Positions 1 through 64,000 of a DNA stretch of 64,000 nucleotides are shown here, piece after piece (positions within the stretch are counted from its first letter, which is position 1; every line of letters begins with the position of its first letter). The stretch is from the NCBI GenBank assembly GCA_001788295.1, contig MGBO01000021.1, positions 74,003-138,002 on the forward strand. Direction: 5' to 3'. A program made the translations under genes and the position numbers. The DNA comes from Candidatus Roizmanbacteria bacterium RIFOXYC1_FULL_41_16 (lineage in GTDB: Bacteria; Patescibacteriota; Microgenomatia; UBA1406). The notes under the pieces are model-generated. The model saw only the letters and a program-made list of their open reading frames with translations, was not told the DNA's origin and did no database searches.

Positions 1-1280
1 TGTACCGGACGGACTTTGATCACATCTGAGGACAGGTATGTATTAATAGAGGCGTTCCAAAAAGTCGCATAGCCATATTTCAAATTTTGATCCTTTAATT
101 GCTTAAGCAATTGCCAATTGTCTTCGTTTCCAGATACAGTTCGTCGCTGCCACAAAACACTATAAAAAGAAACAGTGTTAAACAAAGCGCTAATCAAAAA
201 AATAGCTAGTAAAAAATTCATTATTATTAATTTTTTTTGCTTCCACAAATCGCTGATTACCATTAACCACATAGTGGGAATCAAGAAAAACAAATAAATA
301 TAATAACGATATAATCCAAAGCTGCCCAATTGTGAAAAGAGCGTTACTCCAATTAAAATAAAAGCCGATGAGCCAAGATAAAGTTTAAGAAAATCGCTTT
401 TACAAAATCCCTGCCAAAAATAATAGCCGAGCATTAACAAGGAAATAATCACACCGGCCAAACTTAAACTACTAATTATGTTGCTAGTTGAGAAATTAAG
501 AACTGCCGAAAAACCAGGTCTTACTAAGGTATGCAAATTAGGAATAAAGTGAGAGAAATTGTTGATGAATGCCTCCAAAGAAATCTGCGGCCTTACCGAA
601 TCAAACGCAAATAATCCGGTTTTCACTAATCCCTTTTCCAAAATTTTCCCTCCCAAAGCCGCCACATAGACAATCAAAGAAATCAGCAAATATCGTGAGT
701 CGTGCTTTTGATAATAAATAATTAAGGCGGAAATAATCACCGGAGCTGCAAAAACAGCCAGGTAATATGGATCGCTAAAAAAAACCAAAATTAAAACCGC
801 AATCAGCAAATAAACCAATTTCGGTTTTAGCTTTCCGCCAAAGATAAAAAGAGACAAAATATAAAAAAGAAGCCCGATCTCAATATTGCGTAAGTGGGGA
901 TGTACTAGATGCAACATCAAATTCCATCCCCCAAATATGACTGTGGTCATCGGTACATAAGCCCACCATTTTGAATCAACATTATTTAACAAAATCACTT
1001 TTTTGTAAAACCACCAATACAAACCATGGGTCAGCAAAAGGCAAAAAAAAGAAATGGCAAAAATTGACCAAAGATTTATGCCAATCAGTGATACCACTAA
1101 TGAATAAAACGGGTATTTGATCATAAAATTATCTGACGGTAAATATACTTTGTCCCTAAAATAATAGGGAAAGAGCAGCAGATTAGAAATATGGTCTGAA
1201 TTAATCTCAGTTTTAAAAACAAAAAAGTAACTTAGAATCGCAGAATAAAAAATCAAACCAAAAACTATCACTCGCTTCAT
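1..1280 (-). CDS. Multi-pass integral membrane protein, 3'-truncated by window edge; possibly GT-C type (PMT/ArnT-like) glycosyltransferase
   Basis: Read by hand: minus-strand ATG (cat at 1278-1280) followed by an uninterrupted hydrophobic ORF to position 1. Many predicted TM segments. Absent from the ORF track because no stop lies inside the window. Confidence 0.4.
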   Translation of the reverse strand, partial: MKRVIVFGLIFYSAILSYFFVFKTEINSDHISNLLLFPYYFRDKVYLPSDNFMIKYPFYSLVVSLIGINLWSIFAISFFCLLLTHGLYWWFYKKVILLNNVDSKWWAYVPMTTVIFGGWNLMLHLVHPHLRNIEIGLLFYILSLFIFGGKLKPKLVYLLIAVLILVFFSDPYYLAVFAAPVIISALIIYYQKHDSRYLLISLIVYVAALGGKILEKGLVKTGLFAFDSVRPQISLEAFINNFSHFIPNLHTLVRPGFSAVLNFSTSNIISSLSLAGVIISLLMLGYYFWQGFCKSDFLKLYLGSSAFILIGVTLFSQLGSFGLYRYYIYLFFLIPTMWLMVISDLWKQKKLIIMNFLLAIFLISALFNTVSFYSVLWQRRTVSGNEDNWQLLKQLKDQNLKYGYATFWNASINTYLSSDVIKVRPV

Positions 1281-1331
1281 GAATAACAATTATAGCTTGC
1301 AATTAACTATTGCACTAATTAAAATGTAATT

Positions 1332-2282
1332 ATGAAAAAGATTTTGGTCACTGGAGCATTCGGCCAAATCGGATCTGAGCTGGTACCCACTCTTCAGCAA
1401 AAATACGGTGAGCAGTCTGTAGTCGCCATGGGCCATTCCAATTACCCCAAGGATTTTAAGGGCATCTTTGAATCCGGTGAAATTACCGATATTAAGTTTT
1501 TAAAAGAACTTGTTGCCAAACATCAGATTGACACTATTTTTCACATGGCTGCTTATCTTTCGGTCAAAAGCGAAATGGACCCGCAAGGCGCCTGGGAAGT
1601 GAACGTCATTGGCCTCAAAAATGTTCTTGATATTGCTAAAGAAGCCAAACTCCAGGTCTTTTGGCCTTCTTCTATTGCTGTTTTTGGACCCACCACGCCA
1701 AGACAAAACACGCCGCAAATTACCCCAATTGAGCCCACCACTATGTACGGAGTCGGTAAGCTTACTGGCGAAAGTCTGTGCCATTATTATCACTTAAAAT
1801 ATGGCTTGGATGTCAGAAGCGTCCGTTATCCGGGATTGTTGGATTACAAAACGCCACCCAGTTTGGGCACTACCGAATACGCCAAAGAAATCTTTTGGAA
1901 AGCGATTAAAGAAAAAAAATACACCGTCCCTTTAAAAGCCGATACCACCATGCCAATGATGTTTATGCTCGACGCAATCAGGGCGACTGTCAGTATTATG
2001 GAGGCGCCGGCTGAAAAAATTAAGATCCGCACCAGTTATAATTTGGCTGCCTTTAGTTTTTCGCCTGAAGATCTTTATAACCAGATCAAGAAATTTGTTC
2101 CGGACTTGGTTATTGAATACAAAGAAACCGAGATTCAAAAAATTGCCGACTCCTGGCCGCAATCGATCGACGATTCTCAAGCTCGAACCGATTGGGGCTG
2201 GCTTCCTCAATACAGCCTGGAGCAATTGGTCGAGGCCATGTATACCAATATTAAGAAACAGATCGACAATGGGGCAAAGTAA
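1332..2282 (+). CDS. tdh: L-threonine 3-dehydrogenase, SDR/epimerase-type (NAD-dependent)
   Basis: N-terminal Rossmann motif VTGAFGQIGSEL. Blocks RYPGLL...GTTEYA, MPMMFMLDAIRATVSIMEAPAE and SWPQSIDDSQARTDWGW align with eukaryotic/bacterial SDR-type TDH. Followed immediately by kbl. Confidence 0.8.
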   Translation: MKKILVTGAFGQIGSELVPTLQQKYGEQSVVAMGHSNYPKDFKGIFESGEITDIKFLKELVAKHQIDTIFHMAAYLSVKSEMDPQGAWEVNVIGLKNVLDIAKEAKLQVFWPSSIAVFGPTTPRQNTPQITPIEPTTMYGVGKLTGESLCHYYHLKYGLDVRSVRYPGLLDYKTPPSLGTTEYAKEIFWKAIKEKKYTVPLKADTTMPMMFMLDAIRATVSIMEAPAEKIKIRTSYNLAAFSFSPEDLYNQIKKFVPDLVIEYKETEIQKIADSWPQSIDDSQARTDWGWLPQYSLEQLVEAMYTNIKKQIDNGAK

Positions 2283-3507
2283 TTTTTTCAAACTCCTTAC
2301 TCAAGAGATTAATCGGATTGATAAGGCCGGCTCAACCAAAAGAAAAGAAAAAATTATCGAACGCTTCACCTCAGGAAAACCGCCACGGGCCATCATTAAC
2401 AAGAAAAAGTATTATATTTTTAATGCCAATGACTATCTGAGTTTAAAATATCGTGCCGAGCTTAAGAAGGGTGAGCATCAAGCCAGTCAGTTGTTTGGCA
2501 GCGGCCCCGGTGCCGTTCGCTTTATTTCCGGCTCTCTCAAAATCCACGCCGATTTGGAAAAAGCCGTTGCCAAATTTCATCATCGCGACGACGCCATTAT
2601 TTACTCCAGTGCTTTTGCCGCCAATCAAGGCGTCATTTTTCCACTCATTGCCGGCCAAGCCAAAACCTCACTCATTCAAGACAAAGTCTTAGTTGTTTCC
2701 GACGAACTCAATCACCGCAGTATTATCGATGCCATCAGGTTAGCTGGTTTACCCAAAGAACAGCGCGCCGTTTTCAAACATCTGGATTTCAAGGATTTGG
2801 AAGCAATAATTAAAAACGCGATCAAAAAATATGACCGTGTTGTTATTGTTACCGATGGCGTCTTCAGTATGCTGGGGCAATTGCAGGATCTGAAACAGTT
2901 GCAACTACTTAAGAAAAAATACGATTCCAAATTCAAAAACGGCCTTATTACCGTTGTCGACGACGCCCATGGTGTAGGTGCGCTTGGCAACACCGGCCGG
3001 GGAACCGAAGAAGTTTACAAAGCTCAAGCCGACGTTTTGATCGGCACCTTTGGCAAGGCTTTTGGTTCAGATGGCGGCTACTGCACAGCTTCTCAAACAG
3101 TCATTGATTATTTGCGTGAATCCTCAGCCACTTATATTTACAGCAATTCCATTAGTCCAGGTACGGCCGGTGCTGCCATATCGGCCATCAAGCTGATGAC
3201 CGGATCAAAAGGCAAGACGATTTTACGCACTTTACACAAAAATATTGCTTATTTTAAAAAACAAGCTGCTGCTGCCAACATTCCTTTTGCCGCCAAATCA
3301 AATCATCCGGTTCAACCGGTGTTGATCGGAGACACTCTCAAAACCAAAGCCATTGTTGCTTCTCTTTTTAAGGTCGGTTTTCTTACTACCGCCATTTCTT
3401 ACCCGGTCGTGCCACTAGGGCGCGACGAAATTCGAGTCCAGATCAACACCAATCATACCTTTCAGTCAATCACCCTGTTGATAAAGGCCTTAAAGAAACT
3501 TCTATAA
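2269..3507 (+). CDS. kbl: 2-amino-3-ketobutyrate CoA ligase (glycine C-acetyltransferase), PLP-dependent AONS family
   Basis: AONS/KBL-family blocks: GSGPGAVRFISGS, DDAHGVGALG, SNSISPG. Start taken at the in-frame ATG at 2269, overlapping the tdh stop by 14 nt. The ORF-track 5' extension overlaps tdh and is rejected. Genomic coupling with tdh. Confidence 0.75.
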   Translation: MGQSNFFKLLTQEINRIDKAGSTKRKEKIIERFTSGKPPRAIINKKKYYIFNANDYLSLKYRAELKKGEHQASQLFGSGPGAVRFISGSLKIHADLEKAVAKFHHRDDAIIYSSAFAANQGVIFPLIAGQAKTSLIQDKVLVVSDELNHRSIIDAIRLAGLPKEQRAVFKHLDFKDLEAIIKNAIKKYDRVVIVTDGVFSMLGQLQDLKQLQLLKKKYDSKFKNGLITVVDDAHGVGALGNTGRGTEEVYKAQADVLIGTFGKAFGSDGGYCTASQTVIDYLRESSATYIYSNSISPGTAGAAISAIKLMTGSKGKTILRTLHKNIAYFKKQAAAANIPFAAKSNHPVQPVLIGDTLKTKAIVASLFKVGFLTTAISYPVVPLGRDEIRVQINTNHTFQSITLLIKALKKLL

Positions 3508-4277
3508 TGAACTCAAATACGGTTTTTCTTCTGGATTTGGACGACACTTTATTTAATACCGAACAATACAAGACGGATTTATTCAACAAAATTGGTCATG
3601 TCATTAATCCTACTGGAGTCGCTGCTCAGGGTGGGGCAGAGATTGCTGCGATATATAATCTTTACAGACAAAATAATCCGGTTTACAACCCCAACGAATT
3701 TGCTCAGTTTCTTAGCTCAACTTTTGGTTATGAAGCCGAAATTCGCGACTGTTTTGAAACCGATTATACTCAATATGTTTTACCAGAAGCAGCCGAACTC
3801 GTTAAACAACTTGCCAAACAAGGTCGTGTCATTATTTGGACAGCTGGCTCTTATCCAGATCAGGCTGCCAAATTAACTAAAAGCGGTCTATTGTTGCCGG
3901 GAAAAAATAATTCTAATATTGTAGACGCCAGTGTTCTTACTCAAGACGTTAATCCCTTGTTCAGACCAGCACCAATTGCAATTGTTGATAGCCGTAAAGA
4001 ACAAGAGCCTAGAGAACAATTGAAGTTTTTTTTAGAAAATTTGCCGGAAAATGAAATTGTGGTTATTGATAACCAAGCTGGCTTAATCAAGCAGGTTGTT
4101 GAGATGAATAATTCTCGGTTAAAAGGGGTTTGGGTTGATCAGGGCGAACAGAAAGACAAAGAATCTGCACAAGAACTCAGAACGAACTTGCCGCCACAAG
4201 TGGAAAGCTTTGCTAGTACAGCCGAGTTTAAACAATATTTGACCAAAGAAACATTCACTCCCGAACAAAAAGGCTAA
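3507..4277 (+). CDS. HAD-superfamily hydrolase
   Basis: Motif I LLDLDDTLF (DxDxT) at the N-terminus. ATG overlaps the kbl stop (ATAATG). Confidence 0.6.
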   Translation: MNSNTVFLLDLDDTLFNTEQYKTDLFNKIGHVINPTGVAAQGGAEIAAIYNLYRQNNPVYNPNEFAQFLSSTFGYEAEIRDCFETDYTQYVLPEAAELVKQLAKQGRVIIWTAGSYPDQAAKLTKSGLLLPGKNNSNIVDASVLTQDVNPLFRPAPIAIVDSRKEQEPREQLKFFLENLPENEIVVIDNQAGLIKQVVEMNNSRLKGVWVDQGEQKDKESAQELRTNLPPQVESFASTAEFKQYLTKETFTPEQKG

Positions 4278-5139
4278 ACACAAACATTCCTAAGTCACGA
4301 ATAAGAATAAATAAACGATAAAGAAGCGAAACCGAGACGCCCAGAGCCAAGCTAATCCCAGCCTCGTCCAGAAAATACCCTAACACTGCCTCGCGTACGC
4401 CCAAACCAGCTGGCGCCGGCAAAAACAAAAATCCGGCGATCCAAGCCAAAATATAGCTCGCTCCCAAATACAGCTGCTTAACCAATCCAACTTCATTAAT
4501 CAAACCAATCCCTTTTAAAAAATAAACAAACGATAAGCCGTTAAACAGCCAAAACAGTAAATTGTTGGCAAAAATATTAGCTAATTCTTTAGGTTCAAAT
4601 TTAATAAAGGTCAGTTCCTGCTTAAATTTAAGACTTTTCCAAAGCCTGTTCAGCCAAGTTAAAAGTTGATTGAGTGATAATAAACCAATAACCAAAGCCA
4701 CCAAAAGAATCAGATTAATCGGGTAGGGCAGCACAAAAAACAAAAAAATCAAACCCACATAAACCATAAAGGCAATATTAAGAAATTGCAACTTAGTCGT
4801 TGTTTTCAGGCTCTTGCCCGAATCAGAGGCTGCCTCAAGCGCCAGGCCAGCATGGTTCCAAATTCCACCGGGTAAATAACGATACAGATTGGTTTTGGCA
4901 ACGGTCTTAAAAAGCCGTGCGTAATTAGTCACAGGCAATTCGCTTTCGTAAAGAGCTTTAATTTTGCCAACCAAGAAAAAAAAGCTCGCTATCGTAAAAA
5001 TCATGGCCAAAAACAAGTTTAGCGGATCAAAACTGAGCTGGTCCAAATTAATCTTATGAGCGCTTTGTGACAAAAATCGGAATATGAAATAGGCCGACAA
5101 AACAAGAAAGACCAGTTGCAGTTTTTTTAGAGTTTTCAT
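4255..5139 (-). CDS. UPF0104 / lysyl-PG-synthase-TM-like flippase-type membrane protein
   Basis: About 8 predicted TM helices. C-terminal conserved PAPAGLGVREAV motif typical of the UPF0104 (LPG_synthase_TM) family. Confidence 0.5.
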   Translation of the reverse strand: MKTLKKLQLVFLVLSAYFIFRFLSQSAHKINLDQLSFDPLNLFLAMIFTIASFFFLVGKIKALYESELPVTNYARLFKTVAKTNLYRYLPGGIWNHAGLALEAASDSGKSLKTTTKLQFLNIAFMVYVGLIFLFFVLPYPINLILLVALVIGLLSLNQLLTWLNRLWKSLKFKQELTFIKFEPKELANIFANNLLFWLFNGLSFVYFLKGIGLINEVGLVKQLYLGASYILAWIAGFLFLPAPAGLGVREAVLGYFLDEAGISLALGVSVSLLYRLFILIRDLGMFVFSLFVRE

Positions 5140-5173
5140 AGAATTAGGTGGTTATAGAGTTAATTTTATCAAG

Positions 5174-6112
5174 ATGAAGATATATTTTCCGGACAAACTG
5201 CTGCCAGTTTTTTTTACCCGGGCTGCCCAAAAAAAAACTTTGTTTAACGATTATGTGGTCGATCTCTTGACTCAGCTACAGCAAAAAATTCAAAACGAGC
5301 CCGGTTTTGACATCAAAATCGAAGACAAAATCAACCTCTCCCAATGGATTATTTTGCAGGCGCTTACCCAATTTGAAAAACAGAAGATTACTCTCGCCTG
5401 GACCGGCGGCAAAGATTCCACTCTTATTCTTTGGATGGTCCGCGAGGTGGTTGAAAAACATAAACTGAAAATGCCTCACTGTATGTTTATCAACGAAGGC
5501 CATGTTTTTGAAGAAATTACTGATTTTGTCAAAGAGTTGACTCAAAAATGGAAACTACAAGTCACAGAAGTCCATAATCACAACGTTTCCAGCCAAGCCA
5601 AAAAAATCGGTGATCCCATCACTGTTGCCAAACTGGACGAAATCAACCGCCAGGAAATTAAGCGCTTGGGCTACAATAAGCCCACTTTTCCGTATGAACC
5701 GGAAAGCTATGTCGGCAATCATTTAATGAAAACTGTGGCCATGAACCGCTTTTTGGCCGAGACCAAATACAATGCCGTTATTACCGGAATCCGCTGGGAC
5801 GAGCAAGAAGCACGCGCTCACGAACAATATTTTTCACCCCGAGGCGATAAATTTACACCCGATCATATGCGCATTCACCCAATTTTGCATCTGACTGAAA
5901 AAGAAATTTGGGAAGCCATTCGTAAATTCAAAATCCCTTACTGTAAATTGTACAAAGAAGGTTACCGATCTCTTGGTGCAAAGGGAACCACTCATAAAGC
6001 CGGCAATAAACCTGCCTGGGAGCAGGATTTCGACAAGGTTCCTGAGCGCGCTGGCCGCCGGCAAGACAAAGAGGGGATTATGGCTAACTTGCGCAAACTC
6101 GGCTACATGTAA
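5174..6112 (+). CDS. Phosphoadenosine-phosphosulfate reductase family protein (PP-loop ATP pyrophosphatase fold)
   Basis: PP-loop LAWTGGKDSTLILWMV and GIRWDEQEARA blocks of the PAPS_reduct family. Confidence 0.6.
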   Translation: MKIYFPDKLLPVFFTRAAQKKTLFNDYVVDLLTQLQQKIQNEPGFDIKIEDKINLSQWIILQALTQFEKQKITLAWTGGKDSTLILWMVREVVEKHKLKMPHCMFINEGHVFEEITDFVKELTQKWKLQVTEVHNHNVSSQAKKIGDPITVAKLDEINRQEIKRLGYNKPTFPYEPESYVGNHLMKTVAMNRFLAETKYNAVITGIRWDEQEARAHEQYFSPRGDKFTPDHMRIHPILHLTEKEIWEAIRKFKIPYCKLYKEGYRSLGAKGTTHKAGNKPAWEQDFDKVPERAGRRQDKEGIMANLRKLGYM

Positions 6113-6147
6113 CCATCCGTTCCATTTCGGGAATGGAACAGGCCGAT

Positions 6148-7605
6148 CTAAAGCTCTATTTGATTAAGCAAATCTGAATTTTGTGAATCAAGAATACTCT
6201 TACCCTCAAAGTAATCAGGAACCGAAACCCCAAGCAGATTCAATAAAGTGGCGCTAGTTTCGTAAATATTGATATTGGTTCGCTTCTTAGCAAGCTTAAC
6301 TTTGTTTGCCAAAGCCAATATTCCTAATGGCCTGTGTTCGCCGCTCTTTAAAGTGTGCGGAGTAGAAAATACCTGATTGTCCAAAAACGGACTGATTGCG
6401 CTCGCTCCATAAGCATACTGGCCGGCGCTGTACAGCAAATCCGGGCCGTACTTAGAATAAGGACCGTGATAAACCGCTTTTTTCTCCCAAATCTGATCGA
6501 TCACCGGCTGACCATGATCGGATAATTTATTTAGAGCCGTCCGAACCAGCTGTTGGCTTTTCTGATCTTTTTTAATCAAATAAATATTACCGTAATATCC
6601 AAACGCAAACGCCAATGACTTTTGCCAATCAATATCCGACAGTTCCAAAAACAGTTTAATTTTCTGGGCTTTCCCGCGTCCCTTACTGGAACTGGGGAGT
6701 TTGTTCAGCTTAAGAGCCAGTTTGGCAACGTTGCTTGGCGTCACCCCCAGATCAAACAGCATCTTCTTGGCCCGGGTTTTAAAATCCGTTTTTAGTACTA
6801 GTAAACCCTGTTTAAGAAAATAAGTGTTTAAGTTTAAATTCTTAAGGTACGGTCCGGCGCCATGATCAGAAAACACCAAATACTGAGCAAAACGATTTTG
6901 CTCTAACTTGGTTAATAAATAACGATCAATTTGCCTATAAACCTTGAGCATTTTCTCAGGCTGATGAAAAAACCAGTGCTGCACGTGATCCACTTCCATA
7001 AAATTAACGGCAAACAAATCCCAATCAGCCTTAGATTCGGCCCAGTCAAAAACTTTAATTTTTTGTCTGATGCTTTCAATTAGCTCGTGAAAATAGGCGC
7101 TTTGAGAGGCTTGATCCATTCCATAGCGAACCTTCTCAGTAAAACTATAGTCGGGAAAACGGTTTTTAAACTCACCTTGTAAATCGCGTGGATAGATAAA
7201 ATCAGCCTCCAGATTTGGAGTCAGAAAGCCGGACAAAAATAAGCCCTTAACCGGCCGGAGCGGGTAAGTAAAAGGCAAGTTCAATACTGCTATTTTCTTT
7301 TGCTGTCGAGACAATATTTCAAAAATGGTTGGTTTTTGATTACTGTCAGCCAAGTTCACAGTTATCTGTTTATTTTTATCAAATCGATAAAAGTCAAAAA
7401 CGTTGTGTTTGCCGGCGTTTACTCCGGTATAAAGACTGGTCCAAGCCACAGGAGTGAGAGGCGGCACGGTTGATTCCAAGTTCAAAGCCAAGCCTGTTTT
7501 TAGCAATCTGGCAAAACCAGGCAATCGGCCAGCTTTTACCCAAGGTTTGATCAAATCCCAAGTAGCGCTGTCAATGCCTAAAAAAAAGAGCGAGTTTGGC
7601 TTCAT
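6148..7605 (-). CDS. Alkaline-phosphatase-superfamily protein, type I phosphodiesterase/nucleotide pyrophosphatase-like
   Basis: N-terminal GIDSATWDLI metal-ligand block. FSDHGAG and MEVDHVQH motifs of the ENPP-like AlkP superfamily. Tandem paralog of the next gene. Confidence 0.6.
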   Translation of the reverse strand: MKPNSLFFLGIDSATWDLIKPWVKAGRLPGFARLLKTGLALNLESTVPPLTPVAWTSLYTGVNAGKHNVFDFYRFDKNKQITVNLADSNQKPTIFEILSRQQKKIAVLNLPFTYPLRPVKGLFLSGFLTPNLEADFIYPRDLQGEFKNRFPDYSFTEKVRYGMDQASQSAYFHELIESIRQKIKVFDWAESKADWDLFAVNFMEVDHVQHWFFHQPEKMLKVYRQIDRYLLTKLEQNRFAQYLVFSDHGAGPYLKNLNLNTYFLKQGLLVLKTDFKTRAKKMLFDLGVTPSNVAKLALKLNKLPSSSKGRGKAQKIKLFLELSDIDWQKSLAFAFGYYGNIYLIKKDQKSQQLVRTALNKLSDHGQPVIDQIWEKKAVYHGPYSKYGPDLLYSAGQYAYGASAISPFLDNQVFSTPHTLKSGEHRPLGILALANKVKLAKKRTNINIYETSATLLNLLGVSVPDYFEGKSILDSQNSDLLNQIEL

Positions 7606-9086
7606 TATATTTCAATCTCATCAATTGATAACGATTCTGCTTTGTCAATTATCGCCTGGCCAAGACAATAATCAGGAACAGGCTCGTTAAAAAAACGCAA
7701 AATAGTTGGAGTAATATCTTCCAAACAAGGCTTCGTCACCTTAAGGTCAGTTTTTGGATACAAGCCCAATATACCGTTTATCCGATGCTCACCGGATTTA
7801 TTGGTAATAGGGTCTGTAAACAGCTTATTGCCGGAAAAAGCATAAATGTTGGTTGACACAATGGCGCCTTCTTTCAATAAAAATTGAATGTTAGGAATGG
7901 TTTTAGGCAAAACTTTGGTTTGATAAATATTTTCTGAGCTATCAACAAAGGTTAGTTCTTTCTTAAAGTCTTGTCGGAGAGCGGTTAATATTTCTGTCAG
8001 CAACTTCTTATTTTTTTGTGTTAAGAAAATACCGCCGTACATGCCAAAAGAATAAGCCCGGGTTTTATGCCAATCCAGATCAGCATAGGACAAAATCAGT
8101 TTGTTAAGAAATCGGTTTCGAGTTTGCATTTTAATCCTACCGGCTTTTCTCACCAAGCCAAGTTTGGAGGCCAATCCTATCAGTTTCTCAGGATTAAAGC
8201 CTAAATTCGTCAGTAGTCGTTTCATTAAAACCAGGGGCGTATTTTTAAAATAAAGATATCCTTTTTCTCTTAGCCAATGATTAAGAAAAACGGTTTTCTC
8301 CAATTTACCGGCGCCATGATCAGAAAAAATCATAATCTGATATTGGTCGCTATATTTGGTTAGAACTTCCAATAGATATTGGTCAACAATTTGATAAACC
8401 TTTAAAATCGCGTCGTGATAAGGGGAATTTGGCTGATCCATAAACTCCCAGAAAAAATGCTGCACATGGTCAACTGCCATAAAATTAACTGCAAACAAAT
8501 CCCAGTCATCCTTTGCAAAAAGCCATTTGGCTACACGAGCCGTCTCCCTGGCGTCTTCCAGGTTTTCTTTAAACCTCAACTCATAACTTTTGGGGTCGTT
8601 TTTACTCACTTTGGTTCCTGGGGCAAAATGAAATTTGGGAAAACGCTTGAGAAACTCCGGTTTCAGGCTTTTGGGTTTAATAAAGTCCGCTTTAATTCCC
8701 GGTGTCATTAATCCGGAAATCATAATGCCGTTCACTTTCTTAAAAGGATAGGTAATAGGCAAATTACAAACCGCGATTTTTTTACCAGCTCGGCTCAAAA
8801 TGTCCCAGAAAAATGCATGAGAAAGTTCCGAAGCGAGGTTTACCGTAATCTGACGACTCGCATCCAGTCGATAAAAATCATAGAATCCATGAACAGCCGG
8901 CGACACGCCGGTCATTGCCGTTGGCCAAGCCACCGGTGTAATTGGGGGCATTGTGGAGCGCAAATCAAGGGTGGAACCCTGTTTCAGCAGTTTCCAAAAG
9001 CCTGGAAGCTTACCGGCCTTGGCCCATGGAACAATCAAATCCCAAGTGGCGCTGTCAATGCCAAAGAAAAAAAGTTTTTTTTTCAT
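7605..9086 (-). CDS. Alkaline-phosphatase-superfamily protein, type I phosphodiesterase/nucleotide pyrophosphatase-like (paralog)
   Basis: Same motif set as the neighbouring paralog (GIDSATWDLI, FSDHGAG, MAVDHVQH). Its stop overlaps the start of the downstream paralog at 7605. Confidence 0.6.
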   Translation of the reverse strand: MKKKLFFFGIDSATWDLIVPWAKAGKLPGFWKLLKQGSTLDLRSTMPPITPVAWPTAMTGVSPAVHGFYDFYRLDASRQITVNLASELSHAFFWDILSRAGKKIAVCNLPITYPFKKVNGIMISGLMTPGIKADFIKPKSLKPEFLKRFPKFHFAPGTKVSKNDPKSYELRFKENLEDARETARVAKWLFAKDDWDLFAVNFMAVDHVQHFFWEFMDQPNSPYHDAILKVYQIVDQYLLEVLTKYSDQYQIMIFSDHGAGKLEKTVFLNHWLREKGYLYFKNTPLVLMKRLLTNLGFNPEKLIGLASKLGLVRKAGRIKMQTRNRFLNKLILSYADLDWHKTRAYSFGMYGGIFLTQKNKKLLTEILTALRQDFKKELTFVDSSENIYQTKVLPKTIPNIQFLLKEGAIVSTNIYAFSGNKLFTDPITNKSGEHRINGILGLYPKTDLKVTKPCLEDITPTILRFFNEPVPDYCLGQAIIDKAESLSIDEIEI

Positions 9087-10210
9087 TTTTCAATAATTGT
9101 CTTGGCCAATTGCTGCCAAGTTAATTTTGGTTTTATCCGCTTAATCTCACTGGTAAACTGGCCCTTATTTTGCAGCACCTGCTTGATTCCGGTAGCAAGG
9201 GCATTCACTTGACCGGATTTTACCAAAACTCCCACTTTGCCTAAAGCAAACAGATCAGGATTGTCCGCCACGTCAGTCGCCAAAAGAGGCTTATCAAAAG
9301 TCAAGGCAATCTTAGCCGGACCTGAGCCCGAACCAGCCAAATAGGGGATTACAACCGCATCACAAGCGACAAAATACCAGGCCACCTCAGAATCGGCCAG
9401 ATAACGATCAATTATTTTTACCCGGGCTCTGAATTTAGGTTTAATCATTTGCCAATATTTTTGCTTATCTTCCCAAAACTCTCCGGCAATCAGCAAATTA
9501 ATTTTCTGGCCTTTTCTCCACAGTTGGCTCAAAGCTTGCAAAAGCACATTCAGGCCTTTATATGGCCGCACATGGCCAAAAAATAATAACAGCGGAGAAT
9601 GCAGTTTTAAGTGGCTCTGCGCCTGTGCTTGAGTTATTCTGTCTTGCTTAAAGAAATGGTAAAGAGGGTGAAATGTCAGCCTGATCTTTTTGTCAGGCAT
9701 CAATTGATGAAGATCTCTCTGTATTTCTTTGTTATGAACGACAATTATATCAGCCTGAGCCAAAATCAAATGAGAACACCATCGCTTATACAGCGCCTGT
9801 TCGTGATCAAAATGATTGTGAGCAATAATTACTATTTTAGAACGTGACAGTAGCTTGATTCCCAAAAGCACAAACCAAAACGGCAGAGTCCAAAACCAGG
9901 TCCACCACTGACAAATCACTATTTCCGGCTTTTTTTTCACAATAAATCTCACCGTCTGCCACCAAGTCACGGGATTCAGCCAGTCCAGTTGCTCTATTCC
10001 ATTCCCGAAATGGAATAGGCTGTCAGGACTGGGTGTTTTTGCGCCGGGAAAAAATCTAGCTGGGTAACCGCGTTTAAAACCAACCATGGCCACCCGATAA
10101 TGTTCTTTTTTTAGCTCCAGATACAAACTCTGAGTGTAATGTACAATCCCGCCTTTAAAACGAGGCGCAGTCGGACCTATTAAAACAATGGACGGTTTTA
10201 CTTTGTCCAT
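9083..10210 (-). CDS. Glycosyltransferase, GT-B fold (GT4/GT1-like) with N-terminal membrane segment
   Basis: C-terminal GT-B nucleotide-sugar-binding region (…LAGSGSGPAKIALTFDKPLLATD…). Start chosen at the internal Met (MDKVKPSIVLIG) to avoid an 85-nt overlap with galE. Confidence 0.55.
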   Translation of the reverse strand: MDKVKPSIVLIGPTAPRFKGGIVHYTQSLYLELKKEHYRVAMVGFKRGYPARFFPGAKTPSPDSLFHFGNGIEQLDWLNPVTWWQTVRFIVKKKPEIVICQWWTWFWTLPFWFVLLGIKLLSRSKIVIIAHNHFDHEQALYKRWCSHLILAQADIIVVHNKEIQRDLHQLMPDKKIRLTFHPLYHFFKQDRITQAQAQSHLKLHSPLLLFFGHVRPYKGLNVLLQALSQLWRKGQKINLLIAGEFWEDKQKYWQMIKPKFRARVKIIDRYLADSEVAWYFVACDAVVIPYLAGSGSGPAKIALTFDKPLLATDVADNPDLFALGKVGVLVKSGQVNALATGIKQVLQNKGQFTSEIKRIKPKLTWQQLAKTIIEK

Positions 10211-11220
10211 CCTTGCGGGTGCTGTTGATACCATTTCACCAAAGAATTTACCGAATCGGCCAAAGAATGAGTCGGTTGCCAACCCAACACCTGTTGGATT
10301 TTTTTGTTTGAACTGACCGCCCGGGAAACATCGGTATGGCGGCGCTCACCAACGGTCTTTTTGATTTTGACTCCAGTAATTTCCTCAACGGTTTTAATTA
10401 TTTGCAAAACCGAGTTTCCCTTGCCGGTGCCGAGATTAAAAACATCGTGTGACTTCACGCTGTCTAAATACTGCAACGCCAAAATATGGGCCTGATTCAA
10501 ATCCACCACATTCACATAGTCGCGAATCGGAGTCTGGTCAGGCGTGTCTACAGCAGTATTGTTTAAGGCAAAAGGTGCAATTCCCAGAGCGCCGCGGACC
10601 GCGTTTTGCATCAGGTGAAAAGACGGTTTTTTGGAATCTCCAATCGCCCCATCATCGGTGGCGCCGCAGACATTAAAGTAGCGCAAAAAAATATATTTCA
10701 ATCCAAACAATTGAGAATACCAATCAATCATCCGTTCGCACATAAATTTGGATTCCGAATATGGATGATTGGTGGGATCAAGGGGGTGGTTTTCATCAAT
10801 AAACTCTGCTTTTGGTTCGCCATAAACGGAGCAGGAGGAAGAAAACAACAATCTATTAATCTTGTGTTTAATCAAGCCCTCCAATAAAGCCAGGGTGGTA
10901 CTGACGTTCTGACCAAAGTACAGCTCTGGGTGTTTTTCCGATTCGCCCACGTTACAAAAAGCTGCATAATGAATCACGGCGCCAATATTTGGCTCGCTTT
11001 CCAATACTGTATTAATCTCTGTTCGAATGTCTTTGGCATAATAACGGAACTGGTCCTTGGAATATTTATGGCTCAAAAAACTCAATGGGCCCTCAAATCC
11101 GCGTACAAAGTTGTCCACCCCAACCACTTCATAACCCTGCTGCAAGAGCAGGTAAGTGGCCACCGAACCGATATAACCACCGGCTCCAGTCACCAAAATT
11201 TTAGATTTTGTCTTTGGCAT
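10198..11220 (-). CDS. galE: UDP-glucose 4-epimerase
   Basis: Rossmann motif VTGAGGYIGS plus the YxxxK SDR catalytic region. Full-length (340 aa) GalE-like. Confidence 0.8.
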   Translation of the reverse strand: MPKTKSKILVTGAGGYIGSVATYLLLQQGYEVVGVDNFVRGFEGPLSFLSHKYSKDQFRYYAKDIRTEINTVLESEPNIGAVIHYAAFCNVGESEKHPELYFGQNVSTTLALLEGLIKHKINRLLFSSSCSVYGEPKAEFIDENHPLDPTNHPYSESKFMCERMIDWYSQLFGLKYIFLRYFNVCGATDDGAIGDSKKPSFHLMQNAVRGALGIAPFALNNTAVDTPDQTPIRDYVNVVDLNQAHILALQYLDSVKSHDVFNLGTGKGNSVLQIIKTVEEITGVKIKKTVGERRHTDVSRAVSSNKKIQQVLGWQPTHSLADSVNSLVKWYQQHPQGWTK

Positions 11221-11548
11221 AAACCGAAATTAACTTTTTGTATTTTCCTCTAACCGCACGTTCAATATCCACGCCCACGGCGTTTGCTAGCATAATCACA
11301 GATAAAATTACATCGGCAAATTCCTCATACATATTGGATTTCTCAAACTCAGCCAGCTTGCTTTTGCGCTGCAAGGACAGAATCGACAAAATATCATTGG
11401 ACAGTTCACCGACCTCTTCCTGTAGTTTGACAGTTCGGGCTAAAATATCTTTTTCTTTCTTGGTCAGAGAATGAAATTTGATACGCAATTCCAGTTCATG
11501 CGATTTTAAAGCCTTTTGTAATTCCTTAAGTGTGTAATTATTCTGCAT
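11201..11548 (-). CDS. MazG-like nucleoside triphosphate pyrophosphohydrolase domain protein
   Basis: Small all-alpha protein with EEVGEL...E..D motifs of the MazG/NTP-PPase family. Confidence 0.55.
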   Translation of the reverse strand: MQNNYTLKELQKALKSHELELRIKFHSLTKKEKDILARTVKLQEEVGELSNDILSILSLQRKSKLAEFEKSNMYEEFADVILSVIMLANAVGVDIERAVRGKYKKLISVYAKDKI

Positions 11549-11562
11549 ATTGATATTTTACT

Positions 11563-12822
11563 CTACCGGACCCAAGTTTCCAAAACCAATTGCCGATAGG
11601 TCTGCTGGCGCTTTTGATGATAACCCAAATCAATCAGCCGTTTTTGATAATCAAAACCATAAATTTCCGCTGTGTAAGGGACAACCAGAAGTTGTTTGGC
11701 CATTAAAGCTGAAAAACGCAGATCCTTAATCAATAACTCCGGTCGATAGTAGTTAATTCCCTCCAAGGAACTCACGATTCCGTAAACCAAAGTCTTTTCA
11801 GGCAAATCACGCGCCAGACTCTGCCAATCCTCACGGTGAAATTGAGGAAACAATAAATAAACCAAAGAAAACCCGATAAAACCAATCAAAATAAAAATCT
11901 TCAAATAGTTATTTTTAAGCCCCTGATTTAATAAAATCGCCAAAACCGGCAATAAGTATAAAAATCGAAAATAAGAGAGTAGGGGAGAGACAAATGAAAA
12001 AACTAAGGCCAATAAAAGGGGAGTCATCAGTAAAATTGCTTTTGGATCGCGCCATTTAAGCCGGCTCCAAACCATTGTTGTCCAGAGCCCAGCAATCAGA
12101 TAATAGGCGGCTTTGGGTTCAAAACTAATCCGGCCAATGCTGAACTTTAGCGGAATAAGTAACAGATTTTTAAGACTGGCCGTACCCAACACATTTTTCC
12201 AGTTGACTACCAGGGCTGTGATCTCTTGGGAGTTGTGCCACTGTTGCCAAAGCAGTGGCATCGCCATCCCCACTGTTATCAATGTCGAGCCAAAGGTTAA
12301 CATTAAGAAGCGCCAATTTTTAATAACCAGTAAATAGAACATCAAGCCAACGATAAAAAATATGGCGCCATAAAAAGTCTGAAACGCCAAAATTATAGCC
12401 AAACAATAAAGCCAGGCATTTTTTCGCTCTAGGCTGTAAAAGGCCAGTGTCAATAAAAAAGTGACCATCAAATACATTCTGGCTTCCTGAGAATAATAGA
12501 TAACCAAGGGATTAAATAAAAAAAAAGCGGCCGGCCATAGGCCCTTAAGGCGGTAGAGCAACCAGCCCACGCCCAAACTGAAAAGTATTGAAGGCATCCG
12601 CAAGCTGATTTCACTCAAACCAAAAAAAGTGGTCCATAGTTTCATTAACAAGTAATACGATGTTGGGTGAAAATCTTGTGGGGCAAAGTTCGTCATAATT
12701 TGCGTCCAAGATAAGTCACGCACCACTACTGCTGTTACTGCTTCATCCAGCCACAAAGACTGATTAAGGCCGATAAGCCGCAAAGATAAAGCAATAGCAA
12801 AGATCGCAATAACTTTTTTCAT
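11563..12822 (-). CDS. GT-C membrane glycosyltransferase (GT39/GT83, PMT/ArnT-like)
   Basis: N-terminus LRLIGLNQSLWLDEAV with the DE motif in the first periplasmic loop, followed by more than 10 TM helices. Confidence 0.6.
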   Translation of the reverse strand: MKKVIAIFAIALSLRLIGLNQSLWLDEAVTAVVVRDLSWTQIMTNFAPQDFHPTSYYLLMKLWTTFFGLSEISLRMPSILFSLGVGWLLYRLKGLWPAAFFLFNPLVIYYSQEARMYLMVTFLLTLAFYSLERKNAWLYCLAIILAFQTFYGAIFFIVGLMFYLLVIKNWRFLMLTFGSTLITVGMAMPLLWQQWHNSQEITALVVNWKNVLGTASLKNLLLIPLKFSIGRISFEPKAAYYLIAGLWTTMVWSRLKWRDPKAILLMTPLLLALVFSFVSPLLSYFRFLYLLPVLAILLNQGLKNNYLKIFILIGFIGFSLVYLLFPQFHREDWQSLARDLPEKTLVYGIVSSLEGINYYRPELLIKDLRFSALMAKQLLVVPYTAEIYGFDYQKRLIDLGYHQKRQQTYRQLVLETWVR

Positions 12823-12842
12823 TAAGATAAAATATAGTATAT

Positions 12843-14153
12843 ATGAAAAAGTCCTGGTTGCTGATTTTTTTCGCTTACTGGCTGTTTTTTTGGCTTATCC
12901 CGCCGCTACAGACACCGGACGAAAACGATCATTACGAAACCGTCTACTGGCTTGCCAAAGGCGTTTATCCGTATCAGCCCAGAAATCGCCAGCTGATCAA
13001 ACCCCGCTTTACCGATGAACTTTTTGAAACTGTGGATTTGAAAATGAAAGACCCTAATCGCAATTTTAATTTACCGGATTTTAAAAAAATTGAAACCTCT
13101 CGACTAAAACAAAAGCATAGCTACTCAGCCAAACAGCAAGCCGGCTTTATTCCAATCACCCTGCAGTCTTACCAAACCCCGCTATATCACTTTACTGCCG
13201 CTTGGATTTTCAAACTGGGCCAGTTTCTTCGACTCAGTCTGTGGCACCTGTCTTATTTTACGCGGCTGACTTCGGCGCTTTTTTATTTTGGCTTGGTTTA
13301 TTATGCCTATAAATCCCTGCGTTTACTTTTCCCAAAAAAAGTTGCCCAGCCACTTTTTTTATTTTTTGCTCTCAATCCGCAAGTAATTCGTAGTGGCATC
13401 TCAATCAACCCCGACATTGCCCAAGCTTTTTTGGCCATGTTTTTCTTATATTTAGTGCTGAAAGCCAAAATTAATACTATTCAAGCGGCAATCGTGGCCG
13501 GCCTGACTGGTCTGGCCAAATTTTCCGGCGTCTTTACCGCTCCCGTTGCTAATCTACTAATTTTGCTTACCAAACAACCTTGGACACAAAAATTACAAAA
13601 AATTATTTTTTTTAACTTAATATTTTTGTTGTTATTGGCGCCTTGGTTTTATTTAAATTACAGCCGATACGGCACGCTCACGACCACCAGCGGTTTTTTT
13701 ATCGCCTCCAGCCATCAAATCGTCCCTCGGCCAATAGGCAAAGCCTTAATTCTGGCCGTTCTGGACTTTCGCCACACCCTGATGCACTTCAGCGGCTTTC
13801 TTGGCGCCGGCAACGAACGATATCCCTTTAAATTCTTTTTTATCATTTATACCGTTTCTTTGGTCCTGTTTGGTTTTTGGGGTTTTCTCAGATTTATCAA
13901 AAAACCAAACCCCTATCGTCACACTCTTTTAATTTATGGCTTTTTCTATTTGGCTTTTTTGTATTACCTGGCTTTTTTCTTTCAAAAATCCGGCCTCAAT
14001 TGGGATATTCAAGGCCGTTACTTTCTCAATGGCTTTTTTTTGCTGACTATCTGTTTAGGTTATATAATCAGGCCAAAGTATTTGGCCATGTTTGGTTTTT
14101 GGCATTATTTATTTATATTAAGCTTTGTGCTTATTCCAGGCTATTATGTTTAA
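12843..14153 (+). CDS. Integral membrane protein, DUF2142-like (putative glycosyltransferase)
   Basis: N-terminal PDENDHYE motif after the first TM. Polytopic membrane protein in a glycosylation gene context. Confidence 0.4.
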   Translation: MKKSWLLIFFAYWLFFWLIPPLQTPDENDHYETVYWLAKGVYPYQPRNRQLIKPRFTDELFETVDLKMKDPNRNFNLPDFKKIETSRLKQKHSYSAKQQAGFIPITLQSYQTPLYHFTAAWIFKLGQFLRLSLWHLSYFTRLTSALFYFGLVYYAYKSLRLLFPKKVAQPLFLFFALNPQVIRSGISINPDIAQAFLAMFFLYLVLKAKINTIQAAIVAGLTGLAKFSGVFTAPVANLLILLTKQPWTQKLQKIIFFNLIFLLLLAPWFYLNYSRYGTLTTTSGFFIASSHQIVPRPIGKALILAVLDFRHTLMHFSGFLGAGNERYPFKFFFIIYTVSLVLFGFWGFLRFIKKPNPYRHTLLIYGFFYLAFLYYLAFFFQKSGLNWDIQGRYFLNGFFLLTICLGYIIRPKYLAMFGFWHYLFILSFVLIPGYYV

Positions 14154-14340
14154 AAAAACTATTATATTCTTAATTATTTTCAGCCCGATCCTGTGGGTAT
14201 TGATCATTGGCTATCCAATTAGTCACAATCGCCGACAATACGCGACTGATGATTTTAGCGGCTATGTGAGAGCCCTTTCTGGAGATAATCGAATTAAAGG
14301 TTTGGATTTGATAAAGCTGGTCGGTGGGCGAGTAAAGAAA

Positions 14341-15324
<984 letters not shown>

Positions 15325-15369
15325 TTAACAACTATTAATAAGCCTTAATTGTATCGAAAGATCCATGGG

Positions 15370-15397
15370 TTGACAAACGCAAATCTATTGATAGAAT
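15370..15397 (+). promoter_or_regulatory. Sigma70-like promoter TTGACA-N16-TAGAAT
   Basis: Exact -35 consensus at 15370-15375 and -10 TAGAAT at 15392-15397, in the gmd/GNAT-gene intergenic region. Confidence 0.45.
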
Positions 15398-15403
15398 GCT
15401 TTT

Positions 15404-15525
15404 ATGAATTTGTTGCTTTGTAATTATCAATTGACAGTTTTATTTTTTAACCCGCTCTGGCGGGATGTGGATTAGTTAATCGCTTAAATTAACAGTTCTT
15501 CCCGCCAAAATTGGCGGGTTTTTTT
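15404..15525 (+). promoter_or_regulatory. Leader region: putative 23-codon leader ORF (MNLLLCNYQLTVLFFNPLWRDVD) running into two GC hairpins, the second followed by a T7 run
   Basis: An ATG at the predicted TSS opens a 23-codon ORF. Hairpin 1 is cccgcTCTGgcggg (15451-15464). Hairpin 2 is cccgccAAAATTggcggg (15501-15518), followed by TTTTTTT and then the ATG at 15526. The 3' arm of hairpin 1 can alternatively pair with the 5' arm of hairpin 2. Confidence 0.35.
15501..15525 (+). terminator. Rho-independent terminator-like hairpin plus U-tract
   Basis: 6-bp GC stem, 6-nt loop, then 7 T residues. Confidence 0.5.
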
Positions 15526-16611
15526 ATGCCAAAAATGACAGAATACAATCTAAGATCTGCGGTTTTAAGTGATGCCGCGCCATTAACCGAATTAGTAGCC
15601 GCAGCTATACCAGGTTATCCTTTTGTGGGTGTATATGATTCTGAACAAGTAGCCCAAAGTATCAGAAATGGCGAATATCGGATACTGGCTGAAATGCCTG
15701 AAATCGGTGTTGTCGCCACGGCGGTATTAGGAACTGAATCTGTCATGAGTGAAATCAAACGTGTCGTCGTGCATCCAAAAATGCGTAAGAATGGATTGGC
15801 CAGTCAGATGACTATTAGGCTCGCCGGTGAAGCCAAACAATTAGGACATATTCCCTGGGCTGATGTCCGAGCCGATCAGATTGGAATGCAACGCGCCGCA
15901 CTTGCCGCCGGACTGTCCCCGGTTTGTCTGGAACCTGGTAAACACGTTGTTTATGATCATTTATATCTTAATTTTGGCTCAAAACGGCCAGCCAGAGAAA
16001 CAATGATTCACATGACCAGTCTTCCGGTCGATTTAGACAAACTTGCCAGTCACCTTAAAGCTTGGCCAATTACTCTCCGAAATAGATTATTAACCGAGTT
16101 GTATTCGTCACTAAAACCCCAAAGATATCAGGAAATGGTTGCCGAAAAAGCCTTACCAAGCGCTATTGAAGTCAATCACCGAATCAGTCAAAGAATCAAT
16201 CAAGAGGTAAAAAATTTGATCAAAGAGGAATCGGCCGATTTCTGCCAAATAAAATTCCAAGGTCATCAATTATTGATCATCAAACCGGATGCCTCTGGCT
16301 TTTTTACCATTAATCATGATTTAAACTTTCCCGAATTGATTAAAATCGCCAAGCGTGTCGGTTTACAGATAATTACTTGTTATGTTGACACCAAACAGAT
16401 CAATCTTTTGGATAGTCTAGACACCGCCGGTTTTATTCCGGCAATGATCAGACCGTGGCAAGAAGAGGGAAGTGAGCCAGTTTGGCAAGTAGGCTGGCAA
16501 TATCGTCTCAATGACTATGGTTCTTGCCAACATCAAGTTTTTCTTGATCCAAACGTCGAAAATATGTTACTTAATCAGTTTTCATTATTACAATTGTCCG
16601 TTGAAAATTAA
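15526..16611 (+). CDS. GNAT-like N-acetyltransferase domain fused to a domain of unknown function
   Basis: VVHPKMRKNGLASQM resembles the GNAT acetyl-CoA-binding motif A. The C-terminal 200 aa are unassigned. Local GC is higher than flanking genes. Start taken at the ATG after the T-tract; the ORF track used an upstream TTG. Confidence 0.4.
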   Translation: MPKMTEYNLRSAVLSDAAPLTELVAAAIPGYPFVGVYDSEQVAQSIRNGEYRILAEMPEIGVVATAVLGTESVMSEIKRVVVHPKMRKNGLASQMTIRLAGEAKQLGHIPWADVRADQIGMQRAALAAGLSPVCLEPGKHVVYDHLYLNFGSKRPARETMIHMTSLPVDLDKLASHLKAWPITLRNRLLTELYSSLKPQRYQEMVAEKALPSAIEVNHRISQRINQEVKNLIKEESADFCQIKFQGHQLLIIKPDASGFFTINHDLNFPELIKIAKRVGLQIITCYVDTKQINLLDSLDTAGFIPAMIRPWQEEGSEPVWQVGWQYRLNDYGSCQHQVFLDPNVENMLLNQFSLLQLSVEN

Positions 16612-16628
16612 GTTGTTAAAATACATTC

Positions 16629-17699
16629 ATGCTGAAAAATATTATTGAACTTACCAAAAAGCTGGTTCAAATTCCCTCCATTGCCGACAAGCCGGAAGAA
16701 CTGAAACGAGTTTTAGAGACCGCTTTGAAAGAAGTATCGCAGTTCTCAATTGAGCGATTCTATGAGAATAATAATCCCAGTGCGATTGTATACTCAGGCA
16801 AAAAACGACCGGATAAATTCAGAGTTATTCTAAGCGGCCATTTAGACGTAGTCCCGGGACACAAAGACCAATATCAAGTAATTGAAAAAAACGGGCGGCT
16901 TTATGGTCGAGGAACCGATGATATGAAAGCCGGCTGTGCCGCCATTATTTTACTTTTTAAGGAACTAGCTGATAAATTGTCCTTTCCGCTTGGCCTGCAA
17001 CTGACTACCGATGAAGAAACAGGTGGATTTGCGGGTGTCAAACATCAGGTAGAGAAGGGAATTAAAACTGAATTTTTCCTGACTGCCGAAAGCACCCAAC
17101 TCAATATTAAAAACGAAGCTAAGGGAGTTATCTGGGGCAAAGTAACTGCTAAGGGATCAGCCGCTCACAGCGCCTACCTTTGGAATGGAAACAATGCCGC
17201 CTGGAAAATCAAAGCCTTTTTGAACAAACTAGAGCAGGCATTTCCCGTGCCCAAAAAAGAAACCTGGCAAACTACCGTTAATCTGTCACTTATAAATACG
17301 CCGAATCAAACTTTCAACAAAGTTCCCGACAAGGCCAGCGCCGGTTTTGACTGCCGCTATATTCCGGCAGATCGTGGCAGTATTCTTGCCAAGTTAAAAA
17401 GCTTAGTTCCCAACGACCTGAGCCTGGAAATTTTGGAAAACGAATCTTTCCATTACTGCAGTCCCAAAAGCGAGTTTATCAGTAAGCTAAGCAATAGTAT
17501 TAACAAAGTTGCTAATCAACAAGCCATTCTCAATCACGGTCACGGCGCCAGCGACGCTCGCCACTACAGCGCTGTCGGGACTTCGGCCATTGAATTTGGT
17601 CCGATCGGCAACGGCCTGCATTCGGATGACGAGTGGGTAGACACCCAAAGCCTGCTTCTTTTTTACAATGTTCTTAAGGAATATCTACTTGGTCTTTAG
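16629..17699 (+). CDS. M20-family metallopeptidase (ArgE/DapE/CPG2-like)
   Basis: SGHLDVVPG and GRGTDDMKAG metal-binding blocks. Confidence 0.65.
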   Translation: MLKNIIELTKKLVQIPSIADKPEELKRVLETALKEVSQFSIERFYENNNPSAIVYSGKKRPDKFRVILSGHLDVVPGHKDQYQVIEKNGRLYGRGTDDMKAGCAAIILLFKELADKLSFPLGLQLTTDEETGGFAGVKHQVEKGIKTEFFLTAESTQLNIKNEAKGVIWGKVTAKGSAAHSAYLWNGNNAAWKIKAFLNKLEQAFPVPKKETWQTTVNLSLINTPNQTFNKVPDKASAGFDCRYIPADRGSILAKLKSLVPNDLSLEILENESFHYCSPKSEFISKLSNSINKVANQQAILNHGHGASDARHYSAVGTSAIEFGPIGNGLHSDDEWVDTQSLLLFYNVLKEYLLGL

Positions 17700-19139
17700 C
17701 AAATCAGTGCTTCCATCTAGCATTGACTGAGGAATAGCCACCTCAGGTGAATTCACTTCGCCAAAAAACCAACCGCAGCTGGTAAAACCGATTAATGTTT
17801 CCAGTTTAGCCAATAATAACAACAACTGCTGTTCGTCTAGACCAGACGCCAAACCATTTTTCCAAAAAGGACGGACAAAGTCCTGGCCACTTAAAATCAA
17901 GTCTCTTAATGGTAGGATTAGCTTAATAAAATGGTTTCGCCAACCAAAACATTTCTCGTCTAGTAATTCATTAATTTCATGATTATTGGCAGTCAAACCT
18001 AAGTATAAGCGATTGCGTTCGTTAATTATGGCCTCAGACGGCGGCCCATTATTCCCACAATTACACTTGCCGGTCCAACGACCCAATTGATGATCGCAAC
18101 TCCAACTCGTGCCATCATTAACTTCGGCTTGTGTCAATTCGGCCATTAATCCGTAGCGGACATTTAAAAGGTTAAGCTGTTGGTCTTTAAAAGAAGTCTT
18201 CAACGCCCGCAACAAAAATTGGTCGCGACCTGGGCCGTGATGGCCATAAAACTCAGTATCAGAAATGCCAATTCTGTATGGATTATCACTATTAGCTAGC
18301 TCTTGTGCAAACCGATCAGCGTTAGTTGTTGTTTCGGGATTAAAAGAAATTGCCTTTCCCAAAGATTTGTTTCCAATTAAAACTTTAAGTTCGCCAATTT
18401 GGGCAAAATTAGGATTTCGGCTCTTCTCCCCAAATAGTTTCAATTGATCGTCTCTAAGAACCACAAATTCATAACCCTCCTGTACCAATAAAGCCAAAGT
18501 TTCAAAACTGACGGCAGTTTCTGGTAACCAAAAACCAGCGCTGTCAAAACCAAAGTCATCTTTAAACGCCTGCTTGCCTAATTCAATCAGCATCGCCTGA
18601 TCGTCTGAGGGCAACAAAGGCAGAATAACATGCAGCCAAGGATCAGCTAAAATCGTATACTCTTTATCTGAGGTTATCGACAATCTGTTTTTAAAAGTCT
18701 GCCATAATTGAGGTTGATGAAGTTTGAAATAGCTGCGTAGCGAAGCAAAACAAGAGAATACCCAGCCTGGCGGAAAGGGGGAGAGGTTTTCGTCTTCGCC
18801 AAGCCCAAATAAAGGTTTATAAACTTGCTCGGTAATTCTCTGATTAAATTCCGGCGCAACTGAGATTTTAACCTGGTGTTCAATTCCCAAAAAAGACAAA
18901 TCGATTAATACTTCCCGTGGCGGCTGATATGTATGACTGATAAATCCCACAGCTGTTTCCTGCTTTTTAATCTCTAACTGCGGATCTATCAATAAGGATT
19001 CGATCATTCGTCGACATAATTTAAACCGCTTTGCCGCTCTTGTCAAGTTGACAGATACAAATTGTATATTAAAATATGGTTTTACAAATACATAAAAACC
19101 AATGCCTATTGAATTTTGGTCAAACAGAAGATTAAACAA
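17685..19139 (-). CDS. Glycoside hydrolase family 57-like protein (alpha-glucan acting)
   Basis: GFWLPETAVS block matches the GH57 catalytic-region WLPE motif. Size is typical of GH57 / DUF3536 fusions. Confidence 0.45.
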   Translation of the reverse strand: MFNLLFDQNSIGIGFYVFVKPYFNIQFVSVNLTRAAKRFKLCRRMIESLLIDPQLEIKKQETAVGFISHTYQPPREVLIDLSFLGIEHQVKISVAPEFNQRITEQVYKPLFGLGEDENLSPFPPGWVFSCFASLRSYFKLHQPQLWQTFKNRLSITSDKEYTILADPWLHVILPLLPSDDQAMLIELGKQAFKDDFGFDSAGFWLPETAVSFETLALLVQEGYEFVVLRDDQLKLFGEKSRNPNFAQIGELKVLIGNKSLGKAISFNPETTTNADRFAQELANSDNPYRIGISDTEFYGHHGPGRDQFLLRALKTSFKDQQLNLLNVRYGLMAELTQAEVNDGTSWSCDHQLGRWTGKCNCGNNGPPSEAIINERNRLYLGLTANNHEINELLDEKCFGWRNHFIKLILPLRDLILSGQDFVRPFWKNGLASGLDEQQLLLLLAKLETLIGFTSCGWFFGEVNSPEVAIPQSMLDGSTDLLKTK

Positions 19140-19518
19140 AGAACAAATTAACGCTACTAATTATTTTGATGATCGACGACCACTTCGATCAACAAAACCT
19201 AAAGATAGCTATGAGCAAATCTTAGAAAGAGATGTTGCTCTGTCACTTTTAGGAGAAATTAGGAATGCTGACAAAAGAAGCCGATATGCGGTTATCTATT
19301 GGGGTATTATTATACCGGAAGAAATCGTTTATATTGTTGACCCTCAGCAGATTAGAAAATATAATCCCAATTGTGTAGATAGTACTTTTACCAATTTATG
19401 GGTCTACTCAAGTAATATTCACCCAGATCTTAACAAACCATGGGAACACTTAATCCTACTATCACCAAATCATCAGTATCCTCATCCATATAGCAAAATG
19501 CTGGATCTAAACGGTTAA
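19102..19518 (+). CDS. Hypothetical protein
   Basis: 138-aa ORF with no recognisable motif. Overlaps the GH57 gene start by 38 nt. Confidence 0.3.
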   Translation: MPIEFWSNRRLNKEQINATNYFDDRRPLRSTKPKDSYEQILERDVALSLLGEIRNADKRSRYAVIYWGIIIPEEIVYIVDPQQIRKYNPNCVDSTFTNLWVYSSNIHPDLNKPWEHLILLSPNHQYPHPYSKMLDLNG

Positions 19519-19543
19519 AACAAAAACCATCGATAATTAACTT

Positions 19544-20647
19544 TTACTTTTTGAACTTCTTTTCCAGTTTGGCCAGACGTTCTACAATGCCGCCGTATTC
19601 CAGCTCGTCTCTGGGCACCATAGAGGGCTCCACAAATCCCTGATCACGCATCATAATTGACTTTATAGACGCCCGCTCTCGAACGTAATCCCAGAACGGT
19701 TCGTCAAACAGATCAACATGCTCGGTCATGACTCCGTTTTTGATCGAAATGCCCATGCCCTGCACAATCGGAATACAATAATGCACTGAGGCCGGAGATT
19801 TAAATTTGACCGGCATCAACGGTTGATTGTGTGAGCCGCGTGTATCGCCGCCGACATAATGAGCCAGCCGGAAGCAGCCGCCCACTTCCTCAGTTGCCGG
19901 AAAAATCTTTTGCGCTCTCACAATCGCCACCGGATCATCTTTACCCACATAGCGGCCGGCAATATGCTTTAATCGGGTAATTGAAACGGCCACAGCCTGC
20001 TCAGTGGGATACTCCCGCGACCAAATGCTTTTGATCACATAGCGCCGCGTTTCCCGCAATAAGCAGGCAATATCATACAAATCCTCAGGCGCGTTTAATC
20101 TGATCGTTTTTTCACTCTTTAGATATTCGGTGTCAATAATTTCATAAGTGAAGCCTTTCATAATCGGCGGCGCCAGCATCAGTCCTGGGCACCACATCGG
20201 GTCAGCAAAAGCAAAGTAAAAGGGCAGATTAAAAGCGCCGGGTTCGGTTTTATCCATGGTAAACACCAGGATAGTTTCGTTCTCTCTTTCTTTAAATTCT
20301 ATTTCCGCAACCGCCGGTCCCATACCCTTAACGTTACCGGAAAATGAATCTTTCAAAATATCCTGTCCCGCCCCATACAATCCCTGGCTTTTGGCAACTT
20401 TTGTCCCGAGAATAAACGCGTCCCAAGCCAGCTTGTGAATTCGTTTGTTTTCAACTCCGTGCTTGTGGCTCATCAAAATGGCAATATCGTCGCCGGTATA
20501 GAAGACTTTGTAATCAATCAGCAACTGCTTACTTTTTTGCCGGACGTGATTAAGAACGGTATTTAACAATTTTTCCGAGGGCTTGGTGTGCCCGCCGACA
20601 GAGCCAATGTCAGCCTTGATCAGTGAGAGAGTGATTTTCATAATCAA
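19544..20647 (-). CDS. fbp: Fructose-1,6-bisphosphate aldolase/phosphatase (bifunctional, archaeal-type class V FBPase)
   Basis: N-terminus MKITLSLIKADIGSVGGH is the signature of FBP aldolase/phosphatase. Length 367 aa matches the family. Confidence 0.8.
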   Translation of the reverse strand: MIMKITLSLIKADIGSVGGHTKPSEKLLNTVLNHVRQKSKQLLIDYKVFYTGDDIAILMSHKHGVENKRIHKLAWDAFILGTKVAKSQGLYGAGQDILKDSFSGNVKGMGPAVAEIEFKERENETILVFTMDKTEPGAFNLPFYFAFADPMWCPGLMLAPPIMKGFTYEIIDTEYLKSEKTIRLNAPEDLYDIACLLRETRRYVIKSIWSREYPTEQAVAVSITRLKHIAGRYVGKDDPVAIVRAQKIFPATEEVGGCFRLAHYVGGDTRGSHNQPLMPVKFKSPASVHYCIPIVQGMGISIKNGVMTEHVDLFDEPFWDYVRERASIKSIMMRDQGFVEPSMVPRDELEYGGIVERLAKLEKKFKK

Positions 20648-20724
20648 TCAGTTAATTGATAATTATCATACACTATCATACAGGATAAGAAAATATTACA
20701 GAATTGTCAAGTTTAAGAATTCAG

Positions 20725-21378
20725 TTAGCCAGCACCATAAAGGAATTTTGTCGGCTGGGGTTCGATATTTCTGATTTGCGAAAGTAAATTCAAAAATTGA
20801 GTCCCCCGGTCTATGATTCCGGGATCCTTGCTGTGTTTAATTAAGGCTTCTATAGTTCCGTTTGGTAAACCAAATGGAAGATTAAGATGAACAAGCTCGG
20901 CATAACTAATTAATGGGAGTAGAGAACTATCAGGTAAGAATAATCGGCTGGTTCCATTGGGTGATTTGCCAGGAAAAGCCAAAATTCCATTTAATTTTGC
21001 TAAAGGTTTTTCGCCAAAGGCATCAGCCATTTTGTCATAAAGGTCTTTATCAAAAAATGGATTAATACTTGTTTGCGGACTCAACAAGTATTCTAAGACT
21101 CCTGCGGCGGTATCGGAACAAACGTCCGTCATCGCTCCTAACTGACAAAAAGAACCGAGTCCATTCTGATCAACATGAAACGAATTTCTCATAACATCTT
21201 CAATTGCTTCGTAAGCTTTTTGGATATTTGGAGCCATTCTAACGATCACACCTGGAGTTCCAGTTTTAAGATTATAGCTGCAATAATAGAACGGTCTGAA
21301 ATGGCTTTTTTCTTCAGTACTTAAATTTATTTCTTTTGACATAGGTTGTATATTATACAATAAATTACCAACACTCAC
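20725..21378 (-). CDS. Hypothetical protein
   Basis: 217-aa ORF, no recognisable motif. Confidence 0.35.
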   Translation of the reverse strand: MSVGNLLYNIQPMSKEINLSTEEKSHFRPFYYCSYNLKTGTPGVIVRMAPNIQKAYEAIEDVMRNSFHVDQNGLGSFCQLGAMTDVCSDTAAGVLEYLLSPQTSINPFFDKDLYDKMADAFGEKPLAKLNGILAFPGKSPNGTSRLFLPDSSLLPLISYAELVHLNLPFGLPNGTIEALIKHSKDPGIIDRGTQFLNLLSQIRNIEPQPTKFLYGAG

Positions 21379-21466
21379 AACCTATAATCTATATTATGGG
21401 ATAAGATAATTAGGATTATGGATCTTGGTCATGACTAGGAGATAGTGAGTGATATAATTATTAATT

Positions 21467-22534
21467 ATGAATCTCAGAATTGGTATTGTCGGGTTGCCAA
21501 ATGCCGGCAAATCCACGCTTTTTAATGCACTACTCAAAAAACAAGCCGCCTTGGCGGCCAATTATCCGTTTGCGACCATTGACCCTAATATCGGAATTGT
21601 GCAAGTGCCAGACGAACGGCTAAAAGTGCTGGCTGAAATTGTTAAAACCAATAAAATCGTGCCGGCCACTGTCGAATTTGTCGATATTGCCGGTTTGGTT
21701 AGAGGTGCCCACAGCGGGGAAGGCCTGGGCAACAAATTCTTGAGCCACATCAGAGAAACCAGCGCCATTTGTTATGTATTACGCTTTTTTAAAGATCCTG
21801 AAGTGATACATGTCAGCGATAGGGTAGACCCCAAAGAAGATCTGGCTATTCTCAACGAGGAATTAATTTTAGCCGATTTACAAACTCTAGAAAACCAAAA
21901 AGAGCCCAAAAAAAATGCCGGCAAAGAAGATCAATTGCGTTGGCAGTTGGTTAACACGCTTAAACGACATTTAAACAATAATCAACCAGCCAGGGAAATC
22001 AAACTTGACGAAGAGGAGCTGGAACTAATCAAATCCTTGAATTTGCTCACTCTTAAACCAGCTATTTATGTTGCCAATCTAGACGAAGATCAATTAAGTC
22101 AGAGTAGGGAAGTGTTGGCTGATTTTTCACTTAAGCCCGTGATTGCCTTGTCGGCCAAGATTGAGTCCGAGTTGATCGACGTTAAAGAAACAGAGCGCCG
22201 GGAATTTTTACAATCGGTTGGCATTGATGAGCCGGTTTTGAACAAACTGGCCAAAATCAGCTACGACACTTTGGGATTAATGTCATTTCTCACTGCCGGC
22301 ACTCTGGAAGCCCGCGCCTGGACCATTCCCAAAAACACTCCGGCTGTCACTGCTGCCGGAGTCATTCACACCGATTTTAGCCAAAAATTTATTAAAGCCG
22401 AAATTGTCACTTTTGCCGATTTTGTCAACAGTGGCGGCTGGACCAACAGCCGGCTGCAAGGCAAAGTCAGGCAAGAAGGCCGTGACTATCTGATGCAAGA
22501 GGGAGACGTCGTCGAGTTTAAAATCGGAGCTTAA
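21467..22534 (+). CDS. ychF: Ribosome-binding ATPase YchF (Obg-family GTPase)
   Basis: GIVGLPNAGKSTLFNAL P-loop, ANYPFATIDPNIG motif, C-terminal TGS domain. Confidence 0.85.
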   Translation: MNLRIGIVGLPNAGKSTLFNALLKKQAALAANYPFATIDPNIGIVQVPDERLKVLAEIVKTNKIVPATVEFVDIAGLVRGAHSGEGLGNKFLSHIRETSAICYVLRFFKDPEVIHVSDRVDPKEDLAILNEELILADLQTLENQKEPKKNAGKEDQLRWQLVNTLKRHLNNNQPAREIKLDEEELELIKSLNLLTLKPAIYVANLDEDQLSQSREVLADFSLKPVIALSAKIESELIDVKETERREFLQSVGIDEPVLNKLAKISYDTLGLMSFLTAGTLEARAWTIPKNTPAVTAAGVIHTDFSQKFIKAEIVTFADFVNSGGWTNSRLQGKVRQEGRDYLMQEGDVVEFKIGA

Positions 22535-22550
22535 AAATTCCAGTCGTTTC

Positions 22551-24080
22551 TCACTGAATCGTCAGCCGGTAGTCTTCAACTTCACCGTGTCCTTGGTCGT
22601 CAACCATTACTCGAAGATAGATAAAATCTTTGGCAGTTGAAGGAACAATTAATTTAAAGTTCTGGGTGGCAGTTTGATTATTCTTGATCTCAAAAATTAG
22701 TTCAGGAGTCAGGCCACCCTTACCATCCCAATCCAGCCACACAGATAGTTGATAGCCATTCTGGCCAGGTCTTGTTAATTTAATCCGGCCGTCATAAACC
22801 TGAAGGCGATTAAGATTGAAAATGCCGGCTTCTAGTCCGTCAAGATACAAGCCGTCATCCCCGTCATCTAGACTTTTGGGCCCGGATTCCACTGTCACCT
22901 GATCACCTAAAATTACCGAATCCGATCGCGTTTCTATATAAACATTGTCAAAGTCGGCAAAAACACTACTGTTATTGTCAGACCAGTCGGCGAGTTCGGG
23001 TTGACCTGGCAAAGTGGTCGGCTCAGTGGTTTCACCGGGCAGAGCGGTTATCTGTGCTTGCAAAGAAATCGGATTAACCAAAATCAAAGCATTGCCCAAA
23101 ATCCGTTCATACAAGCCATCGATTTTTATTTGAGGCAAATTGGTTGATTTCATCATCAAACGGTCCCAAGACTCAATCCAATTTAAGTCAGAATCAATTC
23201 CACTGGAAAAATAATAAAACGAATGCTCGTTCGCAAATAAGAGATAACTTGCCAAATAAAATGGCTCTTTCGAGGCCTCATTTGTCACTTGAAAAATTAA
23301 CTTTTTGCCAGAAAAGCTGGGATTTTGAGCCAAATTGACTAAGAATTGATAATAACGTTTAAAGGTGGCCGGGTCGTTAGCAATTGCGGCAAAATCGCTC
23401 AACACCATCCCGTCGGTCTGCAACAATAACTGCTGAGTAAAATCCTCACTCTTGGAAACAATCGGCGCCCCTTCAAAAAACAAGGTCTGTCCGCTAAAAG
23501 ATTGCCTGATTTGAGCCATAAAATCAAGCAGACTAATCGTCCACCAATCATATTGTGGTCGGCAGCTTGGTGAACCGGCAATTATCGGACAACGATTAAG
23601 GCCGCTCAAATAAATGCCGTCAACATCAACCTTATTTAACTCCTGTGTCCAATAACTGAAAAAATGCTGGCGATATAAGGGATCACGAATATCCAAAGTC
23701 AAGTCACTAAGGAACCACTCTGGATGTTTAATCAGAATGGGATAGTCCAAGGCCAGGGTCGTTGTCTGAGCAATCGGTACTTCATAATAGATTTTAAAAT
23801 CAGGGTTGGCGTGCTTAAAAAGCGGAATAAGTTCATTCAACTGTTCCAAATTTTGATTGCTGAAAATCACACCCGAATATCGTTGAGTCAAAGTCCGGAT
23901 CTCTGATTCGGTCCAATTTTGATTGGTAAAAGTCACTCTGGGCAGAATTTTCAAAATACTGGTCAGGGAAGTCGCTGCTTTGGGTTTATAAGTCCGTCTT
24001 AAGGCTGGAAAAACCGCTACCATTAACAAAATGGCCAAACCCCAAGCCACCAAAAAACCGATGATTAGGAAACGCTTCAT
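22551..24080 (-). CDS. Membrane-anchored hypothetical protein, possible glycoside-hydrolase-like TIM-barrel plus beta-rich C-terminal domain
   Basis: N-terminal TM helix. Central region resembles GH114/GHL-type TIM-barrel proteins only weakly. Confidence 0.3.
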   Translation of the reverse strand: MKRFLIIGFLVAWGLAILLMVAVFPALRRTYKPKAATSLTSILKILPRVTFTNQNWTESEIRTLTQRYSGVIFSNQNLEQLNELIPLFKHANPDFKIYYEVPIAQTTTLALDYPILIKHPEWFLSDLTLDIRDPLYRQHFFSYWTQELNKVDVDGIYLSGLNRCPIIAGSPSCRPQYDWWTISLLDFMAQIRQSFSGQTLFFEGAPIVSKSEDFTQQLLLQTDGMVLSDFAAIANDPATFKRYYQFLVNLAQNPSFSGKKLIFQVTNEASKEPFYLASYLLFANEHSFYYFSSGIDSDLNWIESWDRLMMKSTNLPQIKIDGLYERILGNALILVNPISLQAQITALPGETTEPTTLPGQPELADWSDNNSSVFADFDNVYIETRSDSVILGDQVTVESGPKSLDDGDDGLYLDGLEAGIFNLNRLQVYDGRIKLTRPGQNGYQLSVWLDWDGKGGLTPELIFEIKNNQTATQNFKLIVPSTAKDFIYLRVMVDDQGHGEVEDYRLTIQ

Positions 24081-24095
24081 TTTACTAGTAATATA

Positions 24096-25118
24096 TCACA
24101 AAATGAGCATGGCGTCGCCAAAGGAATAAAAACGGTAGCGGTGTTTGACGGCGTACTCATAAAGGGCCAGAGTGCGCTTCCGATCGTTGATAAAAGCACA
24201 AATCAGCAACAATAAACTCGATTTGGGCAAGTGAAAATTAGTCAGTAAGCCATTCACCAATTTAAATCGGTAGCCGGGCTTAATGAATATTTTTGTTTCA
24301 CCAGACAAATCAAGCGTTTTGGTAATCTCCTCCAGAGTTCGGACCACAGTTGTTCCCACAGCAATAATCTTTTTCTTGGCCCGATGATTGTCCATTATTT
24401 CCTGCCAAGCTCGCTTGGAAACTTGATAATATTCTCCGTGCAGTTGATTGCTGACAAAATGGCGTTCTGTCAGCGGCGCAAAAGTACCCATGCCCACATG
24501 CAAAGTTACAAATTCCTGTTTAATTTTTTCCCTGGTTAATTTTTGCAACAAGCGCTTGGTAAAATGCAAAGAGGCGGTTGGGGCGGCGATAGAACCATAT
24601 TGTTTGGCAAAAACAGTTTGATATTGGTTTTGCAGTTTGGCCAAAGAATCCGGATTTTTAATATACGGAGGAATCGGCATTTGACCAAACTTTTCCAAAT
24701 ATGCAATCAGTTCGGTCACAGACAAGTCGGTCTTAAAAAAGTAATCGCGCTCAGTTTGCTTAATCACTCTAATTTTGAGCCCGCCGTTAAGGACAAGCTC
24801 TTCATTAAGGGCAATGGCGCGGGAAAACAGCGCTTGATAAACACCCGGACTGGTTGTTTTAACCATCAGTATTTCGCATTTGCCGCCGGTCTGGCGGTGA
24901 GCCATGATCCGGGCCGGAATGACCTTGGAGTTATTCATTACCAGCAAAGATCCTACCGGTAAATATTTGGCCAAATTATAAAAACGGTCGTCGATAATTT
25001 TATTTTCATTCCGATAATACACCAGCAATTTAGCCGAGTCGCGCGGAGAGCTGGGTTTTTGGGCAATCAAGGACTTGGGCAGATAGTAATCATAGAGCGA
25101 CAAGTCCTGGTATTTCAT
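24096..25118 (-). CDS. queA: S-adenosylmethionine:tRNA ribosyltransferase-isomerase
   Basis: MKYQDLSLYDYYLPKSLIAQKP N-terminus and overall 340-aa QueA architecture. Confidence 0.8.
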   Translation of the reverse strand: MKYQDLSLYDYYLPKSLIAQKPSSPRDSAKLLVYYRNENKIIDDRFYNLAKYLPVGSLLVMNNSKVIPARIMAHRQTGGKCEILMVKTTSPGVYQALFSRAIALNEELVLNGGLKIRVIKQTERDYFFKTDLSVTELIAYLEKFGQMPIPPYIKNPDSLAKLQNQYQTVFAKQYGSIAAPTASLHFTKRLLQKLTREKIKQEFVTLHVGMGTFAPLTERHFVSNQLHGEYYQVSKRAWQEIMDNHRAKKKIIAVGTTVVRTLEEITKTLDLSGETKIFIKPGYRFKLVNGLLTNFHLPKSSLLLLICAFINDRKRTLALYEYAVKHRYRFYSFGDAMLIL

Positions 25119-25138
25119 TATTGTTTTTTCTGGTTTAT

Positions 25139-26056
25139 TTACTTTTCTTCAATCAGCTTACGATTGTAAGAGATCAGGTCGGCAATGAAACCCAGAATAA
25201 TAATGTTAAAACCAATTCCCAATAAAATTGAAGAAATTACCAAAGACTGCACATGGCCGGAAGGGTCGTTTTGCACAAAGGCAAAATAACCAAATCTCAA
25301 TAAGCCCAATAAACCGCTCAAACTCAAAATACCACCCAAATAACTAAAAACCGATAAAGCTCGATAAAGCAAAACTGCCCGCAAAATAGTGGCACCGGAT
25401 TTGAAAACGTGGTTGAGCACGCCTTTAGAAATCAAGCGACTACCACCGGTTACTCGCCGAGAAAAAGTCACCGGAATTTCCAAAATGGCAAATTCACGAA
25501 AATGAGCAGCAATCAACATTTCATGAGTATAGGTATGAGTAGAAAAGATATGAACCTTGCGAACAAGCTCACCGGTCATGGCCCGAAAGCCACTGGAGGC
25601 ATCCTCAACCTTAATTCCGGTCAACCATCGAATCATAAAGCTGCCCAAAAGATTACCGTATTTCTTGGCAAACGGCATATGTTTGAGCTTAGCCACCTGA
25701 CGATCGCCAATTACCAGATCAGCCCGATTTTCCAAAATCGGCTTTACCAGTTTAATAATCTCTTGCTGATCATATTGATTGTCGGCGTCAGTGTTTACCA
25801 AAACGTCAGCCCCAAGCTTGACCGCTTGAGTGGCTGCGTGAGCAAAAGTGCGCGCCAATCCAAAATTGCGCTTATGCCTAAACACATAGTCAGCTCCAAA
25901 ACGTTTGGCAACAGCGGCAGTCTGGTCTTTAGAACCGTCGTCATACACCAAAACCTTAACCATATCAAATCCCTTAATCTGGCGAGGAATTGATTTAATC
26001 ACCTGGCCAAGGGTTTTTGCTTCATTATATGCCGGAATGGTCACAAAGAGTTTCAT
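25139..26056 (-). CDS. GT2-family glycosyltransferase (polyprenyl-phosphate sugar synthase-like) with C-terminal TM helices
   Basis: IPAYNEA...YDDGSKD and DAD.Q motifs of GT2 (DPM1/ArnC-like), plus two C-terminal TM segments. Confidence 0.7.
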   Translation of the reverse strand: MKLFVTIPAYNEAKTLGQVIKSIPRQIKGFDMVKVLVYDDGSKDQTAAVAKRFGADYVFRHKRNFGLARTFAHAATQAVKLGADVLVNTDADNQYDQQEIIKLVKPILENRADLVIGDRQVAKLKHMPFAKKYGNLLGSFMIRWLTGIKVEDASSGFRAMTGELVRKVHIFSTHTYTHEMLIAAHFREFAILEIPVTFSRRVTGGSRLISKGVLNHVFKSGATILRAVLLYRALSVFSYLGGILSLSGLLGLLRFGYFAFVQNDPSGHVQSLVISSILLGIGFNIIILGFIADLISYNRKLIEEK

Positions 26057-26076
26057 TACAGTATTATACTATAACG

Positions 26077-27801
26077 TCAATATCCCAACGGACAGTAGAT
26101 AATTGATTCCTGAGAAGTAAATCTAAAGTCCAAACTGCAATTGCTGGGTAGAGCAAAACGATGGTTCTTTCTGGTCAGAATCCGTCGCGGCTTATTGTCA
26201 TAACTATCACAATTTTTTAAATATTGATAAGGATAGAGAAAATGATAAAGATAGTAGGTCTCCGAGCTAATGCCATCTTTATGAATACAGATCGGGATAT
26301 CGGCGGTCTGATAGTTACTCAAAGCCAAGTCCCATTCATTAATCACTTTTTGGTACTTAGCCATCACCCAGGTCGGAGTCGAAAGAGTATTGTTAATGGC
26401 AAAAAGAGTTGTCCAAACAAAAAAGATTAATAAACCACTCAGTAACCAAAACCGCTGGTTTTTAATAATCGAGTAGACAATAAAACCAACCAAAGCCACC
26501 AAAATCCAAGAAAGCCAAGCCTGCTCTTTAAACAACAGGAAAAAATATACGGACATGGTGTTGCCGAATTTATAATCTAATTTCGGCAGTTTAAAAATAA
26601 AGTAATAAACAAAATAAGCCAACACCAGCCAGATTGCCGGATGAATTTTCAACTTGGCAGAGGCGGTTTGAAAATATTTTAGAAAGTCAGTCGCTCCATA
26701 AACAAACAACAAAACCAGAGCCGGATCCAAATAGCGGCTGAATACCAGGTATTGCGGATTTCTGGCCGTGCCAATAAACATATGGGCAAAGGTCAAAAGC
26801 AAAGAAAAACCAAAAATAAAAATGGTCCACAGCCGGGGCAGCAACAAATACCATTCTTTTTTATGCCATTCTTTTCTAAACTCAAAGTAAGAAAAGATCG
26901 GCAAAACAAAAAACAGCCAATACAAACTCAAAGTAATCTCATTTCGCAGCAGAGTAAAAGAAAAACGCGGCTGCATTAATCCCTTAATAAAAGAGTCAAT
27001 ATAAGTGGTTTTTTCATAAAAACCCTTGTCGGGCAAAAACAATAATCGGCTAAGATAATTCCAGACATAATAAAAAAAGACTGTTAAAAGACTGAAATAA
27101 ACCAAGCTTTTAAGCCGGTTGAAAGATTGGGCACGGTATTGAAAGTAAATTACTAATAAAACTGCCAAAGCAAAGGCCGGCAACAAAATTATTCCAAACG
27201 AGCGGATAATTCTGGTGAAATAAATAAACAGTCCCAAAATGACTGCGGCCAAAAATAAACTCCCGCGCTTATTTAGATCATCACGAACAATAAATTTAAG
27301 TGCCGTAATGAGCGCCAAAAGCATAAAAATAAACAAAGTTTCGGACATGATGTTAGATGAATAAATGAAAAGGGGAGGGTAGAAGGCGACAAGCAAGCTC
27401 ACCCACAAGCTGCCGCTCAACCAAAAAACCAAGAACGGAATGAGCGAAGAAATAAGCATGGTACCAATCAAACTGATCTTGTACTGAACCAGCGGGTTTT
27501 TGATAAAACCGGTAAAAGCAGCCAAAAACAAGGGCCAGCCGGGCGGATATAATTGCGGATCCCGCGATAGTTGAGACAAAAAATTACTGCGTACTATCTG
27601 GCGGGCCGTATCCAAATATATGTATTCGTCAAAAATAATCCAGGGAATTTTAATATAACCATAAACCACCAAGCGTACGACAAAAGAAACACCGATTATT
27701 AAAAGCAGTTTCCGATAAGTGGGCTTAAAAAAAACTAACAAAACAGACCAGATTTGCTTAAATGACCGTACGCGTTTCTTCATTACAATTTCATTATACA
27801 A
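26077..27801 (-). CDS. GT-C membrane glycosyltransferase (PMT/ArnT-like)
   Basis: 574-aa polytopic membrane protein. FDEYIY (DE motif) follows the first TM segments. Confidence 0.5.
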   Translation of the reverse strand: MYNEIVMKKRVRSFKQIWSVLLVFFKPTYRKLLLIIGVSFVVRLVVYGYIKIPWIIFDEYIYLDTARQIVRSNFLSQLSRDPQLYPPGWPLFLAAFTGFIKNPLVQYKISLIGTMLISSLIPFLVFWLSGSLWVSLLVAFYPPLFIYSSNIMSETLFIFMLLALITALKFIVRDDLNKRGSLFLAAVILGLFIYFTRIIRSFGIILLPAFALAVLLVIYFQYRAQSFNRLKSLVYFSLLTVFFYYVWNYLSRLLFLPDKGFYEKTTYIDSFIKGLMQPRFSFTLLRNEITLSLYWLFFVLPIFSYFEFRKEWHKKEWYLLLPRLWTIFIFGFSLLLTFAHMFIGTARNPQYLVFSRYLDPALVLLFVYGATDFLKYFQTASAKLKIHPAIWLVLAYFVYYFIFKLPKLDYKFGNTMSVYFFLLFKEQAWLSWILVALVGFIVYSIIKNQRFWLLSGLLIFFVWTTLFAINNTLSTPTWVMAKYQKVINEWDLALSNYQTADIPICIHKDGISSETYYLYHFLYPYQYLKNCDSYDNKPRRILTRKNHRFALPSNCSLDFRFTSQESIIYCPLGY

Positions 27802-27841
27802 AAAATTCGTTCTGTCAAATACAATTTGCTATTATTAACTT

Positions 27842-28774
27842 ATGTCGTTAAAAGAAGCTGTTCTGCGATTTCTGGAATTCTGCGAACTGGACCGGAATCT
27901 GTCTCCCAGAACTGTCAAAATGTACGGCTACTATCTCTTTTTTTTTCAGGAATGGCTGGAGAAAAACTTTGTTGATCCGGCCGAAAATGTTTGTCACCTG
28001 AATGAGCAGCATCTGCGCCAGTTCCGACTTTATTTATCTCAGCAATATCTTAATCCTTACAAAGGGGCGCTCAAACGCCAGTCACAAAACTATTTTTTAA
28101 TTGCCATCCGTTCGCTCTTGCGTTATCTGGTCAGGCAAGAGGTTGATGTGATTTCGCCTGATAAAATACAGCTTGGCAAAACCCGGGACCGTGAAATTCG
28201 TTTTTTGCCATCAAGCGATTTGGATTTGCTCTTTAAGGCGGTCAACACCCGTTCCCGCTCGGGTTTACGCGATCGCTCCATTATGGAAGTCTTGTTTTCG
28301 ACCGGCCTGCGTGTCTCTGAGCTTTCAGCCATCAATCGCGACCAAATCAATGTCAATAAGGGCGAGTTCAGTATTATCGGCAAAGGCGGCAAAGCCCGGG
28401 TCGTGTTTTTGTCGCGTCACGCCATTGAATGGCTCGAACGTTATCTCAAAACCCGCAACGACGAATCGCCGGCCGTTTTTATCCGTTATCGCGGCAAAAC
28501 TGCTAAGACGCCAGAAGAGCTTCGTCTTTCGCCGCGCCAAGTCGAGCGCCTGATTGAAAAATACCGTCTCAAAGCCGGAATTACCCGAAAAATTACGCCA
28601 CATGTGTTACGTCACAGCTTTGCCACTGATCTACTCACTCATGGCGCCGATTTGCGTTCGGTTCAGGAAATGCTCGGCCACAAAAACATTGCCACCACCC
28701 AAATCTACACTCACGTCACCAATCCCAGGCTACGGGAAATTCACGAAAAATACCACAGCGGCAACAAATCTTAA
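27842..28774 (+). CDS. Tyrosine recombinase XerC/XerD family
   Basis: C-terminal catalytic block [12 protein letters not shown]...LGH...TQIYTHV with the RHRH-Y residues. An N-terminal SAM-like domain is present. Confidence 0.75.
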
Positions 28775-29697
28775 AGCCACCGTTTCCTGAAGAAAAAATA
28801 GAGTGAAAAAATAATCAAAGACAGACACAAAAGCAAAATAGTTAAGTATGCCATTGGATCTTGTGCCATCGGCAGCTTCACGTTCATTCCATAAAACGAG
28901 GTAATGATGTTAGGCAAGTTTAAAATAATAGTCAAAGAAGTCAAAAATTTCATGGTGATATTCAGGTTATTGGAGATTACCGATGCATAGGCATCCATGG
29001 TGCTGTTGATATTGTTCATAAAAATAGTGACTGTTTCCAATAACTCTTTATTTTCAATAATCATGTCTTCCAAAATTTCCTTGTCGGCCGGAAAAATCTC
29101 AATCTTTTTGTTAACAATAATTTTCTCAAACAACATTCCATTATTAATGAGGGCCGAATGAAAATAAGTAATCGTTTTTTGAATTTCCAAAAAAGAAATC
29201 ACCTCAGCGTTGGCCTGTGAATGCAGCAGTCGATGTTCCACTCTGGTGGTAATTTCTTGAAGTTCCTCCACATACCGGTCAAAATAATAGTTGGCATTTT
29301 TGATCAAATACAGCAAAAAGCGAGTTCGTTTGCTGGTATAAAAACCATTCATCTTATCGGTTAAAAACCGATTAACCACTTCGTTTTCTTTAGCGCAGAT
29401 TGTAATAATATTGTATTCATTCACAACCACACCAATTGGGATAATTAAAAACTTGGTTTCTTTTTTTACCGGAATCCGGATAATAAACAGCTTCCAGTTC
29501 TTAACCGTATCAATTCTCGAGCGTTCTTTCAAATCCAAAGATGCGTGTACAAACTCGGCCGGAACTTTATACTTATTCACCAGCTCCTGAATTTCTTTTT
29601 CAGACGGATCGATCACATTTATCCAATCACCATGACGTACTAGCTTCACCTCAGCAAGACGATCGGCTTGCTGGGTTTTACGCAGAATAAGAATCAT
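28771..29697 (-). CDS. corA: Magnesium/cobalt transporter CorA
   Basis: YGMNVKLP (GMN motif) before two C-terminal TM helices. Start set at ATG (MILILRK); the ORF-track start is an ATT codon. Confidence 0.75.
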
Positions 29698-29721
29698 AAA
29701 AAAATTATACAGACTCCCCAA

Positions 29722-30462
29722 TCAAAATGAAAGCAGGGAAGAGGCAAGTATGATCGACTTTTAAGGACAATTAGCCTTGTAAAACAGGCCAAAACACCAA
29801 ATTTAACCCAAAAGGCCTTGGCCAAAAAAATCAGGCCAATAAGCAGATAACAGGGAAAGACAATAAAGAAATTGTTAGAGAAAAAAAGCAAAATAAACAA
29901 ATAAAAAGATGAGTAAATGATCACCAAAAATATCTCTCCCCCCTGTGAGCGAACCACAAGACGTCGTTAAAGATATATTATACGACATTAGGTATTGCTC
30001 CACTTTGGCAGATACACACCCTTAATTGCCACTGAGTCCACCAGGTGCAACCATAATCAAAGTAAGACATCCCTGTTTCTAGGGAGTAGCACTTACTCTC
30101 ATAGAGAGTAATTAACACAACACAACCTCTTTCAAATCGCGGTGTTAAATCTGCTAACATAGGGTCTTCTCCTATAGCTTGCTCTTCCGTTCAGATGCGT
30201 GTTGAGTTTAGAGCCTCGTTTCTTTCTAAAATATGAATTTATTCGGGAAATTGAGCCTAGGGGCCTAATAGATAGGTGCTTAGTTTGGAGCATAACAAAC
30301 ATCCGTTATTTTATTTGGATTGATATAACAGTCCAGACAATTCAGTGTCTTTTTCCACATTCTTTTCACGAACGTGAATATTATAGGATAGTAGAACTAT
30401 AGGATATTGTCCGGATTTCTCTCTTCCCTCTCCCCGCCTTTGTGACCAATCAGTTAATTTCT
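29722..30462 (-). promoter_or_regulatory. Long (about 740 bp) GC-enriched, structure-rich noncoding region upstream of corA; candidate regulatory leader/ncRNA
   Basis: No convincing CDS. Contains the palindrome TTCACGAACGTGAA (30365-30378), direct repeats TATAGGATA x2 (30382-30390, 30398-30406), and overlapping hairpins gagtaGCACTtactc / tactctcATAgagagta (about 30085-30110). Confidence 0.3.
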
Positions 30463-31260
30463 CTAACCCCAAGAAGCTGTCGCAAAAATTAATATTGTCA
30501 GAAGCAAAAAAACAATTAAATATTCACGAACCCGTTCCTTAAAGACCGTATCGGTCATAATCTCCTGGGTGAGTCCGGAAAGCAAATAGATTATCGCCAC
30601 TGTATATAGAGCATAGATATTGGTCTTAATAGGCATGAAATTAAGAATAAAGATCGCGCCTGATAAGAGTACGGTTTCAATCGTGGCAAATTTATATACT
30701 CGTTCCTCCAGTACTGATTTCGGATTGGCAGCCCAGGTACTGTGAAATAAAAGCGGCCAAGCCAAAAGCATTCCAAAAAAAGTATTGAGCAAAAAGTGGA
30801 GACGGAACGAATATAGCACGGTATAAAGCAGGAAAAAAGCCAATAGACTCAGAAAATTAGAGACAGAGTAAGCGGCTCGATATAGCGGTAGACTCTTCTC
30901 TACTCCGACATTAAAGATGTTCACGCTTAATATCGAAGCATACATGCCGATTCCCAAAACAGCTAGATACGGGATCCGGGTCAGCCAGCGAACAGGTAAA
31001 AGATAGTAAAAAAGCAACAGGCTGATGGCCAAAGAGATCGGCAAAATAAACAACACCAGCCACTCAATATTCTCAATATCCTCAAGAAGAGCGATATAAG
31101 TCGCTCCATACACAATTACAATATCAATCGGAATCAAAAAAACTGCGACTCGAATTGGAAACAAAACAATAATCAAGTTAAAAGCCAAAATTATGGCAAC
31201 AGCAATCAAAAGTCGCTGACGCTTGTCAATCTTACGTAACAAATTATATAGGTGTTTCAT
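30463..31260 (-). CDS. Polytopic membrane protein, hypothetical
   Basis: 265-aa ORF with about 8 predicted TM helices. Confidence 0.4.
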   Translation of the reverse strand: MKHLYNLLRKIDKRQRLLIAVAIILAFNLIIVLFPIRVAVFLIPIDIVIVYGATYIALLEDIENIEWLVLFILPISLAISLLLFYYLLPVRWLTRIPYLAVLGIGMYASILSVNIFNVGVEKSLPLYRAAYSVSNFLSLLAFFLLYTVLYSFRLHFLLNTFFGMLLAWPLLFHSTWAANPKSVLEERVYKFATIETVLLSGAIFILNFMPIKTNIYALYTVAIIYLLSGLTQEIMTDTVFKERVREYLIVFLLLTILIFATASWG

Positions 31261-31262
31261 AA

Positions 31263-31970
31263 TTAGGCGAGATTAGTATACACTTCCTGAATTTCTTCCA
31301 AAGAGCTTAATTTCTCAATTAAGGAATAAACTGCCTCCGCTACCTGAGCGTCGACTTCAATTGTCACTTTGGGTTTATAAACGAGCTCCGGGGCTTTACT
31401 AAAACCAAGCTCCGTAGCCTTTTGCCAAGCCTCATTGAATTGATCAAGCAAAACATAAACATAATAGGTCTTGTCCTCCTTAACAAAATCAACCGCTCCA
31501 AGAGCCTCAATCAGATTAAGTATCGCCTCTTCCGGATAATTCTCAATTGTAAACATGGTCAGTAGATCATAATTGTACATCACCGCTCCCTTGGCCACTA
31601 ATTTTGCACCGGCTTTATCCAGAATAATTTTAATGTCGGTTTGGGTCCGTCGAGAGTTATCGGTGGCGGTTTTAATAAGGTAAGTCACACCGTGCTGGCC
31701 AATCGCTTCGTAGACCACCTCGGTCACGTGCTGAGCCTTATCCTTGATCCGATCGAGCAATCGGGCAATGTTGTCTTTGGGCATATTGACTTCTCTCGCC
31801 TTTGCCAAAGCGGCCCGCAGCCGAATGTTCTGGTTCGGATCAGTCACATTGCCGGAAAGAGTCACGGCCAGTAGAATCTCGCGGCTGACTTTGGAAAACT
31901 CCCTGCCCTTTTGCTGATCGTTGGCCTCTTTTTTACGCTTGATCGTTGACCAGTGCGAATGTCCAGACAT
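31263..31970 (-). CDS. yebC: YebC/PmpR-family DNA-binding regulator
   Basis: MSGHSHWSTIKRKKEANDQQKG is the canonical YebC N-terminus. Confidence 0.8.
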   Translation of the reverse strand: MSGHSHWSTIKRKKEANDQQKGREFSKVSREILLAVTLSGNVTDPNQNIRLRAALAKAREVNMPKDNIARLLDRIKDKAQHVTEVVYEAIGQHGVTYLIKTATDNSRRTQTDIKIILDKAGAKLVAKGAVMYNYDLLTMFTIENYPEEAILNLIEALGAVDFVKEDKTYYVYVLLDQFNEAWQKATELGFSKAPELVYKPKVTIEVDAQVAEAVYSLIEKLSSLEEIQEVYTNLA

Positions 31971-32002
31971 ATTTTATGAGTATATCATAAACAGCTTGAC
32001 TT

Positions 32003-32863
32003 TTGACTGACCTCGGCTATACTTTACAGTTAATGACTAATCTCGATCAGGAGCGACTTAAAGCCAAAGCGATTGACGAAGCGGTCTTGGGTAATTACGA
32101 AGCTGCCATCCTACTCAATAAACAAGTACTCGAGCTAGATCCCTCTGATATTGATTCACTAATGCAGCTAGCTCATGCCTACTGGCAAACCGGTTCCCTA
32201 TCTCAAGCCCGTAAATACTATCGCCAAGCCCTTAGCTTTGAACCAAACAACAGTCTGGCCAAAAAACGCTTGGCCTTACTCAATGCCCTAAACGGTAAAG
32301 ATAACAGTATCAATACGGCTAATCGGCCGGCAGTCAAGGTGGTCGCCATTGCCGATCTGATCGAAGAACCGGGCAAAACCAAGATAATCAAACTTTCCAA
32401 TATTGGCAAACCAGAACATTTGAGCCTTCTCAAAATCGGAGAGGAATTATTTTTAAAGCTGCGCAAACGTCGCCTCGAAGCACGAGATGTCGCTGGTAAT
32501 TTTATCGGTTGCCTTCCGGACGATATTTCCAAACGCCTGATTAATTTTACCAACGAAAAAGGAATCTACGAGGCCTATGTTTTTTCAATTGACAAAAATG
32601 AAGTTAAAATTTTTATCAGGGAAATTTCCAAACCGGCCAAATATCGGCACATGTCAAGTTTTATTTCCGAAGACAGTCACCTGGAAATCGAGGAAGATGA
32701 TAATATCAAACCTCCGGTTGAAGAAACTGATCTTGATTTGGATGCCGAGAAAATTTTGTTAACTCCAGACGAAATTATTGCTCAACACAAAGCCGAACAA
32801 GACGAGGATGAAGACGATGACGAGGACGACGATAAAGAAACTTATCAGGAATACGAAGAATAA
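32003..32863 (+). CDS. TPR-repeat protein with poly-acidic C-terminal tail
   Basis: N-terminal TPR-like repeats (AYWQTGSLSQARKYYRQAL). C-terminus DEDEDDDEDDDKETYQEYEE. Confidence 0.45.
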   Translation: MTDLGYTLQLMTNLDQERLKAKAIDEAVLGNYEAAILLNKQVLELDPSDIDSLMQLAHAYWQTGSLSQARKYYRQALSFEPNNSLAKKRLALLNALNGKDNSINTANRPAVKVVAIADLIEEPGKTKIIKLSNIGKPEHLSLLKIGEELFLKLRKRRLEARDVAGNFIGCLPDDISKRLINFTNEKGIYEAYVFSIDKNEVKIFIREISKPAKYRHMSSFISEDSHLEIEEDDNIKPPVEETDLDLDAEKILLTPDEIIAQHKAEQDEDEDDDEDDDKETYQEYEE

Positions 32864-33028
32864 TGTTTCGGGGGTTCCCCCTTTTCAATTAATATTCCGC
32901 CCTTAATTTTAGACTGTCGGTATTTTTTGGATAATTCTTGCAATTCGGTTGTTCCCTGCTCTTTTTTCATCGACCAAACCGCCAAAAAGAAAGAAACAAA
33001 CAACACTACGACTACAATTGCATACATC

Positions 33029-33910
33029 TTATTTCAAAGTATACTTGATAATGGCGGACTTTTGAATTTGAATTTGGCAATCAAAAAGTCGTTTTAATTT
33101 CAAAAGAATTGGTCGCTGTGCCTCTGTTCCGGCAATTAAGCACTGTTTGTTTTTCAACTGGTCCCTCACTTGAATTTCAATCACTTTCACGCCAATACCC
33201 TCAAGCTGGCGAAGGATCAGGTTAGCCTGATCGTAATTCTTACTACTGGTCACGACAACCGAATTCAGAGACTCGTTCAACAAAGAATCGTGATAAAACA
33301 GACCTTTTAGTTTCGTATCCAGCTTATCAGAGTAATAATAAGTCCGTTTATTTTTTGTTAATCCCAGATCCGAAGTATTCAAAAAAACCAGATGATCGTG
33401 TCGAACTTTAAACAGACTTCTGATTAACAGCCGATCAAACAAATTACGGACAGAGTGTTTATATTGTGAATGAAATAATTTGCTTTTCACCAAATCATAA
33501 TAGTACTCATTAAAAGAAACGTCTTTGAATTCAGTCACTCTGGCTGCTTTCGGATAATAAACAAAATCAATCGGCGCCCCCACCAACTCACCAAATGCCT
33601 GTTTCAAAATCGTCTCGCGACTGGCTTCAATTTTACCCAAGAGATCAAGACTGCCAATTCTATACCAGTCGTAACCAAGCGGGACTCTGACCAAATAATC
33701 GGGCCGGAAATATGTGATAATGGCCAGGTTTTTGTGCCTATCAAGCGAATATACAAATGGTGTCTGTGCAAAGACAGCAATGTTGATCCGGTCCGGTTCA
33801 CGTAAAACTACCGAACTACGCCATTGTTGATAAAGATACAAGCAAAGAATAAGGACTAAAACCACCAGCACCAGCAGTTTGTTAAAACCTGATTTATTCT
33901 TGAATCCCAT
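33029..33910 (-). CDS. Membrane-anchored protein, possibly LytR-CpsA-Psr (LCP) family
   Basis: N-terminal TM anchor plus an extracytoplasmic domain with weak LCP-like blocks. Low certainty. Confidence 0.3.
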   Translation of the reverse strand: MGFKNKSGFNKLLVLVVLVLILCLYLYQQWRSSVVLREPDRINIAVFAQTPFVYSLDRHKNLAIITYFRPDYLVRVPLGYDWYRIGSLDLLGKIEASRETILKQAFGELVGAPIDFVYYPKAARVTEFKDVSFNEYYYDLVKSKLFHSQYKHSVRNLFDRLLIRSLFKVRHDHLVFLNTSDLGLTKNKRTYYYSDKLDTKLKGLFYHDSLLNESLNSVVVTSSKNYDQANLILRQLEGIGVKVIEIQVRDQLKNKQCLIAGTEAQRPILLKLKRLFDCQIQIQKSAIIKYTLK

Positions 33911-35597
33911 GCTCCATTTTTAAATACTGCAGTCTTTTTTTAATTTCCGGTTTTTCCAAATTGTAAAGTTTGAGAATTTTTTTAAGTAAGGTAATGGCGG
34001 CTTCAAACTCAGGCTGAATCACCTGTGACACACCAAGTGCTTTGAAATGCCTCAGATTACTGCTCAAATGAGTTCGAGTCAAAATCCGAATATCCGGGTT
34101 AATCCGCCTGGCTTCCAAAATAATCTGTTCCTGCTCGATCGAGGACGGCACGGACAGAATCAGAAATTTGGCTTTCTCCACCTGCGCATAATCCAAAATT
34201 TCCGGCTCGGTCGCGTCGCCATACACCGCTTTCACTCCCCGATGCAGCAACTTTTTGATTCTGTCCGCGTCAGTATCAATAACCACCAAAGGCAACTGAC
34301 TCAAAATCAAGCCATGACCAATATAGCTGCCCACCCGACCGTAACCACAAAGAACAATATGATTGTCAAATTTCAGTTGATCAAAAACCATTTTCACTTC
34401 ACGAGTGGAAAAATGCTTTAAAAACGGCAGGTGTCGACTGATAAAATAGTTAAACCAGCGGTAAAATTTAAGCTTAGAACGATAAACAAAACTAAACAAA
34501 AGCAGGCTTGCCGTAATTACCATTACCAGAAATTGGTAATGGGCATTGCCGATTAAACGGCTCCGGCTCATCAAAGTCAGCAAAATAAAAGCAAATTCAC
34601 CAATTTGCATCAGATCAAAGCTGACCCAAAAAGCGGTTTTTTGGTGCAGGCCAAGAACAATAAAGATCAGCCAGAGCACCACAAACTTAATCACCATCAA
34701 AACAAAAGCTGCCCCAAAAGCCCCAATCATGATCAAAGGATTAAAATTGGTGATGTAAGTGCCCAAAAAAAAGAAGAACAAAACTAAGAGAACGTCGCGA
34801 AAAACCCTGACCTGAGAAAATATTTCATGTTGTTCGCGTCTACCTGCCAAAAGCAGGCCGATGATAAAACCGGCCGTGGTTTCGGGGATACTGAAATACC
34901 CAAACAAACCGATTAACAAAAACAAAAGTGCAAAAGTAAACAAGGCCAACTCTTCCCTATTCAGGCGGAGTTTGTCAAAAACCAAATTTATTATTTTTGT
35001 TAATAAATAAAAACTCAAGGCAATCAGAGCAACCTTTTGAACAAACAGCCAGGCCAAAACTAATCCACCCTGGCTCTTCCCCACCAAAAAGGTCAATAAG
35101 GTAATTGCAACCACCGAAACCAGATCCTGAAAAATCAAAATACTGAGTGTGACCTCACCCGAAACAGAGGCATCTTCGGCCCGAGATTGTAATAGCTTAC
35201 CAACCACTGCGGTTGAAGACATCGCTAGAGTCAAACCCACCAACAGAGCCGGCATTAAACTATGAATAAGCAAATAGCTGGGAATAGCCAGAATCAGGCC
35301 GGTGATCACCACTTGCGCCACCGAACCGGTAATCAGCAAGCGCCCGGCGCTAAACAAGCGCTGCAGGGACAACTCCAAACCAATTGTAAACAACAACAAC
35401 ACAATTCCCAAATTAGACAAGGGCTCAAAAAAACTTTTGACCGCTTCATTGTTCAAAAACAGATTGCTGGCACACAATCCCAAAATAATATAAAAGATAA
35501 GGCTTGGTTTTTGCAATTTTCCGGCTAACACTGAACCAAACAAAGAAGTCAAAAGAATGGCAGACAAAATCAGGAACAAGGAATTCAAACTCAGCAT
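33894..35597 (-). CDS. Kef-type K+/H+ antiporter (CPA2) with C-terminal TrkA-N (RCK) domain
   Basis: About 12 TM Na_H_Exchanger domain followed by the Rossmann motif IVLCGYGRVGSYIG. Confidence 0.7.
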   Translation of the reverse strand: MLSLNSLFLILSAILLTSLFGSVLAGKLQKPSLIFYIILGLCASNLFLNNEAVKSFFEPLSNLGIVLLLFTIGLELSLQRLFSAGRLLITGSVAQVVITGLILAIPSYLLIHSLMPALLVGLTLAMSSTAVVGKLLQSRAEDASVSGEVTLSILIFQDLVSVVAITLLTFLVGKSQGGLVLAWLFVQKVALIALSFYLLTKIINLVFDKLRLNREELALFTFALLFLLIGLFGYFSIPETTAGFIIGLLLAGRREQHEIFSQVRVFRDVLLVLFFFFLGTYITNFNPLIMIGAFGAAFVLMVIKFVVLWLIFIVLGLHQKTAFWVSFDLMQIGEFAFILLTLMSRSRLIGNAHYQFLVMVITASLLLFSFVYRSKLKFYRWFNYFISRHLPFLKHFSTREVKMVFDQLKFDNHIVLCGYGRVGSYIGHGLILSQLPLVVIDTDADRIKKLLHRGVKAVYGDATEPEILDYAQVEKAKFLILSVPSSIEQEQIILEARRINPDIRILTRTHLSSNLRHFKALGVSQVIQPEFEAAITLLKKILKLYNLEKPEIKKRLQYLKMEHGIQE

Positions 35598-35626
35598 CTG
35601 TTCATTATAGCAAACAAAAAAATGGG

Positions 35627-35986
35627 TTAGTTGCTGTTAGCACACTTGATGCAAAGGCTGGCCAAGGGATTTGAAGACAATCTATCGGTGTCAATCATTT
35701 TACCACAGCCGGTACAAAATCCATAGGTTTCCTTGTCAATTCGCTCCAAGGCATCATTGACTTCGCTGAGTCGTTTTTTAAGCTGATCGCGATTACCCTC
35801 AGATTGCTGGTGGGCAATCTCTTCTCTCACGTCAAGTCCGATATCAGCGTTGTCGTTAGCGTGATCCGGATCCTTGTAAGGATCACTCTCATCAATCTGG
35901 CCCAAACGCTTCTCCAAATGCTTCTGTTCATCTTCAAAATGGGCTCTGATTTTAGCCAGAATTCTTCTGGGATATTTGGTGTCCAT
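35627..35986 (-). CDS. DksA/TraR-family C4 zinc-finger protein
   Basis: C-terminal CTGCGKMI...CIKC four-Cys zinc finger after a coiled-coil region. Confidence 0.6.
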   Translation of the reverse strand: MDTKYPRRILAKIRAHFEDEQKHLEKRLGQIDESDPYKDPDHANDNADIGLDVREEIAHQQSEGNRDQLKKRLSEVNDALERIDKETYGFCTGCGKMIDTDRLSSNPLASLCIKCANSN

Positions 35987-35988
35987 GT

Positions 35989-36687
35989 TTATTTTCGGTT
36001 TCTAAATTGCCTTAAAACTAATAAAACCGTACTGATTATAATCGCTGCCAAGTACGGTAACTGTTCTATACTTAAGAACTTTAATCCCACAAAGTATACT
36101 CTCTCCTTTTGAAAAAAGTCAACCAGGAAATTTGGCAATAATAGATAAACCATTAGTAAGAAAAAAGGCTTTTCTTTAAGGCTTTTATTTTTCAGTAAAT
36201 GCGTCAAAATCAGATAAGCACCGATCAAAATTAGTAACGAAGCAAGCATAACCAAACCGGCAAGACTGAATTCTTTGATTAAAGAAAAGGCCGTCAGCAA
36301 AATTTTGGCAGTGACAAGGGGTGCCAAAAATACTTTTGTTAATGTCACAAAACCGATCTTTTTTTGATAACCATAAATAAACCAATAAACAAAAAAAGCC
36401 ATCCAAAAATAGAACTCGGTGATTCCCGGATAATTGACCAGCAAAAATGGTGTCAAAAGATTGCCTCGAAATAAGTCATAATTCATAATGATATAAGCGA
36501 TACGACCAATAACGAGGGCAAAAACTCCGGCGCCAAACAAAGCGTCAACCATTTTCTCCTCGTTGAGCGAGGTTTTGCGAAGATTACGCCAGAATAAAAA
36601 CAAGAAAACCACCAAAGTCAAAAAGACACCCAAACCGTAAACGTAAAGATTCAAACCCAAGAGTGATGTTAAAAAATTGTTGATCAT
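35989..36687 (-). CDS. lgt: Prolipoprotein diacylglyceryl transferase-like membrane protein
   Basis: Polytopic. GRIAYIIMNY resembles the Lgt G-R-I-G-Y signature. Shorter (232 aa) than typical Lgt. Confidence 0.4.
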   Translation of the reverse strand: MINNFLTSLLGLNLYVYGLGVFLTLVVFLFLFWRNLRKTSLNEEKMVDALFGAGVFALVIGRIAYIIMNYDLFRGNLLTPFLLVNYPGITEFYFWMAFFVYWFIYGYQKKIGFVTLTKVFLAPLVTAKILLTAFSLIKEFSLAGLVMLASLLILIGAYLILTHLLKNKSLKEKPFFLLMVYLLLPNFLVDFFQKERVYFVGLKFLSIEQLPYLAAIIISTVLLVLRQFRNRK

Positions 36688-36697
36688 TTGTTTTTCT

Positions 36698-36784
36698 TGG
36701 TGCCAGGGAAGGGACTTGAACCCTTACACCCATAATGGGCACAGGATCCTAAATCCTGCGTGTCTGCCATTCCACCACCCTGGC
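36698..36784 (-). tRNA. tRNA-Leu (anticodon TAG), type II with long variable arm, CCA encoded
   Basis: Minus-strand read GCCAGGG...CAGGA-TTTAGGA-TCCTG...CCCATTATGGG...AAGGGTTCAAGTCCCTT-CCCTGGC-A-CCA. Folds with a 7-bp acceptor, 5-bp anticodon stem, variable stem-loop and T arm. Confidence 0.85.
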
Positions 36785-36838
36785 AAAATCCAATTCTTAC
36801 CCGGCAAAAAATTGACTTTCTATAATATTATAGCAATT

Positions 36839-38182
36839 TTACATCTCTTCACGGTGTTCCAGCTCGTAGAATTTCAGTTCGTTGGCCTTAAAGATAAAGT
36901 CAAATTCACCGGTTGGACCGGAACGATGCTTGGCAATCAGACATTTTAGGGTACGCTTGCCTTCTGGCAAAAGGTCATCATCCTCTTCAGCCCGGTACAA
37001 AAACATGACAATATCAGCGTCCTGTTCGATGGCTCCGGAATCACGAAGATCAGCCAGCTGTGGCTTCTTTTCGCCTCGTTGCTCAACCGCACGTGACAAC
37101 TGAGACAAGGCAATTACCGGTACTTGCAATTCGCGGGCAATATTCTTTAAGCCTTGAGAGATATAGGAAACCTCCTGAACCCGAGAGTCGGTTTTGCGGC
37201 CTGGATCGGCCAACTGAATGTAATCCATAACAATTAAGTCCAGCTTTTTTTCAATTTGGAGTTTTCGGGCTTTGGTTCGCATTTCAGTAATCGACAAAGC
37301 CGGAGTGTCGTCGATAAAAAGATTGGCGTCGGCCAAGCGACCATAAGCTTGAGTCAATCTGGTCATTTCATCGTCGTTAAGTTTGCCAGTTTTCAGTTTC
37401 CAGGAGTCAATTCTCGCCTCCATCACCAGCATCCGGTCTACCAACTCTTCTTTACTCATTTCAAGTGAGAAAAACCCGACTGTTTTTTTCTCTTCCAAAC
37501 ACAAATAATTAGCAATGTTTAAGGCAAAAGTGGTTTTACCAATGCCTGGCCGGGCGGCAATAATAACCAAATTTGAAGGATTCAAGCCGGCCAATTTATT
37601 GTCCAAATGGCTAAATCCGGTTGGCAAACCACGCATACCGACTCCGGATTTCATAATTTTTTCCAACTGCTCGTATGAAGCGGTTAATAAATCCTTAACC
37701 GGAATAAATTGGCGCCGGATACTTTCCTGAGAAAGAGCAAAAATGTCGCGCTCGGCTATATTAAGCAGGTCCGCGACCCCACCCTCTTCTTTAAAAGCTT
37801 GTCGAACCAAATCAGAACCCAGGCTGATCAAGCTCCGTTTCACTGCCGAGTCTTTGACCACCTTGGCATATTGCTCAATATTGGCGCTGGTGGGAACAAT
37901 TTCCACCAATTGGGAAAGATATGATTTACCGCCAATGTCTTTGTAAGCTTTTTGTTTCTTGAGCTCGTTAGCCAAAGTAAGAATGTCAATCGGCTCGTTG
38001 GCTTGAAAAAGACTCAGCATTGCTTCAAAAATCAGCTGATTTTCCCGATAATAAAAATGTTTAGGACTTAGGGTTTGTGAAGCAATAGAAACACTTGATG
38101 GATCAATCAGAACCGCGCCCAGCACCGATTGCTCCGCCTCTTGATCGTGCGGTGGTGTCTGTTTGTTATCAGTGTCTTTCAT
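36839..38182 (-). CDS. dnaB: Replicative DNA helicase DnaB
   Basis: N-terminal PHDQEAEQSVLGAVL, Walker A GARPGIGKTTFAL, and RecA-like C-terminal domain. Start set at MKDTDN. Confidence 0.85.
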   Translation of the reverse strand: MKDTDNKQTPPHDQEAEQSVLGAVLIDPSSVSIASQTLSPKHFYYRENQLIFEAMLSLFQANEPIDILTLANELKKQKAYKDIGGKSYLSQLVEIVPTSANIEQYAKVVKDSAVKRSLISLGSDLVRQAFKEEGGVADLLNIAERDIFALSQESIRRQFIPVKDLLTASYEQLEKIMKSGVGMRGLPTGFSHLDNKLAGLNPSNLVIIAARPGIGKTTFALNIANYLCLEEKKTVGFFSLEMSKEELVDRMLVMEARIDSWKLKTGKLNDDEMTRLTQAYGRLADANLFIDDTPALSITEMRTKARKLQIEKKLDLIVMDYIQLADPGRKTDSRVQEVSYISQGLKNIARELQVPVIALSQLSRAVEQRGEKKPQLADLRDSGAIEQDADIVMFLYRAEEDDDLLPEGKRTLKCLIAKHRSGPTGEFDFIFKANELKFYELEHREEM

Positions 38183-38186
38183 TGTC

Positions 38187-38837
38187 CTATTTGGCAATAT
38201 CCAACACAACGAGTTCGTTTTCTGGCAGGTCTTCTTCGGTTTTAATCTCAAACTTGGGAATTGGTGCCAGAGCGTCTTTACCCATGAGTTTCAAAAACTC
38301 CTCTACTTTAGCCAATTGACCAAATTCGGCCGGATTGTGTTTGTCGGTTTGGTAATGCATCGGAATTGTTATTGAGGGCTTAATCAACTCAATGACCTTT
38401 TTGGCAGTTTGGCCATCAATTGTATAAGTGCCGCCAACCGGAATCAAAAGAACATCGGTATCCTCAAGCTCGTCAATCAAGGCTGGTTCGGGCAGATGTC
38501 CCAAATCACCCAGATGTGTTAACACAACATTATTAATGATAATTTTGAAAATAATATTCTCTCCCCGTTTTTGACCCTGCTCCTGGTCATGATAACTTTG
38601 ATAACCAAAAACCTTGACTCCCTTAACTTCGTACTCTCCGGGGAAATCAAACACCACCCCATTGCAAACCGCGGCGGTTTGATTGTGGTCTTTGTGCTGG
38701 TGCGAAACCGTCACAATATCGGCATCCACTTTGGGCATATTCAAACCCACCATTTTTGAATCAAAAGGATCCATGAGTACAGACGATTCTTTGTTCTTAA
38801 TATAAAAACAGGAGTGACCAAAGTATTGAATTTTCAT
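38187..38837 (-). CDS. Metallo-beta-lactamase-fold metal-dependent hydrolase (UPF0173-like)
   Basis: MKIQYFGHSCF N-terminus and HQHKDH-type metal-binding motif. Confidence 0.6.
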   Translation of the reverse strand: MKIQYFGHSCFYIKNKESSVLMDPFDSKMVGLNMPKVDADIVTVSHQHKDHNQTAAVCNGVVFDFPGEYEVKGVKVFGYQSYHDQEQGQKRGENIIFKIIINNVVLTHLGDLGHLPEPALIDELEDTDVLLIPVGGTYTIDGQTAKKVIELIKPSITIPMHYQTDKHNPAEFGQLAKVEEFLKLMGKDALAPIPKFEIKTEEDLPENELVVLDIAK

Positions 38838-38880
38838 CGTCTTTCTAGTGTATAACTTCTCCCTATCTTTATCAACCCGT

Positions 38881-38905
38881 GATAAAACTACACCCCGGGG
38901 GTGTT
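38881..38905 (-). terminator. Rho-independent terminator-like hairpin downstream of tgt
   Basis: Palindrome ACACCCCGGGGGTGT (38890-38904) followed on the minus strand by a U-rich tract (AGUUUUAUC). Confidence 0.45.
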
Positions 38906-38911
38906 ACGGGG

Positions 38912-39967
38912 CTACCTTAAGCTCTTAACCAATGAATTATAAAAAGTCAGGTTATGAATGGTAGCTAGCCGATAGTATAAGGTTTCTTTAATTTTGTAAA
39001 GATGATGCAGATAAGCCCGAGAGTAATTTTGACAGGTCGGGCATGAACAATTATTATCGATTGGTTTTGGGTCTTTGGCAAATACTCCCCGACCAATGTA
39101 AAGAAATTTATTCTTTGGCAAGTATAAACGGCCGTGTCTGGCGTCGCGGGTGGGCAGCACACAATCGAAAAAGTGATAACCGTACTTGACTCCCAAAGTA
39201 ATATCCGAGGGCTTCCCCACGCCCAAGGCAAAGCGCGGTTTGTGATCCGGAGTCAGAGAAGCGTTGTATTTAAAAAGCTTATTATTAAACTGTCCCTGCT
39301 CATTAATTGGCCACCCGCCATATCCATAAAGATCAAAATTCATCTTGACCAGCTCTTGGCTACAGGCTTGTCTAAGTTTTTCATTATTCCCCCCCTGAAG
39401 CACGCCCATTAACCAAGGCCGGTTTGCCTCTGACAATTTTCGTTGTTTTATTTGCCGCTCAAATTCGTCTTTTGAACGCCTGGCCCATTTTAAGGTTAGA
39501 TCCACCGAGCGCTCCTGTTCGAGTTTGCTGGCTTTAGGATCGGTAAAATAATCCAATACCACCATCACATCTGAGTTAATCGCAAATTGAGTCTGAATTG
39601 AAAGCTCCGGCGTAAACAAAATTGTTTTATCTTCGCCTTTTATCCGCCAGGTAAATTTAAGCCCATCGGGCAAAATTTTTCCTTTGATTTTGGCTTGATG
39701 AAGTAAAGACATGATTTGAAACCCACCAGAATCAGAAACGACCAAACCTTCAAAATTCATAAATTTCGAGACGCCGCCAAATTGCTGCAACCTTTCCATT
39801 CCGGGATTAATCATTAAATGAAAAGTATTCACTACCACCGCATCAATACCACAGCCGTCCAAATCCGCCTTATCCAAACCACGTACCACGCCCAAAGTGG
39901 CGTCTGGCAAAAAAATCGGAAGGTCAATTGATTTGCCCCGAATAGTCAGATTGGTTATGCCGCTCAT
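38912..39967 (-). CDS. tgt: Queuine tRNA-ribosyltransferase (tRNA-guanine transglycosylase)
   Basis: C-terminal zinc site CSCPTCQNYSRAYLHHL plus (beta/alpha)8 core blocks. Start trimmed to MSGITNL, removing overlap with the divergent gene. Confidence 0.8.
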   Translation of the reverse strand: MSGITNLTIRGKSIDLPIFLPDATLGVVRGLDKADLDGCGIDAVVVNTFHLMINPGMERLQQFGGVSKFMNFEGLVVSDSGGFQIMSLLHQAKIKGKILPDGLKFTWRIKGEDKTILFTPELSIQTQFAINSDVMVVLDYFTDPKASKLEQERSVDLTLKWARRSKDEFERQIKQRKLSEANRPWLMGVLQGGNNEKLRQACSQELVKMNFDLYGYGGWPINEQGQFNNKLFKYNASLTPDHKPRFALGVGKPSDITLGVKYGYHFFDCVLPTRDARHGRLYLPKNKFLYIGRGVFAKDPKPIDNNCSCPTCQNYSRAYLHHLYKIKETLYYRLATIHNLTFYNSLVKSLR

Positions 39968-39988
39968 TTTACGGTAAAATACTTTATT

Positions 39989-40468
39989 ATGTTCAACATT
40001 ATACCAATCAAACAGAGTAAGAGTTATTGGTGCGGCCCAGCCAGCCTTAAAATGGTTCTGTCTTATTATCACCTTGACATTAGAGAGCGCGAACTGGCGC
40101 AAAAAACCCAGGCCAGTCCGATTCACGGCGTCAGCTCAACTAATTTAGTTAAAACCGCTACCGAATACGGCCTAAAGGGATTTATTAAAAGTGATGCCGA
40201 ACTAAATGACATCAAACATTATGTTTTGGACAAACAGATTCCGGTAATTGTCGATTGGTTTCAAATTGACGATGGCCATTACTCGGTCGTTGTCGATATC
40301 AACGACAAATATATCTATCTACTTGATCCGTATGTCGGCCATCTGGTTAGTTTTAAAATCCATCATTTTTACCGTATCTGGTTTGATTTTCCTGGGCCTT
40401 ATCTAGCCAAAAAAGAAGATTTGATTTTGCGCCAGATGATTGTGATTTCCAAAAAAATCAATAAATAA
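39989..40468 (+). CDS. Stand-alone C39-like papain-fold cysteine peptidase domain protein
   Basis: QSKSYWCGPASLKMVLSYY (catalytic Cys context) and DDGHYSVVV (His), typical of the Peptidase_C39 / C39_2 domain. Confidence 0.55.
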   Translation: MFNIIPIKQSKSYWCGPASLKMVLSYYHLDIRERELAQKTQASPIHGVSSTNLVKTATEYGLKGFIKSDAELNDIKHYVLDKQIPVIVDWFQIDDGHYSVVVDINDKYIYLLDPYVGHLVSFKIHHFYRIWFDFPGPYLAKKEDLILRQMIVISKKINK

Positions 40469-40488
40469 TTCTTGACATTTTTAGCCGA

Positions 40489-41553
40489 TTGTTTATTATT
40501 CACTTGATGCAAAATACTGATAAACCTGGCGGCGACGAAAAACTAACTAACGGCAACGGCAATAATTTGATTCTCCCCAAAAGCCTGAGCATTATCTACA
40601 GCGATGTCAAGCGTGAATACTTCCCTACCGAAGCTCAATATATTACCGAAAAAGATGCCAAGAAAAATGCCGAGGCTGTGGGTAGTTATGTTGAAAAACT
40701 CGGTGTCAAAGTCCGGCTGATTCCGGCTAACGTCGACCTTCCTCAACATTTGCGTCAGGATAAGCCGGAAATGGTCATGAACCTGGTCGATTCTGTTCGC
40801 GGCAACGAGTACTTGAGCTCAACTATTCCCGCTTTGCTGGAATTTTTGCAAATCCCCTACACCGGCACCAGTGTCTATGGTATGTCCTTGTGTTTTAATA
40901 AATTTCTAACCAAAAAAGTGTTTGAGCAAAATGGCATTCCGGTGCCTCGGTATCAGTTGTTCAATACTGCCACCGACTTACTCGAACCCACCTTGAGATT
41001 TCCACTTATTTCCAAGCTCAACGAAATTCACGGTTCGGTAGAAATTACCCAGGAGGCTGTCTCGGAAACCGAAAAACAATTGCGTGACCGGCTCAAATAT
41101 TTAATCAGTACTTATAATCAGCAAGTACTGGTTGAGGAATTTGTGGTTGGTCGGGAAATCTCCGCTTATATTTTAGAGGGTGTTCACAAAAAAATTTATT
41201 TGGTCGAAAATATTTTTGCCGAATCCGATAATAAATATCAATTTGCCGATTTTCAGATGCAGTGGGTCGATACCGAAAGCAAAATTACCAATCAAAAGTT
41301 TTCCGATCCCCTGCTCAAAGAATATGTTCGTAAGGCTTTCGACATTGCCCGAATGTCTGATTACAGCAAATTCGATATCCGCCTGGATAATTCCGGCCGC
41401 TATTATTTCATCGATTCCAATGCCAATCCTTTTTTTGGCCCCCCCGAGATCGAGTGCCCCTTAACCAAAACTCTGGAAATGTACTCCATTAGTTTCCCGG
41501 AAATTCTCAAGAGATTAATTAATAATACCATGAGGGAGGCCCATGACATCTGA
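40489..41553 (+). CDS. ATP-grasp enzyme, D-alanine--D-alanine ligase family-like
   Basis: Ddl-like N-terminal domain. Central IPALLEFLQIPYTGTSVYGMSLCFNKFLTKK. C-terminal FDIRLDNSGRYYFIDSNANP (Mg/ATP site). Confidence 0.55.
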   Translation: MFIIHLMQNTDKPGGDEKLTNGNGNNLILPKSLSIIYSDVKREYFPTEAQYITEKDAKKNAEAVGSYVEKLGVKVRLIPANVDLPQHLRQDKPEMVMNLVDSVRGNEYLSSTIPALLEFLQIPYTGTSVYGMSLCFNKFLTKKVFEQNGIPVPRYQLFNTATDLLEPTLRFPLISKLNEIHGSVEITQEAVSETEKQLRDRLKYLISTYNQQVLVEEFVVGREISAYILEGVHKKIYLVENIFAESDNKYQFADFQMQWVDTESKITNQKFSDPLLKEYVRKAFDIARMSDYSKFDIRLDNSGRYYFIDSNANPFFGPPEIECPLTKTLEMYSISFPEILKRLINNTMREAHDI

Positions 41554-42904
41554 ATTAGTCATTTATCTTTATAATGTTGTTGAGGATGAATGGTCTTTTA
41601 TTTCCTCGCTCTCCAATCCGATTGAGCAGGCCCAAGAAATCGACAGTTCGCGTACTAGTGTCGATACTTATTTTTTGGGTTATGCCAATGGCCAAAACTT
41701 GTTGTTTGTTTCACCGATAAAAATTAGTTCCGATTTCCAGCGTTATACCAAAAATCTTACTAATTACAAAAATACACAGGTTGTCGTTCCTCAGGCTCAC
41801 TCTCACTTGCTCTGTCTTGATCTGATAAATGACAAGCAAACTTTAGAGGCGCTCATCACTGAGGCCAAGAAATATCAAAAAATTACTCTCATCAGCTATG
41901 CTGCCACTCCGGAATTTTTCCAACTCAAGCAAGTTTTAATTAATAAAGACCTGAATATTTATTGTCCCGAAGCGCCGGAAATTGAAAGCGCCTGGACAGT
42001 TAATTTTTTTGGCAGCAAGAGTGGAATCCGTCAGTTGGCTCAGAAAAGTGCGGCCGTAGAACCGGACTTTACCATGCCAGAGGGAGTAATCGTTGTGGGC
42101 ATTTATAATGCGGCCAAAATCGCCGCCAATAAGTACATCAAGCAAAAAGGAGTGGTGATCAAGACCAATAAAGGCAGCAGCGGCAATGGTTTGCTTATTT
42201 TCCGCGAGAACGATTTGCCCAATGATTATCTAAGTTGTGAGCAAAAGCTGACTGAAATATTAAAATCCGAACCCTATTGGGAGCGCTTCCCGATAATTGT
42301 CGAGGATTTGATCAGTATTAATTATGGTGTGGCCAATGGCTATCCCAATGTCGAATTTAAAATCCACAAAAGCGGTCGCATTGAGATGCTTTATTACTGC
42401 TCACTTGCCGTCACCAAGGACGGTGCTTTTCTGGGAATTGACATTCATGAAGACATTATCAACGATCGGCTGTCCACTATGATTGTTGATACCGGTTATT
42501 TTGTGGCCGAACGACTAGCCGCCGAGGGTTACCGCGGCTATTTTGACATTGATATGATTGCCGGTAAAAATAACAAAATCTACGTCTGCGAAACCAACAC
42601 CAGAAATACCGGCGGCACTGATATTTACAAGCTGGTGTTGCGATTGATCGGCAAAGAATTTATGGATGAGCGCTATATTTTAAGCCGTACTCATTACCAT
42701 TTGGCCAAAGCTGTCCGCTTTGAGGAAATTCTCTCCAGTCTCAAATCATTGCTTTACAACCGCCGAAACAAAGAAGGCCTGATCATTAATTCGGCCAGCC
42801 GCCTCAAACAGCAGGAACTGATTTACACTATTATCGGCAAGAATAAACGCCGCGCGTACCAAACGGAACAGGAAGTGTTCAAGATCCTAAAGTCGCTTAA
42901 TTAA
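41543..42904 (+). CDS. ATP-grasp superfamily ligase (PGM1-like peptide/amide ligase), paralog A
   Basis: C-terminal GYRGYFDIDMIAGKNNKIYVCETNTRNTGGT block (ATP-grasp E-x-N plus R). Pre-ATP-grasp N-terminal domain. Start ATGA overlaps the stop of the upstream gene. Confidence 0.5.
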   Translation: MTSELVIYLYNVVEDEWSFISSLSNPIEQAQEIDSSRTSVDTYFLGYANGQNLLFVSPIKISSDFQRYTKNLTNYKNTQVVVPQAHSHLLCLDLINDKQTLEALITEAKKYQKITLISYAATPEFFQLKQVLINKDLNIYCPEAPEIESAWTVNFFGSKSGIRQLAQKSAAVEPDFTMPEGVIVVGIYNAAKIAANKYIKQKGVVIKTNKGSSGNGLLIFRENDLPNDYLSCEQKLTEILKSEPYWERFPIIVEDLISINYGVANGYPNVEFKIHKSGRIEMLYYCSLAVTKDGAFLGIDIHEDIINDRLSTMIVDTGYFVAERLAAEGYRGYFDIDMIAGKNNKIYVCETNTRNTGGTDIYKLVLRLIGKEFMDERYILSRTHYHLAKAVRFEEILSSLKSLLYNRRNKEGLIINSASRLKQQELIYTIIGKNKRRAYQTEQEVFKILKSLN

Positions 42905-44250
42905 TTCAGAAACCCACCCAAGGCTTTTTTAAGTGCCTCAGAATAACTCGTGACCTCATCATGACTGTTGCCAAAAATCGCCGGAACCAGAATTTTCTCC
43001 GACAACATATCAGGGTTAACAATGACAATCCCCTTTGTCTGACCAGGCTTCAACATTAACGGTTCGATTTTGGCTTTCAGTTCCTGATAAGATAAGGCCT
43101 GCTTTAATTTCAAATCCAAGCTCATTAAATAATATTTATCCCAGTAGCCCTCTCCCAATAAGGCCTCTGCCAGTTCATGCAAGTGTGTCCCGCCGGTCCG
43201 CCTAAGATTAGCCTCCACCGCAAAAGCACGACCCTCTTTATCCACAACCATGTCGATGTCAAAACAGCCACGATAGCCCTTATCAGATAAAACTTTACCC
43301 AAGGCCATTCCGGCTTGCTTTGCCGCTTGCATTTGTGGAGATTTTAAAAGCTCCGGATGAATATAGACGCCAATAAATTTCTTGCCCTGCTCCAAAATCT
43401 GCTCGCAAGGATAGGAAAAGTCAACTTGGCCAGTTTCATTAATAAACAACTCCACGTTCGGACTGCCTCCAAATTTGCTGGAATCAGGCTCAATCAGCGC
43501 CTCCACTATCACTGCCGGCTCCTGCCACAAGGTTTCGGTCAAACGACTTTTTAGTTGCTGTAAAAAAGTGGTTTTATCTGAAGCAAAGTCTGCGACTCTG
43601 TTTAAAACAATTCCCATCCCCTGCACGCCACGGTTGTACTTAATAACAAAACTACGATTATGGCTCCGAAACCACCAAGCCGCTTCAAGAGCTTCCTTTA
43701 AATCACCACAGATATAACCCTCAGGAATATTAATATCAGTCCGAAAATCATCAAGCACTCCTGACCATAAGTGCCGAAACCCACGCTTGGTATTGTAGTA
43801 ATTAAGGATAAATTCGTCGCTTCCGGCAATCAGCTCCGGCGTCTTAAAATCCAGCTTTTCTTGTCGCAAAGATTCCACCAATTGATGAAACTCCGGCGTT
43901 GAGCGATACTGAATCAAGGCAATGCCCGGATTTTGCTTTATTAAAGTTATTAGTTGTTTTCTTAAATCTAAATTATTAACAATATCCAAACTGATGCTGG
44001 GATTAGGCTTGGATGGAAACAGGTTCAATACATTTTGCCAACCGGTAATTTGCTTAAGATCACTTAAATATTCTGGATTGATCGGATAAGAAGTTATAAT
44101 TGCCTTATTGTCGGCTCCATATAAAACAGCTCGATTGGCTTCCAAAAAATCATAACGATACCAGTTTAGTTTTTCCTGCTCCGGCAGTTGATCATAACCA
44201 CGGTAATAGCTTTCCAAAACGTTAGAGATGTAAACTGTCTGAAACTTCAT
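42901..44250 (-). CDS. ATP-grasp superfamily ligase (PGM1-like), paralog B
   Basis: Collinear with paralog A (…GYRGCFDIDMVVDKEGRAFAVEANLRRTGGT…). Convergent; its stop overlaps within TTAATTAA. Confidence 0.5.
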   Translation of the reverse strand: MKFQTVYISNVLESYYRGYDQLPEQEKLNWYRYDFLEANRAVLYGADNKAIITSYPINPEYLSDLKQITGWQNVLNLFPSKPNPSISLDIVNNLDLRKQLITLIKQNPGIALIQYRSTPEFHQLVESLRQEKLDFKTPELIAGSDEFILNYYNTKRGFRHLWSGVLDDFRTDINIPEGYICGDLKEALEAAWWFRSHNRSFVIKYNRGVQGMGIVLNRVADFASDKTTFLQQLKSRLTETLWQEPAVIVEALIEPDSSKFGGSPNVELFINETGQVDFSYPCEQILEQGKKFIGVYIHPELLKSPQMQAAKQAGMALGKVLSDKGYRGCFDIDMVVDKEGRAFAVEANLRRTGGTHLHELAEALLGEGYWDKYYLMSLDLKLKQALSYQELKAKIEPLMLKPGQTKGIVIVNPDMLSEKILVPAIFGNSHDEVTSYSEALKKALGGFLN

Positions 44251-44290
44251 ACTAGAAGAATGTAAAGTTTTTGTGTTAAAATGTCAAGAG

Positions 44291-44361
44291 TGCGGGTGTG
44301 GTTCAATGGTAGAACGAATCCCTTCCAAGGATTAGACGAGGGTTCGATTCCCTTCACCCGC
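44291..44361 (+). tRNA. tRNA-Gly (anticodon TCC)
   Basis: GCGGGTG-TG-GTTCAATGGTAGAAC-G-AATCC-CTTCCAA-GGATT-AGAC-GAGGGTTCGATTCCCTT-CACCCGC-T. CCA not encoded. Confidence 0.85.
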
Positions 44362-44557
44362 TCATGGAATTGTCACCGGAGACTACCCAAATTGTACTAG
44401 AATCGGTTAAATGTCTATCAATTTCTATTCTCGGATACATAGGTCTTCTCGCCGGTATGGAATTAGGAGGTAGGATTGTCGGTTACCCTGGTAGAGGCTT
44501 AGAAACTCACGAACAAATTATGAAAACTATTAAATCAGCTTTTAAAAAAAATCGGAC

Positions 44558-45127
44558 CTAAATAAAATCTAGAAGAATAGGAATTTCTGTCACTCCACCA
44601 ACTTCTTTCATAAAATGTCCTTTATTGTGTTCAACTATAATTCTTGCTCCCAACTTCTGTTGATATGCTGATTTATTCTGATCTAAAGGAACCCAGGGAT
44701 CGTTATCCGAAAAAAGAGCGATAAAAATATTTGCTAGACGCTTTACTTTTTTATAATCTATGGGTGTTTCATACCATGGCTTTATAATTTCATGATCTTC
44801 GGGAAGCGGTAAAGCTTCTTCGCTCAATACCTCCCAGCCTGCGACAAGAATCACTTTATCTACTTTTTCATTTTGTTGATCCAAGTATCTTAAAATTGCC
44901 TGACAGCCCATTGAATGGCCAATCAGGATATCGCTTGACTCTAGCTGGCCAATAATTTTTTTAATTTTTTGTAGCCAGTCTGCCATCACAGGATAATCTG
45001 GATTGGGCATCATGAGGGCAGAGGCCTTATACCCTCTTTTTTTAAGCTCTTCTAATGCCCAAGGAAACCAATCCTTGTTATTTCTCCCTGTCCAACCATG
45101 AATAATAAAGGCTCGTTTTCCTTTCAT
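44558..45127 (-). CDS. Alpha/beta-fold serine hydrolase (YdeN/RBBP9-like, Ser_hydrolase family)
   Basis: IIHGWTG at the N-terminus and nucleophile elbow GHSMGC. Confidence 0.55.
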   Translation of the reverse strand: MKGKRAFIIHGWTGRNNKDWFPWALEELKKRGYKASALMMPNPDYPVMADWLQKIKKIIGQLESSDILIGHSMGCQAILRYLDQQNEKVDKVILVAGWEVLSEEALPLPEDHEIIKPWYETPIDYKKVKRLANIFIALFSDNDPWVPLDQNKSAYQQKLGARIIVEHNKGHFMKEVGGVTEIPILLDFI

Positions 45128-45191
45128 AAACTATATTTTACATCTTAGAACCTTCTGAAGTTAGATAAACCTATTCTGGCGATGTTTTCCC

Positions 45192-45220
45192 TTGACTATT
45201 GAATTTGGGCTCGGTATACT
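45192..45220 (+). promoter_or_regulatory. Sigma70-like promoter TTGACT-N17-TATACT for 5S rRNA
   Basis: -35 at 45192-45197 and -10 at 45215-45220, 6-7 nt upstream of the mature 5S 5' end. Confidence 0.45.
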
Positions 45221-45226
45221 TGTGTT

Positions 45227-45349
45227 TGCTCTGGTTATTTGTGCGAACTGGAACCACCTCTTCCCATTCCGAACAGAGTCGTGAAACGGTTAGAGCGCCA
45301 ACGATACTACGGGTTAACGCCCAATGGAAAATAGGTCATAGCCAGGGCA
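45227..45349 (+). rRNA. rrf: 5S ribosomal RNA
   Basis: Matches the 5S consensus core …CCACCUCUUCCCAUUCCGAACAGAGUCGUGAAACGGUUAGAGCGCCAACGAUACUACGGG…GCCAGGGCA. Helix I pairs the 5' UGCUCUGG with the 3' end. Followed by a U5 tract. Confidence 0.85.
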
Positions 45350-45359
45350 TTTTTTGTGC

Positions 45360-46982
45360 CTATAAAATCACCGGAATTACTTCAGGCGCACGCTCATAAC
45401 GGGTATTGATAAAACTGCTCAACTGATTGGTCAGTGCCTCAGCCAAAGATTTGTCTGATTTGGTCTGATTAATAATCCGATTAGCTAGGGCTTCCAAATC
45501 TTTATAAAAAGCCTGCTCATTATAAATAAAGCCTTTGGAAATCAGCTTTACTGATTTGTCCTTTACAATCACTACCAAAACGCCTTCTTTACCCAGACTC
45601 TGGCGTTCCTTAAGAATGGTTTCGCCCACATCCCCTACCGATCGGCCATCAACTAACATATCTCTCAATAGAATCTTTTTGTCAGTATGAACTTTGCCAG
45701 CCTCCAAAACCAATGGCTCACCATCGTGCAAGCGAATAATATCGGTTTCTTTGTAGCCCAGATCCTGCATCACGTTGGCATAAGCACGGCCGTGTTTGAC
45801 AGTCGTCCCAATAGGTACCAAGTACTGTGGCCGGGTTAGCCTCACCAGCAACCGATGATCGCCCTGTGAGCCGTGACCTGAGGTATGAAGCTGATCTCGG
45901 ATGGCGGTATAAATCACCTCTGCCCCAAGTTCAATCAAGCCCTCAATCACCTCTTGTACATGGGCCTCGTTGCCCGGAATCGGATCGGCTGAAAATAAAA
46001 TCCGATCCAAGTGCTGCACCCGAATAAAAGGGTGCTTGTTGCTCGAGATCTTATCCAATGCCGAATTAAACTCACCCTGAGAACCGGTAAGAATCACACA
46101 CACGCTTTTGGGCGGTAGTTTTTTTGCCTGGTCTTCGCCTATCACATGCTCACGATTAAGGCGGATATAGTTTTCGTTAATGGCTATCTCCATATTACGC
46201 TTCATGGTGCGACCGACAAAGCAAAGCTTACGGTTGAATTTCAGCGCCGCCTCCACGCACTGCTTGATCCGGGAAATATTGGAGGCAAAAGTGGTCATAA
46301 AAAACCGGCCCTTGGTCCGGCGCATTTCTTCTTCAAAAGTACTCCCCACAATCGCCTCGGAAAGAGTAAAGCCCTCGCGCTCGGCGCCTAAGGCATCTGA
46401 GAGAAGAACCTTAATGCCGCTTTCGCCAGCCCGATTGATTTCATTAAAGTCCGGCGGCGCTCCGTAGACCGGAGTCAAATCGAATTTGAAGTCTGAGCCG
46501 TGATAAACATTACCGGCCGGAGTTTGAATCAGAATATGGGTCGTGTCCGGAATCGAGTGGGTCATATGAATATAACGCGCTTTAAAAGCTCCAAACTGGT
46601 AATCCTGATGGAACTTGATCTGATTGATCTTGGCTTCTTTGAGGTTGAGTTCCTTGAGTTTTTCCTCAATCAGCAAAGCCGCCAGCTTGGGAGCAAAAAC
46701 CGGCGGAAACCCGAGTTGTGGCAAAATAAAAGGCGTGGCGCCGATATGATCATCATGTCCATGAGTGATCAACAGCGCTCTAATTAAATGCTTTTTGTCT
46801 TTTAAATAACTGGTGTCAGGAATGACAAAATCAACACCCAAATTGGATAACTCAGACACAAAACCGACACCGCAGTCTACCAGCAGAATATCTTTAATCT
46901 GGCCCTGGTCCCACAGTTCATAAACGAACATATTTTTAGTAACATTGGATTGTCCCCCAAAAGGAATAATTCTTAATTTCAT
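45360..46982 (-). CDS. rnj: Ribonuclease J
   Basis: MBL motif LITHGHDDHIG, beta-CASP and RNase-J C-terminal region. 540 aa. Confidence 0.85.
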   Translation of the reverse strand: MKLRIIPFGGQSNVTKNMFVYELWDQGQIKDILLVDCGVGFVSELSNLGVDFVIPDTSYLKDKKHLIRALLITHGHDDHIGATPFILPQLGFPPVFAPKLAALLIEEKLKELNLKEAKINQIKFHQDYQFGAFKARYIHMTHSIPDTTHILIQTPAGNVYHGSDFKFDLTPVYGAPPDFNEINRAGESGIKVLLSDALGAEREGFTLSEAIVGSTFEEEMRRTKGRFFMTTFASNISRIKQCVEAALKFNRKLCFVGRTMKRNMEIAINENYIRLNREHVIGEDQAKKLPPKSVCVILTGSQGEFNSALDKISSNKHPFIRVQHLDRILFSADPIPGNEAHVQEVIEGLIELGAEVIYTAIRDQLHTSGHGSQGDHRLLVRLTRPQYLVPIGTTVKHGRAYANVMQDLGYKETDIIRLHDGEPLVLEAGKVHTDKKILLRDMLVDGRSVGDVGETILKERQSLGKEGVLVVIVKDKSVKLISKGFIYNEQAFYKDLEALANRIINQTKSDKSLAEALTNQLSSFINTRYERAPEVIPVIL

Positions 46983-47008
46983 ATTTTTATTGTAACAATT
47001 TTTAATAT

Positions 47009-47692
47009 TTAGAACAGTTTTAAGACTTTGTCCAGGTCACCGGTAATAATCCGGTCAAGATTGTGAAAACTTTTGTTGAGCCGATGGTCAGTGAGCCGGT
47101 TTTGCGGAAAATTATAAGTCCGGATTTTTTCGGATCGCTCACCATGGCCGGCTGAGGCAGTAAAAGCCGAAATCACTCCCTGCCGCTTGTCTGCTTCAAT
47201 CTGTTCCAGTCGCCCCATTAATAAGGACAAAGCAATTTGCCTATTCTGAAACTGATTGCGTTCTCTGGAACAAGTCACCACCACACCAGAAGGCTTATGT
47301 GTCAAACGAACCGCCGTACTGACTTTATTGACGTTTTGGCCACCATGACCGCCACTACGGTAAAACTGCCAGTCCAAATCAGACGGATTAATCTTAATTT
47401 CATATTCGCTCACTTCAGGCGAAACCAAGACCAAAGCGGCTGATGTGTGAACCCGGCCATAGCGCTCAGTTGTTGGCACTCGCTGCACGCGGTGCACGCC
47501 GGTTTCGTTTTTTAGCAACAAAAAACAATTATCACCCTTGATTCTCATCAAATCATCCTCCAGCATGCTGCTTTGCCAGCTCTTTTTTTCGCAATATTTG
47601 CGATACATATTGAGCAGGTCGTCGGCCCAAATCTTGGCCTCTTCTCCACCCACTCCGGGTTTAACTTCCAACAAACAAACAGAGTTATTCAT
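47009..47692 (-). CDS. Class-I peptide chain release factor, RF1-like (PxT-type), lacking N-terminal domain 1
   Basis: GVHRVQRVPTTERYGRVHTSA (RF1 PxT anticodon-mimic region) and SGGHGGQNVNKVSTAVRLTH (GGQ). Alignment starts at about RF1 residue 110. Only 36 nt separate its start from rpmE. Confidence 0.65.
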   Translation of the reverse strand: MNNSVCLLEVKPGVGGEEAKIWADDLLNMYRKYCEKKSWQSSMLEDDLMRIKGDNCFLLLKNETGVHRVQRVPTTERYGRVHTSAALVLVSPEVSEYEIKINPSDLDWQFYRSGGHGGQNVNKVSTAVRLTHKPSGVVVTCSRERNQFQNRQIALSLLMGRLEQIEADKRQGVISAFTASAGHGERSEKIRTYNFPQNRLTDHRLNKSFHNLDRIITGDLDKVLKLF

Positions 47693-47728
47693 AACTAGAT
47701 TATATAATTTTTACAAAAAGAGTGGTTT

Positions 47729-48022
47729 TTAGGCAGACAACAGATCCTTAAGAGTTTTTTGTTGATAGGCTTTTTTATCACTGGCTTTTTTGGATTGTTC
47801 TTTACGCTTAGCCAAATAAGCTTTGGCAAAGGTTTGCTTGGCCATAAACTTCTCTACCTGGCCCTTGGTGTCCACAAAACGCTCTTCACCGGTAAACAGA
47901 GGGTGACATTTATAACAAGTCTCGACAAAGATTTTTTGTTTGGTTGATCCTACTTTAAAAGTATTACCACAGGCACAGCTAACTTCGGCTTGGTAATATT
48001 GAGGATGAATTTTAGCTTTCAT
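47729..48022 (-). CDS. rpmE: 50S ribosomal protein L31
   Basis: MKAKIHPQYY...CACGN...CYKCHPLFTG zinc-ribbon L31 signature. The ORF-track 5' extension is rejected. Confidence 0.85.
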   Translation of the reverse strand: MKAKIHPQYYQAEVSCACGNTFKVGSTKQKIFVETCYKCHPLFTGEERFVDTKGQVEKFMAKQTFAKAYLAKRKEQSKKASDKKAYQQKTLKDLLSA

Positions 48023-48067
48023 AGAATTACTAATTATATTACAAAATCTGGCAATACACAACCCCGG

Positions 48068-49186
48068 CTATTCGTATTGCCCAAGAACAACGGTTTTCTC
48101 TGATTTTTGGCCCTGATCCCAAACTTCCAAGATCAATTGATCACCGACCTCGTGTTCTTTAATCAGATTGGTAATGTCGTTTTCTTTGGTAATTTTTTGA
48201 CCATCAATCCTGCTGATTACCTGTCCCGGCTTGAGTCCGGCTTTGGCTGCATTGCTGTCTTCAACTACCTCCACAATATAAGCACCTTGAGCCAAATCAT
48301 TCATTACCGCTGTTTCTTTATCCAGCACTTTGTATCTGATGCCCAAAAACGGCCGGCTGATTTTGCCGCCTGACGCCTGATAATTAGCCAGTAGCTCCCT
48401 GATCACATTGGCCGGAATGGCAAAGCCAATATTCTGCCCCTCCTGAGATACAGCCGTATTAATGCCAATTACCTCACCACTGGAATTAAGAAGCGGCCCG
48501 CCGGAGTTACCGGGATTTATGGCCGCGTCGGTTTGAATCACATTATCCAGCCTCTCGACAAAGCTTTCAAGCGGACTGCCGGCCGTAATGCCACGGCCCA
48601 AACCGGAAATAATCCCGCTGGTCACGGTATTACGAAATTCTCCCAATGGAGTGCCAATCGCAATCGCAATCTGGCCCAGAGTAAGATTGTCAGAATCTGC
48701 CAAGGTCAAAGCCGGCAAAGAGCTGGCGTCAATTTTTATAATCGCCAGGTCGTTTAATGGATCGCGCAAAATCTGTTTGGTTTGATAAACTTTTTCGTCA
48801 TTAGTAATGATTTTATAAGTGGCATCAGTGTCGACCACCACGTGTTTATTGGTCACAATCAGGCCGTCTTGGCTCACAATAAAACCTGAACCAATACTCT
48901 GCTCTAGTGTTTCCTCAGTCCCGGGCTGAAGCTCAAGCGGACTATAGGGATCAAAAGGATTGAACTGCCAAACGTCAGCGCTGGTCGTGGTTTTTTTAAT
49001 CTGAACCGTGACTACTGAGGGCAGGGCTTTTTCCACAGCGTTAATTACCAAAGATTCTTCACTAATAACTTTGGTCTTGTTGGTTGTGGGTTTTTGATTC
49101 GGAGCAATTTGGGGCAAATAGCGCTTGTTGATGCCTATGACCACCAAAACAATAATAATCGCCGTTAAGAGCACGATTTTTTTCAT
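48068..49186 (-). CDS. htrA: HtrA/DegP-family serine protease with PDZ domain
   Basis: Trypsin-like GNSGGPL catalytic serine block, N-terminal TM anchor, C-terminal PDZ. Confidence 0.8.
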   Translation of the reverse strand: MKKIVLLTAIIIVLVVIGINKRYLPQIAPNQKPTTNKTKVISEESLVINAVEKALPSVVTVQIKKTTTSADVWQFNPFDPYSPLELQPGTEETLEQSIGSGFIVSQDGLIVTNKHVVVDTDATYKIITNDEKVYQTKQILRDPLNDLAIIKIDASSLPALTLADSDNLTLGQIAIAIGTPLGEFRNTVTSGIISGLGRGITAGSPLESFVERLDNVIQTDAAINPGNSGGPLLNSSGEVIGINTAVSQEGQNIGFAIPANVIRELLANYQASGGKISRPFLGIRYKVLDKETAVMNDLAQGAYIVEVVEDSNAAKAGLKPGQVISRIDGQKITKENDITNLIKEHEVGDQLILEVWDQGQKSEKTVVLGQYE

Positions 49187-49188
49187 TT

Positions 49189-50463
49189 TTATGGTATTAA
49201 AATATTAATCGCTTTTTGCAGTTGTGTGTCGGTTTTGTCCTCCAGAGTGTTACCGTCCTCCAGCTTAATCTCAATGTCAAAATCCGGCTCAATCCCTTTG
49301 CTGTTGATCCAGTCGCCTTTTGGCAGGATCCATTTAGCAATGGTAAGATGCAATCCGGTATTGTTTGTCAAATCCAGGGCTTCTTGCACCGAGCCCTTAC
49401 CAAAGCTTTTGCGGCCAACTAGTTCGGCCCGATCATAATCACGCAAGGCGCCGGCAAAAATTTCCGATGCCGAGGCTGAACCTTCATTAATCAAAATCAC
49501 GACCGGAATATCCAGCAACTGGCCGGTACGAGCCACTTTATATTCTTTGGCCGGTCTGTCGGCATACTCTTGCTTGATTACCAAGGAATTTATGGGCAAA
49601 AATTCAGAGGCCAAATAAACAGCCGCATCCAAATAGCCACCCGGATTACTCCGAACATCAATAATTAAGCCATTAATGGCTTTATTTTGCCATTTGGCCT
49701 TAACCTCAGCCACGGCCCTGTCCCATTCCCGAACGGTGTTGTCGCCAAAATTAGAAACCTTGATCATAGCCGCTTTGGAACAGTTTTTAGAACAGTTGGC
49801 GCGGGATTTATAGCTCAATTTGACCGATTCAATTTTAATCTGGTCACGCTTGATTTTGATTTCAAAATCCTGATTGTTTCTAAAAAGGGTCAATTTAACT
49901 ATGGTGTCTTTTTCGCCACGAATTTTGTCCACGGTCTGGGTAAGCGTCCAATTTTGAGTGGGCTGATCATCAACAGCCAAGATAATATCACCGGACCGTA
50001 CTCCGGCCGCTTTGGCTGGTGAATTTTCCAAAGGCGTCACTACCATAATCTGATTGTTCTTCATACCCAGTTCAGCCCCGATTCCTTCATACTTGCCGCC
50101 TAAATCATCCTTGCTTTGCTGATTTTCCTCAGGCGTCATAAAATATGAGTACGGATCCTCCAAACTTGCTACCAGTCCCTTGATCGCTCCATAGATCATC
50201 TGTTTGGGTTTCACCTTGCTCTGGTCGGCATATTTCTGCTCGATAAGAGCCCACACCGACCAAAAAAGGGCCATATTTTCAGGCTCCTGACTTGGCTTCA
50301 GGCTAGTAACCGAGGTGGTGGAATTAGCTGTTTTAGCTTGTTGTTTGGTTTTATACTCGCCCAATCGATAACCGGCCGCAAATACCAAAAATGTAACTGC
50401 CAAGATAAGCAATAAACTAGAGAATCGCTGCAGCTTTTTGTCTTGTATTTCGTTTTCAGTCAT
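49189..50463 (-). CDS. ctpA: Carboxyl-terminal processing protease (S41, tail-specific) with PDZ
   Basis: S41 blocks (…VILINEGSASASEIFAGAL…, K-containing DRAELVGRKSFGKG). N-terminal TM segment. Confidence 0.8.
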   Translation of the reverse strand: MTENEIQDKKLQRFSSLLLILAVTFLVFAAGYRLGEYKTKQQAKTANSTTSVTSLKPSQEPENMALFWSVWALIEQKYADQSKVKPKQMIYGAIKGLVASLEDPYSYFMTPEENQQSKDDLGGKYEGIGAELGMKNNQIMVVTPLENSPAKAAGVRSGDIILAVDDQPTQNWTLTQTVDKIRGEKDTIVKLTLFRNNQDFEIKIKRDQIKIESVKLSYKSRANCSKNCSKAAMIKVSNFGDNTVREWDRAVAEVKAKWQNKAINGLIIDVRSNPGGYLDAAVYLASEFLPINSLVIKQEYADRPAKEYKVARTGQLLDIPVVILINEGSASASEIFAGALRDYDRAELVGRKSFGKGSVQEALDLTNNTGLHLTIAKWILPKGDWINSKGIEPDFDIEIKLEDGNTLEDKTDTQLQKAINILIP

Positions 50464-50468
50464 TATCG

Positions 50469-51191
50469 TTAAGGATTAAAAAAATAGATAAATTTATTCG
50501 CACTTAAGTATAAACATAATTGCCATTTTTTGGCAAAAAGATTTTTCCAATCGGCTTTGTTGGCCAATAATAAGAGCGGCAGAGAAAGGTCGCGATAGCT
50601 AGCCTCATAACTAACAATGGCAATTGGGCCCAGCGCGGCAATTTTGGCTTGATCCATAATATCCAAATCTTGAGTAATTACTATTCTTGTTTCACAAGTT
50701 TCCAAGCTGATTTGTGAAGGTGAATGAATATAAGAGCAATAGCCACCGAAATTAGTGTCCAAACTGTTTTGCACCGGTATCTCAACGCCGTCACTGACCT
50801 TAAAATACCAGTGGCCTTTGTCTTTTTTCACACAAGTGGCTTTGATGGCAAAAGGAACATTAGTGATCTGGCTGATTGCCAAAGTCAGAGTGCCTTCTTC
50901 GTGGTTAATGCCACGGACTTCGGCACTATGAGGAGCTTTCAAATCTTTGCTTCCCAATAGGCCTTTTTTTTGAGCCAAAAGCTGTCCTTTCTTAACCATC
51001 TCGCCTAAATTGACTTTCAGATGTTTAAAAATGGCTTTGGGTTCAATTGCCAGCTCAACCGCAAGGTCAATTATCGCTTCAGTTTCGGTTTGTTCCTTAA
51101 GACTTTTTTTACCCCAATCAACTACCTCGCCTTCTTTGAATTTGGTCCCTTTAGGCAAAACACTTTCCGGAATTGTGAATGTAAAAGCCAT
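50469..51191 (-). CDS. Hypothetical protein (N-terminal biotinyl/lipoyl-like hybrid motif)
   Basis: 240-aa ORF. GEMVKKGQLLAQ resembles a lipoyl/hybrid-barrel turn. Otherwise unassigned. Confidence 0.3.
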   Translation of the reverse strand: MAFTFTIPESVLPKGTKFKEGEVVDWGKKSLKEQTETEAIIDLAVELAIEPKAIFKHLKVNLGEMVKKGQLLAQKKGLLGSKDLKAPHSAEVRGINHEEGTLTLAISQITNVPFAIKATCVKKDKGHWYFKVSDGVEIPVQNSLDTNFGGYCSYIHSPSQISLETCETRIVITQDLDIMDQAKIAALGPIAIVSYEASYRDLSLPLLLLANKADWKNLFAKKWQLCLYLSANKFIYFFNP

Positions 51192-51232
51192 TCAATCATT
51201 ATATAAAATCTCGATATAATGGCAATTGTGAA

Positions 51233-52000
51233 TTAAACGTACCACCTGTTCGATTTTTGTCTGAGTTCACGTATTTCCTGTTGGGTAAGACGCCTGCTCT
51301 CTTTTAGATTGGCTTCTATTAATTGTACTTCTAAAGCAGAAAGTATTTTTTCTGGAGCCTGATCATTATCTTTGGCTCCTATAGCAGCAATCAGCTTCTC
51401 GACATGCTGATGTATATTAAGCTGCTGACCACTCAGTTTATGGACTAATTTATCCAGTAATGAAAAACCAAATATAGAAACGCCATTCCTCTTAATCGGA
51501 TAAATTAAGTCTGAGTAAATCAAAAAGTCTATACAGTCTGGTCTTAATAAATATTGATTAAGTAACTCAAGTAGTCGTCGTGCAAAATCTTTTAATAATA
51601 AATAATAATTCTCTCTTCTTTCCTTATCACTTGGTTCTTTTTGTTTCTGAATATAATAATCAATATGAGTTAATAAAATGTCTTCTCTTTGGTTTTTCGT
51701 TAGTGATTTTTCTGGCTTACTTAAATCTGACCAGGTAACAGCGGCATGCAAAAAATATTTATCCAAAACCTTTTTGATATGGTCAACACCCAAACAGTTA
51801 TTAATATCTATAATTGTTTGGCTGAAAAGCTCTCTGATTATTTCCATATCCAATGGATCAATCTGGGTAAGTATCTCGGATTTAATAAATCCATTTCTAA
51901 AATAATTTGGTGATAGATAGTAGCCAACTTCACACAGCTTGTAAGTAAGCGCTACAGTATCAATTCGATCTCCTTGTGGTAAAAATTTTTCTGGAAGCAT
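51233..52000 (-). CDS. Hypothetical protein
   Basis: 255-aa soluble ORF, no recognisable motif. Confidence 0.3.
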   Translation of the reverse strand: MLPEKFLPQGDRIDTVALTYKLCEVGYYLSPNYFRNGFIKSEILTQIDPLDMEIIRELFSQTIIDINNCLGVDHIKKVLDKYFLHAAVTWSDLSKPEKSLTKNQREDILLTHIDYYIQKQKEPSDKERRENYYLLLKDFARRLLELLNQYLLRPDCIDFLIYSDLIYPIKRNGVSIFGFSLLDKLVHKLSGQQLNIHQHVEKLIAAIGAKDNDQAPEKILSALEVQLIEANLKESRRLTQQEIRELRQKSNRWYV

Positions 52001-52036
52001 CCAATATTATAGGATATGAAGTTGATAATTACAAGA

Positions 52037-53248
52037 TTAGAGAAGAAAACTGCCGTGCTGATAAATGATTTTGGTTTGACCGTTTTTCAAAATCGCCTCT
52101 ACCCGCCGATCCTGTTTGGCAATAATGTCGGTGTGCTCGGCTGAATCGTTGTAACCAAGTTTATTCCAATCGGCTGTTTTCATGGTTTTGGGATTACCTC
52201 GGAAACAGTCATGATAAGAAGAGCCAAGCGCCAAATGAGTGTTGCCAAACCGGCCGCCGAAATTTTCGTCGTAAAGGGTATTAGCCATAAATTTGTTGAT
52301 TTGGGAAAAGCGCTTGTCCGTAAGCGAAAACTCACCCACCCGATCAGCGTTTTTTTGTTTGATAATCTGCTCAAGCAACGTCTGATTTTTATTGGCCCGA
52401 GCTTTAATCACCTTGCCATTTTTAAATTCCAGATAAATTCCGTCAATGACATTGCCATATCGATAAAGCGGAAAATCAAAATAAATATGGCCATTGGTGC
52501 CGCGCCAATCCGGTGAAGTAAAAATCTCAAAACTAGGAATATTGCGGCCGCTGCCGCCAATCCAGGCGCGTTTGTCACCTAAAACATAAGTTAAATCCGT
52601 ATTTTTGGCCAACACTCTGATTTTGCCTATTGGCAATTGATTGAGTTTAGTAATAATCCGCTTGGTCTGATCAAAAATCTGCTGCCATTTGGCCATCGGC
52701 TCATCTTCATTCAGATAGCAGGCTTTTTTTATCTGTTGCCAATATTGCCCTATTGTCAAACCCGCCTGCTTGGCCATGCCGGCCGTGCCATACAAAGCCA
52801 AAGTCCAGGTGAGCTTGCCCTGATCTTCTTTGTCTGTCAGCCATTGTTTGAGCGGTTTTTTGGCCGCGTTTACCAGTGCAATTTTGGTTGGACTGATTTC
52901 TTTGAGATAAAGCGGATCCTCATCGGCGATCAAATACAGCCGGTGATCAATTGTTTTTACCAGTGCCCGCGAATATTGTTTTGGGAAAAACTGCAGCTGC
53001 GATTTTGAAGCTTGGTGATAAAAAACTTTGTCAAAATCTTCCTCGTGCTGGCGAACTACGGAATGGGCTCCTTTTTCCAAAATTCGCTGATACACCGCCA
53101 TCGCCAAGGGTTTGGCCGGTTGATCATATTGGAGCAAAATGACGTCATTTTTTTTAATTCCCTGTCCAGAACCCAAGGCAAAATCAATCAGTACCTGACT
53201 ATAACGTTTGAGGATTCTAGCACTGGGAAGATAGTCAGCGTTAACCAT
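52037..53248 (-). CDS. M29-family aminopeptidase (AmpS/PepS-like)
   Basis: Overall length and N-terminal region consistent with thermophilic aminopeptidase T-like proteins. Moderate certainty. Confidence 0.5.
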   Translation of the reverse strand: MVNADYLPSARILKRYSQVLIDFALGSGQGIKKNDVILLQYDQPAKPLAMAVYQRILEKGAHSVVRQHEEDFDKVFYHQASKSQLQFFPKQYSRALVKTIDHRLYLIADEDPLYLKEISPTKIALVNAAKKPLKQWLTDKEDQGKLTWTLALYGTAGMAKQAGLTIGQYWQQIKKACYLNEDEPMAKWQQIFDQTKRIITKLNQLPIGKIRVLAKNTDLTYVLGDKRAWIGGSGRNIPSFEIFTSPDWRGTNGHIYFDFPLYRYGNVIDGIYLEFKNGKVIKARANKNQTLLEQIIKQKNADRVGEFSLTDKRFSQINKFMANTLYDENFGGRFGNTHLALGSSYHDCFRGNPKTMKTADWNKLGYNDSAEHTDIIAKQDRRVEAILKNGQTKIIYQHGSFLL

Positions 53249-54252
53249 TACTGGAGAATTAGATACTCGTCAATCGAATAATCACCCTTAGTGCCGGAGA
53301 GAATAGCGAAAATCCGTTGCCCAATCGCCAGCTTAGAAAAACCGGCCTTTTCAATTTTTTGTGATTTGAGATTATAAAGATTTTGAATGGTAGACAGCTG
53401 AATATCGGCGCCGAATGAACTCTTGTCAAAATCAATAATCGTCACTTCGTAATTGTCCTCATCAATATTGGAAACTTTACCGGCGGCAACAGTGAGGGCC
53501 GGCTCCTGATAAACAGTGTAACTAATCTGATCGCCACCAATGTCACTGACAAAAGCAGTAACCCGCTCGCCTTTTTGTAGATCGGCAAAAGAAATTGTTT
53601 CCAAATCATAACCGCTAACGTTAAAAAAGTTGGTGATTTCCGGCTCCACCGTGACTTTGATTGAGTCTGTGCCAATTCCCAGGGTCAAACTCTTTTCCCC
53701 AATGGCCTTGATTGGGCCGCTAATCACTCGCTTAGGATTATTACGCAGTTGCAATACTTTTTCCTCTAATTTTTGTTTTAAAACATCGGCTTCATCCGTT
53801 GCCTCTGACTGGTCCGAGCTAACATCAATATTTTGAGTCTGCAAATAGTAAAGTTTCAAGACTTTAAGCTGCTCTTTTTCGCCGTTAAGTTCAAATAAGG
53901 CAATTTCGTTAAGGCCGGGTTTGAGCTGTAATTCTTGTTTAAACTGATTACCACGGATTGTGATCGGTCGAATTTCAAGTTGATCGGCGATCAGCAAATT
54001 GCTGTTTTTATCTGCCTGACCTTGAATAACAAGAATCTTGTTGGTTAAAAGTGCGCCGTTAACCGGTAATTTATCAAATTGAGCCAATTTAGTCGATTTG
54101 TCAGTTGTGCGGGGAGTGAGGTTGGCCGTATTAAAAGTCTGTGGCTTATTAGAAGGGCCCTTAGGAATGGTTCTGAAATTACTGAAATAAATCGCTCCAA
54201 ATAATCCAAGCGCTACACCAATAATAATTGCCACAATCGCTTCTTTATTCAT
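53248..54252 (-). CDS. Signal-anchored extracytoplasmic hypothetical protein
   Basis: N-terminal TM helix, then a Thr/Asn/Lys-rich linker and a beta-rich domain. Stop overlaps the start of the upstream gene at 53248. Confidence 0.35.
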   Translation of the reverse strand: MNKEAIVAIIIGVALGLFGAIYFSNFRTIPKGPSNKPQTFNTANLTPRTTDKSTKLAQFDKLPVNGALLTNKILVIQGQADKNSNLLIADQLEIRPITIRGNQFKQELQLKPGLNEIALFELNGEKEQLKVLKLYYLQTQNIDVSSDQSEATDEADVLKQKLEEKVLQLRNNPKRVISGPIKAIGEKSLTLGIGTDSIKVTVEPEITNFFNVSGYDLETISFADLQKGERVTAFVSDIGGDQISYTVYQEPALTVAAGKVSNIDEDNYEVTIIDFDKSSFGADIQLSTIQNLYNLKSQKIEKAGFSKLAIGQRIFAILSGTKGDYSIDEYLILQ

Positions 54253-54278
54253 TGCAATAGGTATTATACCATTCTAAG

Positions 54279-55628
54279 TCAGATTTGTTTCAGGTTTTGG
54301 ATAGTGGCAACCTGCCCGGCCGAATAAATTTTGGTAAAACCCAAACGCTTGGCTTCTTTGGTAATTAAAGCCAAAGTGTTGGTTTTGCGGACATTGCCCA
54401 GCAGTCCCAGCTCGCCAATGAAAAGATGTTTGGGATCAAAGGCTTTGGCGGTCAGGCTAGAATAGAGTGCTACCGCCACTCCCAGATCAGCCAAAGTGTC
54501 TTTTATTTTTAAACCGCCTGAAACATTAACATAGATGTCAAATTTATCAACGGCCAGCCTAAGATATTTTTTAAGAATCGCCAAAATCAATTCCAGCCGT
54601 TTTTGATCCACACCCTTGGCCACTCTCTTTGGAAAAGCCAATGAAGAGGACACCACCAACGTTTCCACGGTTGCAAAAACCACCCGAACCCCTTGCCGAA
54701 CTGCCACCGACGCTTTACCCACGGCTTTGTCTGCCCACTCGAGGAAAAATTCGCTCGGATTAAGAACCTCGGCCATACCGGTTTGGGTCATTTCAAAAAA
54801 ACCCACCTCCTCAGTTGGTCCAAAACGATTCTTGAATGATCGCAAAATTCTAAGATTGCTGGTTTGTTCACCTTCCAGAAATAAGACACAGTCAACCATG
54901 TGTTCCAAAAATTTCGGCCCGGCAATCTCCCCTTCTTTGGTAATGTGACCAATCACCAAAGACGTCAGTTTATTTTGCTTACTGAAATTGACGATTTTTA
55001 ACAGCACTTCTTTGGCTTGACTCACCGAACCGGGCAAGCCCGGACTGTTGGCAGCAAACAGACCCTGAAGCGAATCAAATACCAATAAATTAATTTTGTT
55101 TTTGGCAATCAAAGCCGAAAGGCCTTCTAGAATACTGTCGATGTCTTTTTGGGAAGAAAAAAAAATGCTGTCGGTTTTGATATTAAGGCGTCGGCAGCGG
55201 CCCTCCACTTGATGGCCAGCCTCCTCTGACGAAATATAAGCGACCTTATTGTCACTGGCAAGCGCTTGTTTGGAAAGCACGGTGATTAATAATGTGCTCT
55301 TGCCTACTCCGGGCTCGCCGCTCAAAAGAATAACCTCGTCGCGAACAAACCCACCGCCCAGCACCCGATCTAGTTCGGCTAAACCCGAACTCAGGCGGCT
55401 GCTGTCTGGGGTATTTTTGGCAAACTGTTTGAGTTGCGCAAACTCCGCCTTCCCCGACGTTGTTCCATTTGTTCCATTTCGGGAATGGAACGGATTGATA
55501 GAAGGCTCTTTAAACTCTTTTAAAGTATTCCATTCCTGGCATTCCGGGCACTTACCAAACCAGGAAGCAAATGATGAGCCGCAATTGTCACATACAAATG
55601 ACGTGCTCGCTTTTTTGCCGACTTTCAT
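54279..55628 (-). CDS. radA: DNA repair protein RadA (Sms)
   Basis: N-terminal C4 zinc finger CDNCGSSFASWFGKCPECQEWNT, RecA-like Walker A GEPGVGKSTLL, Lon-like C-terminal domain. Confidence 0.85.
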   Translation of the reverse strand: MKVGKKASTSFVCDNCGSSFASWFGKCPECQEWNTLKEFKEPSINPFHSRNGTNGTTSGKAEFAQLKQFAKNTPDSSRLSSGLAELDRVLGGGFVRDEVILLSGEPGVGKSTLLITVLSKQALASDNKVAYISSEEAGHQVEGRCRRLNIKTDSIFFSSQKDIDSILEGLSALIAKNKINLLVFDSLQGLFAANSPGLPGSVSQAKEVLLKIVNFSKQNKLTSLVIGHITKEGEIAGPKFLEHMVDCVLFLEGEQTSNLRILRSFKNRFGPTEEVGFFEMTQTGMAEVLNPSEFFLEWADKAVGKASVAVRQGVRVVFATVETLVVSSSLAFPKRVAKGVDQKRLELILAILKKYLRLAVDKFDIYVNVSGGLKIKDTLADLGVAVALYSSLTAKAFDPKHLFIGELGLLGNVRKTNTLALITKEAKRLGFTKIYSAGQVATIQNLKQI

Positions 55629-55744
55629 CTTAGGGGTTATTTTAGCAAAAATGAAAAGCCGTATGTATGATTAAAATTGCTGTGGTACCCTGGAGAAAGG
55701 GCACCACAGCCTAAGTTCTTCTACTCCTTTTCGGGAGGAGAAGA

Positions 55745-55975
55745 TTAACGACGCATGGGGATGTTCATAAGATTCATAACAATCCCCAAGACAAACCCCC
55801 ATAAAGGGGCCGTCCAGAGGAAGCCTAAGGTCTCGGATCCTGTCAGGATCCAAGACACAATGAGCAAGGCTGCGAGCCACACGAGTGCGGCGGCACAGCC
55901 ATTACGTGAGTCGCCTATATATCTGGTTATCAAGGCGATAACCAGTATAGAAGCGACCTCCAACAACCAGTTCAT
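55745..55975 (-). CDS. Small (76 aa) two-TM membrane protein
   Basis: ATG preceded by AAGGAGG at -7 to -13. Two hydrophobic helices (ILVIALITRYI…; ALVWLAALLIVSWIL…GFVLGIVMNLM). Confidence 0.5.
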   Translation of the reverse strand: MNWLLEVASILVIALITRYIGDSRNGCAAALVWLAALLIVSWILTGSETLGFLWTAPLWGFVLGIVMNLMNIPMRR

Positions 55976-56127
55976 TTTTGCCTCCTTTCTTTCCGCCCAC
56001 CTGAATGGAGCAGAATATTCCCTCCTCCATAGTCATGAGAACTATGGGATCATGGGGATTTTTCCCAGACCATATCAGGGACTCGAGCTTTCTCCCGCTC
56101 GAATATGATATTCTGGGAAGGTTGTTC

Positions 56128-56180
56128 CAGAAAGAACTAAGGCCGGGATTATCATTCCGGCTTTAGTTCTTTCTGAAAAC
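56128..56180. other. Long perfect-stem hairpin (19-bp stem with one G·U, 10-nt loop)
   Basis: CAGAAAGAACTAAGGCCGG-gattatcatt-CCGGCTTTAGTTCTTTCTG. Lies downstream of the CBS gene and inside the inverted-repeat-bounded segment. No U-tract follows on either strand. Confidence 0.4.
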
Positions 56181-56303
56181 AGAAAGCTCTACATACATAC
56201 GGCTTATTAAAGAACTATAAACTTGGCTTTTTGGCAGCAAATGCCAATCGCTAGTTTAATAGACAGATAATTATACTATAGGATTGTCTAGAAAGCAAGT
56301 TAG

Positions 56304-57158
56304 TTAATTGGCGGAGCGAGTGGATCTTTTGGAGTTGGATTTAAACAAGTATCTTAACAAATCGCTGGTGGTAATTATGTTCAGGGGTTGAAAGCGATTT
56401 TTCATCACAATCACACTGCCGATCTCTTTATCCAAAATCAATTTAATAACTTCACTGATCTTCTGCTCTGGTGCCACCTGAATGGTAACGGTTTTAAGAA
56501 CGTGTTTGATTGTGTATTTGGCCAATTGATTCACCGGCTCTCCCCGATCAAAAAAGCCCATCCGCTCCTTGGGCTCATTAAACAAAGGCAACAGATCAAA
56601 CAATGAAACAATGCCTTGCAGATTGTTCTCCTGATTGACAATCACAATTTTTGAAAGCTTGGAGCGCTGAAAAAACCGCAACACTTCTTCAAAACTACTG
56701 TTTAGATTAATGCTTTGTAAATGGTGTTTGTTATCGACTAAGTCGCTTACTGCTCTGGTTGCCTTGGCATTGTTTAACTGAGAGCGCAGCACTCGTCTGG
56801 CCGTCACTATTCCTAGCATTTGGTTAGCCGAATCCAACACCGGCAAGTAATGAACCTTAGATTCCAGCATCAAGCGGGCAATTTCTTCAATCTTGGTGTC
56901 TAAATTTAATTTAGGTGGCGAAAAAAGACACTTTTTAAGTTTGGCAGACACAGGATAGTTCCGTTTGGTTAAGGTAAAATACGAATTAATCAAACCCAGA
57001 TATTGTCCCTGCTCAGTTACCATGACAGCGTCGTGGCTGCTTTTGAATTTGCTAATTGCTTCAGCCAGCTTGTCGTCGGGAGAGAGAGAAATAATTCCTT
57101 GAGTTTTTAAAATGTCTTTGGCAGTTATACCTCTGTTCGGTTGAGATTTAGCTTTCAT
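56304..57158 (-). CDS. CBS-domain protein (two CBS pairs)
   Basis: Four CBS-like repeats (…GIISLSPDDKLAEAI…, …VHYLPVLDS…). Confidence 0.65.
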   Translation of the reverse strand: MKAKSQPNRGITAKDILKTQGIISLSPDDKLAEAISKFKSSHDAVMVTEQGQYLGLINSYFTLTKRNYPVSAKLKKCLFSPPKLNLDTKIEEIARLMLESKVHYLPVLDSANQMLGIVTARRVLRSQLNNAKATRAVSDLVDNKHHLQSINLNSSFEEVLRFFQRSKLSKIVIVNQENNLQGIVSLFDLLPLFNEPKERMGFFDRGEPVNQLAKYTIKHVLKTVTIQVAPEQKISEVIKLILDKEIGSVIVMKNRFQPLNIITTSDLLRYLFKSNSKRSTRSAN

Positions 57159-57354
57159 AAACTACATAAGGTAGCAGTGCTAATACCCTTGCTTTTTTGA
57201 TTTCCAAAGCCAGCTTTCGCTGGTGTTTGGAACAGATTCCGGAGCGTTCGCGAGACACAATTTTGCCGCGAACAGTCAGATATTTTTTAAGATGTTCGTA
57301 ATCTTTATAACTAGGATTGGCTTTGCCTCGGCAATAAAAACAATGGTTAATCAT
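57148..57354 (-). CDS. rpsR: 30S ribosomal protein S18
   Basis: …YLTVRGKIVSRERSGICSKHQRKLALEIKKARVLALLPY matches the S18 core. Confidence 0.85.
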   Translation of the reverse strand: MINHCFYCRGKANPSYKDYEHLKKYLTVRGKIVSRERSGICSKHQRKLALEIKKARVLALLPYVVYES

Positions 57355-57356
57355 TT

Positions 57357-57884
57357 TTAAAAAGGAATCTCATCCTCAGAAACTTCTTCATTATCCGAAG
57401 CCTCAGGTTCTGGAGCCGCCTCTTTGATTGGCTTTTCGGCTTTAGCTGGTTTTTCAATTTTTTTCTTAACCGGTTTGTCTTTGTCTACTACTACTTCCTC
57501 AACAGGGACTTCACTGTTTTCTTCACCGCTTGCTTTGGCGCCGGTAGACTTACCCGACAAGACAATCATGTTGTCCATCACGATCTCGGTGATATTACGT
57601 TGCACGCCGTCTTTGCCTTCAAAGCTGCGATAGACAATGCGGCCCTCAACATAAACCTTACTGCCCTTAACCAATAGCTGACTGCAAAGTTCGGCCAGCT
57701 TGCTCCAGGCAATAATGCGATGGTATTGGACTTCTTCTTTACGTTCGCCTTGAGCGGTAGTCCAGTCACGGTTAGTGGCCAAGCCAAATTGGGAAACAGC
57801 CGTGCCTTGGGGAGTGTAACGCAGTTCAGGATCACGGGTCAAATTACCAATTAAAGTAACTTTGTTAAGACTTCTGGAAGCCAT
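57357..57884 (-). CDS. ssb: Single-stranded DNA-binding protein
   Basis: OB-fold N-terminus LNKVTLIGNLTRDPELRYT, acidic tail ending DEIPF. Confidence 0.85.
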   Translation of the reverse strand: MASRSLNKVTLIGNLTRDPELRYTPQGTAVSQFGLATNRDWTTAQGERKEEVQYHRIIAWSKLAELCSQLLVKGSKVYVEGRIVYRSFEGKDGVQRNITEIVMDNMIVLSGKSTGAKASGEENSEVPVEEVVVDKDKPVKKKIEKPAKAEKPIKEAAPEPEASDNEEVSEDEIPF

Positions 57885-57885
57885 A

Positions 57886-58191
57886 TTACTTGGTTTTTTC
57901 AGCCGGAGCTGGAATTTTTAATAGCATATAGCGCAAGAGTTTGGTTTCAAAGTTAAACAAACGGTGGAGCTCTTTAATTTTGGCCTGATCAATAGCAATC
58001 TGCCAAAATAAATACTGGCCAAGATTGGTTTTCTTGATTGGATACGCCATTTTTTTTACTCCCCAATCCTCTTCTTTTAAGAGTTTGGCTTTCACAGTCG
58101 TTAAGATTTTATTGAGGTTGGATCTCAGGCTTGAGAGAGCTGACTTCTCGAGATTTCCTGGCAAAACCAACACTAATTCGTAATTTACCAT
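57886..58191 (-). CDS. rpsF: 30S ribosomal protein S6
   Basis: MVNYELVLVL…EDWGVKKMAYPI S6 signature. Canonical rpsF-ssb-rpsR order. Confidence 0.85.
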   Translation of the reverse strand: MVNYELVLVLPGNLEKSALSSLRSNLNKILTTVKAKLLKEEDWGVKKMAYPIKKTNLGQYLFWQIAIDQAKIKELHRLFNFETKLLRYMLLKIPAPAEKTK

Positions 58192-58240
58192 ACTTGAACT
58201 CTAGTTTAGCACAGTGTTTTTGGGTTTGCAATTACCAAAA

Positions 58241-59215
58241 TCAAAAATGAATAAAAGTCTCGGCAAGGAAGAACAGAAAATAAGCGCCCAACAATACTAC
58301 CGCTTCCCAGCGATCAAAACGTTTGCGGCTTTGTGAAAAAAGGATAAATAAAGCAAACATTCCCACTAGCGCAACCAGTGACAATAGGTATTCTGGAAAA
58401 ATTTCAATCCGGTAATCAGCGATAAGGCCGGTTGTACCAATAATTAAATTGGCGTTGGCAATTAACGAACCAAAAATATCGCCGTACAGCACATTAAACT
58501 CTCTCTTTCTAATTGAGTTAAGAGAAACAAACAGTTCAGGAAAACTGGTGCCTGGTGCCAAAATAAAAACGGCAATCAAAAAAGGCCGAACCGATAAACT
58601 TTCGGCCAAAAAAATGGCTGACTTGAGCAGAAAATGCGAACTGACAACCAAAACGACGACTGCCAAAAACAGAGTCAAAAGCGCCTGCTTAATGTGACCC
58701 TTACGAAACGATTTTTCCAAACGGACAAAAAAACTACGCAGCCCTTGCTGTTGCTTGGGGCGCTTATTAAACAGATACAAAGAATAGGTAGCAAACAAAA
58801 AGATTAAGAATAAACCGTCGATCCGGGACAGATGCCCGTCCAAAATCAGCAAAAACGGGAACAAAGAAGCAGTCAGCAAAAAAAAGATCGTGTTTAGACT
58901 AAAGTCTTCTTTATGGACAATCAGCTTGGAAGTCGTCAGCAAAATAGCCATGGGAAAGATCAACCCCAGATTAGAAATACTGGAACCGATGGAATTGCCA
59001 AAAGCGATGTTTGGCACTCCCTCCAAAGAAGAAGTGATGCCAATAAACAATTCAGGCAAAGCGCAAAACGCGCCGGCAAAAATGCTTGCCAAAAAAAATT
59101 TACTCAAAATACCGTCGTCGGCAATCGCTTTGATTGATTGAATCAGCCATTCCGAGGCTTTATACATCACAAAACACAACATCAATATCACAATGACATT
59201 CAAAAAGATCAGCAT
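58241..59215 (-). CDS. Ca2+/cation antiporter (CaCA family, YrbG-like)
   Basis: Two alpha-repeat signatures, GNSIGSSISNL and GDIFGSLIANANL. Confidence 0.7.
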   Translation of the reverse strand: MLIFLNVIVILMLCFVMYKASEWLIQSIKAIADDGILSKFFLASIFAGAFCALPELFIGITSSLEGVPNIAFGNSIGSSISNLGLIFPMAILLTTSKLIVHKEDFSLNTIFFLLTASLFPFLLILDGHLSRIDGLFLIFLFATYSLYLFNKRPKQQQGLRSFFVRLEKSFRKGHIKQALLTLFLAVVVLVVSSHFLLKSAIFLAESLSVRPFLIAVFILAPGTSFPELFVSLNSIRKREFNVLYGDIFGSLIANANLIIGTTGLIADYRIEIFPEYLLSLVALVGMFALFILFSQSRKRFDRWEAVVLLGAYFLFFLAETFIHF

Positions 59216-59261
59216 ACTATCAGCATAGTATATCGCCTGGTTTTTGCAACCTCAGTTCGTG

Positions 59262-60023
59262 CTAAAAGGGCAGTTTTTTCTCAAAATCATCCGGGAAAAA
59301 CCAAAGCTGAGTATCGGTAACTATCTCTTGAGTCCGGTGCCGATTGATCAAAAATAGTTGCCAACGTCTAAGGAGTTTCTCCATCCCCCTCGCCCCAACA
59401 AAGGGTTCCACCCTTTTTACTCTAGGATAGTTTGGCATTGGCGCTTGAGGAAATAATTCAGAAACCCATAAATTAGCTAAAAGTAGCTCTTCATAAGTTT
59501 CGTCTTTATTAACGATGGTTTTCAACTGCAAAATTTCGTGAGCCACGTATTGAGTCTGTTTACGCTTGGGAATTTTCAGATTGGCCTCGCTAAAAAATAG
59601 GTTGAGACATAATTTATTGCGGTAATTTTTGTCCTTTGGTTTTCGGCGAACCCCCAAAACCAAGGTAATTATAATCAGCCAAAATCGGGCCGTCCATAAT
59701 TTGTTTGCTTTGGTAATTACAAAAAGATCGATGTCATCCTTTGGCTGAGCGTTCAACATTGAAACAGTGCCGGAAATCCCCAGATATTTGATCCAGGGCA
59801 AGCCGCCCAAAAATTTGAGCAGATGTATTTTCTGCTGAATTTTATTTCGGCTGATAGTTTGGCGTTTTAAGGTCCCGGCCAAAAGATACCGATTAGCTTT
59901 ACTCACTACCCTGCCCTTGATGATTTGATACCCTGCAGGCAATTTTTTGGATTGGGAAAATCGCCGATACTCTCTTAAAGTCGGTACATACCTAAAAAAG
60001 GCAAAATATGTCAGCGGATTCAT
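59262..60023 (-). CDS. Hypothetical protein, possible nucleotidyltransferase-fold domain
   Basis: GISGTVSMLNAQPKDDIDLFV resembles the GS…DxD minimal nucleotidyltransferase motif. Weak. Confidence 0.3.
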   Translation of the reverse strand: MNPLTYFAFFRYVPTLREYRRFSQSKKLPAGYQIIKGRVVSKANRYLLAGTLKRQTISRNKIQQKIHLLKFLGGLPWIKYLGISGTVSMLNAQPKDDIDLFVITKANKLWTARFWLIIITLVLGVRRKPKDKNYRNKLCLNLFFSEANLKIPKRKQTQYVAHEILQLKTIVNKDETYEELLLANLWVSELFPQAPMPNYPRVKRVEPFVGARGMEKLLRRWQLFLINRHRTQEIVTDTQLWFFPDDFEKKLPF

Positions 60024-61408
60024 GCAAATACTTTGGGTTTAATCACAAACACTCCATCCTTATCCTCAACCAGATAGCCCTGGGCTTCAATTGTCTGCCG
60101 AATTAAGTCGGCTTGCTTATATTGTTTGTCCAGTCGTAATTGTTGCCTTTGTTTGGCCAAGTCAATAATTGATGCCGGAACTGTTACTTTCAGACTGTTT
60201 TTGATTTTCAGGCCCAGTACCTGATCAAAACTGAGTACGGTTGCCAAAATATCTTCGGCTTTGTTGGAAGAATTAACCGCTGTCCAAACCACGGCCAGCG
60301 CCTGAGGAATATTAAAGTCATCAGTAATTGCCTGTTCAAATTGCTTTTGATAGCTTTGGATTATTCTACCAGCCCGTAACACCCCCGGGGTGTACAGAAT
60401 GGAAAGCAGATTTTGGTGAGCTTCCCTAGCCGCACCAAGCGCCTCCCAAGTAAAATTCTGCTGTGACCTGTAATGAGCTTGCAAAAACAAATAGCGAAGA
60501 TCCAAAGCACTAAAGCCTTTATCCAAAATTTCCTGCAAAGAATAGCCAGTGCCTTCGGATTTGGCCATCTTGCGGTTGTTTACCAATAAATGCTCATTAT
60601 GCAGCCAGTAATTGACAAATTTAACGCCGTTGGCCGCTTCACTTTGGGCAATCTCATTGGTATGATGAACCGGAATATGTTCCACTCCGCCCATGTGCAA
60701 ATCCAGAGTATCACCCAAAAGCGCCTTGCTCATTACCGAACATTCCAAATGCCAACCCGGAAACCCCTCTCCCCAAGGACTTGGCCAGGTTTGTATAGCC
60801 TCAGCATGATCCCCTTTTTTAAAAAACCAAAGAGCAAAATCCTGTGCCTGACGCTTGTCTTTGTCAATCACCTGACCCTTACCTTCCCCAACTACCTGTG
60901 CCTCCAATTCTTGACCCGAAAGCTTGCTATAGCCGTCAAAACGGCTAATGTCATAATAAATCGCGAGTTCCGTTTGATAGGCATAGCCCTGACTAAGCAA
61001 TTTTTCAATCATTTCTTGCATTGGTTTAATATACTGCGTGGCTCTGGGTTTGTGAGTCGGCTTAAGCAGATTAAGGGCTTTGGTGTCTTTTTCAAACTGA
61101 GCAATATATTTATCGGCAATTGAGCTTGGCGACAAGCCCTCGCGCTTCGCCCCTTTTTCCATTTTGTCCTCACCCTCGTCGTTATCTGAAACCAAATGGC
61201 CAACATCGGTGTAATTGCGCACCTGAATGACTTTATATTGTAAATATTCAAATGTACGGCGAACCAGATCGCCCATGGTCATGCCCCGAAGATTGCCAAT
61301 ATGCTGAGTCCAATATACGGTCGGGCCACAGTGATAAAAAGTCACTTGCCCGTGTTTAAGCGGCTTAAATTCTTCAAGCTTACGAGTAAGCGTATTATAT
61401 ATTTGCAT
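60020..61408 (-). CDS. cysS: Cysteine--tRNA ligase
   Basis: Class-I HIGH (HCGPTVYWTQHIGN) and KMSKS (KMAKSEG) motifs. Zinc-binding Cys pattern of CysRS. Confidence 0.85.
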   Translation of the reverse strand: MQIYNTLTRKLEEFKPLKHGQVTFYHCGPTVYWTQHIGNLRGMTMGDLVRRTFEYLQYKVIQVRNYTDVGHLVSDNDEGEDKMEKGAKREGLSPSSIADKYIAQFEKDTKALNLLKPTHKPRATQYIKPMQEMIEKLLSQGYAYQTELAIYYDISRFDGYSKLSGQELEAQVVGEGKGQVIDKDKRQAQDFALWFFKKGDHAEAIQTWPSPWGEGFPGWHLECSVMSKALLGDTLDLHMGGVEHIPVHHTNEIAQSEAANGVKFVNYWLHNEHLLVNNRKMAKSEGTGYSLQEILDKGFSALDLRYLFLQAHYRSQQNFTWEALGAAREAHQNLLSILYTPGVLRAGRIIQSYQKQFEQAITDDFNIPQALAVVWTAVNSSNKAEDILATVLSFDQVLGLKIKNSLKVTVPASIIDLAKQRQQLRLDKQYKQADLIRQTIEAQGYLVEDKDGVFVIKPKVFA

Positions 61409-61427
61409 CGTTTTATTTTAACCTAAA

Positions 61428-61979
61428 TTATTGGCCCTTGCTCCCCCTAAATTCGGTCCGGTTGAGTTCTTGCGGTGTGGGCTGGCGTTTCCGCTTGGCC
61501 CCATGGCGCCAATCACCCCGGGCGCGGGCAGAACCAGTGGCTCCCAAAGCCGGAGCAGCTTGTCTCTGCTGCGATTGCTGCTGTTGTTTTTCCTGCCTTT
61601 CCTTCCAAGACTGATCATATATCGGCTTGGCCTGTTCTGACTGATCTTTTGACTGGCTAAATAATTGACTCAGCTTGGCTTGTACTTGCCTTAACTCTTG
61701 CTGATCGTTTTTTTCTAGTTGTTGTTTAGGATTAATTGAACTAAATTCGCCGATTTTGTTACTCACTGGCGGTTTGTCAGGGTCTTTATTCTTCAGCCAT
61801 TCGTCTGCCCAATCTTTGTCTGGAGTTTTACTCGGACTTTTTACTTCCGGCCGCATCCCTATTAATTCTTTACCGGTTTCTTTCAACTCTCTTACGGTTT
61901 CAATACCAATCTCACGAGCCAAATTTTTTAATTGATTTCTGACGGCCGAATCACTTTTTGGTTTTTTAAAAAAAGCCAT
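61428..61979 (-). CDS. Hypothetical protein with low-complexity Q/K-rich C-terminus
   Basis: 183-aa ORF, no recognisable catalytic motif. Confidence 0.35.
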   Translation of the reverse strand: MAFFKKPKSDSAVRNQLKNLAREIGIETVRELKETGKELIGMRPEVKSPSKTPDKDWADEWLKNKDPDKPPVSNKIGEFSSINPKQQLEKNDQQELRQVQAKLSQLFSQSKDQSEQAKPIYDQSWKERQEKQQQQSQQRQAAPALGATGSARARGDWRHGAKRKRQPTPQELNRTEFRGSKGQ

Positions 61980-61987
61980 GATTGTTT

Positions 61988-62290
61988 TTAAATTAAACCT
62001 AACTTAATTTTGGCATCCTGGCTCATTCTATCCATACTCCAAGCCGGCTTAAAAGTGAGGTCAATTTTGACATTATCGATTTGTTTGAGCTCGCTAACTT
62101 TATTTTCAATGCTTTTTTGAATGGTTCCAAACAGCGGACAGCCAATAGTAGTCAGAGTCATGGTAATTTTCGCCTGGCCGTCTTTGATTTTAACCTTGTA
62201 AATCAACCCCAAATCAACGATAGAGATATTCAATTCTGGATCAGGGATTTCCGCCAGTTTTTGCCAAACCTGTTTTTCCAACAATGTCAT
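61988..62290 (-). CDS. DUF59/MIP18-family Fe-S cluster assembly protein (SufT-like)
   Basis: …IVDLGLIY…TLTTIGCP… conserved Cys context of DUF59. Confidence 0.6.
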   Translation of the reverse strand: MTLLEKQVWQKLAEIPDPELNISIVDLGLIYKVKIKDGQAKITMTLTTIGCPLFGTIQKSIENKVSELKQIDNVKIDLTFKPAWSMDRMSQDAKIKLGLI

Positions 62291-62329
62291 ACCACTATTC
62301 TACTAAATAATTCAGGTATAATACCCATA

Positions 62330-63292
62330 ATGTTAATTGATAATGTCAAGGTAACGGTCGAGGGCGGTCGCGGCGGCAATGGCTGTGTCAGCTTTCACCG
62401 TGAGAAATTTGTACCCAAAGGCGGTCCGGATGGCGGCAATGGCGGCAATGGCGGCTCAGTTTATGTCATTGGCCAAAATAATATTTATCTGTTGAAAAAA
62501 TTCCGCGAGCAACCTCTGGTCAAAGCGGAAAGCGGCCAGCCCGGCGCTAAAAATAAAAAACATGGCGCCAACGCGCCGGACTTGATCATCAAAGTGCCTC
62601 TTGGCACTCGGATCACCAATCTCTGGGATAATAGTCAGGTGGAAATTCTGGACGAGTCCAGCCGGTTTTTGCTGGCCAAAGGCGGAAAAGGCGGCTTCGG
62701 CAATTGGGAATTTCGTTCCCCTACTAATCAAACACCACGCCAGTTCGAACCCGGCCGGCCCGGGCAAAACACCAAATATCTTTTTGAGTTACAGCTGATT
62801 GCGGACATTGGCTTGATTGGCTTACCCAACGCCGGCAAGTCCACTTTGCTGAACGCACTCACCCAAGCTCAGGCCAAAACGGCCGATTATCCTTTTACCA
62901 CACTCGAGCCCAATCTGGGAGCTTTTGATGATTACATTATTGCCGATATTCCCGGACTGATCGAAGGCGCTCATTTTGGCAAGGGTTTGGGTATCAGATT
63001 TCTCCGCCATGTGGAGCGAACCAAGCTGCTTGTTCATTGTCTGAGTTGTGAGTCAGAAAATTTGATCAAAGACTATCAGATTATTCGACAGGAATTAATC
63101 GCCTATAATCCCAAATTTGTTGATCGGCCGGAATTACTGATCCTTACCAAGGCTGATGTGCTGGATAAAAAAACTCAAACTAAATTAATAAATCAATTTA
63201 TAAAACAAAATCTCAAACCACTTTTTGTTTCGGTTCTGTTAGAAGAAAGTCTCGAGGAACTAAAAGCCGTGATGAAGAAAATGGTTGGCTAA
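62330..63292 (+). CDS. obg: GTPase Obg (CgtA)
   Basis: Glycine-rich Obg-fold N-terminus (GGRGGNGCVSF…GGPDGGNGGNGG). G-domain GLIGLPNAGKSTLLNAL, DIPGLIEGA, TKAD. Start trimmed to MLIDNVKV, preceded by TATAAT at 62316-62321. Confidence 0.85.
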   Translation: MLIDNVKVTVEGGRGGNGCVSFHREKFVPKGGPDGGNGGNGGSVYVIGQNNIYLLKKFREQPLVKAESGQPGAKNKKHGANAPDLIIKVPLGTRITNLWDNSQVEILDESSRFLLAKGGKGGFGNWEFRSPTNQTPRQFEPGRPGQNTKYLFELQLIADIGLIGLPNAGKSTLLNALTQAQAKTADYPFTTLEPNLGAFDDYIIADIPGLIEGAHFGKGLGIRFLRHVERTKLLVHCLSCESENLIKDYQIIRQELIAYNPKFVDRPELLILTKADVLDKKTQTKLINQFIKQNLKPLFVSVLLEESLEELKAVMKKMVG

Positions 63293-63296
63293 ATTG

Positions 63297-63367
63297 AGCG
63301 GGATACGGGAGTTGAACCCGTTTCTTCACCTTGGGAAGGTGACGTTAGGCCGCTTAACTAATCCCGC
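63297..63367 (-). tRNA. tRNA-Gly (anticodon CCC)
   Basis: Minus-strand GCGGGAT-TA-GTTAAGCGGCCTAAC-G-TCACC-TTCCCAA-GGTGA-AGAA-ACGGGTTCAACTCCCGT-ATCCCGC-T. CCA not encoded. Confidence 0.8.
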
Positions 63368-63500
63368 GATTAGATACTGTTAAATATGGTGTTTTTTTAT
63401 TCTATCAAACAATCTGTTAAACTGAGCAATAGTTAAATCAATACGAGCATATTAGAACAAATAGCGACCCGAATTTTCCAAATTACATTCGGAAAAAAAC

Positions 63501-63839
63501 TTATAATTCATCCTTAAAAAAATGTTCAACACTCTTTCTTAATTCTTTATTGGATGAAAAAATCTTGATCAAATCAGGCACCGCTCTAGCGTATCTTTGA
63601 AGAAGTTGTAAATGCTCATCTATTTTTCCTTGTAATTCCTCCTGGCTATAGCGATTATAGCCTTCGGCAATCCAAGATCGGTAGTTTCGTACTTCTCCAA
63701 TTAGGGAACCAACACTGTGTGCAATTCTATAGGAATAATCTGGATCTTTTGAAGTCATGGTGCCATTTTCGAGTTCCTCAACTGTGTGATAATGAAGAGG
63801 TAAGCCAGTTAGTATTTCACGCTCTTTTTCCACTACCAT
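63501..63839 (-). CDS. Hypothetical protein
   Basis: 112-aa ORF, no recognisable motif. Confidence 0.3.
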   Translation of the reverse strand: MVVEKEREILTGLPLHYHTVEELENGTMTSKDPDYSYRIAHSVGSLIGEVRNYRSWIAEGYNRYSQEELQGKIDEHLQLLQRYARAVPDLIKIFSSNKELRKSVEHFFKDEL

Positions 63840-63854
63840 AATGTGGTACTAAAT

Positions 63855-64000
63855 TACTAGATGACGAGGCCAATCTTTTCTTTCACCTCACTAACCTTTT
63901 TTCCTACTACCGGCCTAATTTGCTCCGCCTGCGCTTTCATTAGTTTCTTAAGTTCGGCCTTATCATTAACAAAAGTCTGATAGCGCTTTTGTATCGGTTT
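63855..64000 (-). CDS. Hypothetical protein, C-terminal fragment (5' end beyond window)
   Basis: Open minus-strand frame from the window edge to TAG (cta at 63855-63857). Read by hand. Confidence 0.25.

What the first reader, a model, noticed from the sequence alone, without database searches (positions are those of the whole stretch)
39989..44361. C39-like peptidase plus three ATP-grasp ligases ending at tRNA-Gly: candidate peptide ligation/modification module
Four consecutive genes encode a stand-alone C39-like papain-fold peptidase domain and three ATP-grasp enzymes. The first is D-Ala-D-Ala-ligase-like; the other two are large paralogs of about 450 aa with a pre-ATP-grasp N-terminal domain and a PGM1-like C-terminal block (E-x-N-x-R-x-TGGT). 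The first three are tightly packed or overlapping on one strand. The fourth is convergent and abuts tRNA-Gly(TCC). C39 domains normally process double-glycine leader peptides. PGM1-type and Ddl-type ATP-grasp ligases form peptide or isopeptide bonds. In a reduced genome, a three-ligase-plus-peptidase block is not a standard pathway. It could make a ribosomal-peptide natural product or a non-canonical cell-wall or surface peptide. No precursor-peptide gene was recognisable; the only nearby small ORF (44364-44561) looks unconvincing.
Basis: partly seen in the sequence, partly recalled or inferred. Interest (0 to 1): 0.7.

Follow-up and report, generated by a model that had tools for sequence, protein, structure and literature searches.

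The report
Variable amide-ligase cassette with C39 peptidase
Four real, conserved genes of a tiny-genome Roizmanbacteria (CPR) bacterium encode a cysteine peptidase and three ATP-dependent amide-bond ligases; related genomes suggest an uncharacterised housekeeping-type peptide-building cassette rather than an antibiotic-peptide (RiPP) cluster.

Summary
The window carries a stand-alone C39 peptidase, a Ddl-like ATP-grasp ligase (called Ddl1 here), two PGM1-type ATP-grasp paralogs (A and B) and tRNA-Gly(UCC) at the stated coordinates. All keep their catalytic residues.

The RiPP reading is not supported. About 165 related loci show no conserved precursor ORF, and the loci with Pfam-annotated genes show no dedicated exporter or carrier protein.

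The block combines two separately conserved units:
- C39 + Ddl1. A Ddl1-type gene directly follows the C39 gene in 11 of 36 independent C39 lineages from CPR metagenomes. One protein fuses the two.
- Ligase A. It occurs in at least 221 species-level genomes, mostly labelled Microgenomates. It is usually operonic with another Ddl-like ligase (Ddl3), and paralogs A2 and B are optional.

In the window's relatives the cassette fills a fixed slot between tgt and tRNA-Gly, with varying content.

Best reading: cytoplasmic, ribosome-independent, stepwise ATP-dependent peptide ligation, with C39 as the partner amidase or processing enzyme of Ddl1. The product is unknown; a cell-wall-type peptide is the leading candidate.

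One unexplained detail: ligases adjacent to C39 carry a conserved N-terminal (D/E/K)(E/K)PGG tail. It could be the double-glycine site that the peptidase cuts.

The parts
39989..40468 (+). Stand-alone C39-type (double-glycine-protease-like) cysteine peptidase, 159 aa, predicted cytoplasmic
40507..41553 (+). Ddl1: Ddl-like ATP-grasp ligase, 348 aa (longest ORF starts at TTG 40489). Not a D-Ala-D-Ala ligase. Its N-terminal tail is MQNTDKPGG...
   Evidence: Pfam Dala_Dala_lig_C scores 49.6 bits, with no Dala_Dala_lig_N hit. The best NCBIfam Ddl model scores 103.6 against a cut-off of 243. ATP/Mg residues are kept (K97, K144, E180, E187, D257, N272). Positions equivalent to E. coli DdlB S150, K215, Y216, R255 and S281 are G, Q, W, K and a gap. 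A Ddl1-type gene directly follows the C39 gene in 11 of 36 C39 lineages, and the two are fused in P0368.
41543..42904 (+). Ligase A: PGM1-type ATP-grasp amide ligase, 453 aa; the most conserved member of the cassette
   Evidence: PDB sequence hits to PGM1 (E = 6.8e-7) and 8ynd. The AF2 model (pLDDT 93.6) matches 3wvq at TM 0.80, 8ynd at 0.73-0.76 and BesA at 0.73. K159, K207, E254, D337, E350, N352 and R354 are invariant across 65 A- and B-family sequences. 759 database homologs and 221 species-level loci.
42901..44250 (-). Ligase B: second PGM1-type ATP-grasp paralog, 449 aa, convergent with A
   Evidence: 28% identical to A, E = 1e-52. Hits BesA (E = 5.3e-7), 8ynd and PGM1. It forms a separate orthologous group of about 100 proteins that includes WWE3-labelled members. 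It occurs next to C39-Ddl1 without A in L174 and L112, and alone in L175.
44292..44363 (+). tRNA-Gly(UCC): conserved right-hand boundary of the cassette slot
   Evidence: ARAGORN and Rfam. The same tRNA bounds the cassette in L173, L174, L025 and L009.
38912..39967 (-). tgt (queuine tRNA-ribosyltransferase): conserved left-hand boundary of the slot
   Evidence: TIGR00430 scores 314.5 against a cut-off of 306.75. The called gene is 351 aa. The same neighbour is found in L173, L174, L025, L009 and L176.
40472..40499 (+). Promoter-like site (TTGACA-16-TATTAT, 11 of 12 matches) between C39 and Ddl1
   Evidence: Consensus scan only; not evidence of function.
44259..44287 (-). Promoter-like site (TTGACA-17-TACATT, 10 of 12 matches), 9 bp upstream of B
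   Evidence: Consensus scan only.
44364..44561 (+). 65-aa ORF; probably not a gene and not a precursor peptide
   Evidence: No Pfam or NCBIfam hit. Found only in the identical genome (L001), and absent from the syntenic relative L173.

Best explanation
The block is a lineage-variable cassette of cytoplasmic amide-bond enzymes in a Candidatus Roizmanbacteria (CPR) genome. It is assembled from two separately conserved units.

Unit 1 is the C39-type thiol peptidase plus the Ddl1-type ATP-grasp ligase. This gene pair recurs across C39 lineages in CPR metagenomes, and one protein fuses the two. I infer that both enzymes act on the same molecule.

Unit 2 is PGM1-type ligase A, found across Microgenomates-labelled genomes and usually co-transcribed with another Ddl-like ligase (Ddl3). 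Paralogs A2 and B are optional additions.

Inferred mechanism: each ligase uses ATP to activate a carboxylate as an acyl-phosphate and couples it to an amine. The set would then build or extend a short peptide one residue at a time, without a ribosomal precursor or a carrier protein. The C39 enzyme would hydrolyse, trim or transfer the Ddl1 product, or mature Ddl1 itself.

The product is unknown. My leading guess is a cell-wall-type peptide, such as a stem, bridge or recycling intermediate. A soluble peptide metabolite comes next.

Shown here: gene identities, intact active sites, folds, conserved gene linkage and a fusion. Inferred: substrates, order of steps and product.
For: - Organism: ligase A is identical or nearly so to hypothetical proteins of two Roizmanbacteria assemblies.
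- Catalytic competence and folds.
- Purifying selection. Against the syntenic relative L173, A is 80% identical, Ddl1 79%, C39 66% and B 64%. Neighbouring Tgt is 70%, the MBL-fold hydrolase 74% and L31 81%.
- Ligase A was analysed in 79 non-redundant loci. A Ddl3-type gene lies on the same strand beside it in 35 loci, directly after A in 25, often with a 4-bp overlap. A2, B, Ddl1 and Ddl2 join in varying combinations.
- A Ddl1-type gene directly follows the C39 gene in 11 of 36 independent C39 lineages. P0368 is a Ddl1-C39 fusion. Other proteins fuse two Ddl-like modules, or an L-amino-acid-ligase module with a Ddl-like one, which fits consecutive ligation steps.
- Fixed slot with variable content between tgt and tRNA-Gly: [C39-Ddl1-A-B] in the window and L173, [C39-Ddl1-B] in L174, [C39-Ddl1-A-Ddl3] in L025, [A] in L009, [A-B] in L176.
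- No GC anomaly over the block.
- Weak pointers to the cell wall. The ligases are Ddl-like. Ddl3 keeps DdlB residues S150, K215, R255 and S281. PeiR, a cell-wall isopeptidase, is among the top three structural matches of the C39 model. An LD-carboxypeptidase (S66) lies next to B in L173, VanY is near C39-Ddl1 in L092, and GlmS lies about 1.3 kb from A in 8 loci.
Against: - No substrate is identified.
- The commonest neighbours of the A cluster are not cell-wall genes: a ClpC/ClpB-like AAA+ ATPase, an MgtE-like protein, a methyltransferase and an M17 aminopeptidase.
- A C39 homolog at 54% identity carries an NCBI Woesearchaeota (DPANN archaea) label. From my own knowledge such archaea are not expected to make murein. 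Its loci lack a Ddl1 gene.
- C39 has no signal peptide, so it cannot act on the mature wall.
- None of the three Ddl-like types has a canonical Ddl N-terminal domain. I could not check whether these genomes hold a canonical Ddl elsewhere.
- A stands alone in 27 of 79 loci and B alone in L175, so the enzymes can work without the others nearby.
Confidence: 0.55

Rival explanations
1. RiPP or bacteriocin-type module. C39 removes a double-glycine leader from a ribosomal precursor, and the PGM1-type ligases acylate the freed N-terminus, as PGM1 does in pheganomycin synthesis.
Against: No conserved small ORF in 79 A loci and 85 C39 loci. The only nearby ORF is genome-specific. No ABC/PCAT exporter or other tailoring gene appears among the annotated genes of the window locus. 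Ligase A behaves like a broadly conserved core gene amid housekeeping genes. C39 is present in only 2 of the 79 A loci.
Confidence: 0.1
2. Synthetase/amidase pair for a soluble small peptide or amide metabolite, such as a storage, osmolyte, thiol-like or amino-acid-buffering compound. Ddl1 makes it, C39 breaks it, and A and B make related di- or tripeptides. The analogues are glutathionylspermidine synthetase/amidase and the hmrA-ldmS operon.
For: Conserved C39-Ddl1 adjacency and one fusion. In other lineages C39 is fused to an AstE/AspA-type deacylase (L164) or lies next to a Ddl-like-GNAT fusion (L168); both are typical of N-acyl amino acid and dipeptide metabolism. A core-genome operon of a peptidase and an L-amino-acid ligase is known in Staphylococcus (PMC9486568). 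BesA, a structural relative of A and B, makes a gamma-glutamyl dipeptide. A C39 homolog labelled as archaeal argues against a murein-only role.
Against: No transporter, regulator or riboswitch points to a metabolite; Rfam finds only three tRNAs and a 5S rRNA in the window. Three to six ligases per cassette is many for one dipeptide.
Confidence: 0.22
3. Reversible peptide tagging of proteins. The ligases add residues to a protein terminus, as RimK and tubulin-tyrosine ligase do, and C39 (fused to an M14-like domain in some lineages) removes them.
For: A ClpC/ClpB-like AAA+ ATPase is the commonest neighbour of the A cluster: 35 of 79 loci, and 22-24 of 122 immediate flanking genes. Neighbours of C39 elsewhere are translation genes: ArgRS, SmpB, IF3 and L20. 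A C39-AstE/M14-like fusion exists. From my own knowledge, known ligase/eraser pairs combine ATP-grasp ligases with papain-like or M14 peptidases, for example TTL with vasohibin and TTLL with CCP.
Against: The neighbour conservation may be plain synteny within one clade. No target protein is identified. Ddl1 is closer to Ddl than to RimK.
Confidence: 0.1
4. C39 processes its partner ligases. It cuts the conserved (D/E/K)(E/K)PGG motif in their N-terminal tails, which would mature or regulate the ligase. This could coexist with any of the product hypotheses.
For: 13 of 19 Ddl1 proteins encoded next to C39 have a PGG tail, against 0 of 6 Ddl1 proteins without an adjacent C39 (Fisher one-sided p = 0.005, not corrected for phylogeny). 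PGG occurs in the first 45 residues of 11 of 28 Ddl1 proteins but only 10 of 1735 other proteins in the loci. The same motif sits on the tails of some A- and B-family ligases: P0009, P0088, P0096, P0341 and the L079 ligase A. C39 is structurally a double-glycine protease.
Against: The tails are short and hydrophilic. From my own knowledge, classical GG leaders carry hydrophobic residues at positions -4, -7 and -12, which these tails lack. L176 and L079 carry the motif with no C39 gene in the fetched locus. None of 21 broader Ddl1-family representatives has the motif. The motif could have been inherited within one clade.
Confidence: 0.2

Closest known systems
PGM1 (pheganomycin peptide ligase, PDB 3wvq), the Streptomyces ATP-grasp peptide ligase 8ynd, and BesA (8yi6)
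   Same: A and B share the whole three-part fold, including the pre-ATP-grasp and C-terminal domains (TM 0.73-0.80), and the E-x-N-x-R-x-TGGT catalytic block. They presumably share acyl-phosphate chemistry.
   Different: Only 14-19% identical. The known enzymes come from Streptomyces and belong to specialised metabolism; PGM1 also uses a ribosomal peptide. A and B are broadly conserved CPR genes among housekeeping neighbours with no precursor gene, and in relatives A is usually followed by a Ddl-like ligase.
Double-glycine leader peptidases of PCAT/AMS transporters (LahT150 6mpz, PCAT1, ComA; MEROPS C39)
   Different: Free-standing 159-aa protein with no ABC transporter and no leader-peptide gene nearby. 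Its conserved partner is an ATP-grasp ligase.
Pseudomurein endoisopeptidase PeiR (8z4h; MEROPS C71 by my recollection)
   Different: The known Pei enzymes are phage or virus lytic enzymes that lyse methanogens (PMC4592898 and PMC6189367). The window protein has no secretion signal.
ATP-grasp plus papain-like transacylase pairs: CtaD/CtaG (closthioamide) and BtrJ/BtrH (butirosin)
   Different: Those pathways are thiotemplated: 95% of CtaD-type loci encode a carrier protein. No carrier-protein gene appears in the window locus.
Peptidase plus ligase pairs of primary metabolism: the hmrA-ldmS operon of Staphylococcus, and glutathionylspermidine synthetase/amidase (own knowledge)
   Same: A peptidase or amidase and an ATP-grasp ligase are encoded together or fused in a core-genome context, and may make and break the same bond (PMC9486568; fusion P0368).
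   Different: The peptidase families differ (M20D or CHAP against C39), and so do the ligase subfamilies. LdmS is only a distant structural relative of A (TM about 0.6).
D-alanine-D-alanine ligase (Ddl) and VanA-type ligases
   Same: Ddl1 has the Ddl-type ATP-grasp C-terminal domain, and all its PDB sequence hits are Ddl or Van ligases.
   Different: It falls below every NCBIfam Ddl cut-off, has a different N-terminal domain, and has replaced the D-Ala-binding residues.

Membership tests
Peptidase C39 (double-glycine leader peptidase) | Profile match above the curated threshold | tested here: met
   PF03412 scores 58.5 bits against a cut-off of 22; PF13529 scores 52.7 against 24.
Peptidase C39 (double-glycine leader peptidase) | Catalytic Cys/His (plus Asp) and oxyanion Gln | tested here: met
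   C15, H97 and D113 are invariant and Q9 is at least 90% conserved in 21 homologs.
Peptidase C39 (double-glycine leader peptidase) | Papain-like C39 fold | tested here: met
Peptidase C39 (double-glycine leader peptidase) | Fused to, or encoded with, an ABC exporter | tested here: not met
   It is a 159-aa stand-alone protein, and no ABC transporter lies within 10 kb either side in the window locus. The recurrent neighbours of the C39 gene are Ddl1, ArgRS and SmpB.
Peptidase C39 (double-glycine leader peptidase) | A substrate peptide with a GG leader encoded nearby | tested here: not met
   No conserved small ORF was found. The only GG candidates are the PGG tails of the partner ligases.
D-Ala-D-Ala ligase (Ddl) | Curated Ddl profile scores | tested here: not met
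   The best model, NF002378, scores 103.6 against a cut-off of 243.
D-Ala-D-Ala ligase (Ddl) | Canonical N-terminal domain and D-Ala-binding residues (DdlB S150, K215, Y216, R255, S281) | tested here: not met
   There is no PF01820 hit. The aligned residues are G, Q, W, K and a gap.
ATP-grasp superfamily (Ddl1, A and B) | ATP/Mg-binding Lys, Lys, acidic residue and E/D-x-N motif | tested here: met
   Ddl1 keeps K97, K144, E180, E187, D257, D270 and N272 in DdlB numbering. A and B keep K159, K207, D337, E350, N352 and R354, invariant in 65 sequences.
PGM1-type ATP-grasp peptide ligases | PGM1 fold with pre-ATP-grasp and C-terminal domains | tested here: met
   TM 0.80 to 3wvq, against 0.5-0.6 for the next fold class. 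The PreAtp-grasp Pfam hits fall below the cut-off.
PGM1-type ATP-grasp peptide ligases | Uses a ribosomally made peptide as nucleophile, within a biosynthetic gene cluster | tested here: not met
   There is no precursor gene, and the flanking genes are housekeeping genes rather than biosynthetic ones. Enzyme activity cannot be tested with these tools.
RiPP biosynthetic gene cluster | Precursor gene, tailoring enzymes and export or immunity genes in one locus | tested here: not met
   Only candidate tailoring enzymes are present.
Graspetide (microviridin-type) ATP-grasp | Homology to MdnB/MdnC-type ligases and a nearby precursor | tested here: not met
   PDB sequence searches with A, B and Ddl1 return only PGM1, BesA, 8ynd, LdmS and Ddl-type chains. 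CPR graspetide loci described in PMC8939145 have precursors; none is seen here.
Anti-phage defence systems (PADLOC) | Match to any defence-system model | tested here: not met
   None of the four proteins has a hit.

The most novel reading that the evidence does not exclude
The free-standing double-glycine peptidase and its ATP-grasp partners form a previously undescribed, self-contained ligase/peptidase system, widespread in CPR bacteria. C39 would cut the conserved (D/E/K)(E/K)PGG N-terminal tails of the ligases, or remove what they add. The ligase set would assemble a non-canonical cell-envelope peptide without a ribosomal precursor, NRPS or carrier protein.
Probability: 0.15. Interest if true: 0.75.

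Novelty: new variant of a known kind. Interest (0 to 1): 0.5.

Why it matters
CPR bacteria have very small genomes, yet this lineage keeps three to six ATP-grasp amide ligases under purifying selection, plus a leader-peptidase-like enzyme with no exporter. All of the ligase homologs that carry a source name are annotated only as hypothetical or generic ATP-grasp proteins.

If the cassette builds a cell-wall or other essential peptide, it would be an unrecognised piece of CPR physiology and a possible lineage marker.

If C39 processes its partner ligases, that would be a new role for a protease family known mainly from bacteriocin export.

The proteins are soluble and single-domain, so the system is experimentally tractable.

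The result also warns against reading "C39 plus ATP-grasp" as a RiPP cluster in CPR genomes.

Tried and rejected
- Precursor-peptide search. I clustered all ORFs of at least 50-60 aa in 79 loci of ligase A and 85 C39 loci, and ran tblastn with the window's 65-aa ORF and with two small ORFs beside an archaeon-labelled C39 gene. Nothing is conserved outside identical contigs.
- Ddl1 as the housekeeping Ddl. Rejected on profile scores and substrate residues.
- Ddl3 as the canonical Ddl. Unresolved. It is the most Ddl-like type (154-184 bits; 100 bits to E. coli DdlB) but lacks the canonical N-terminal domain. I could not scan whole genomes for another Ddl.
- Horizontal-transfer island at the tRNA. 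Rejected. GC content is normal, the slot is syntenic in relatives, and the tRNA is conserved.
- Defence system. No PADLOC hits.
- Riboswitch or other RNA clue. Rfam finds only three tRNAs and a 5S rRNA in the window.
- Thiotemplated CtaD/CtaG-like assembly. No carrier-protein gene is present.
- Census of cell-wall genes among immediate neighbours. The top families were AAA+/ClpB-like, MgtE/CBS, methyltransferase and M17, with no Mur or PBP families in the top 25. No Mur ligase lies in the first 25 kb of the window.
- Calls that failed. The afdb50 fold library was unavailable. The Iyer et al. 2009 amidoligase paper is not held.

Full report
**Observation.**
- C39 peptidase (39989-40468, +) passes the Pfam C39 and C39_2 thresholds.
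- The Ddl-like gene is an ORF from 40489; the called start is ATG 40507. It passes Dala_Dala_lig_C but falls far below every NCBIfam Ddl cut-off: 103.6 bits against 243.
- The two large genes, A (41543-42904, +) and B (42901-44250, -), are paralogs: 28% identity, E = 1e-52. Both carry the E-x-N-x-R-x-TGGT block.
- A and B give weak but significant sequence hits to PGM1, BesA and the Streptomyces ATP-grasp peptide ligase 8ynd.
- A confident AlphaFold model of A (pLDDT 93.6) matches PGM1 at TM 0.80, 8ynd at 0.73-0.76 and BesA at 0.73. PurK, biotin carboxylase and LdmS score only about 0.5-0.6.
- The packing is as described: a 38-bp gap, an 11-bp overlap, a 4-bp convergent overlap, and 41 bp from B to tRNA-Gly(UCC).
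- The apparent overlap of tgt with C39 comes from a spurious 5' extension of the tgt ORF.

**Are the enzymes active?**
- A and B keep all ATP-grasp catalytic residues across 65 family members.
- Ddl1 keeps the ATP and Mg2+ ligands. The positions that bind D-alanine in E. coli DdlB (S150, K215, Y216, R255, S281) are G, Q, W, K and a gap. Its N-terminal domain is not the canonical one. It is an active-looking ligase but not a D-Ala-D-Ala ligase.
- None of the four proteins has a hydrophobic segment or room for a signal peptide, so all should be cytoplasmic.

**Organism and locus.**
- A is identical or nearly so to hypothetical proteins of Candidatus Roizmanbacteria RIFOXYB2_FULL_41_10 and RIFOXYA1_FULL_41_12.
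- The block has the GC content of its surroundings.
- It lies between tgt/dnaB on one side and tRNA-Gly, a serine hydrolase, a lone 5S rRNA gene, RNase J and RF1 on the other.
- Against the syntenic relative L173, A is 80% identical, Ddl1 79%, C39 66% and B 64%. Tgt is 70%, the MBL-fold hydrolase 74%, L31 81%, and RF1, RNase J and DnaB 88-91%. The four genes therefore evolve like ordinary enzymes under purifying selection.

**Comparative genomics of ligase A.**
- A has 759 database homologs.
- Relatives were found in 221 species-level genomes at about 45-57% identity. Those with informative labels are mostly Microgenomates groups: Roizman-, Gottesman-, Chisholm-, Beckwith- and Pacebacteria.
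- In 79 non-redundant loci A stands alone in 27, mostly the more distant lineages.
- In 35 loci it shares a same-strand cluster with a Ddl-like gene that I call Ddl3. In 25 of these Ddl3 follows A directly, often with a 4-bp overlap.
- Further ligases join in varying combinations: a third PGM1-type group (A2), B, the window's type (Ddl1) and a further type (Ddl2).
- Ddl3 is the most Ddl-like of the three: 154-184 bits on the Ddl model and 100 bits to DdlB, with S150, K215, R255 and S281 kept. It too lacks the canonical N-terminal domain.
- Other recurrent neighbours are housekeeping genes: a ClpC/ClpB-like AAA+ ATPase in 35 loci, a thymidylate-kinase fusion, an MgtE-like protein, a methyltransferase, an M17 aminopeptidase, and GlmS in 8 loci.
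- C39 is present in only two of these 79 loci, the window and L025.

**Comparative genomics of the C39 peptidase.**
- The 155-160-aa stand-alone C39 family is large: at least 1194 proteins at about 50% identity. The few named members are labelled Woesebacteria, Azambacteria, Parcubacteria and Woesearchaeota.
- I examined 85 loci. Among 36 independent lineages (clusters at 80% identity) with room downstream, 11 have a Ddl1-type ligase directly after the C39 gene on the same strand, often overlapping it. Five have ArgRS there. Two have convergent Ddl-like genes, one of them fused to a GNAT domain.
- L112 reads C39-Ddl1-B. L096 and L097 read C39-Ddl1-Ddl3.
- An exhaustive representative search with Ddl1 found P0368, a single polypeptide with a Ddl1-like ligase followed by a C39 domain that keeps the Gln, Cys, His and Asp residues.
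- The same search found tandem Ddl-like proteins and proteins that fuse an L-amino-acid-ligase module to a Ddl-like one. L164 fuses C39 to an AstE/AspA-type deacylase.
- Conserved adjacency plus a fusion is the strongest evidence here: C39 and Ddl1 work on the same thing.

**B and the slot.**
- B defines a smaller orthologous group of about 100 proteins that includes WWE3-labelled members.
- Between tgt and tRNA-Gly(UCC) the window's relatives carry different sets. The window and L173 have [C39-Ddl1-A-B], L174 has [C39-Ddl1-B], L025 has [C39-Ddl1-A-Ddl3], L009 has [A], and L176 has [A-B].
- The position is fixed and the content shuffles. The four genes are therefore a cassette drawn from an interlinked set of ligase families, not one indivisible module.

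**What is missing.**
- No conserved small ORF.
- No ABC/PCAT exporter, no carrier protein and no further tailoring enzyme among the annotated genes of the window locus.
- No defence-system match.
- No regulatory RNA.
- ORF 44364-44561 is confined to this genome.

**Interpretation.** These data do not support a RiPP or natural-product cluster.

The best-supported reading is a cytoplasmic, ribosome-independent peptide-ligation cassette:
- Each ATP-grasp enzyme activates a carboxylate as an acyl-phosphate and couples it to an amine. This chemistry is established for the superfamily.
- Several ligases in one operon, and natural ligase-ligase fusions, imply consecutive steps.
- C39 is the hydrolytic, trimming or transfer partner of Ddl1.

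The product cannot be determined with these tools. A cell-wall-type peptide is my first guess. The ligases are Ddl-like, PeiR is among the closest structures to C39, and S66, VanY and GlmS turn up as occasional neighbours. A published Microgenomates genome was reported to have an essentially complete peptidoglycan pathway (PMC7143001).

The neighbour census gives this guess no systematic support, and a C39 homolog carries an archaeal label.

The rivals are a soluble peptide made and broken by a synthetase/amidase pair (compare hmrA-ldmS, PMC9486568), reversible protein tagging, and a remote RiPP substrate.

**An unexplained detail.**
- Ddl1 proteins encoded next to C39 carry a conserved (D/E/K)(E/K)PGG motif in an otherwise variable N-terminal tail. 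In the window it reads MQNTDKPGG|DEK...
- The count is 13 of 19, against 0 of 6 Ddl1 proteins without an adjacent C39 (Fisher one-sided p = 0.005, not corrected for phylogeny).
- PGG occurs in the first 45 residues of 11 of 28 Ddl1 proteins and only 10 of 1735 other proteins in the loci.
- The motif also occurs on the tails of some A- and B-family ligases: P0009, P0088, P0096, P0341 and the L079 ligase A.
- Because C39 is structurally a double-glycine protease, the ligase tail may be its cleavage or docking site. This is a hypothesis only. The tails lack classical leader features, the motif occurs in loci without C39, and 21 broader family representatives lack it.

**Comparison with known systems and novelty.**
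- The parts belong to known superfamilies.
- ATP-grasp ligases are known to cooperate with papain-like enzymes in closthioamide and butirosin synthesis, but on carrier proteins (PMC7183216). From my own knowledge they also do so in glutathionylspermidine synthetase/amidase.
- Three things appear to be undescribed. The first is a free-standing C39 peptidase whose conserved partner is a Ddl-like ligase, recurrent in CPR metagenomes. The second is PGM1-type ligases as conserved genes of Microgenomates-labelled genomes, usually operonic with Ddl-like ligases. The third is their shuffling in a fixed chromosomal slot.
- My literature searches found no description of it.
- I rate it a new variant of a known kind, of moderate interest.

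**Limits.**
- I could not scan whole genomes for a canonical Ddl or for remote precursors.
- Gene calls in the fetched loci are my own greedy ORF calls.
- Lineage counts are only partly corrected for relatedness.
Residues 55-303 agree.

Noticed in passing
window 45230-45347 (+): A lone 5S rRNA gene (Rfam 61.8 bits) lies between the serine hydrolase and RNase J, with no 16S or 23S rRNA gene in the 64-kb window.
   Followed up: no
window 40507-40533; also L173, L174, L025, L088, L112, L115, L125, L133, L137, L138, L151: Ddl1-type ligases encoded next to C39 carry a conserved (D/E/K)(E/K)PGG motif in their N-terminal tail. The same motif sits on some PGM1-type ligases (P0009, P0088, P0096, P0341, and the ligase A of L079).
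   Followed up: partly
P0368 (524 aa); L164:5923-8181; L168:3739-5229; L059:3765-6206; P0437: Natural fusions: a Ddl1-like ligase with C39; C39 with an AstE/AspA-type deacylase; a Ddl-like ligase with GNAT; and an L-amino-acid-ligase-like ATP-grasp with a Ddl-like ligase.
   Followed up: partly
L176:5193-6596: In this relative, ligase A starts MPKSDKPGG..., resembling the Ddl1 tail of its close relatives, while C39 and Ddl1 are absent. This may be the remnant of a deletion that joined the Ddl1 start to A.
   Followed up: no
L089:5541-5832 (also L090, L099): Two small ORFs lie directly after a C39 gene whose protein is labelled Woesearchaeota. One ends ...EEVLLAGGAGYIV, which resembles a GG leader followed by a 5-residue core. 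They are found only on identical contigs.
   Followed up: partly
L034:93-7618: A 7.7-kb contig holds an inverted duplicate arrangement, Ddl3< A< ... A> Ddl3>, with identical scores on both arms. It may be an assembly palindrome.
   Followed up: no
window 6148-9086 (-): Two adjacent paralogous type I phosphodiesterase / nucleotide pyrophosphatase genes (485 and 493 aa) lie within a surface-polysaccharide-like gene region of epimerases and a GT4 glycosyltransferase.
   Followed up: no
L010, L078 and many loci: Record labels look unreliable. Loci with clear homologs of ligase A are titled 'Bathyarchaeia archaeon', 'candidate division TM6' or 'uncultured Gammaproteobacteria/Pseudomonadales'.
   Followed up: no
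L173:5470-6456 (-): In the closest syntenic relative, an LD-carboxypeptidase (Peptidase_S66) lies between the tRNA-Gly next to B and RNase J, in the region where the window has the serine hydrolase.
   Followed up: no
window 36698-36784 and L173, L174, L025: tRNA-Leu(UAG) lies next to dnaB or lgt in all of these relatives, marking the wider syntenic block.
   Followed up: no

Follow-up and report, generated by a model that had tools for sequence, protein, structure and literature searches.

The window analysed here, a 64-kb stretch of a Candidatus Roizmanbacteria genome, carries between the gene for a CBS-domain protein and radA a 550-nt segment that is bounded by a perfect inverted repeat, contains a gene for a small membrane protein and is rich in potential hairpins (Table 1). 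An earlier note, written from the sequence alone, had proposed that this segment is extra DNA, possibly a miniature mobile insertion. The element AAGCCGTATGTATG recurs as its exact reverse complement at the other end of the segment, in agreement with that note, and the match can be extended in neither direction. The arms do not flank the entire radA-CBS spacer, as had been thought, since the left arm lies 27 nt from the radA start and the right arm 98 nt from the CBS stop. Between them lie a 76-aa open reading frame (ORF) with a strong ribosome binding site and a hairpin just past its stop codon, both recognized previously; the protein is predicted to have three membrane helices rather than the two first assigned, and the hairpin formerly credited with a 19-bp stem is present with a stem of 22-25 bp. 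A GC excess, also reported earlier, is real but modest, the segment having 47.6% GC against 41.8 +/- 3.5%, which ranks it among the highest 5% of windows of that length.

Table 1. Positions in the window of the features at the CBS-radA junction
Feature	Position	Strand	Basis or remark
Promoter-like TTGCTT (56298-56293)-17 nt-TATAAT (56275-56270)	56270-56298	-	sequence and relaxed scan
14-nt right arm, 5' arm of putative closing helix (AAGCCGUAUGUAUG on the minus-strand RNA)	56192-56205	-	exact repeat
Hairpin A, stem 22-25 bp, strongest local inverted repeat in window	56125-56178	-	
Hairpin B, three stacked helices of 8, 6 and 8 bp	56062-56119	-	fold prediction
Hairpins C and D, with decoy GGAGGAGG motif paired to CUCC	56007-56047	-	fold prediction
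Shine-Dalgarno AAAGGAGG, five nt 5' of ATG	55981-55988	-	sequence
Orphan 76-aa membrane-protein gene, three predicted helices	55745-55975	-	ORF, Shine-Dalgarno and hydrophobic segments
Five stem-loops in ORF	55909-55958, 55864-55905, 55830-55856, ~55793-55808, 55756-55788	-	
Predicted anti-Shine-Dalgarno GCUUCC inside ORF	55819-55824	-	single-sequence thermodynamic prediction
Hairpin E, directly 3' of stop codon	55717-55744	-	
Hairpin F, 13-bp GC-rich stem then AAUUUUAAUC, terminator-like	55679-55710	-	unchanged in variants
14-nt left arm, 3' arm of putative closing helix (CAUACAUACGGCUU), then UUUUCAUUUUU	55656-55669	-	exact repeat
Promoter-like TTAGCA-18-TATGAT	55642-55671	+	weak consensus match, 9/12
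radA extended -10 box TGCTAAAAT	55639-55647	-	boundary marker at left edge of novel DNA, outside insert

Extra DNA at the CBS-radA junction

Comparison with related genomes upholds the proposal of extra DNA. The segment is absent from the relatives, in which CBS and radA overlap (L038) or lie 28 bp (L007), 31 bp (L030) or 43 bp (L029) apart, or in which the junction is occupied by unrelated inserts of 220 bp (L028 and L032), 1231 bp (L005) or 2453 bp (L039). Since the relatives are either compact at this junction or hold unrelated inserts, the segment is an insertion specific to its lineage, at a site that has varied repeatedly. No relatedness was found among the inserts of different relatives, which are not structured and whose ORFs have no Pfam or PADLOC match. 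The window holds no remnant of the 62-aa ORF present in L028 and L032, and searches for DNA similarity between the segment and phages or plasmids found none.

Relative to the empty site of L029, the novel DNA extends from ~55652 to ~56310-56322, where homology ends, to resume at TTTTTGCTAAAAT. At the left edge, a TGCTA[A/G]AAT motif is found 0-10 nt 5' of the radA ATG in the window and in L028, L029 and L039. The right arm of the inverted repeat, in this comparison with relatives at 74-85% protein identity, lies ~105-115 nt inside the novel DNA and is therefore not an insertion boundary.

The position of the right arm bears directly on the mobile-element interpretation of the earlier note. MITEs (Correia, ERIC, Chunjie, MITEAba12 and others) are short, non-autonomous and intergenic, and share with the segment perfect terminal inverted repeats, a strongly foldable transcript and possibly an orphan ORF, as can occur in MITEs (PMC10969869). 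A cassette of this kind, its 14-bp terminal repeats served by a transposase encoded elsewhere and its small gene carried as cargo, would be in keeping with the perfect repeats, with the absence of the segment from relatives and with its different composition. MITEs, however, "tend to be multicopy" (PMC10969869), whereas the segment appears to be single-copy, its ORFs being found on as many contigs as the flanking single-copy genes. Within the 64-kb window neither the 14-mer nor the hairpins nor any piece of at least 14 nt recurs; in JGI metagenomes, including those with the present population, hairpin A was found nowhere but at this locus, and it is absent from IMG/VR; and no copy of the segment was found in phage and plasmid collections or, for its ORFs, among ~15 billion proteins. 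A target-site duplication is likewise missing, the flanks reading ...AATGAA before the left arm and ATTAAAG... after the right arm, with no adjoining direct repeat of 2 nt or more. The segment further differs from MITEs in that its termini are not the insertion boundaries and in that it folds into many distinct local hairpins rather than one long hairpin driven by the terminal repeats. We therefore hold a MITE-like origin, the reading that the earlier note preferred, to be very unlikely.

The geometry of the locus, with short perfect repeats a few hundred bp apart, an intergenic location and a promoter-like site just outside, is also typical of invertons, in which a site-specific recombinase would flip the 550 bp between the repeats and uncouple the gene from the outside promoter. 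A short contig (L004, 55668-56183) that nearly matches the interior of the segment could be read in this way, but it stops in or short of the arms and not just past them, as a break in the assembly graph would. Moreover, seven independent assemblies from different samples have the segment in one orientation and no recombinase gene adjoins the locus, so that an inverton has hardly any probability in our estimation. Two other element types were considered and rejected: a retron, in which a1/a2 inverted repeats flank msr-msd, as there is no reverse transcriptase domain and the neighbours encode a CBS-domain protein and RadA, and an integron attC site, as there are neither an integrase nor core sites.

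Folding of the segment and its inverted repeat

No other stretch of the 64-kb window comes near the 550 nt bounded by the repeat in degree of structure (shuffle z about -12). Compared with dinucleotide shuffles, the fold of these 550 nt has a z-score of -11.6 on the minus strand and -12.5 on the plus strand, and when the whole window was scanned in 200-nt pieces, six of the eight most strongly folded pieces on the minus strand and the top two on the plus strand came from this locus. The z-scores of the whole segment favour neither strand; G-U pairs number 18 in the minus-strand fold and six in the plus-strand fold. About 12 stem-loops lie within the 14-bp helix, five of them inside the ORF, and on the minus strand the ORF alone (z = -7.5) and the leader (z = -7.2) are each strongly folded, as opposed to the adjoining 98 nt outside the repeat (56206-56303; z = -0.4). 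A second copy of one arm of hairpin A, upstream at 56180-56191, makes an alternative pairing possible. These structural claims rest on thermodynamic prediction and on three near-identical strains, no diverged homologue being at hand for covariation.

Among random 64-kb sequences of the same composition, ~28% are expected to hold a perfect 14-nt inverted repeat whose arms lie 30-700 nt from each other, and the repeat is thus not significant by itself. Because the arms directly adjoin the 550 nt that fold most strongly anywhere in the window, we nevertheless judge the repeat to be more than chance, and a rough, post hoc estimate puts the probability of the arms falling at exactly that place at ~1e-5. 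In the thermodynamic ensemble the 5' arm pairs with the 3' arm (56192-56205 with 55669-55656) at P ~1.0, and the 5' arm is unchanged in three strain variants. A minus-strand transcript would come to the terminator-like hairpin F before the 3' arm, and if termination at this hairpin were efficient, the closing helix could not form in the RNA.

Folding also suggests how translation might be restrained. In the predicted fold, GGAGGC (55985-55980), at the Shine-Dalgarno sequence, and GCUUCC (55824-55819) form a helix at P ~0.94. The probability that the Shine-Dalgarno sequence is unpaired is 0.02-0.3, and it is mostly paired at each nascent transcript length tried. Occlusion to this degree is not exceptional, being equalled in two of 12 control genes.

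The 76-aa gene, its variants and its candidate transcription signals

The combination of an ORF, a Shine-Dalgarno sequence and at least two hydrophobic segments arose in none of 4000 shuffles, which supports a real gene, and by our own reading the charges around the three predicted helices are consistent with the positive-inside rule. The codon usage appears foreign, the synonymous score lying below that of all 196 native chunks and GC3 being 0.62 compared with 0.45 in the host; such atypical usage could alternatively mark a weakly expressed or decaying gene. It is not distinguishable from that of wrong-frame controls. Gene callers conflict at this locus, NCBI annotating an antisense ORF of 115/117 aa and not the 76-aa ORF, and the public annotation, in which GenBank gives the antisense 117-aa ORF as the gene, is probably wrong.

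The protein is an orphan. A word-indexed search over 5.8 billion clusters and an exhaustive HMMER search over 1.84 billion representatives found no homologue; no match was obtained in Pfam, PHROGs, NCBIfam, PADLOC or IMG/VR, and an AlphaFold model gave no Foldseek match against PDB and BFVD. The sole extra match (P0002) was a spurious repeat protein and was discarded. Searches with the other ORFs of the segment returned only those ORFs themselves, and both segment ORFs are unique among the ~15 billion proteins. None of these comparisons placed the protein near a toxin, holin or defence family.

Comparison of strain variants shows that both the protein and hairpin E are under constraint. In one of them (L040) a 70-nt patch has diverged while the protein is retained: the codon changes CGT>AGG, CGT>AGA and CTT>CTC are all synonymous (Arg, Leu), one I/V exchange and an in-frame insertion of CCT (+3) accompany them, and the stop is kept, while indels in the untranslated regions have lengths that are not multiples of three. 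In the same patch another hairpin, of 9 bp and with two compensatory pairs, takes the place of hairpin E. This pattern speaks for a genuine gene as well as for an RNA structure under selection. The patch must have come from a donor, which points to at least one further Roizmanbacteria genome, of 85-99% identity to the present one, with a diverged copy. In a second variant (L035), 56137 C>G breaks one pair of hairpin A, and 56114 T>C converts an A-U pair of hairpin B to G-U, on the minus strand only. Across the three variants nine predicted pairs vary, two of them doubly compensated, five changed on one side and two broken; the five one-sided changes preserve pairing on the minus strand only.

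These data bear on a further possibility, namely a large structured non-coding RNA of ~550 nt with a terminal helix, in which the 76-aa ORF would have arisen by chance, or else a dual-function RNA. The extreme foldability, which extends into the ORF, the GC content above that of the host, the codon usage indistinguishable from wrong-frame controls and the disagreement of the gene callers would all be compatible with it, and in its length of ~550 nt, multi-hairpin fold, terminal helix and GC content above the host background the segment resembles OLE, RNase P RNA and tmRNA. It differs from these RNAs in having a constrained coding frame, in being confined to a single species and in lacking an Rfam match. 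With Rfam 15 (including group II introns, OLE, HEARO, RNase P and tmRNA) only tRNAs and 5S rRNA were detected in the window at gathering thresholds, local hits at E <= 10 were chance-level eukaryotic families, and ARAGORN found no tmRNA. Against a fortuitous ORF stand the 4000 shuffles and the multi-nucleotide synonymous changes by which L040 keeps its amino acids with frame and stop intact, and we consider a non-coding RNA improbable. The arms contain AGCCGUAU...AUACGGCU, recalling the strands of domain V of group II introns; this candidate was rejected, there being no Rfam intron hit. Domain V of group II introns is a local 34-nt hairpin, and the segment lacks both a 5' GUGYG and features of domain VI.

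The minus-strand promoter-like site falls beyond the inverted repeat, where the insert is AT-rich and unstructured. Its -35 element matches at three of six positions and was missed by a stricter scan; judged by sequence, it may nonetheless function as the promoter of the segment. On the plus strand, promoter and terminator scans of the locus found no convincing antisense RNA gene and no terminator, and the one weak promoter match is the only candidate for an antisense start over the 3' end of the gene.

A putative locked transcript and its known counterparts

Taken together, these observations lead us to favour, tentatively, an interpretation in which the ~660-bp single-copy insert, specific to the Roizmanbacteria lineage, is a self-contained minus-strand transcription unit with a lock resembling that of type I toxins. 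Transcription would begin at the TATAAT promoter in the AT-rich lead-in and proceed through a ~215-nt leader of stem-loops to the strong Shine-Dalgarno sequence, the gene for the three-helix membrane protein and two 3' hairpins. The 14-bp repeats would not be transposon ends but would pair with each other in the RNA, as a 5'-3' closing helix around the 550-nt hairpin array. For the Shine-Dalgarno sequence the fold predicts pairing with the anti-Shine-Dalgarno inside the ORF and, earlier, with one upstream, so that in the cell the primary transcript might be stable yet poorly translated until processing or unfolding, as in hok and aapA; the protein may be toxic, and an antisense RNA may accompany it. 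The alternative suggestion in the earlier note, a toxin- or holin-like cassette, fits these findings.

Several of the same observations can be accommodated by an ordinary strain-specific gene for a small membrane protein. The hairpins would then only stabilise or terminate transcripts or insulate radA from the rpsF-CBS operon, translation would not be locked as in a toxin mRNA, and the repeat, with transcripts ending at hairpin F, would have no role in RNA. Hairpin F is a plausible intrinsic terminator before the 3' arm, occlusion of the Shine-Dalgarno sequence is within the range of the controls, there is no evident antisense RNA gene, and the repeat, taken in isolation, could be due to chance (P ~0.28). 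Such a gene would leave unexplained, however, the five stem-loops in an ORF of 231 nt and the position of a perfect 14-bp helix just beyond the outermost hairpins of what is the strongest structural outlier of the 64 kb, and the variants preserve their pairs in a minus-strand-specific manner. We view an ordinary gene as somewhat unlikely.

A stronger form of the locked-transcript interpretation, which we would call unlikely, is that the locus is the first type I toxin-like "locked mRNA" module in the CPR and belongs to a new family. A ~600-nt transcript, made up nearly throughout of stem-loops and shut by the 5'-3' helix, would keep a 76-aa three-helix membrane toxin silent until processing, the module having been gained by insertion at a recombination hot spot upstream of radA. 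In a variant of this stronger form the RNA would have a dual function, the hairpin array having a role of its own. If the locked-mRNA interpretation is true, RNA-controlled small membrane toxins would reach the ultra-small, host-dependent Patescibacteria, with a protein and an mRNA exceeding the sizes in known families, and such loci could be found from RNA foldability alone, whether or not the protein is an orphan. Whatever the function, the CBS-radA junction is a hot spot at which unrelated orphan genes have been gained independently in at least four lineages, and it informs how streamlined CPR genomes acquire genes. In addition, perfect short inverted repeats around a small gene, with neither a duplication nor a second copy, are more likely to reflect an RNA closing helix than transposon ends.

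The hallmarks of type I systems used here are taken from published surveys (PMC8594479, PMC6733600). Type I toxins usually have 20-60 aa and mRNAs of 150-400 nt (PMC8594479), and the antitoxin is a cis- or trans-encoded antisense RNA of 60-200 nt (PMC8594479, PMC6733600). No paper linking type I systems with Patescibacteria was found in the literature, and the host, a member of the Patescibacteria (CPR), is unlike the hosts of hok/Sok (plasmid R1) and aapA/IsoA (Helicobacter pylori). The present protein is hydrophobic, but with 76 aa it exceeds the usual size and has three predicted helices where known toxins usually have one; its transcript would be ~600 nt long, the anti-Shine-Dalgarno lies inside the ORF and not at the 3' end, an antisense RNA gene cannot be defined, and there is no sequence similarity to a known toxin family. 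The segment would share with hok/Sok and aapA/IsoA a small hydrophobic membrane protein encoded by a compact, structured mRNA, complementary 5' and 3' ends, and a Shine-Dalgarno sequence that is predicted here to be sequestered by an anti-Shine-Dalgarno, with several candidate motifs; like them, it is an accessory, patchily distributed locus.

The structured block bounded by the inverted repeat

Two proteins of the window, the CBS-domain protein and RadA, have identical GenBank entries in Candidatus Roizmanbacteria bacterium RIFOXYB2_FULL_41_10, a Patescibacteria (CPR) genome of Rifle groundwater origin, and in sister bins, and 100% identity copies of the locus occur in ENA, JGI, NCBI and Logan assemblies. 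The minus strand carries every gene of the neighbourhood (Table). The window also holds a 5S rRNA gene with a tRNA nearby, which seems unlinked from the large rRNAs, since no 16S or 23S rRNA was matched across the whole window at Rfam gathering thresholds.

The original observation is confirmed: the 14-bp inverted repeat AAGCCGTATGTATG is perfect and not extendable, and the hairpin following the stop of a 76-aa ORF (hairpin E) and the long hairpin (hairpin A) are both present, as is a terminator-like hairpin (hairpin F). The repeats had been said to flank the whole radA-CBS space, but the right arm stands 98 nt off the CBS stop; the GC excess ascribed to the segment exists but is modest (47.6% vs 41.8 ± 3.5%).

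The repeat alone is evidence of nothing, since 28% of Markov simulations of the window yield one or more inverted repeats of this kind (perfect, 14 nt, arms 30-700 nt apart). Absent from the earlier note was the finding that the enclosed 550 nt form a nearly unbroken row of stem-loops, folding at -259.7 kcal/mol on the minus strand vs -168 ± 8 in dinucleotide shuffles (z = -11.6; plus strand, z = -12.5). When the entire 64 kb was scanned (200-nt windows, MFE regressed on GC), the locus supplied six of the eight strongest minus-strand outliers and the top two plus-strand outliers; the next most structured windows lie at about 46601-46800 (+) and 34501-34700 (-), with z near -3.2 each. No local inverted repeat of the window is stronger than hairpin A. 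The ORF alone is structured too (z = -7.5; five internal stem-loops, up to 21 paired positions), while the 98 nt from the right arm to the CBS stop are not (z = -0.4), so that the structured block is the repeat-bounded block. A near-perfect 27-nt palindrome inside the ORF, GTCTCGGATCCTG T CAGGATCCAAGAC, contains GGATCC twice and appears in the mRNA model as a hairpin of 12 bp around a 3-nt loop.

The arms pair with each other in the thermodynamic ensemble at a probability of ~1.0, enclosing the full hairpin array. By a rough, post hoc estimate, a random 14-nt inverted repeat would have a chance of ~1e-5 of landing within a few nt beyond the end hairpins of the strongest structural outlier in the window. 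We conclude that the repeat is part of the structured unit. An ordinary small gene beside a functionless repeat, a rival reading, is compatible with the simulated frequency of such repeats and less so with arms that close the array; an inverton is a further rival.

Modest but consistent evidence points to a structure at the RNA level, on the strand that encodes the ORF. Nine predicted pairs are variable overall, and seven of them remain paired on the minus strand. Each of the five one-sided transitions preserves its pair there, and three of the five would disrupt it if the plus strand were folded. G-U pairs number 18 in the minus-strand fold vs 6 in the plus-strand fold. In the strain variant L040, hairpin E differs in sequence and is again a 9-bp hairpin at the same position, with two doubly compensated pairs in RNAalifold, and in a hairpin of the ORF two G-U pairs become G-C while a third stays paired as G-U. 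In a second variant, L035 (98.6% identity), two changes leave a minus-strand G-U where there was G-C or A-U, and a third disrupts a pair of hairpin A. [quoted passage not shown]

Features of the locus and of corresponding sites in relatives
Feature	Coordinates	Strand	Remark
rpsF-ssb-rpsR-CBS	57158..56304	minus	upstream of spacer
CBS tail, ~12 aa	56304-56345	minus	KSNSKRSTRSAN
CBS-radA spacer	55629-56303		675 bp
Right arm	56192-56205		reverse complement of left
Hairpin A	56125-56178		
Antisense ORF	55755-56108	plus	115/117 aa
76-aa ORF	55975..55745	minus	SD AAAGGAGG, ATG five nt downstream
Palindrome	55830-55856		inside ORF
ORF hairpin	55756-55788		
Hairpin E	55717-55744		after ORF stop
Hairpin F	55679-55710		
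Left arm	55656-55669		
Weak promoter match	55642-55671		
Extended -10	55639-55647		TGCTA[A/G]AAT
radA	55628..54279	minus	downstream of spacer
5S rRNA	45230-45347		
tRNA	44292-44362		
Relative L038			CBS identity 68%; CBS-radA overlap
Relative L007			CBS identity about 49%; spacing 28 bp
Relatives L030 / L031			CBS identity 70%; spacing 31 bp
Relative L029			CBS identity 74%; spacing 43 bp
Relative L028 (closest)	L028:4829-5048		CBS identity 85%; 220-bp insert, 62-aa acidic ORF
Relative L032	L032:1937-2051		insert as in L028
Relative L005	L005:3752-4982		1231-bp insert
Relative L039	L039:3299-5751		2453-bp insert, three ORFs on opposite strand

Insertion at the CBS-radA junction

The proposal of an insertion is borne out: in four relatives of matching gene order, CBS and radA overlap or are separated by 28-43 bp. 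Homology to the empty site of L029 stops near 56310-56322 and restarts at TTTTTGCTAAAAT (55651-55639), which gives ~660 nt of novel DNA, with the right arm ~105-115 nt inside it; the AT-rich extra stretch beyond this arm holds a promoter-like TTGCTT-17-TATAAT directed into the array. TTTTTGCTAAAAT includes the extended -10 box of radA, which is conserved and lies 0-10 nt before the radA start in the window, L028, L029 and L039. By implication radA would have a promoter to itself, also where it abuts CBS, and an mRNA that is leaderless or has a very short leader. The CBS tail is missing in relatives. Near 56310-56322, where homology stops, a T run has lost 1 nt (TTTAAATCCAA; L029, TTTTAAATCCAA) and the ancestral stop disappeared with it; translation past it enters former spacer or insert DNA.

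In this Roizmanbacteria clade the junction is a hot spot that has repeatedly taken up DNA, with unrelated inserts of 220 to 2453 bp in at least four lineages. The inserts of other relatives are mutually unrelated and unstructured, and their ORFs (L028/L032, L005, L039) are all orphans with no Pfam or PADLOC match.

Three features define a MITE, namely terminal repeats, direct repeats and multicopy status (PMC10969869). The last two were tested, and the 550-nt segment differs in both: no direct repeat adjoins the arms as a target-site duplication would, and the 64-kb window holds no second 14-mer (up to 2 mismatches), no second hairpin A (up to 3 mismatches) and no repeated piece of the spacer of at least 14 nt. 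With its loop left free, the hairpin A pattern matched JGI metagenome contigs, this population included, at this locus only, and matched nothing in IMG/VR; the spacer was without match in phage or plasmid collections. Both spacer ORFs occur on 22 contigs and the flanking single-copy genes on 22-25. The MITE-like reading, counted here among the rivals, is unsupported.

One contig (L004, 516 nt, 55668-56183) covers nearly exactly the interior of the repeat, and two other short contigs, independent of each other (L002, L003), share an end point within radA (55515/55516), near the edge of a polymorphic tract whose nearest L035 difference is at 55548. These ends are probably strain-variation or coverage breaks. 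Strain differences are clustered, with perfect identity around the clusters: all 24 differences of L040 (99.6% identical over 6.3 kb) fall in 70 nt (55713-55783), and L035 has 24 in 459 nt of radA (55090-55548). The clusters look like recombination tracts from more divergent donors; given the L040 tract, a diverged, unsampled copy of the small gene would exist somewhere.

Coding status of the 76-aa ORF

The earlier note described a well-formed two-TM gene with a ribosome-binding site; the ORF and the site are present, but three helices are predicted rather than two. No homologue was found among ~15 billion proteins, where this ORF and the antisense ORF overlapping it are each the sole member of their kind; the only other match, P0002, is a spurious repeat protein. 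Besides the missing homologue, several findings speak against a gene: a codon score 3-4 standard deviations under native genes, a synonymous-codon score (-0.063) under all 196 native 76-codon chunks and within the wrong-frame distribution, GC3 of 0.62 vs 0.45 in the host, and the GenBank annotation of the antisense ORF instead. Foreign origin, the demands of RNA structure, or both may account for the unusual codon usage.

In favour of a gene, the frame scores best among the six, and in 4000 dinucleotide shuffles of the spacer not one ORF of at least 70 aa arose that combined a correctly spaced 5-mer SD with at least two hydrophobic segments. The three predicted helices, with an Arg-rich loop and tail, fit the positive-inside rule on our reading. 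The strongest evidence comes from L040, whose ORF has synonymous changes CTT>CTC, CGT>AGG and CGT>AGA (each Arg change being two substitutions), an I/V swap (ATT>GTG plus GTT>ATC) and an in-frame +CCT ahead of the conserved stop, with indels of 1 and 2 nt in the untranslated part; such changes are typical of purifying selection on a protein. The gene is very likely real. A non-coding RNA, the rival to which the codon scores and the fold would be congenial, is at odds with these coding changes.

The antisense ORF is annotated by GenBank (OGK64811.1 and sister-bin equivalents) and by some other gene callers; it has a worse codon score than the 76-aa ORF and no ribosome-binding site, and is probably a mis-annotation.

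Predicted translational restraint and likeness to type I toxin transcripts

The best explanation is a single-copy cassette that encodes an orphan membrane protein with three predicted helices and was either gained by horizontal transfer or formed anew; its mRNA would be hyper-structured, probably restrained in translation, and would have the "terminal repeats" as its ends. How strongly the segment folds is striking, and the phylum is an unusual one for such a module. The element is restricted to one species, and its function is predicted.

For GGAGGC of the SD, the predicted partner is GCUUCC at 55824-55819 within the ORF (P = 0.94); in shorter nascent transcripts it is an upstream CUUUCU near 56184. 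P(unpaired) for the SD is 0.02-0.3 at all lengths tested, with the minimum when the 3' arm is included, and GGAGG/CCUCC motifs are 9-12-fold enriched in the segment. An equally occluded SD was found in 2 of 12 control genes. Hairpin F, placed before the 3' arm, could terminate transcription there, and no antisense RNA gene is definable on sequence, a weak promoter match being the only candidate signal.

The mRNAs of type I toxins such as hok and aapA are compact, stable primary transcripts with a 5'-3' long-distance interaction and successive anti-SD traps, and encode a small membrane protein (PMC8594479, PMC6733600). The 76-aa protein and ~600-nt mRNA are above the usual ranges of these systems. 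Size, the SD controls, hairpin F and the antisense result are serious caveats, and we do not file the segment as a member of the family; with its predicted compact fold, 5'-3' arm pairing, successive anti-SD pairings and small membrane protein, we suggest with moderate confidence that it "works like" the transcript of a type I toxin.
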